A stretch of DNA of 64,000 bases from Eledone cirrhosa. Lineage: Eukaryota. Below the pieces are notes generated by a model. It ran no database searches, was not told the DNA's origin, and was given only the letters and a program-made list of their open reading frames with translations. The translations under genes were made by a program, and so were the position numbers. The stretch is from NCBI GenBank assembly GCA_964016885.1, contig OZ024741.1, forward strand, positions 93,496,001 to 93,560,000. The letters are read 5' to 3'. Below are positions 1-64,000 of this stretch, piece by piece. Positions within the stretch are counted from its first letter, which is position 1. Every line of letters begins with the position of its first letter.

Positions 1-560
1 TTATTGAAATATTCGAAGCGTTACTGCTTCGGACGTGATAAAAAGGAAATTATATAGAGAATTTTAAATATTTCGAAAGCACAAGCAATCGTCAAGGACT
101 TTATATACTAATTCCTTTCTTTCTGTGTTCATGGCAGCTGAGTATCAACCATCCATAAATAATTTTTACCCGCTAAGAATCTCAATGGGGAAAATTTTCA
201 GTTTCTGCCACTATTACAAAACAAGGTTATCTTGTAGTTACCCGCATTAAATTATTTTTTTTAAAAGTCGGTAGTGTCGGCCCCATGAACTTCATTTGTT
301 TTCTAATTTGATAACTATGACTATGGTGGTGGTGGTGATACGGAAATAAACGAAGGTTTGACGATTGAGAAGGTTGAAGAGCACTAAACTAGTCATGCCA
401 AATGCATCTTTAGTGTTCTTTCTGTAGAAACCAATAACAGTCACAATTAAATAGCTAGTAACTAAGAGGCGCCATAGTAATCGATATATAGTTTTAAATG
501 AGGATGGAGAAATATGGAGTAGAACAGATTATTGTAAGGTTCTGTTGATCATTTACTTAC

Positions 561-698
561 CCGGACCACACCTTTAATAAAACCATGACGTTCTGCAAAA
601 TCAATAGCACGAAGCTTAGCTGCTCCCTTTCTGTGTTTGGTGTGGGCACGGAAGACGCTTCCAGCTCCCTTACGTTGGGACCTAATAACTCGTCCCAT
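561..698 (-). CDS. RPL8: 60S ribosomal protein L8 (uL2), first coding exon; gene continues off the left edge of the window
   Basis: Minus strand from ATG at 698 translates [46 protein letters not shown], the eukaryotic RPL8 N-terminus. Acceptor ttttgtttttcAG precedes 705 and GTAAGT follows 561. This frame is not in the supplied ORF track. Confidence 0.97.
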
Positions 699-1233
699 CT
701 TGCGTCTGAAAAACAAAAGTTTACAAAACGATAAAAATTAATATGTAATGTCAACTTTATTATGGTATGTGGAGGTACATTAATTATCTGGTCGGATTTA
801 CGAAAATTTCCGTACGTATAAATTCTAAGGGCATGTAATTCATTACATTTGTAACACGTTTTTAATGAAATCCTTTAGTTCTTTTTTGTTCGTTGTAGTA
901 TATGTATTTTTGAAGTTATCGAGCGTGCGGTATCCCATTATTTGCAGTTTAGTCAACGACACTGCTCCCGTGATAAATATATTGCTAGCACAATGTGGTG
1001 TAAATTCATACAAAACAGTACTTAACACATAAGACAATATCTCTCGTTTACTCAATTTCAAGAGAGGGTAATATTTTGACTTTATTGCATAGATGCTGAC
1101 CAATAGTGTTTAAACAGTAACTAATTATCTAAAAACAATGTAATCTATAAGAACATACTCGCCTGCCAACCAATAATATATTTTAATAGTAATCAAATTG
1201 CAAAATTAAAAAAAATATGCTATAAATAAAAAT

Positions 1234-1333
1234 AATTGTTTCTACTTTTGGCACAAGGCCAGCAATTACTAAGTGCATTACTGGTACTTTATTTTATCGA
1301 CCCCGGAAGGATGAAAGGCAAAGTTAACCTCGT
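1234..1333 (-). mobile_element. tRNA-derived SINE, 3' part (family with gaggttaactttgcctttcatcc...gataaaataaagtaccag core)
   Basis: Reverse complement matches the copies at 17820, 28955 and 3500. Confidence 0.8.
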
Positions 1334-2104
1334 TAAATAAAAATAATAACGACAGATTCAAATATGAAATTTTACACAGGATGCATTTGAAATTCTTTTT
1401 CACATTTAATTTCACTATAAAATCGGAATATTTGAGCCTCAAATTGTTTAGCAATGATAGCTCGACCCTGATCGAATGAACTAGCGATCAAAGACGTTCC
1501 AGCTTTGACCACCATCCCGATTTCAAATATATATCTAAGACTATATGGGGTGATTAAAACGGGATGAGTGCTATTTCTAGCAGGTCGAACGAACAACCGC
1601 AATAAAGTACACACGCTGGCAGGTTGATTTCTAAAGTGTTGCGGATAACGCCAGATTCTAGAAAATATAGGTTTTATTTAACTACATAATATATTTCTTC
1701 GAAAGATATTCCAAGACATAGTATGCTCGGAAAATATAATTTTTAACAAGAGATTAGTCAAACGTGTATAATTCAAAGGAACCATACATAACTGTATAGA
1801 TCCAAGAATTGTGTAGATATTTCACGATTTATGCATATAAAATTAAACCAGCGAAATGATAATAAAAATAAAGTATTATAAGTATATTTTAAAGATGTGG
1901 GTATACGCTTTGCCGATTATATGAACGAATTATAAATTGGACACATGTAATATTTTAAGTTAATAAATATAATCGCAATAGTACCTGTGCTTAAAATCTT
2001 AGTTGAGTAATATTTATAAATGTTACTACAATCAAATTAATATGTTTTTCAGCTTAAAGAAGCGATAAAAATATTGATGTTAACAGATATATAAGAGAGA
2101 CAAA

Positions 2105-2460
2105 TTTTTTACTTACCACAAATTATACGAGTTAATCTAAGAAAGGAAGTACAAAAGTTGCATGCGCAGAACTTCTATTTCCTGCACATTGTTTCGTATT
2201 TTACGAAATCTAATTAAAAAAAACAACTAACATTTTTATATATATTTATATCGTAATCAAATTTAGTAATATGTGTGTATATGTATATATATATATATAT
2301 ATATACATATTACAATATACTAATATAAACCTGTTTTTTGTTTTTTTGTAACTAGATTTCGTAAAATACGAAACATAGTGCAGGAAATAGAAGTTCCGTG
2401 CATGTAACTTTTGTAGTTCTTTTTTTAGATTAATTGATTTACTTTGTGGTGAGTAAAAAA
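2105..2460. repeat. Imperfect inverted duplication of the RPL8 promoter/first exon around a (TA)n spacer
   Basis: 2105-~2235 is the near reverse complement of ~2325-2460. Example: tagatttcgtaaaatacgaaac..gtgcaggaaatagaagttc occurs in both arms. Confidence 0.93.
2117..2149 (-). promoter_or_regulatory. RPL8: RPL8 TCT initiator / 5'TOP non-coding first exon
   Basis: Minus strand cttcCTTTCTtagattaactcgtataatttgtg|GTAAGT. It matches the YYC+1TTTYY TCT motif typical of ribosomal protein genes (C at 2145) and is followed by a strong donor. TGCGCATGCA and CAGGAA motifs lie upstream. Confidence 0.75.
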
Positions 2461-2494
2461 CCTTTTCATACATACACAATAATAATAATAATTA

Positions 2495-2709
2495 CTTTTG
2501 ATTTAGGCACGAGGCCAACAATTTCTTTGGGGGTGGAGAGTCGATTAAATCGACCCAGTGTGTTACTGGTACTTTATTTTATCGACCCCATAAGGATGAA
2601 AGGCAAAGCTAACCTCGGCGGGATTTGAACTCAGAACGTAAAGGGCCGCAACTCTATGCTGCGAATCATGCTATCGACGCTCTACCGATTCTGCCAATCC
2701 ACCACCCTC
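2495..2709 (-). mobile_element. tRNA-derived SINE, near full length
   Basis: A-box-like ggattggcagaatcggtagagcg, B-box gagttcaaatccc, shared core and gtgcctaaat tail. Confidence 0.85.
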
Positions 2710-2711
2710 AA

Positions 2712-3197
2712 TAATAATGGCTTCATTTATTGGCCACAGGGGCCGACATATAGGGGACAATACAATAGACGCGAACAGTGGGGGTTTACATATAAAACAT
2801 GTAAAAAAAAAATAATAATAATAACAAAATAAGAAAAATACAATAAGAATTACCCAATAAGGGAGGATAACCACCTAGTGTTGTCTCAGTTACCCCACCA
2901 ATCCTGAACCGCCTGACTCTTCGAGGGTACCCGGGAAGGGTACCTCTCTCAAATTCACCAGTCTACAGGCACATGATCAGAGTAGGCACACTCACACGGG
3001 CCATTCTCGCCATATTCACCCACCTATTAGCAAATGTACTGGGGGGGGGGGGACTTCTCTCACCACCCTCACCTTCCTTTCCAAGTGAAACTTGAAAAAG
3101 TTCATGAGGCTTTGGCCGAAGAGAAAAGTGTCTGTCTTCAGTCCTTTCAACCTGGTCCACCATAAACCTCTTTCGCTACTGCCACCAGACAGGAAAT
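2712..3197 (-). mobile_element. L1/Tx1-like LINE 3' end (ORF2 C-terminus, 3'UTR, AATAAA, (ATT)n tail)
   Basis: Frameshifted peptide ...LVAVAK..WWTRLKGLKTDTFLFGQSLMNFFKFHL...FANRWVNMARMARVS, then a T-rich UTR and ccaataaatgaagccattattatt. Confidence 0.55.
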
Positions 3198-3492
3198 AAT
3201 AAGTATGGATGAGGTGTCAAATTTTCGTTAAGTTTATTCGTGATGCGCGTTTTACAATTGATCAGCTCAATATTCGATCTCCATCGATTGGGCCCGACTC
3301 TAGAATCAAAAGCTCATCAAACTACTGTTAACCAAATGATGGAATGATTCCCGTACCGCAAAAAAAAAAAAAAAAACGCTGATGAGCTCTTGATTCCAGG
3401 ACTGGGCCCGATCGATATAAATCGAAACTTGAGCTGATCAATAATAAACTGAATAAACTTAACGAAAATTTGACACCTTGTCCATACTTATT
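3198..3492. mobile_element. Foldback MITE with long terminal inverted repeats
   Basis: aataagtatggatgaggtgtcaaattttcgttaagtttattc at the left pairs with gaataaacttaacgaaaatttgacaccttgtccatacttatt at the right; complementarity continues inward about 120 bp. Confidence 0.8.
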
Positions 3493-3499
3493 ATAATTT

Positions 3500-3618
3500 T
3501 GGCGTTCTGAGTTCAAATCCCGCCGAGGTTAACTTTGCCTTTCATCCTTACGGGGTTGGTAAAATAAAGTACCTATAATACACTGAGATAATTACTGGCC
3601 TTGTGCCAAAAGTAAAAA
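3500..3618 (+). mobile_element. tRNA-derived SINE, 5'-truncated
   Basis: gttctgagttcaaatcccgccgaggttaactttgcctttcatcc...ggccttgtgccaaaag. Confidence 0.8.
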
Positions 3619-3739
3619 ATTATTATTATTACACTCTGCTTAGTACAACTCCGAAGTACATAGAGTAGTCACTTTGGTGAACCAACTAAATCCACGCTAC
3701 AATCCCTAAACTATATATATATATATATGTGTGTGTGAG

Positions 3740-4147
3740 AGGGAGATTCCTGGGTTTAATCGAAGGTAATACATAGAAGCCATGCTAAGAGTTTTGCAAT
3801 CGCTTGTCAGATTCAGATGTGTGATGATCGGATATGGCTGTTCGAAGCCTGCTAGAGACTTGCACTCCTTCGCACATTGACGACATCTATGGATCTCCCC
3901 TGCCTCAGGTTGCCTGTGAACCTTCACAATACTGTTCAGATCATAGTTCAGTTTCTCTCTGAACATGGCTGCAACTGTGGCTCCTGAGACCAGATTTGCT
4001 CAAGCAAATCTTTCCACACTTCTATTCAATGGAGAGGCCGATCGTTTCGAGAGATACATTAGGGCATTGCACATCCCATTTGATCTTCTCGTGCTCTATG
4101 CGTCTGTCCTAAAAATTATGGACCCCATCATTCACCATTCCAGAGCT
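3740..4147 (-). mobile_element. RTE-type LINE 3' fragment with C-terminal C2H2-like zinc fingers
   Basis: Degenerate peptides CGKICLSKSGLRSH and CRQCAKECKSLAG; ends in a CA/TA microsatellite. Confidence 0.6.
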
Positions 4148-4171
4148 AATTATATATATATATATATATAT

Positions 4172-5958
4172 AAGAATTAAAATACTAGTGTGTTGGAGTT
4201 AAACACCCTCTTCATATTATAGAAATGACAGTATAGGATATAGCTCAATGTAATTAAACAGAGCCGAAGAATTATAAAAAATAAACCAAAGAAGCCTTCA
4301 ATACATCAAAAGTCTTTATTAGCCAACAATGTTTCGTCCTATTAAGGACTCATCAGGGCAAGTAAAGCTACAAGAAGCACTATCGGCCAATACAAGCCAA
4401 AAACTCAGAAGAATATGGGGTATACATCTATTAAAGCTTAGGAAAGATATTAAGGAAAAGTTGGCTAAGAATAAGAGTGAGCAGTTACAAACATAGATAT
4501 GGACCAAATAGCAAGGAAGTGATTAACATGTTGAACCCACACTGCAAATATTGTATAATGCAAAATCTTGAAACACAAATGGTAATATAATGCAAGTATA
4601 ATATAATAAATAGATGGTGATGATAAAAAGCTTAATATATGTATATATATACATATATCTCTATACATATACACATTAGTACAAATACAAACTAACACTT
4701 ATTAAGTATTTAAATATATATATATATATATTGTTTACAGTATAATATAATTAAGATAAAAATAAGAATAAAGATAAAGATAAAAATAAAAATAATATAT
4801 AATTCCCTGTCAGTGTGCATAAACAATATAGAAACATTATAATAACAATATTATAATATATTGGCATCAAAAGATATACAAAATTACATCATACGCATAA
4901 TTTAAGGTTAACAAATAGTATAAAGTTTTACACAGGGTAAGAAAAACTCATATAGAACTAAATTGTGTCGAAAAAATTGTGTTGAAAATATATCTATACC
5001 ATTGTAACAAATACACGGAGGTCAAGTCATTTTACATTGGCATAAATATTACCAAAATATCACAAAATATTACAAAATATATTTACGTGGTTGACATACA
5101 GACATATATTAATGAAACTACATGGTCAGACAAACAGCGTGTGGTAGTAAAAAAATAAATTAAATAAACGGAAGATCGAAAAACAAAAACAAGTATATTT
5201 ACTTAGGTGTCACAGGCGGTTAAGTAAAAGAAAAAAAGATAGAAATGTAGATCAGAGAGTTGACTAGAGAAACCTTTTTAAATTAATTAATATTAAAAGT
5301 ATTTAAAATACATATTTAGTCACTTTAAAATTGGCTATTTAAGTCATCAAAACCGTATAAGTTTAAGATATCTCAATAAAATTATCAAGAATAGAGTAAA
5401 ATATGCTTCGTTCAGTCGAATAACGTTATCAAATAAAAGGACTCTAAATATAACTACGGTAGACCAATGGGAACAGAAAGAAGAGAGGTTATGGAGGATA
5501 GGAAGGAGCATAAAATTAAAATCAATATATTATATATCATAAAAAGGAGCATAAAGGTGTAATAGAAGGGGCGGATATTAAGTGTGTAGAGGAGGAGGTA
5601 CATTAGTTGAATGAGACTCCAACCAAAGTATTTAATAAGATATAAACCCATAAGGTGTTAGTAGTGAAACTATAATAATGCTTAAGACGATAGATAGAGT
5701 ATGGTAGCCAAAAGACTATGGAAACTAAAATCGAAAAGTAGTAAAAAAACTAATAATAATAAAGATGATGGTAATCAAAATGAACCTAAACAAAAAAGAT
5801 AAGGAAATATAGCAGCTAATGGATACGATTTAAACTACCAGAACTTTTAGGTCTATAATAGAAGAAAGAATTAGAAATGGTGTGGGGGCAGGAAGAAAAT
5901 ATCTCAGACTTTCTATTAAGCAAATATTAAGAAAATATCTCAGACTTTCTATAATTTT

Positions 5959-5960
<2 letters not shown>
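4172..5960 (-). mobile_element. Penelope-like element remnant (AT-rich, non-coding) bounded by (TA)n
   Basis: Carries a minimal type I hammerhead near its minus-strand 3' end and is flanked by (TA)n tracts. No ORF recognised and the boundaries are approximate. Confidence 0.45.
4322..4359 (-). ncRNA. Minimal type I hammerhead ribozyme
   Basis: Minus strand GCC-CUGAUGA-GUCC(uuaaua)GGAC-GAAA-CA(u)UG-UU-GGC: intact core, stem II, very short stem III, GUU cleavage triplet, stem I GCC/GGC. Confidence 0.75.
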
Positions 5961-6006
<46 letters not shown>

Positions 6007-6017
6007 TACATATTTAT

Positions 6018-6378
6018 AACGAAGGAAGTGTGGTAAGGAACCAGGTGGACCATAACGCACCACAGTACTCACTCGATACTTAGGGTAGTAGAGTGGGTAA
6101 TAGGATAAGAGTCAGGACCCCGAAAGCTGAGATCTGGCCACTGCTATGAAGGAATTTAACTATGTATACAAAACCTTTGACCACTCCCCGTGACAGAAAA
6201 GAAAAACAACAATTTTTAGAATTGTTTGATATGATACTACTGCTGTGTTTTCATTTCATTCCCATATATGGACTATACTCCTTGATAAGCTCAGCTAGAT
6301 TACAACCGTCCTACCACTTCTGTGTCTAGCTGTCGAAACGGCCGGAGCTCAGCCGTCGGGGTCCTGACTCTTTTCCTA
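6018..6378. mobile_element. Penelope-like foldback non-autonomous element (related copy at 9970-10160) with degenerate hammerhead at 6278-6347
   Basis: Inverted arms aagagtcaggaccccg..gctgag..ggcc and ggccggagctcagccgtcggggtcctgactctt; core ctcc-TTGATAA...GAAA-cg-gcc-ggag; sits in (TA)n. Confidence 0.55.
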
Positions 6379-6393
6379 TATATATATATATAT

Positions 6394-9144
6394 AGATTAT
6401 ATCCTTACCAGAAGACGTGACAGAGTGTCTGTTGTAAAGACTAAATCCCTCCGCCATGAAAAATGCACCTCCTAACATAGACTCATAGTCAGGACGAGAC
6501 GTACTCGACAACAGAGGAGGACTATCCTCAGGAGAAAAATATGGAGGCTAAAGGACCCCACAGCCAGTGATAAATTTAAAAGCATATTACTTGATGCTTT
6601 TGACAGTAATGAAGAGCAATTAGAGTTGTACAATATAGAGGAACAGTGGGAATTCCTGAAAGCTAACCTGCTGAAGGCGACAGATGAAATCTGTGGCTGG
6701 AGCAGACCTATAGGCAGGAGGAGAGTAACTTGGTGGTGGAACAGTAAGGTGGAGGAGTCAATCAAGGCCAAAAAGCAGGCTTGGAAAGTATGGTGGGATG
6801 GGGGAAGTAGAGAAGAATATCAAGTGACCAGGAGGGAAGCTAGGAGACAAGTGTACTTTGCAAGAAGGGAAGCAGAGGATAGAAAGTTCAAGCACGTTCT
6901 ACAACGTGAGGACCAAAAGCGTGAGGTGTTCAGGATTGCTAGGCAATGTGTCAAGGAAAACCGTGATATTGTAGGGGAGAAGTGTATCCTTAATGATGAT
7001 GGTGTACTTGCCATCACTGACGCTGATAAGAAGGTAGCTTGGAAGTGTCACTACGAAAGCTACTAAATGAGGAGAATAAATGGGAGAAAGACAGCCTCCC
7101 CCACATCGATCCAATAGAGGGATCAGCAGTGCAAGTTGAAGGTAGTATAATAAGTAAGCGATCAAAGATATGAAGACAGGCAAGGCGGCTGGGCCTTCGG
7201 AAATAGTTGCTGAAATGCTGAAAGCATCTGGAATGGTGGGACACACTATGGTCACCCGGACAGTAAACCAAGTCATACAGAATGGGGTTGTACCGAAGGA
7301 CTGGCGTAGCATCATCATCATTAACTGCTACAAGGGTAAAGGAGATGCCCTAGATAGGGGAAACTATAGAGGCATTAAATTAATTGACCAGGTCATGAAG
7401 GTCACAGAAAAAGTAATAGCGCAACTAATCAGAAAGCGAATTGATCTAGATGAAATGCAGTTCGGGTTTGTGTCAGGTAAAAGTACCACAGACGCTCTTT
7501 TCATTGTACGACAACTACAGGATAAGTACCTAGCTAAAATTAAACCCCTATACTTAGCTTTTGTTGACTTGGAGTAAGCCTTTGACAGAGTCCCATGCCC
7601 CATTATCTGGTGGGCTCTCAGAAAACTAGGTGTTGATGAATGGCCTGTGAGAGCTATACAAGCCATGTATAAAGAAACAGTCAGCAAGGTTAGAATTAAC
7701 AACGAATATAGTGAAGAGTTTAGCATCAAAGTTGGTGTTCATCAGGGCTCTGTCCTTACTCCCTCCTATTTATTATTGCCCTTCAAGCTATAACAGAGGA
7801 GTTCAAGACCGGCTGCCCATGGGAACTCCTATACGCAGATGATCTAACGCTCATAGCTGAATCAATGGCTGAACTAGAGAAGAAATTCCAAACATGGAAG
7901 CATGGCCTAGAATCAAAAGGCCTTAAAATTAACCTGTCTAAGACTAAAGTTCTAGTATGTAGGAAGGAAAATAGGGCACTGGTCCCATCTGGGAAATGGT
8001 AGGTAGAAACTCCATTTTATGTCCCAAATGCAAAGTATGGGTGCATAAAAGATGAAGGGGGATCACAGGTAAGCTAACTAAGAATATAGATTTTATATGT
8101 GGCCGGTGCTCAGGTGCACTAAGTAGCAGCAAGTGCCCACAGAATACTAGCTCATTCCATTGCACAGATGGTTCTATAGAAATAGTGGATACCTTCCGTT
8201 ACCTGGATGACAAAATCAGCAGTGGTGGAGGGTGCTCTGAAAATACAGTAGCTAGAGTCAGAACGGGATGGAAAAAGTTCAGAGAGCTTATACCACTATT
8301 GGCCACTAAAGGTTTCTCTCTAAAAATGAAAGGCAGGCTGTATGATGCCTGCATACGAACAGCAATGTTACATGGCAGTGAGACTTGGGCATTGTGTGCA
8401 GAGGATATACGCAGACTGGAGAGGAACGAAGCTTGCATGCTCCGTTGGATGTGTAATAGTAATATACGTGAACGGCAAAGCATAAATGAACTAAGTGAGA
8501 AATTAGGAATAAGAGGGATCAGATGCTGTTTACTTGAGAGAAGACAACGTTGGTATGGTCACGTGATGCGCATGAAAGACGACAGCTGTATAAAAAAGTG
8601 CAGGGCGATAAAAATAGACGGTAGCCACGGAGTAGACAGACCCAGAAAAACCTGGGACGACTTGATAAATTCTGACCTCACACACACCTCGCCAAGACAA
8701 TGTCACTAGACCGAGATCTTTGGCGCTATGCAGTAATACAGAAGACCCACCTTGCCTAAGTACAAAGCGAAACCTACAGTCAGTAGGCACCTCTTAACAA
8801 AAATACACCCCTGTCCCACTACCCCCACCCCATCCACACCACCCCTTTCGATGTAAAGTTATGTAGGTACCACAACATCCAGTCCTAAATAAATGAGGTC
8901 GTGTAGGTGTCACGACAAAAAAACACAGTCCATGCTGTAATGTGGCCGTGTAGGTAACACGGTAAAAACCTCTCAGTCCACACTTGTAAACGTGGTTGGT
9001 GTTAGGAAGGGCATCCAGCTGTAGAAAACCCGCCAGACAGTCCTATACGAGCAAGACAACCAATCTTGCCTCAAGTGGGAAAATTCCCGTCCAAACCCAT
9101 GCTAGCGTGGAAGATGGACGTTAAACGATGATGATGATGATGAT
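6394..9144 (+). mobile_element. RTE-clade LINE, 5'-truncated and disrupted (end of APE endonuclease, reverse transcriptase, Cys-rich finger, 3'UTR, (GAT)n tail)
   Basis: DYIL..HRL endonuclease end; KGKGD..NYRGIKL, QFGF, FVDLE, GVHQGSVL, YADD (7832-7843), MLHGSETW, RWYGHVMR. Several stops and frameshifts. Tail aggaagggcatccagctgtagaaa...ggacgttaaacgatgatgat. Confidence 0.93.
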
Positions 9145-9149
9145 ACATA

Positions 9150-9380
9150 CATAATAAACAACACAATATAATTATTCCATTACCAAAGCTTCTTCATCAG
9201 AGGAAATATTTATTTCATCTGATGAACGAGCTGGACGTTTCTGTAAGGATCGTCTAGTCTCCTGAAACCTTTGGTAATGTAATAATTATATTGTGTTGTT
9301 TATTATGAAATTAACTAGCTCTGTATTATACATAGAGCGCTCTTCTTTCTTTTACCTTTTCTACGGAAATACTTATCACG
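9150..9380 (+). mobile_element. Penelope-like foldback element
   Basis: Inverted arms cataataaacaacacaatataattatt..cattaccaaag and ctttggtaatg..aataattatattgtgttgtttattatg enclose a hammerhead. The 3' tail catagagcgctcttc...cggaaa is shared with 10430-10600. Confidence 0.6.
9216..9279 (+). ncRNA. Type I hammerhead ribozyme
   Basis: CAU-CUGAUGA-(a.gagcuggacg...cgucuagucuc.u)-GAAA-CC(uuu)GG-UA-AUG; GUA cleavage triplet. Confidence 0.65.
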
Positions 9381-9502
9381 CATATATATATATATATAAT
9401 ACTTTGGGAGGGTCATGCTGCCAATAAAATCACATGCACCTGTTCGTTTTCACTTCAATTAGTTGGTTGGTTTAATAACTGGATGGTTGTTTATTGTCAA
9501 AA

Positions 9503-9647
9503 CTCTTTCGTCACACATTCTGTGAACTCCTAAGTGACTAATTTGTTATGTTGTGTCCCTCCTTTATTCTGTCCTGGTGTAGAACACAACAAAGAGACAC
9601 AAAATAAATTAGTCACTGAGGAGGTCACAAAAAGTGTGACGAAAGAG
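9503..9647. repeat. Imperfect hairpin (about 50 bp arms), probably a foldback MITE
   Basis: ctctttcgtcacac..tgtga.ctcct.agtgactaattt pairs with aaattagtcactgaggaggtcaca..gtgtgacgaaagag. Confidence 0.7.
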
Positions 9648-9846
9648 CTGTTGTGACTAAAATTTCCGCACCTCTTTCTAGCGGAATAAAAGTCCACTTT
9701 TGTTTCTCTCTCTTGCTTTGGGTTGAACATGACTACACCATATGGTTTTCAGCTTGATGAAAGTTTTGTTGAATATAGACAGGTATATTGTTTTATATAC
9801 TGTTTTTGCCTCTGTATTTTATTTCGAAGAAAATCATCAGGAAAGC

Positions 9847-9890
9847 CTGATGAATTCTTTCGAATGAAACAATTCCAATCCTGTAAAAGC
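9847..9890 (+). ncRNA. Hammerhead core at an inversion junction (5' strand of stem I disrupted)
   Basis: CUGAUGA-AUUC(uuuc)GAAU-GAAA-CA...UG-UA-aaagcc, immediately preceded by the inverted copy tcatcaggaaagcc. A related copy lies at 61330-61530. Confidence 0.5.
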
Positions 9891-9969
9891 CATTTCTATA
9901 TTTAATATTTATACTCTGCTATATATTGAGTACCTTTCTTACTGTGCTTACCCTATATTTATATATATA

Positions 9970-10160
9970 ACAAAGAGGGTGTGGTAAGATACCAGGTTGA
10001 CCATAACGCACCAGAGTACTCAGTACTTAGGGAAGTAGAGTGGGTAATAAGAAAAGAGTCAGGAGCCCGACGGCTGAGCTCCGGCTGTTTCGACAGTTAG
10101 ATCCGGATCTAGATGTCGAACTGGCCGGAGCTCAGCCGCCAGAGGCCTGACTCTTTTCCT
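9970..10160. mobile_element. Penelope-like foldback element, same family as 6018-6378
   Basis: gtgtggtaag..accagg..gaccataacgcacca..gtactc head and palindromic aagagtcagg...cctgactctt body. Confidence 0.6.
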
Positions 10161-10439
10161 ATATATATATTATATACGTATTTGTGGTCACACATACACT
10201 GATATGCTTGCCCTCATATATGTACTTGCGCACATATTTTTTCACTATACACATGCATTTGTATATACACACATATGTACATTTGTGAGTGAATATACAC
10301 ACATTTATACACATACCCTAACTATATTTCCTTATATTTTTATATATCTCTTGCATTACTTTTATTTATATTCTTTTTGCCCGTTAAACTTTTGCCTTTT
10401 TTGAGGAGATTTTTCAAATATTTCACTATGTTTTAAATT

Positions 10440-10598
10440 GCCTTATCCGACGAACGAATGAGGACGTTTTTCGTATTCGTCTTATTCGGGAAACCTCTGG
10501 TAATGTATTGTTTATTATACATTAAATTTACCTAGAGCACTTACATAGAGCACTCTTCACTCCTATGACTTTTTCAATTTTCAACGGAAACTTCAATA

Positions 10599-10600
<2 letters not shown>
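10440..10600 (+). mobile_element. Penelope-like terminal remnant with degenerate hammerhead (CCGACGA...GAAA-CC-ucu-GG-UA)
   Basis: Same layout and 3' tail as 9216-9380; the core is mutated at two positions. Confidence 0.5.
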
Positions 10601-10650
<50 letters not shown>

Positions 10651-10759
10651 CAAAGAGATATTGAATTTGTTGGTAATTCAACAAATATATTTATAACATA
10701 TTCGAAGCACTCGACAGTTTTCTGGAGTATAATATCAATGATATTAATAAAACCATATT

Positions 10760-10820
10760 TATTCTATTATATATATTTCAAGGGTACCAAAACTTTGGTA
10801 CGCTTTCATCAGATAAAATA
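10760..10820 (-). ncRNA. Type I hammerhead ribozyme (minus arm)
   Basis: uauuuuau-CUGAUGA-aagcguacc(aaaguuuu)gguacccuu-GAAA-uauaua-UA-auagaaua. Confidence 0.65.
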
Positions 10821-10916
10821 CAAAATTTGTTTTATAAATAGTGACATACACAGGAATCAGACCAAACGGAACCTGAACCGTTAAGGTCTGATTCACTATT
10901 TATAAAACTAATTTTG

Positions 10917-10977
10917 TATTTTATCTGATGAGAGCGTACTAAAGTTTTGGTACCCTTGAAATATATATAATAGAATA
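10917..10977 (+). ncRNA. Type I hammerhead ribozyme (plus arm)
   Basis: uauuuuau-CUGAUGA-gagcguac(uaaaguuuug)guacccuu-GAAA-uauaua-UA-auagaaua; 8-bp stem I, palindromic stem III, AUA triplet. Confidence 0.65.
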
Positions 10978-10989
10978 AATATAGTTTCC

Positions 10990-11315
10990 ATTTATTTTAG
11001 TCTTTATTGTGTTGTACCAGATGAAAGAATGGTATTTAACTAATGTATTGGTACGCGATGGGGCCCACCCACAGCCCCGGCGGACAGAATGGAGAAGGCG
11101 TTTCCCCGGGGGACGGCAAGGGAGACGCGCTGGAAAAGCCACTCCAACTCGCGGGGCTGACACATGCGGCTGGCCAGTTCAGCGCCTATGATGGTGAGTA
11201 AGTAGGTAGTCTTGGGGCTGAGGACACCAGAAGTCTCCATTGCCAGGGGAACGACCGCAAACCTGTCGGAGGGCGACCGGTATTTGAGGAGTTTGGCCCC
11301 CTCAGCCCGACGTAT
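10990..11315 (-). mobile_element. CRE-like non-LTR retrotransposon 3' end (restriction-like endonuclease C-terminus)
   Basis: KYR...VPLAMETSGVL...WLFQRVSLAVPRGNAFSIL resembles the FVPxAxETxG...QRxSxAxQRGNA motif. Short UTR with AATAAA; abuts a long (TA)n. Confidence 0.7.
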
Positions 11316-11327
11316 TAATATCATTGA

Positions 11328-11351
11328 TATATATATATTTATATATATATA

Positions 11352-11410
<59 letters not shown>
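11328..11410. repeat. (TA)n microsatellite (others at 2285, 4151, 5963, 10601, 48325, 49044)
   Basis: Direct reading of the sequence. Confidence 0.95.
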
Positions 11411-11412
<2 letters not shown>

Positions 11413-12009
11413 AACATTGTTTTCCTTGACCCTTTATCTAAGGATATCCTGCACACACACACACATACATAAAACAATGTTCAATATATATGTAGCCTAT
11501 AAAATTGCCGAATAAATCTGGGAAGCTACTCTTAGAGACAGGAATCTCTAAGGGTAATTTACCAAACAACCTCCTTTTTGCTATCGGGGCAGCAGTAGTG
11601 AGCCTGCGAGTTGGAATGGCATTTTCAACACCTCTCCCTCGCTATCTCCTGGGGAAAATCTTTCCATTCTGTAAATTAAGACCATGAGGCAGCCGGCGCC
11701 AGAGAGCGTTCTCCCACATTATCATGTATGACTGGAGTAGCAATGGTATAGGTTGCTGATATTTATGCTTACACACGTTTAACTGAAGATAAATAAGATA
11801 TATTAGTTAAGTCCAGTAGTGGTGTACGCCGAAATAGTTTCATAGTTAATTTATAATACAAAATGAACAGTATACAAATATATAATTCAAAATAACGGTA
11901 TAATTTTTTTCTTTCAGAATGCCTACCATAGCTATCACGATGTAATAGTTTCACTTTCAAAATACGATCTCAGATCAAGTAACTAACTGTGTCCATAAAA
12001 ATAAACAAC

Positions 12010-12103
12010 TAGGAAGTGGTCAGAGTTACGTCCCTTCATGATTATCCCAGTTTCATCATTTCAGTTATTTACGTTCTAGCACCAGTGTCCACTAGTGAAC
12101 AAG
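12010..12103 (+). promoter_or_regulatory. Candidate piwi core promoter and non-coding first exon
   Basis: GGAAGT ETS-like site at 12012, Inr-like TCAGTT at 12061, AAG|GTATAG donor at 12104. The piwi ATG exon starts at an acceptor, so an upstream exon must exist. Confidence 0.35.
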
Positions 12104-12794
12104 GTATAGTATCCTTTTTATCTAACTACAACGCTTTATTTTAACTTTCTTAATTTGATTTTTATCGCCTCAGAACATAAGTATTCTATTATATAATATA
12201 CTTAAAGGACTCCTTAAACTTTTTATTTTTATAATATGTATTTAGCATGTGGATGTATTAACATTAAAAAAAGTTAGTAGTGTTAATGTTGATTATGAGA
12301 GGTTAAGTTAAATTATTGCATGTAGGCAAATAAACACGTGGTCAAACAAGGGGATTAAATATCTTTCAGTTGACACCTAGCAAAACAACGAAAATGTGCC
12401 GATATTTTAAAGGATATGAGAAAACCACGATGTTCATTTTGATTGAGAAACTTAACAAAAATGTTTTCCTTTAATTTTTTTGCTGACTAAATGTTTTCAT
12501 TAATCAATAAACATTTAAAAATAGGTTCACTAGACAGCAATGTTGAGACATTTTCAAGAAAATGAGAAATATTATGCTCACTGTCTATGTCGCGTGGTGA
12601 TTGAACCCATGGCGACCCTTCGTTTCATGTTTAAAATATTTTGATTATTTTGACTTCAAATCTTTGCATGAGCGGATGTTAAACAACAACAACAACGATA
12701 TATATATATGTATGTGTGTATATATATATACGTGTGTGTGTATATGTATGTGTGTATATATATATACTATATATATATATATGTGTGTGTGTGT

Positions 12795-12934
12795 GTGGCG
12801 CTAGGAAGGGCATCCAGCCAGAAACAGTCCTACATGAGCGGGACGCGTCACCCGACCCAACTTGCCTCTAAGTGGGATAAACCTGACTAACTCATGCTAG
12901 CGTGGAAGATGGACGTTAAATGATGATGATGATG
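12795..12934 (+). mobile_element. SINE / LINE 3' tail (RTE-type, (GAT)n end)
   Basis: aggaagggcatccagcc...catgctagcgtggaagatggacgttaaatgatgatgat. Confidence 0.8.
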
Positions 12935-13639
12935 TATGTGTAGTCTTCCTCAAAATACCGAATTTTCACTTTCATATTCCACAATGCATCAAACAAACTA
13001 CGTTTTATGTGTATGTGTGTGTATATATATATACACACACACATACTTTTGTATAAGATGTTGACCAACCGGGTTACAACACTCCAATCACTAAATGATG
13101 ATGCAATTAGATTAAAGCACTCAACAGGTGTATCCTTCCAAATGCAATTCGATAATCCATGACAGAGTATACATATGATAATGATAATTGCGAAGACCAG
13201 ATGTAGATATTCATAACTCATTTTATTCAGAATCTGCAGTAATACATATTTCTGTGGTGTCCATGATACACAAAACAGCCATCATGCAACCACCAACACA
13301 CACATATATTATCCCCCCCCCCCCCCCCGCCAACTCTATCAGTCACAACCACCACACCACTACGTTCCTTCTCTCCATACACTAATGGCTATCCCTTGCA
13401 CACCATTACCTATCTCTCCTTCACCCCCTCCTCACATTACTAACCCCACCTCTCCCCATACACTAATCAGCCCGCCCCTTACTCATTGCCTTGCCAAATC
13501 ACCACATACATCTATAACTTTATTCCTATCTCCCTCCTGTATTGCTCCCCTCTCCAGGTTTCTGTATTTCAGAAGGTGGCTCTTCTACAGTATAGTGAAG
13601 TGCCAGAGATCTCTGTGTCATCTTTGAGAGTTTTAATTT

Positions 13640-14225
13640 TGGAAGGTCAGCTTTTATCACCATTGGCACGAATACCGAATTGAAGATAGCAAGTTTGGCT
13701 TTTACACCTTTCTCCCATTTTCTGATTATCTTCTGCTGAAATTAATGCATTATTGCACCAGCTCCTATAGTTCTTGCACTTAATTCAGCCCCCTGTCTTC
13801 CATCACTCATGAACACAGCTTCGAGATACTTGAGCTTCTCCACCTGCTTCTGTGAAACTCCATTCACATGTAGAGTACACTATGCAGGGAGGGTGAGTGT
13901 CTCAGTTTTCGATGCACTGATTTTCATTCCAGCCATGTAGCACTTGGCATCAAACCTATCAAGTGCATGTTGGAGATCACCTTCTGTCGAGTTAAATAAC
14001 ACCATGTCGTCTGCAAATTCCAGCTGATTGATTTTATACCTGCCAATTGTGATACCACTTCCAATTCAGATGCGCATGTCAATCTTGTTCATGAAATTAA
14101 TGAACAGGAAAGGTGACTGTATGCACCCTTGGCGGAGTCTCACTCCCTCATTGAATGATTTTGATTTAGCACCATTTATCTGAACACAAATACTCAGGCA
14201 TTCGTATAGAGACATCAGAGCAGCA
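13640..14225 (-). mobile_element. RTE-type LINE reverse transcriptase fragment (second family)
   Basis: Minus-strand degenerate LRQGCIQSPFLFINFM...LEFADDMVL...DLQHALDRFDAKCYMAGMKISASKTE...QVEKLKYL. Confidence 0.75.
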
Positions 14226-14718
14226 ACATTGGAGATTGTTCTGCTTAGCAGTTTCTGCTGTTAAATCCTGTGGGGTCGGGCGCCGGATGGCATAGGAACC
14301 CTTGGTTCAATCAAGAGGTCAAAGATGCCAGTCGAGCAAAGAAGGATGCTTACAAAGTGTTTTAAGGCCATTTTCCTTTGTGGACCCCATGACTAGCCTC
14401 TCCATCTTGCCATATTGTCTGCATTCACTTTCACTAATCTCTTGGCATTCATTTCCTCCTCGATCATCTCTAGCCATATCTTTCTTGATTTTCCCCTTCC
14501 TCTACTTTCTTCCACATACATTTTGATCACTCCTCTCACCCTGTTATTTTCTTCCTCTCCTCAACACAAGCCAACCATCTAATTACATTACTGGCTCTAT
14601 TTCCACCATCCTCTGAAATTTATTGTTTGTCTTCCTTTCTCCATTATACTCTGCTTATCCACTGAACAATTCTCGTTTCCTTCCTTTCCAGCCTTCTTTG
14701 CTGCTTCATGTTCACCAT

Positions 14719-15468
14719 TCATCATCATCATCATGGTTTAACGTCTATCTTCCACGCTAGCATGGGTTAGATGGGAATTGTCCCTCTTGAGGCAAGATTG
14801 GTCAGGTGACCGTGTCTCGCTCGTATAGGACTATCTGGCAGGTTTTCTACGGCTGGATGCCCTTCCTAACACCAACCACATTTACAGTGTGGACTGGGAG
14901 GTTTTATTAGTTTGGACTGGATGTTATGGGTTGGTGTTGGTGGGAGTGGGAGGATGGAGTAGGGGTAGTGAGTTGGGGTGTATATTTGGTTAAGAGGTGT
15001 CTACTGACTAGGTTTTGCTTTGTACATAGGCAAGGTGGGTCTTCTGTATTACTGCATGGCGCCAAAGATCTCGGTCCAGTGCCATTGTCTTAGAGAGGTG
15101 CAAGTGTGTAAGGTTGGAATTTATCAAATTGTCCCAGGTTTTTCTGAGTCTACCTACTTCATAACTTCCATTAATTTTGATCGCCCTGCACTTTTTTATA
15201 CAGCTGTCGTCTTTCATACGCATCACGTGACCATACCAACGTAGTCTTCTCTCAAGTAAACAACATCTGATCCCTCTTATTCCTAATTTCTTACTTAGTT
15301 CATTTATGTTTTGCTGTTCGCGTATATTACTATTACCCATCTAACGGAGCATGCATGCTTCGTTCCTTTCCAGTCTGTGCAGGTCCTCTGCACACAATGC
15401 CCATGTCTCACTGCCATGTAACATTGCTGTTCGTATACAGGCATCATACAATCTGCCTTTCATTTTTT
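14719..15468 (-). mobile_element. RTE LINE 3' fragment, same family as 6394-9144, antisense within the piwi 5' intron
   Basis: ORFs 15008-15340 and 15341-15538 are nearly identical to 8185-8709; (CAT)n tail at 14719. Confidence 0.9.
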
Positions 15469-15732
15469 CTATTATTCTATTACATGTTGCAGCTGAGAGG
15501 CGGTGGCCATGATGGGGCACAGCCATTACTCGGGACACTCATGTCTCACTCCTATATATCATGCCACTTCTCACACTTGCAGCATACATCTTTTTCTTCA
15601 GTTTCAGAAATAGTCCCTTCCTCATTACCTAACCACTCAGTTCCCAGAATTTGTTTGTGTATTATTATAATACTGCCATTAAATAAAGGTTAAAATGTAA
15701 CTTTATTGTTTTTGTTTTTTGTCAAGAACGAA

Positions 15733-51676
<35,944 letters not shown>

Positions 51677-52340
51677 AAAGCAATCATCCAAACAACACAT
51701 AGATACATTGATCAAGTCGTGGCAGTGAGCCTGTTTCTGTTTTCTGCCTGAAAATGCTGAAAATTTTAAGAACACTTTCATCAAGAGAACATTCACCAAT
51801 TCAGAAGCTACAGAATTCTATGATGTTTGTCACTTCTCTTTATTATATCATTAAAATCAGCTGTTTTTCTTTTTACAACAGTAGCCAAGGGTCTCTGAAA
51901 TATTTTGGCTAAAAATAGACTTGTACGTAAAATTTTGGACATTTGCCATTACATTTTAGTTGACCAAAGAAAATTGAAAGATGCTTTGTGAAAAGAAAAA
52001 GAAAAGAAAGCTGTATTATATGTACAGAAGTGTTTTATTGGAAAGTATATTCTGAATTAAGCTGGAAACAGAACTCCATTCAAGTTTGGTTTGATATTCA
52101 TTCCTCAGGTACCTCAAAATATGGGATTCAGCATATTGGTTTAGAGCAGATTAGAGCTATCATCATATTCATATAATTTTGTTTTCTTATTTTGTAATTA
52201 GAAATAGTTCTAATATATTTTTAGTTTCTTAGATTGCATATCTTTTTTTTTTCTTTGTATATACATGTACAATTTGTGTTTTGAGTTATTGGCATTTGAT
52301 AAAGAACTCATTTTGGCCAGTCTTAAATATCCATGTTAGG

Positions 52341-52400
52341 CTCTCTGTTTGTCTCTTCCTCTTTCTCTCTGTTTGTCTCTTCCTCTTTCTCTCTGTTTGT
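52341..52400. repeat. 24-bp tandem repeat (about 2.5-3 copies of ctctctgtttgtctcttcctcttt)
   Basis: Direct reading of the sequence. Confidence 0.85.
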
Positions 52401-52779
52401 CTCTTCCTCTTTCTCTCTGTAACTGTCCACCTGGCATTTTTTCTGGTTGTCTGTCAGTCTCTCTTTCTCTCCATGTATGTCTTGATTGTCTGTTACACAT
52501 ACACTCTCTCTTTCTTTCCACACACACATACACACAGTCTCCTCTTTCTTTATAGATATAGTGTTTTGAATACTATTACCCAATTTTAACTGAAAGTCAG
52601 AGTTAAGGAATATAAACAGGAAGCTTGACTAAAATATTCAAGGAAAAGTAATTATTAAAAATTATTCAAAGCACAATTATTTAAATGTTTTGCATTTCAT
52701 CAGACTCAATTATTTTATTAGTCCATAACATCCTATAAGGATTTAGCAGAAAATATCTAAGAGTCTCGTGATAAATGTG

Positions 52780-53103
52780 ATCTACCCCCTTGAGCCACAC
52801 TATATAGTGGTCATGTAGGTGTCACGACAAAAAGGGCCCAGTCCACACTAAAGTGGTCATGTAGGTGTCATGACAAATCACTCCCAGTCCACACTGTAAA
52901 GTGGTCGTGTTTGGCGACATAATAAAAAGCACCCAGTCCACACTGAAAATGTAGTTGGTGTTAGGAAGGGCATCCAGCCGTAGAAACCAAGCCCAAATCA
53001 GTTCTGTGTGAGCGAAGCCCAGTCCTCCGACCTGATCTCTCACAAAGGGACAGCCCATCCTACCATGCTAGCATGGAAAATGGACTTTAAATGATGATGA
53101 TGA
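52780..53103 (+). mobile_element. RTE-tail SINE/LINE end with 3-4 tandem units
   Basis: gtggtcatgtaggtgtcacgacaaa...cagtccacact units, aggaagggcatccagccgtagaaa and a (GAT)n tail. Confidence 0.8.
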
Positions 53104-53239
53104 GGATTCTTGGTAGTATTGATGTCTAACATGAGCCCAAAGCTTCACATGTAGTTTGTGATGTTTATTTTATTAACACAAGGATGAAAAGTAAATTCAG
53201 TATTTGATCTAATTATTGACTCTTCTTTTCCTTTTAACA

Positions 53240-53581
53240 TTCATCATCATCATCATTTTATGCCCGCTTTTCCCTGCTTGCAAGGGTGGGATGGGAACTG
53301 ATTCTGGCTTGATTTCTACAGCTGGATGCCCTTCCTAACACCAACCTCATTTACAGTGAGTGCTGGGTGCTTTTTTGCCGTGGCGCCTCCACGACCACTT
53401 TGCAGTGGAATGATAGGGACCCCAGTCCCTATCATCTCATTTCTACAGCTGAGTAAACTGGAGCAATGTGAAATAAAGTGTCTTGCTCAAGGAAACAACA
53501 CATCACCCGGTCTGAGAATTGAACTCACAACCTTTCGATTGCAAGGCCAATGCTCTAACCACTAAGCCATGTGCCTCCATT
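53240..53581 (-). mobile_element. Full-length tRNA-head CORE-SINE with RTE-derived tail
   Basis: Minus strand: ggaggcacatggcttagtggttagagc (A box)...gagttcaattc (B box)...ccttgagcaagacactt (CORE)...aggaagggcatccagctgtagaaa...(GAT)n. Confidence 0.88.
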
Positions 53582-54636
53582 CAACTGGTCAAATCCAGTT
53601 GCCATAAAGAGAAAGCTAAAATATAATTTTTAGTTGCAAGAAAACCCCATCATATCTCACACAATGTCATGGTTTTCAGCTTCTTAATTCTATCATTTTA
53701 GTGTGAATGCATCATCATCATTTTCTACTTCAACATAATTTTTTTTTATCATTTTCATAATCATTTTTTCTTCACTAACACTCAGTACTTGACTTAACTT
53801 GGTTGGTAAACTTAAACTGGTACCTGGTGTAACACTACCACCTAGCCCATGGTCACATGTAGCTGAGTCCATGATGTTGCATTCAGTCCAAATCTTAGTT
53901 TTGAGGTTACCCCTTCCCTCCCTCCATTCCACCCACTAGTCACAGAGGCTCTAAAAAGGGTTGAGAGTAAACTTCCTGACTAAACAGCAAAAAAAAAAAA
54001 AGAGATTAAAAACCTCAGTATTATGAACCTTAAAGGGTGAAATGTTTCTTTTGTTTAGCTTCAGTCCAGCCCTGGTTGAACAGATCCATGATTAAAAGTG
54101 TTCCAACTGTGACCATTGCTTCTTTTGGGGATGTTATGTAGAACTACATTATCTTATGTGTCCTTTTTTAAAGATAGCAAAATGTGATTTGTGTGATTTG
54201 CTGTTATTTCCAGCAGATCAGGCAACTCCAAAGAGTTATACTATATGTGTGTGTGAGACAGATAGAGAAAATAATAGGAAATATTACAAAGGGAGCATTC
54301 CTCCTCTCTTCCTTGTCTTCAATCTTTATAGCTTTGTAGTTAATGGTTGAGTGGATAAGATATTAGAATTGTGATTTTTGGATTACCTGCCACAAGCAAC
54401 AAGTGGTACAATACTGAAAGCACTGCTCCAACATGATCTTAGCTATTATGTTTTAATGTTTCATACTTTACATCTTGCTGTGATTGGTAGCTATAAGATT
54501 TATTTTATCTTTCATTTTGGTTGTATTGATGGTGGAGGTGTTAAATGTAAAAGACCAGCATCCTATCTCATAAAGAAGGGTGTTGTTTCATCTGCTTGAT
54601 GGAACTGCTGGAATTAAGCATCAGCCTTATAGATAC

Positions 54637-54923
54637 TGTGGAGGTGCATGACCTAGTGGTTACAGTGTTGGACTTACAATGATAATGTTGTGTGTTTGAT
54701 TCCTGGACTGAGTTGTGTTGTATTCTTGAGCAAAACACTTCATTTCGCGTTGCTCCAATACACTCAGCTGAAAATGACGACCAGCAGTAGCTGGGGGTTT
54801 AACTCTGTAATGGACTGGTATGCTGTTCAGAGGGAAGTCTTGTATTTTGAGTCACTTAATGCCAAGAAAACCAGGATAAAGACTAGCCTGATCAGCCTCT
54901 GGGTTTGAGACAGACTTTAACTT
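54637..54923 (+). mobile_element. Full-length CORE-SINE
   Basis: tggaggtgcatgacctagtggttacagtgttggac...ttcttgagcaaaacactt...gagacagactttaactt. Confidence 0.75.
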
Positions 54924-57900
54924 AAAAATGTTTTAACCTATAGATACTGCTGATTCACATATCTCTCTAATGCCCTTTGGAAATGCACAACCTCCATTAC
55001 CCACGTCCTATACATAGGAGGTTATATACTTTTGTGAAAAATGATTAACCTTTTCATTACCATATTTCTAACGAAATACTTTGCCTATGATTTTCAAATA
55101 ATTTTGAAATTAATCAAGAATTTTGGGGGATTTGGTAAAACTATTTAAACCGGCTGTATCCAGCCAGAATTCTCTCACCTGTTTTGTCTAAACTGGCTGT
55201 AACTGGTCACTTATACTCACATTAAGGTATTATTCTCAAAATAAATATCAAAATTTCATAGGTTCGATATTATGTGAGATAAAGTGTTTACCGTGAAAAT
55301 ACAATAGTAAATATAGAGTGGTGTAATTGCAAAAGGGTTAAATTAATAATATAGTATTTCTAACATAACAAAAGGTTCTTACAGAATGATTTAGAATGGA
55401 TGGCTTTATTTCAAAGAAGCAGAGATGGTTTGGGGCAGGCTGGTGCTGAAAAGTTAGACCCAGTAGTAGGACTATTTTCTTTTCTTCACTTAAATGGTTT
55501 GATCTAGGGAAAAGGCAGTGTCTCTTGAGACCAGTAAGAAGGAAGCATTGGTTGTAGTGGTTAGTGTGAGTGCTCCATGTTTAAGATTGTTTACATTTCA
55601 AACTATTATCATTAAGCTAATCTTAGTCCAGACAGCCCCATTAGAACACAAACTCCTGTATATATTCTCTTTGTTCATGTGTATAACTAGTTGTCTTTGG
55701 TCCATGTGTATAACAAAACTACCTCTTGCTTAACAGTGGCATTTCATTCATCTGTGAATCATCTTAGCATGTAACTAAATATGACAATGTTTGAATCTTT
55801 ACCATTGTGTAGTAGTATAGTTGTAATCAATTGAAAATAACCATTCTCAACTGTTCTCTGCTGTGATAGTGTCACTCCTGTTAGCTGTATAATTTTTTCA
55901 GGCGCATCTGTGGCAGCAACAAGAGTATGGTGTGATTTGTCAAAGGTGAATTCCCAGAGATGTTTGGAGAAAAAAATGTCTTTGCGTTCTGAGTTCAAAT
56001 CTAACTTTTTGCCTTTCATCTCTCCAGCATTGATTAAATAAGTACCAGTGATGCAGTAGAGTTGATTGCATCAACTATATATCATCATGTTCTCTAAGTT
56101 CTCTATATCCAATACTTCCTTAGTATTATGACTCTCTATAGTTTGATGTCTCATTATCTCGAGTTTGAATCCTGCCAAGACCACCTGTGCCTTTCCTCCT
56201 TTGCTATTAATATAAAATAACTAAGATTAATTATAACACAAGTATGAAGTAACTATAGGTTGTATCAAATATGTACAGACACAGGTATCTGTAGATTTAT
56301 ACATACATGTATATATATTCTTTCATATATATTTTTTTAATAATAAAGAAAAAAAAATGGAGTTACTTGAAGAGAAACTGCAATTGAGAAGATTTAAGAT
56401 AAATTAAGCAATTTTACTGCCTCTGATAGAATAGGCCTTGTGGCAAGTGTAAAATATATTGTTGGGATCATATTTGCCATTCATCTTTTGTATGTTTTTA
56501 AATAAGATGTATAAAACCTTAGTGGTTATGATCCAAAGATTGAGTTCATTTATTTGTTGTAGTGGATTCTACACTTTGTGTATGCTTAAACAAGCCTCCT
56601 ACTTCACGTTAAGAATAGCATCTGGCTATCCTATACCACCACAACTGTTTTAACTAAAAGAAAGATAGTTGCAGAATCATTCAGTTTTTGCTGGTATGGA
56701 AATATAAACATTTAAAATAAATTTATTTGGAAAGATATAATTAGAAATGCTATAGAAATTTAGAGTAAAGTAAATGTGAAATCAGTGATTAATAACAGTC
56801 AAGTTAGTGTATTGTAGGAGTTGTGGTATCCAGATACTAAATGTGCCAATATGGCCTAAATATTGACCACTTACATTAGTATACAATTAACTTTTAAATT
56901 AAAAAAATACATAATAGCACTGAGTTGATCTCCAGCACCAAAATAATTGATCAAAAGATGCATTGCATTTAATCAGTGTTTTAGCTGTGGACATATTTCT
57001 TTCATTGCATTACATACTGTCTTAAAATGTAGGACTTAAATTTTTTTCCTTATTCTATTACTTTAGTTATGATATTTCTAACAGTAACAGACCTCCTAAG
57101 TCTTATTTATTTGTTAAGTATGTATTTGAAAAAAATATTTTCCATTTAAATAATCTTGTGTTATCAATCATATTATAAGAATCTCATCAATATTATTTTA
57201 ATTTAATGGAGGCAATCACAAATAGGTGTTGATAATGAAGAAGTTAAAGATAGAGTGTTTTGTTTTGTAGTTCTTTTAAATGAAGATTTGGCTGTAACAT
57301 TGAACAAATAATCATGTTGAAGCTTGCATTTTAGCTCAATTTCTAAGATTTATTGTTACTTTGTATTACTGTCAAAGTATGAGTATTTAAGTCAATGCTA
57401 TTGGATTTAGAAATTAGTTATTGAATCCTCTGATATGCTTACCCTGTTTTTTTTTATTGTGCCCTCATTGCACCAAAAATCACATTTTATTCTGTGATAA
57501 CTGCTTTTTTTTTCTCTCTCCAGAACTTTACTTTTATTTTATAAATATCAAAAAACAATTACTGGCTAATGTAAATTTGAGAATCTTATAGCACCCTCAA
57601 ATACAACATCAGTGTTACTTTAGGTGCTAATCATTGGTTAATCATGAGGTATTCATTAATTTCTCGCGTTCACTGTAAAACTGCGTAGATAATTAACCAA
57701 TAATTAGGAATTAAGTTTAGCTTAATATTTTTATTCTTTTTTAAAAATAAAACTGATGTTAAGGAAATGAAGCAGAGAGACACATTGCCTTAAATCTTGT
57801 GTAAAACTTGTCAGCTTTTTGGTGCAGATTAGTAAAAAGAGCATTTATATTACTAAATTTGTCAATTTGGTTTGATGTTTGCATTCTGTCAAAGTGATGG

Positions 57901-58181
57901 AACTTGGATATTTTCTCAGTTCTTGTAACATTTGAAGTAAAATTGTTTTGTACATTTTTCTATTATAAAATCAGCAAAAAATTTGCTAAAGATAGTAAAT
58001 AATTTTGACAATATATTGGAATCCTGACTCCAGTTATTTTCATCCTTAATTTCAATAAACTTGTATAGCATCTGTATATATTTTCAGAATAAATTTCATA
58101 TTGCAAGAATCTATTTTGTAAATGCATATTTTCTCAACATAGGAAATACTGCATCACAAAGATTTACCTTTCTTTTCAGGG

Positions 58182-58696
58182 CCAGAAAAGACTTCAACCC
58201 CTAACATCTATTAGTCCCCAATAACTCTGAACGCCTTGCTTCCCTGGGCATGGATACATTGAAGCTCCGATGTCTGGTAACTGACTTGGTAAACACCCAC
58301 AAAATTATTAACCATCTTGCCAATAACAACCCTGATCACCTTTTTGATTTCCATATGTCTAACACACGTGGGCATGCCAACAAAGTCAGAAAACAGCACA
58401 GTTCCCATGACTTTCGGAAACATGTTTTCACGCTCCGAGTTGCTGAAGCATGGAACAAACTACCTGCATCAGTTATTAGCTGTCGAGACACTGCATCCTT
58501 TAAAACCTCCATGCTTACTGAGATTCGCCAACACTATACCTAATATTCCACCTCCATACACACGCACACATGTATTTCATGACTTGTACACTGTTCATTT
58601 TCCTGACATTTGTACATTATTCTATGTACTATACAAGCACCTTTGATGAGTTGGAGTGCACCTGAGTACTACACAATAATTTCATTATTATTATTA
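58182..58696 (+). mobile_element. CR1-clade LINE 3' end
   Basis: LKLR..VTDL...HKII...NTRGH..K....RKHVFTLRVAEAWNKLP...FK, the typical CR1/L2 ORF2 C-terminus, with an (ATT)n tail. Confidence 0.85.
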
Positions 58697-58934
58697 AAAT
58701 TAAGGCAAAACCCACAATGAAGAAATGCCTTTTTTTTCTTTCTTTTTGATAGATTTGGAGGAAGCAGTGTGGTGCTACCAAGCCATCTGAGCATTTAAAG
58801 AAGCTAGTATCCTATGGGCCCTTGCTACTTAATGCACCTGTGCAATGACCACATATAAAACCTGCATCCTTTGCTAGTCTACCTGAAAGCGCACTATATC
58901 TCTTGTGTGCCCTTAGTTTGCATTTAGGGTATAG

Positions 58935-60430
58935 GATGGAATTTCTACCTACTCCTTTCCTGCACACTGAGCAATGCCATTTTCCTTTCTACATACTAGG
59001 ACTTTGGTTTTTGCCAAGTTGACTTGAAGACCTTTAAATTGCTTCTAGATTTGGAATTTCTTCTCTAGCTCTGCCATAGATTCAGCTATAAAGGCTAAAT
59101 CATCTGCAAACTGAAGTTCCCAAAGACAGCCAGTCTTAAAACTCTTCTGTAATAGCCTGCAGGCCAATAATAAACAGAAAAAGGCTAAGAACGGAGCCTT
59201 GATGCACTCCTACTGCATGTTAAATTCTTCACTATAGTCATTAATTCTAACCTTGCTGACTGTTCCTCTATATATGGTTTGTACTGCCCTCTCAAGCCAC
59301 TCGTCTACTAGATTTTTAAGAGCCCACCAGATAATGGAACGGGGGTCTGCAGTTGTCTCACAAGAAAGAGGGTATCAGTGGTATTTTACTTGGCACAAGT
59401 CCCAACTTCATCTCATCTAGGTTAATTCAGCCTCTGATCAGCTGTGCTATAACTCTTTCTATGACCTTCATGACCTGGTCAATCAACTTGTTGCTTCTAT
59501 AGTTTTCTCTGTCTAGACCATCTCCTTTGCCTTTGAAGCAGTTGACAACGATGCTGCTATGCCAGTCATTGGGTATGACACCATTTTGTATTACTTGGTT
59601 TACAATACGGATGTTTAAGGTGTGATCCACCATACCAGATCCTTTCAGCATCTCTGCAACTATCCCTGTAAGATCAGCTGGTTTGCCTGTTTTCATATCC
59701 TTGATTGCCTTACTATACTACTGCTGGTCCCTTTGTTGGGTTTACTTGGGGCAGACTATCTTCTTCCCATGCATTCTCCTCATTCAGTAGTCTTTCATAG
59801 TGGCATTTCCAAGCTATCTTCTCTGTGTCAGTGAGTTCAAGTACACCGTTATCATTTTGGACACACTTCTTTATATTGTATGTCTCTATTTGCTCTTCCT
59901 TACTGTCAAAAACATAAAGAAACATAGCTCTAAATTTGTTACTGGCTGCGGGGTCCTGTAACTTCTATATTTTTCTCCAAGTGATTATCAGGTTTGTGTT
60001 ACAGATAGATAGATCATTGGCATCACAAAATTCCAGAAGCCTGGAACCTTCCTCATTTCTGGCACCAAATCCATAACCTCCATAGATCCTTTTGAAGCCA
60101 TTGCCCAACATGCTCATTGAAGTCATGTGCATTAGGGATTCATAGAACCTGTCTTTTAGTCCTGATTGAGGTACTTATGCAGATATAATCGTTACAGTTG
60201 TTCTATTTAGTACTAATCTAAGTTTGATGATTCTGTCATTCACTCTATTTACAGCAATTATCTTGTCTTGGCATTTTTTGGCTACCATAATCCCTACTCC
60301 ATCCTGCCTGTTGTCATTTCCCACCCAGAAACATTTATAGCATTGTTTTTTGCCCTCAAAGAATCTAGCTGACATTCCCCACCATCTAGTTTCTTGCACA
60401 CATCAATTTTTAAGTTAAGCATCTCTACAA
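58935..60430 (-). mobile_element. Degenerate RTE LINE (APE endonuclease and RT fragments)
   Basis: QETRW...GVGIMV...RVNDRIIKLRL; MKTGK..DLTGIVAEMLK...KGKGD...NYR; LQFADDL. Confidence 0.85.
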
Positions 60431-60439
60431 TTTATCCTT

Positions 60440-61285
60440 ATTCAGCACAGCATCTGTCCACTTGTCACGGCGGCCCTTCGCCATATCCACCGTGAGCTTC
60501 AACGATCTGAGGTCTGTTCTCACCACCTCCGCCCATGTTTTTCGTGGTCTACCTCTACCACGTTTTCCTTCGACTGGCACTTCTTCACCCATCAGTCATC
60601 CTCCATGCGCATCACATGTCCATACCACACCACCTCAGTCTCCTCTCTCGCACACTACATTCTATCCCTCTCAGACACAGTCACTCTCTCAACACATCCA
60701 TGCTGGGTCGTTCACGCACATTGACATTGCACATCCAACGGAGCATGCTTGCCTCATTTCTCTCCAGCCGTCGCTGCCCAAGTCTCACTATCATGCAGCA
60801 TCGCGCTCCTCACACAGGTATCATATAACCGGCCTTTCGTACACAGGGAGAAACCCTTCTTCGTCAGCAGAGGAAGCAGCTCCTTAAACTTCTTCCAACC
60901 CATCCTTATTCTAAATACTATGGCCTTCTTATTACCAACCCCTCCCATGCTAATCTGATCTCCTAGGTACAGGAAGCTATCCACCACTTCTATAGCACCC
61001 GCCTGCATTTGAAAAATGTATCTATCAGTGCGACTTCTACTGTCTAATTTCCCTGTACATCTACTGCATACGTATTTCTCCATGCTATCCCACTACATCT
61101 CTTGTGTACCCAGGATCTGCATTGTGTACATTTTATAGAATTTATACCAGTTCCTTTTCTGTATATCGAACATGGCCATTTCCCTGATGGAATCAGAGTT
61201 TTGTCCTCTTTTCTACTCATCAACACTTTTGTCTTAGCTAGATTCACTCTCAGTCCTCTTGCTTCCAACTGCTGTTTCCATAGTC
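60440..61285 (-). mobile_element. RTE LINE 3' half fragment with Cys finger
   Basis: GLRVNLAKTKVL...SGKWPCSIYRKGTGINSIKCTQCRSWVHKRCSG...FLYLGD...MLHDSETW. Confidence 0.85.
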
Positions 61286-61329
61286 AGAATATATATATAT
61301 ATACACACACACACATATATAAATATATA

Positions 61330-61530
61330 TATAAAATAAATTTAATATAGAAATTACTTCTACAGGATTAGAACTGTTTCATTCAAAAGAAATCATGCGG
61401 GCTTTCCTGATGATATCTTTCAAATGTAGTCCTGTAGAAGCCATTTCTGTATTAAATTTTGTATATACTCTATTAATGTATTGAGTACTTCACTTACTGT
61501 GGTTACACCCAATTGAACCTGGGTCTCATA
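61330..61530. mobile_element. Penelope-like foldback remnant with split hammerhead (family of 9790-9960)
   Basis: ggctttcCTGATGA...cctgTAgaagccatttc on the plus strand; gaatGAAAcagttctaatcctgTAgaag on the minus strand; atactct...gagtac tail. Confidence 0.5.
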
Positions 61531-61542
61531 TATATATATATA

Positions 61543-61757
61543 CAGTGGAACCTCAGTTCATGAACAATTTTTCCAAACATAAAACGTCTCAGGTGACGCA
61601 CAATGTCTCAAATATTGAATACACAAGTTGACAGTATCGGCAGACAGTGTCACTTGCTGTATAGTTAGTTACTATGGTATCTATCTGTCTCTCTCAACAT
61701 TTCGGGTGACGAATGGCCTTCAGGAACAAATTAAGTTCAGGCACCAAGGTTCCACTG
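61543..61757. mobile_element. Tc1/mariner (Tigger-like) MITE
   Basis: TA|cagtggaacct...aggttccactg|TA. Confidence 0.85.
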
Positions 61758-62499
61758 TATATATATAAATAATCATGAGCATCATCATCATTGTTTTCCC
61801 TGCTAGTAAGGGTTGGATGAACTGTCACAGATCAAGTCAGCATCCAAGTTTTCTTTGTCCAGATGTCCTTATTACCAACCACTTTACAGCATGTACTGGG
61901 TGTATTTTATCATGCCAGCAGCACTGGTAAGTTTGATATGTCCTTGGCAGGGTTAAAGAAATACTCTCAAAGAATATGTTGTCTCTGTTTAAATGTCACT
62001 CATATCAAGAGTGTACCTGGTGCATTTTATCATAGTCAGTTTACCTTGAATGTTGTAAGGCTAAGGGGGATACTCTGCTCATTCAAGGTACATGACCAGG
62101 AAGGTGATTTATAGAGAGGGAATGACAGAAGTACCAGGGAAAGTTAAGCAAAGTGGGGTGCAAAAGCTTAATGGGAGACACGGGGCATAAAAGGAGAGAG
62201 ACTGTTGGGGGAGGGGACATACAGAAGCAACAGTATTGAGAGAAGGGAGCAAGGGTATGATAGAAATGATTGTTATAAATAGATGTGATGCACTAATATG
62301 TAACTACTGAGATACAGGAGCAAAAAGAACTGATAAGAACTCTAAAGATATCTCTTGATGGCATGTTGCAATGTAGGTGGGTGAGGAGATTGTTGAACAG
62401 CTCCAATGCTCTCCCTGATTATGTGGATAGTAAGGTACAGTGAATAACATGGGAGAATTAAGGGGAGACTCAATGTAGATATATCTCCCAGTTTCAAAC

Positions 62500-63510
62500 A
62501 TTACTACCATTTTAATGTTCCTTTTGCCATGCTTGCACAAAAGGGTGGAAGGCTGATTTAATCCAGCTCCATACATAGCTAATCATTGCAGTCTCTTGTC
62601 AATTCAGTTGTGGGGTAAATCTTCACTGAGTTCCATTCACTTTGAGTGTCTTGCACTCCATTATACAACTGTCACCCTTCATACACATCACATACCCACA
62701 TCAGCTCTTTCTTGCACACATCTGATTTCTTTTATGCAGTTTTTCTCTCAGTTCATTTCTACTTTGTTGTTTGTGTACATTAACATTACACATCCACTGG
62801 ATTAGGCTCACTTTTTTTTTCTAGTCTTCACAAATACTCTGTATTCAAGGCACATGTCTCACTACTATTCAGCATTACGCTTTGTACAGAAGCAGAGAGA
62901 AACCCTTTGTTGCCTGCAGTGGAAATAGTTCCTTGAACCTCTTACAACCACTTCTTAATTTAGCTACTATATTTTCAGAATACCCACCTCCATTGTTAAT
63001 TAGGCTACTCAAGTAACAAATGCTGTCTGAGCATTTGAGAGAATGTATTTCATTTGTGCTCTCAGTGCATCTACTGCATACACAACTGATATTCTTTATT
63101 TGTCTGTCTGTAATCTCACTGCATATTTTCTGTGGCCATGATTTATACTGGATACATAGTATAGAATTCCTCCCTACTCTTTTGCTGTATACTGAACAGA
63201 TTAATTTTCTGTGATGGTATGAGGGACTTGCCTTGTTTCTTGTTTGTTAGAACATTAGTCTTTGATAAATTTACCTCAAGGTCTTTCAATTCCAAGTTTT
63301 GCTATAAGAACCATACATCAGTGTATGGTGTTCACAACCCGCTTTAGTTTATCAGAGTCTTCTGGGTCGTAATCGAGGAGCTTAAGACTTACTGTCCATA
63401 GGAATATCTATATGCTGATGTCATTGCTTTTATAATTCATCTGTACATTAAATTTATTGTAGTTTTTGTTAATAATTACACCTTGCTGGTTACACTCCTG
63501 TACGTGGCAC
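62500..63510 (-). mobile_element. Degenerate RTE LINE fragments
   Basis: Remnants of LEVNLSKTNVL, GRNSILCIQ, LLEPINNGGG...WKRFKELFPL. Confidence 0.6.
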
Positions 63511-64000
63511 CAGCACTAAGGAGATTGTCATGTCTTCAACATAGCTAAAAAGTCCTCCTGACCCTTTGTTTGGCATGTTTTCAACAGCTGGATGCCCTTC
63601 CTAAGTAAAGAAATGGCTAAGAATTCATCATCATCACCGTTTAGCGTCCATTTTTCCATGCTTGCATGGGTTAGACAAGTCGTCCACGCTAGGAGGCAAA
63701 GGTGGCCACACCGTATTTTGCTCTGACGAGGCCTATAAATTTGGCCAGGTATTTTACAGCTGGATGCCCTTCATAAATTAAGGAATAATATTAATTGCCT
63801 ATGTTTCAGAAAAAAAATAATAGTATCAAGCAGATTGATACTTGACTAAGATGCACATGTTTCCTAAATGAATGCCAACAACTGAAGTGAAATAGCATCA
63901 GGTAAAGATGAGAGAGAGAAAGAGAGAGTGGTCAATGATAAAGAATGTAATCTGGTACTTAACAGCTGCTTTGTGTATTTTACTCAACTGTGAGAGATTT

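Follow-up and report, generated by a model that had tools for sequence, protein, structure and literature searches.

The locus studied here raises the question of whether an inverted copy of a ribosomal protein gene promoter supplies the first exon of piwi. The window, a stretch of 64,000 nucleotides of Eledone cirrhosa DNA, carries on its minus strand a gene that the original prediction had named RPL8, and this identity was borne out, since positions 561 to 698 of the minus strand translate to residues 1 to 46 of uL2/RPL8. These residues are encoded by exon 2 (561 to 705), the first coding exon, which has its ATG at 698 and an acceptor and a donor that were read from the sequence. The next gene on the plus strand is indeed a PIWI gene: one of its exons scored 103 bits against a solved Piwi, 98 bits against PIWIL1, and 81 bits against PIWIL2, compared with 34 bits or less against Argonautes. 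Protein comparison placed the piwi coding region, from the ATG exon to the stop, at 15727 to 51676. A degenerate 48-nt tandem array lies inside a piwi intron (19424 to 19801), and the genome contains three further Piwi-domain genes (G000:C15 at 25.91 Mb, C23 at 2.33 Mb, and C24 at 1.10 Mb). At the level of titles and the opening lines of abstracts, the literature showed no link between an RPL8 promoter and piwi; supplementary annotation tables could hold a piwi 5' UTR. No publication was found on TCT promoters of ribosomal protein genes in molluscs.

A local inverted duplication at the 5' end of RPL8

A palindrome scan of the window revealed an inverted repeat with two arms of 119 nt each (2105 to 2223 and 2342 to 2460) that are 87% complementary and separated by 118 nt. 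In the gapless alignment of the arms, 103 of 119 bases were identical. The 16 differences comprised 9 transitions and 7 transversions, with C to T as the most frequent class (5/16). Pairing extends, with one 15-nt gap, into the TA-rich spacer (2224 to 2341), which forms the centre of the palindrome and is still partly self-complementary according to alignment and folding; 2105 to 2460 as a whole is one imperfect palindrome. Its folding energy was -105.7 kcal/mol (z = -22.6), and none of 100 shuffled sequences was equally stable. The proposed inverted duplication of the RPL8 promoter and first exon across a TA spacer was thus confirmed. Homology between the arms ends at an A run immediately past the donor, and alignment revealed no homology to RPL8 intron 1 on the right of the copy apart from common dispersed repeats. 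Each arm also contains a perfect smaller inverted repeat with a 7-bp stem and a loop of 3 nt (2192 to 2208 and 2357 to 2373), identical between the arms, that is possibly a factor-binding palindrome.

When positions 2110 to 2215 of the RPL8 arm were compared with the whole 3.0-Gb genome (E ≤ 1), two matches were obtained, namely the arm itself and its inverted copy, whereas a palindromic element nearby gave 636 candidates in the same search. Wider genome matches to the palindrome region covered just the spacer and adjacent A/T-rich bases. On the basis of this difference in copy number, the segment at 2105 to 2460 is a local inverted duplication and not a transposon family. Judged against the features of a MITE, it possesses terminal inverted repeats and has neither many dispersed copies nor a target-site duplication; on reading of the sequence, the flanks differ, and an old target-site duplication could have decayed. 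Another palindrome of the arm-(TA)n-arm type (89%) was observed within the predicted intron 1 of RPL15 (L032:5221-5412).

Putative TCT starts in RPL8 and in the copy

TCT core promoters of metazoan ribosomal protein genes are described as TRF2 dependent, with the consensus YYCTTTYY (PMC4102762). The inverted-repeat scan and the alignment delimited in the RPL8 arm (2105 to 2223, minus strand) a core promoter, a predicted TCT start (C+1 at 2145), a 29-nt non-coding exon 1 (2145 to 2117), and a GTAAGT donor. Three minus-strand candidates with a TCT motif and a donor were found between 713 and 12000; 2145 is the nearest, and the remaining two are inside repeats. Among six independently chosen ribosomal protein genes of the same genome, five showed a TCT-like start, a short first exon, and a donor upstream of the first coding exon, which makes 2145 credible as the transcription start of RPL8. 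For the sixth gene, RPS17, the motif scan listed no such layout.

In RPL8, the word GCGCATGC precedes the predicted start by 14 nt; the copy has lost this word. The word occurs at the identical 14-nt distance before the TCT-like start of a gene at G000:C8:30340721+, which was picked by that word and which we take to be RPS15 from its peptide motifs. None of the six independently chosen ribosomal protein promoters carried GCGCATGC near the start, and a genome-wide pattern search for it returned mostly repeats. In view of its absence from these six promoters, we rejected both the word as a general promoter element of ribosomal protein genes and its loss as a strong sign of decay. A near-identical 35-nt element between two GCGCATG words has many occurrences in G000:C13 and C15 and is possibly either a repeat or a promoter element shared by the members of a gene cluster.

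The inverted copy (2342 to 2460, plus strand), which is single copy in the genome, comprises a putative core promoter with a TCT motif (C at 2419), a 30-nt mini-exon (2419 to 2448), and a GTGAGT donor at 2449. The consensus YYCTTTYY is present at -2 to +6 in both arms. At the position of the RPL8 +1 C, the copy has a T (2420), and the adjacent C at 2419 forms its motif. The expectation of an intact TCT motif, a mini-exon of unchanged size, and a consensus donor therefore held for the motif at C2419 and for the donor, whereas the exon measures 30 instead of 29 nt and the +1 C lies one base away from its counterpart in RPL8. Changes between the arms in these motifs were A to G at donor position +3 and C to T within the pyrimidine tract, both of tolerated kinds. 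From the putative start at C2419, the C is followed by 7 pyrimidines, giving a run of 8, while that of RPL8 has 7. By consensus, the copy looks like a TCT promoter, with putative activity. It is like metazoan ribosomal protein TCT promoters, as these are characterized in PMC4102762, in having YYCTTTYY around the start, a short non-coding first exon, and a strong donor, and unlike them in that it is a diverged mirror image with a displaced and putative +1 C and faces a gene that does not belong to translation.

In a neutral simulation that placed 16 random substitutions on the RPL8 arm (100,000 trials), the TCT motif survived in 48% of the trials and the donor in 52%; the two survived together in 24%. 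On the plus strand, TCT-plus-donor pairs numbered four in 13.4 kb, or about one per 3 to 4 kb. Given these two frequencies, the intact TCT motif and donor are weak evidence of function. The pair at 2419 was the sole one of the four located outside repeats. The best-kept block, which lies upstream, had 2 differences in 44 positions (p = 0.23 after scanning windows). A clustering of the 16 differences was considered and rejected, as its Fisher p of 0.019 with hand-picked borders became 0.23 after the scan.

The 5' structure of piwi

The ATG exon of piwi (15727 to 15801, ATG at 15733) opens at a splice acceptor, as had been anticipated: an AG precedes it, and a spliced contig joins it to 17240 to 17324. 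This contig, from run X4, is the sole RNA evidence; it comes from a set of four runs of one study, for which the library type is unrecorded and none of which is recorded as RNA. Runs X1 to X3 covered 30 of 30 bins of the region from 15560 to 17400, and run X4 covered 12 of 30. We read run X4 as RNA because exons are covered and because a single record, a contig of 3,559 nt, joins 15801 to 17240 and is hence spliced.

Upstream of 15727, the contig has 187 letters ending in CAAG; the match reaches 15723, that is, 4 bases beyond the acceptor, and 183 further letters precede it. A direct join of 2448 to 15727 would predict an overlap of 1 base and at most 30 upstream letters. The direct splice of the original prediction is therefore not the form present in the sole spliced piwi contig. 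A donor scan of the sequence that separates the copy from the ATG exon found three plus-strand donors in which GT follows CAAG. For the donor after 12103, counting back 187 letters leads to 11917; this base is the G of an acceptor in which 11 of 14 bases are pyrimidines. For the remaining two, an acceptor scan found no acceptor within 3 bases of the predicted exon start. At a frequency of 0.001 to 0.003 acceptor-like sites per base, the chance of the 12103/11917 fit is approximately 1 to 3.5%. From these lengths and site positions, we infer that the 187 letters correspond to a 186-nt 5' UTR exon (11918 to 12103, plus strand) plus one base. No genomic repeat match was found for this predicted exon. 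Three upstream ATGs occur in it, and their frames of 8, 1, and 13 codons each terminate ahead of the main ATG. The acceptor at 11917 suggests that a further exon is located upstream.

An assembler may end a contig at a branch point at which two short paths with a single end base in common come together. The mini-exon at 2419 to 2448 and the genomic acceptor at 11917 have exactly one end base in common, and for this reason the start of the contig one base before the exon at 11918 to 12103 fits the exon of the copy. Of 20 GTRAG donors in 2300 to 11917, 5 share one end base with the acceptor, including that of the copy; the other four (4936, 6032, 9983, and 11193) are inside repeats or directly adjoin them. 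The original interpretation is partly supported: the copy may be a TOP first exon of piwi, in an altered form that would run through the probable intermediate exon at 11918 to 12103.

Repeats and CpG content between the copy and the predicted 5' UTR exon

The interval from 2470 to 11790, which would form the first intron of piwi if transcription starts in the copy, is filled with repeats, as judged by matches in the genome. They include a 1.75-kb element (up to 96%), a LINE (up to 94%), and a palindromic element (98%), and repeats cover at least 54% of the interval, compared with 9% of RPL8 intron 1. Since many of them (94 to 98%) are younger than the 13% divergence of the arms, the distance from the copy to the predicted UTR exon was probably far smaller at the time of the duplication. 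At 2470 to 3192 there is a high-copy repeat of 720 bp that is 82 to 86% identical to its best copies and whose AAT-run end lies 10 to 20 nt past the copy. This repeat may be about as old as the duplication and possibly stems from the same event. Because such an old repeat begins 10 to 20 nt beyond it, the homology endpoint at the donor is no sign of selection.

The observed/expected CpG ratio was 1.31 in RPL8 intron 1, 0.64 in the interval, 0.90 at 11790 to 12690, and 0.30 in the piwi body. It drops from about 0.9 to about 0.3 near position 13000 and stays low to the end of the window, past the piwi stop. DNA methylation in octopus has been reported on gene bodies, with 6,545 genes unmethylated over their first third (PMC9476566). 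As octopus methylation sits on gene bodies, the CpG step leans toward a piwi start near 10 to 12 kb. CpG decay in the repeats of the interval, taken as a possible marker of gene-body methylation, amounted to 17 versus 10 (p = 0.25), and the GpC control was skewed likewise. The LINE copy in the interval had lost 5 of 32 CpGs, a loss within the range of 1 to 8 of 28 to 33 seen in 10 close relatives.

Discussion

On the reading that we favour, at about even odds, the copy serves as the first exon of piwi, having arisen by a foldback duplication and being spliced from 2448 to the exon at 11918 to 12103 and from there to 15727 rather than directly. Folding back or switching template at the TA run would have produced a mirror-image copy of some 180 bp from the 5' end of RPL8. 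Transcription of the copy would initiate at C2419, by which the piwi mRNA would gain a TOP start of 8 pyrimidines, and the transcript would consist of 2419 to 2448, 11918 to 12103, and the exon at 15727, with a predicted leader of 222 nt. Later insertions would have lengthened the first intron of piwi to approximately 9.5 kb. Two TCT promoters that mirror each other would, on this model, drive RPL8 and piwi in a head-to-head arrangement. We are more tentative about the full extension of this model, in which the new half of the pair formed by foldback would be the main first exon of piwi, transcribed through TRF2 and TCT and translated under TOP control, tying piRNA defence to growth in this lineage.

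A serious, if doubtful, alternative is that the copy was left over from a foldback duplication and is now decaying, and that piwi starts locally at about 11.5 to 11.9 kb, either at the TCT-like run of the acceptor, at a mini-exon at 11574, or at a repeat-derived promoter. Decay of the copy is consistent with the joint retention of both motifs at a probability of about 0.24 under neutrality, with C to T as the commonest change (5/16), with the frequency of chance TCT-plus-donor pairs (about 1 per 3 to 4 kb), and with the abundance of local palindromes (22 rows in 155,709 bases); the loss of the GCGCATGC word points weakly in the same direction, given that 0 of 6 other ribosomal protein promoters carry it. 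A local start is favoured by the CpG-rich unique sequence around 11790 to 12690, with its sharp fall past 13 kb, and by the T-rich acceptor at 11917, which fits 7 of 8 TCT positions. However, genes unmethylated over their first third are common in octopus (PMC9476566), and this weakens the argument from CpG content. The inferred end of the contig, moreover, falls exactly on the acceptor G and not on a random point past a start, and non-repeat sequence upstream of 11918 extends over just about 130 bp. The rival mini-exon found by the motif scan (11574 to 11597, plus strand) has 24 nt, a TCT-like start, and a GTGAG donor, and it lies at a repeat edge, with repeat matches from about 11592; its donor context is weak, and it has 0 end bases in common with the acceptor, which would leave the one-base overhang of the contig unexplained.

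We consider it unlikely that the copy is instead an active promoter for a non-coding RNA or piRNA precursor that runs through the repeats or for a minor piwi isoform, including the direct form from 2448 to 15727. The intact TCT motif and donor and the mostly repetitive interval would agree with such a product, and contigs drop rare variants, as a minor direct form would be, but the sole contig carries a different exon before 15727. It is highly improbable that the palindrome represents a MITE or arose as an artefact of assembly. Palindromes of the arm-(TA)n-arm type and high-copy palindromic elements are frequent in the genome; however, the count of two genome matches against 636 and the lack of a visible target-site duplication both argue against a MITE, and a foldback chimera made during assembly would yield near-identical arms, whereas these are 13% apart.

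If the copy is the first exon of piwi, the locus can be related to several known systems. Head-to-head, or bidirectional, gene pairs are a known class of divergent genes. RPL8 and piwi would resemble them in their divergent orientation, with 274 bp between the predicted starts, and would differ in that the two starts are copies of each other and not the two ends of one element. LARP1 has a role in the control of 5'TOP mRNAs. These mRNAs are described as being under mTOR control (PMC8047918), and a piwi mRNA from C2419 would similarly begin with a C and 7 pyrimidines. Unlike the 5'TOP mRNAs of that report, it depends on a putative cap-adjacent start, and the predicted piwi UTR has three upstream ATGs. 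Similarly to HYDIN2, for which a promoter gain is reported (PMC5345166), piwi would have acquired a new 5' end by rearrangement, although here some 180 bp would have been duplicated locally and in inverted orientation, as opposed to the large segmental duplication of that case.

In a snail and an oyster, Piwil1 and Piwil2 are reported to be expressed across somatic tissues (PMC6128900). Broad piwi expression would consequently be no new effect of the copy, nor would the copy be needed for it, because both species of that study already show such expression as a rule. If the copy does not serve piwi, it is an ordinary decaying inversion, and the corrected 5' structure of piwi would stand as a by-product even then. 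The two arms offer a natural experiment on the bases that a TCT promoter needs. If the model is true, it would represent the birth of a promoter in one step, in which about 180 bp of mirrored sequence give a neighbouring gene a housekeeping promoter, a first exon, and a translational control element. With a PIWI gene that has a TOP leader, one could ask directly and at low cost whether transposon defence rises and falls with growth signalling, and a gene for transposon silencing would be under control of the type that governs ribosomal proteins.
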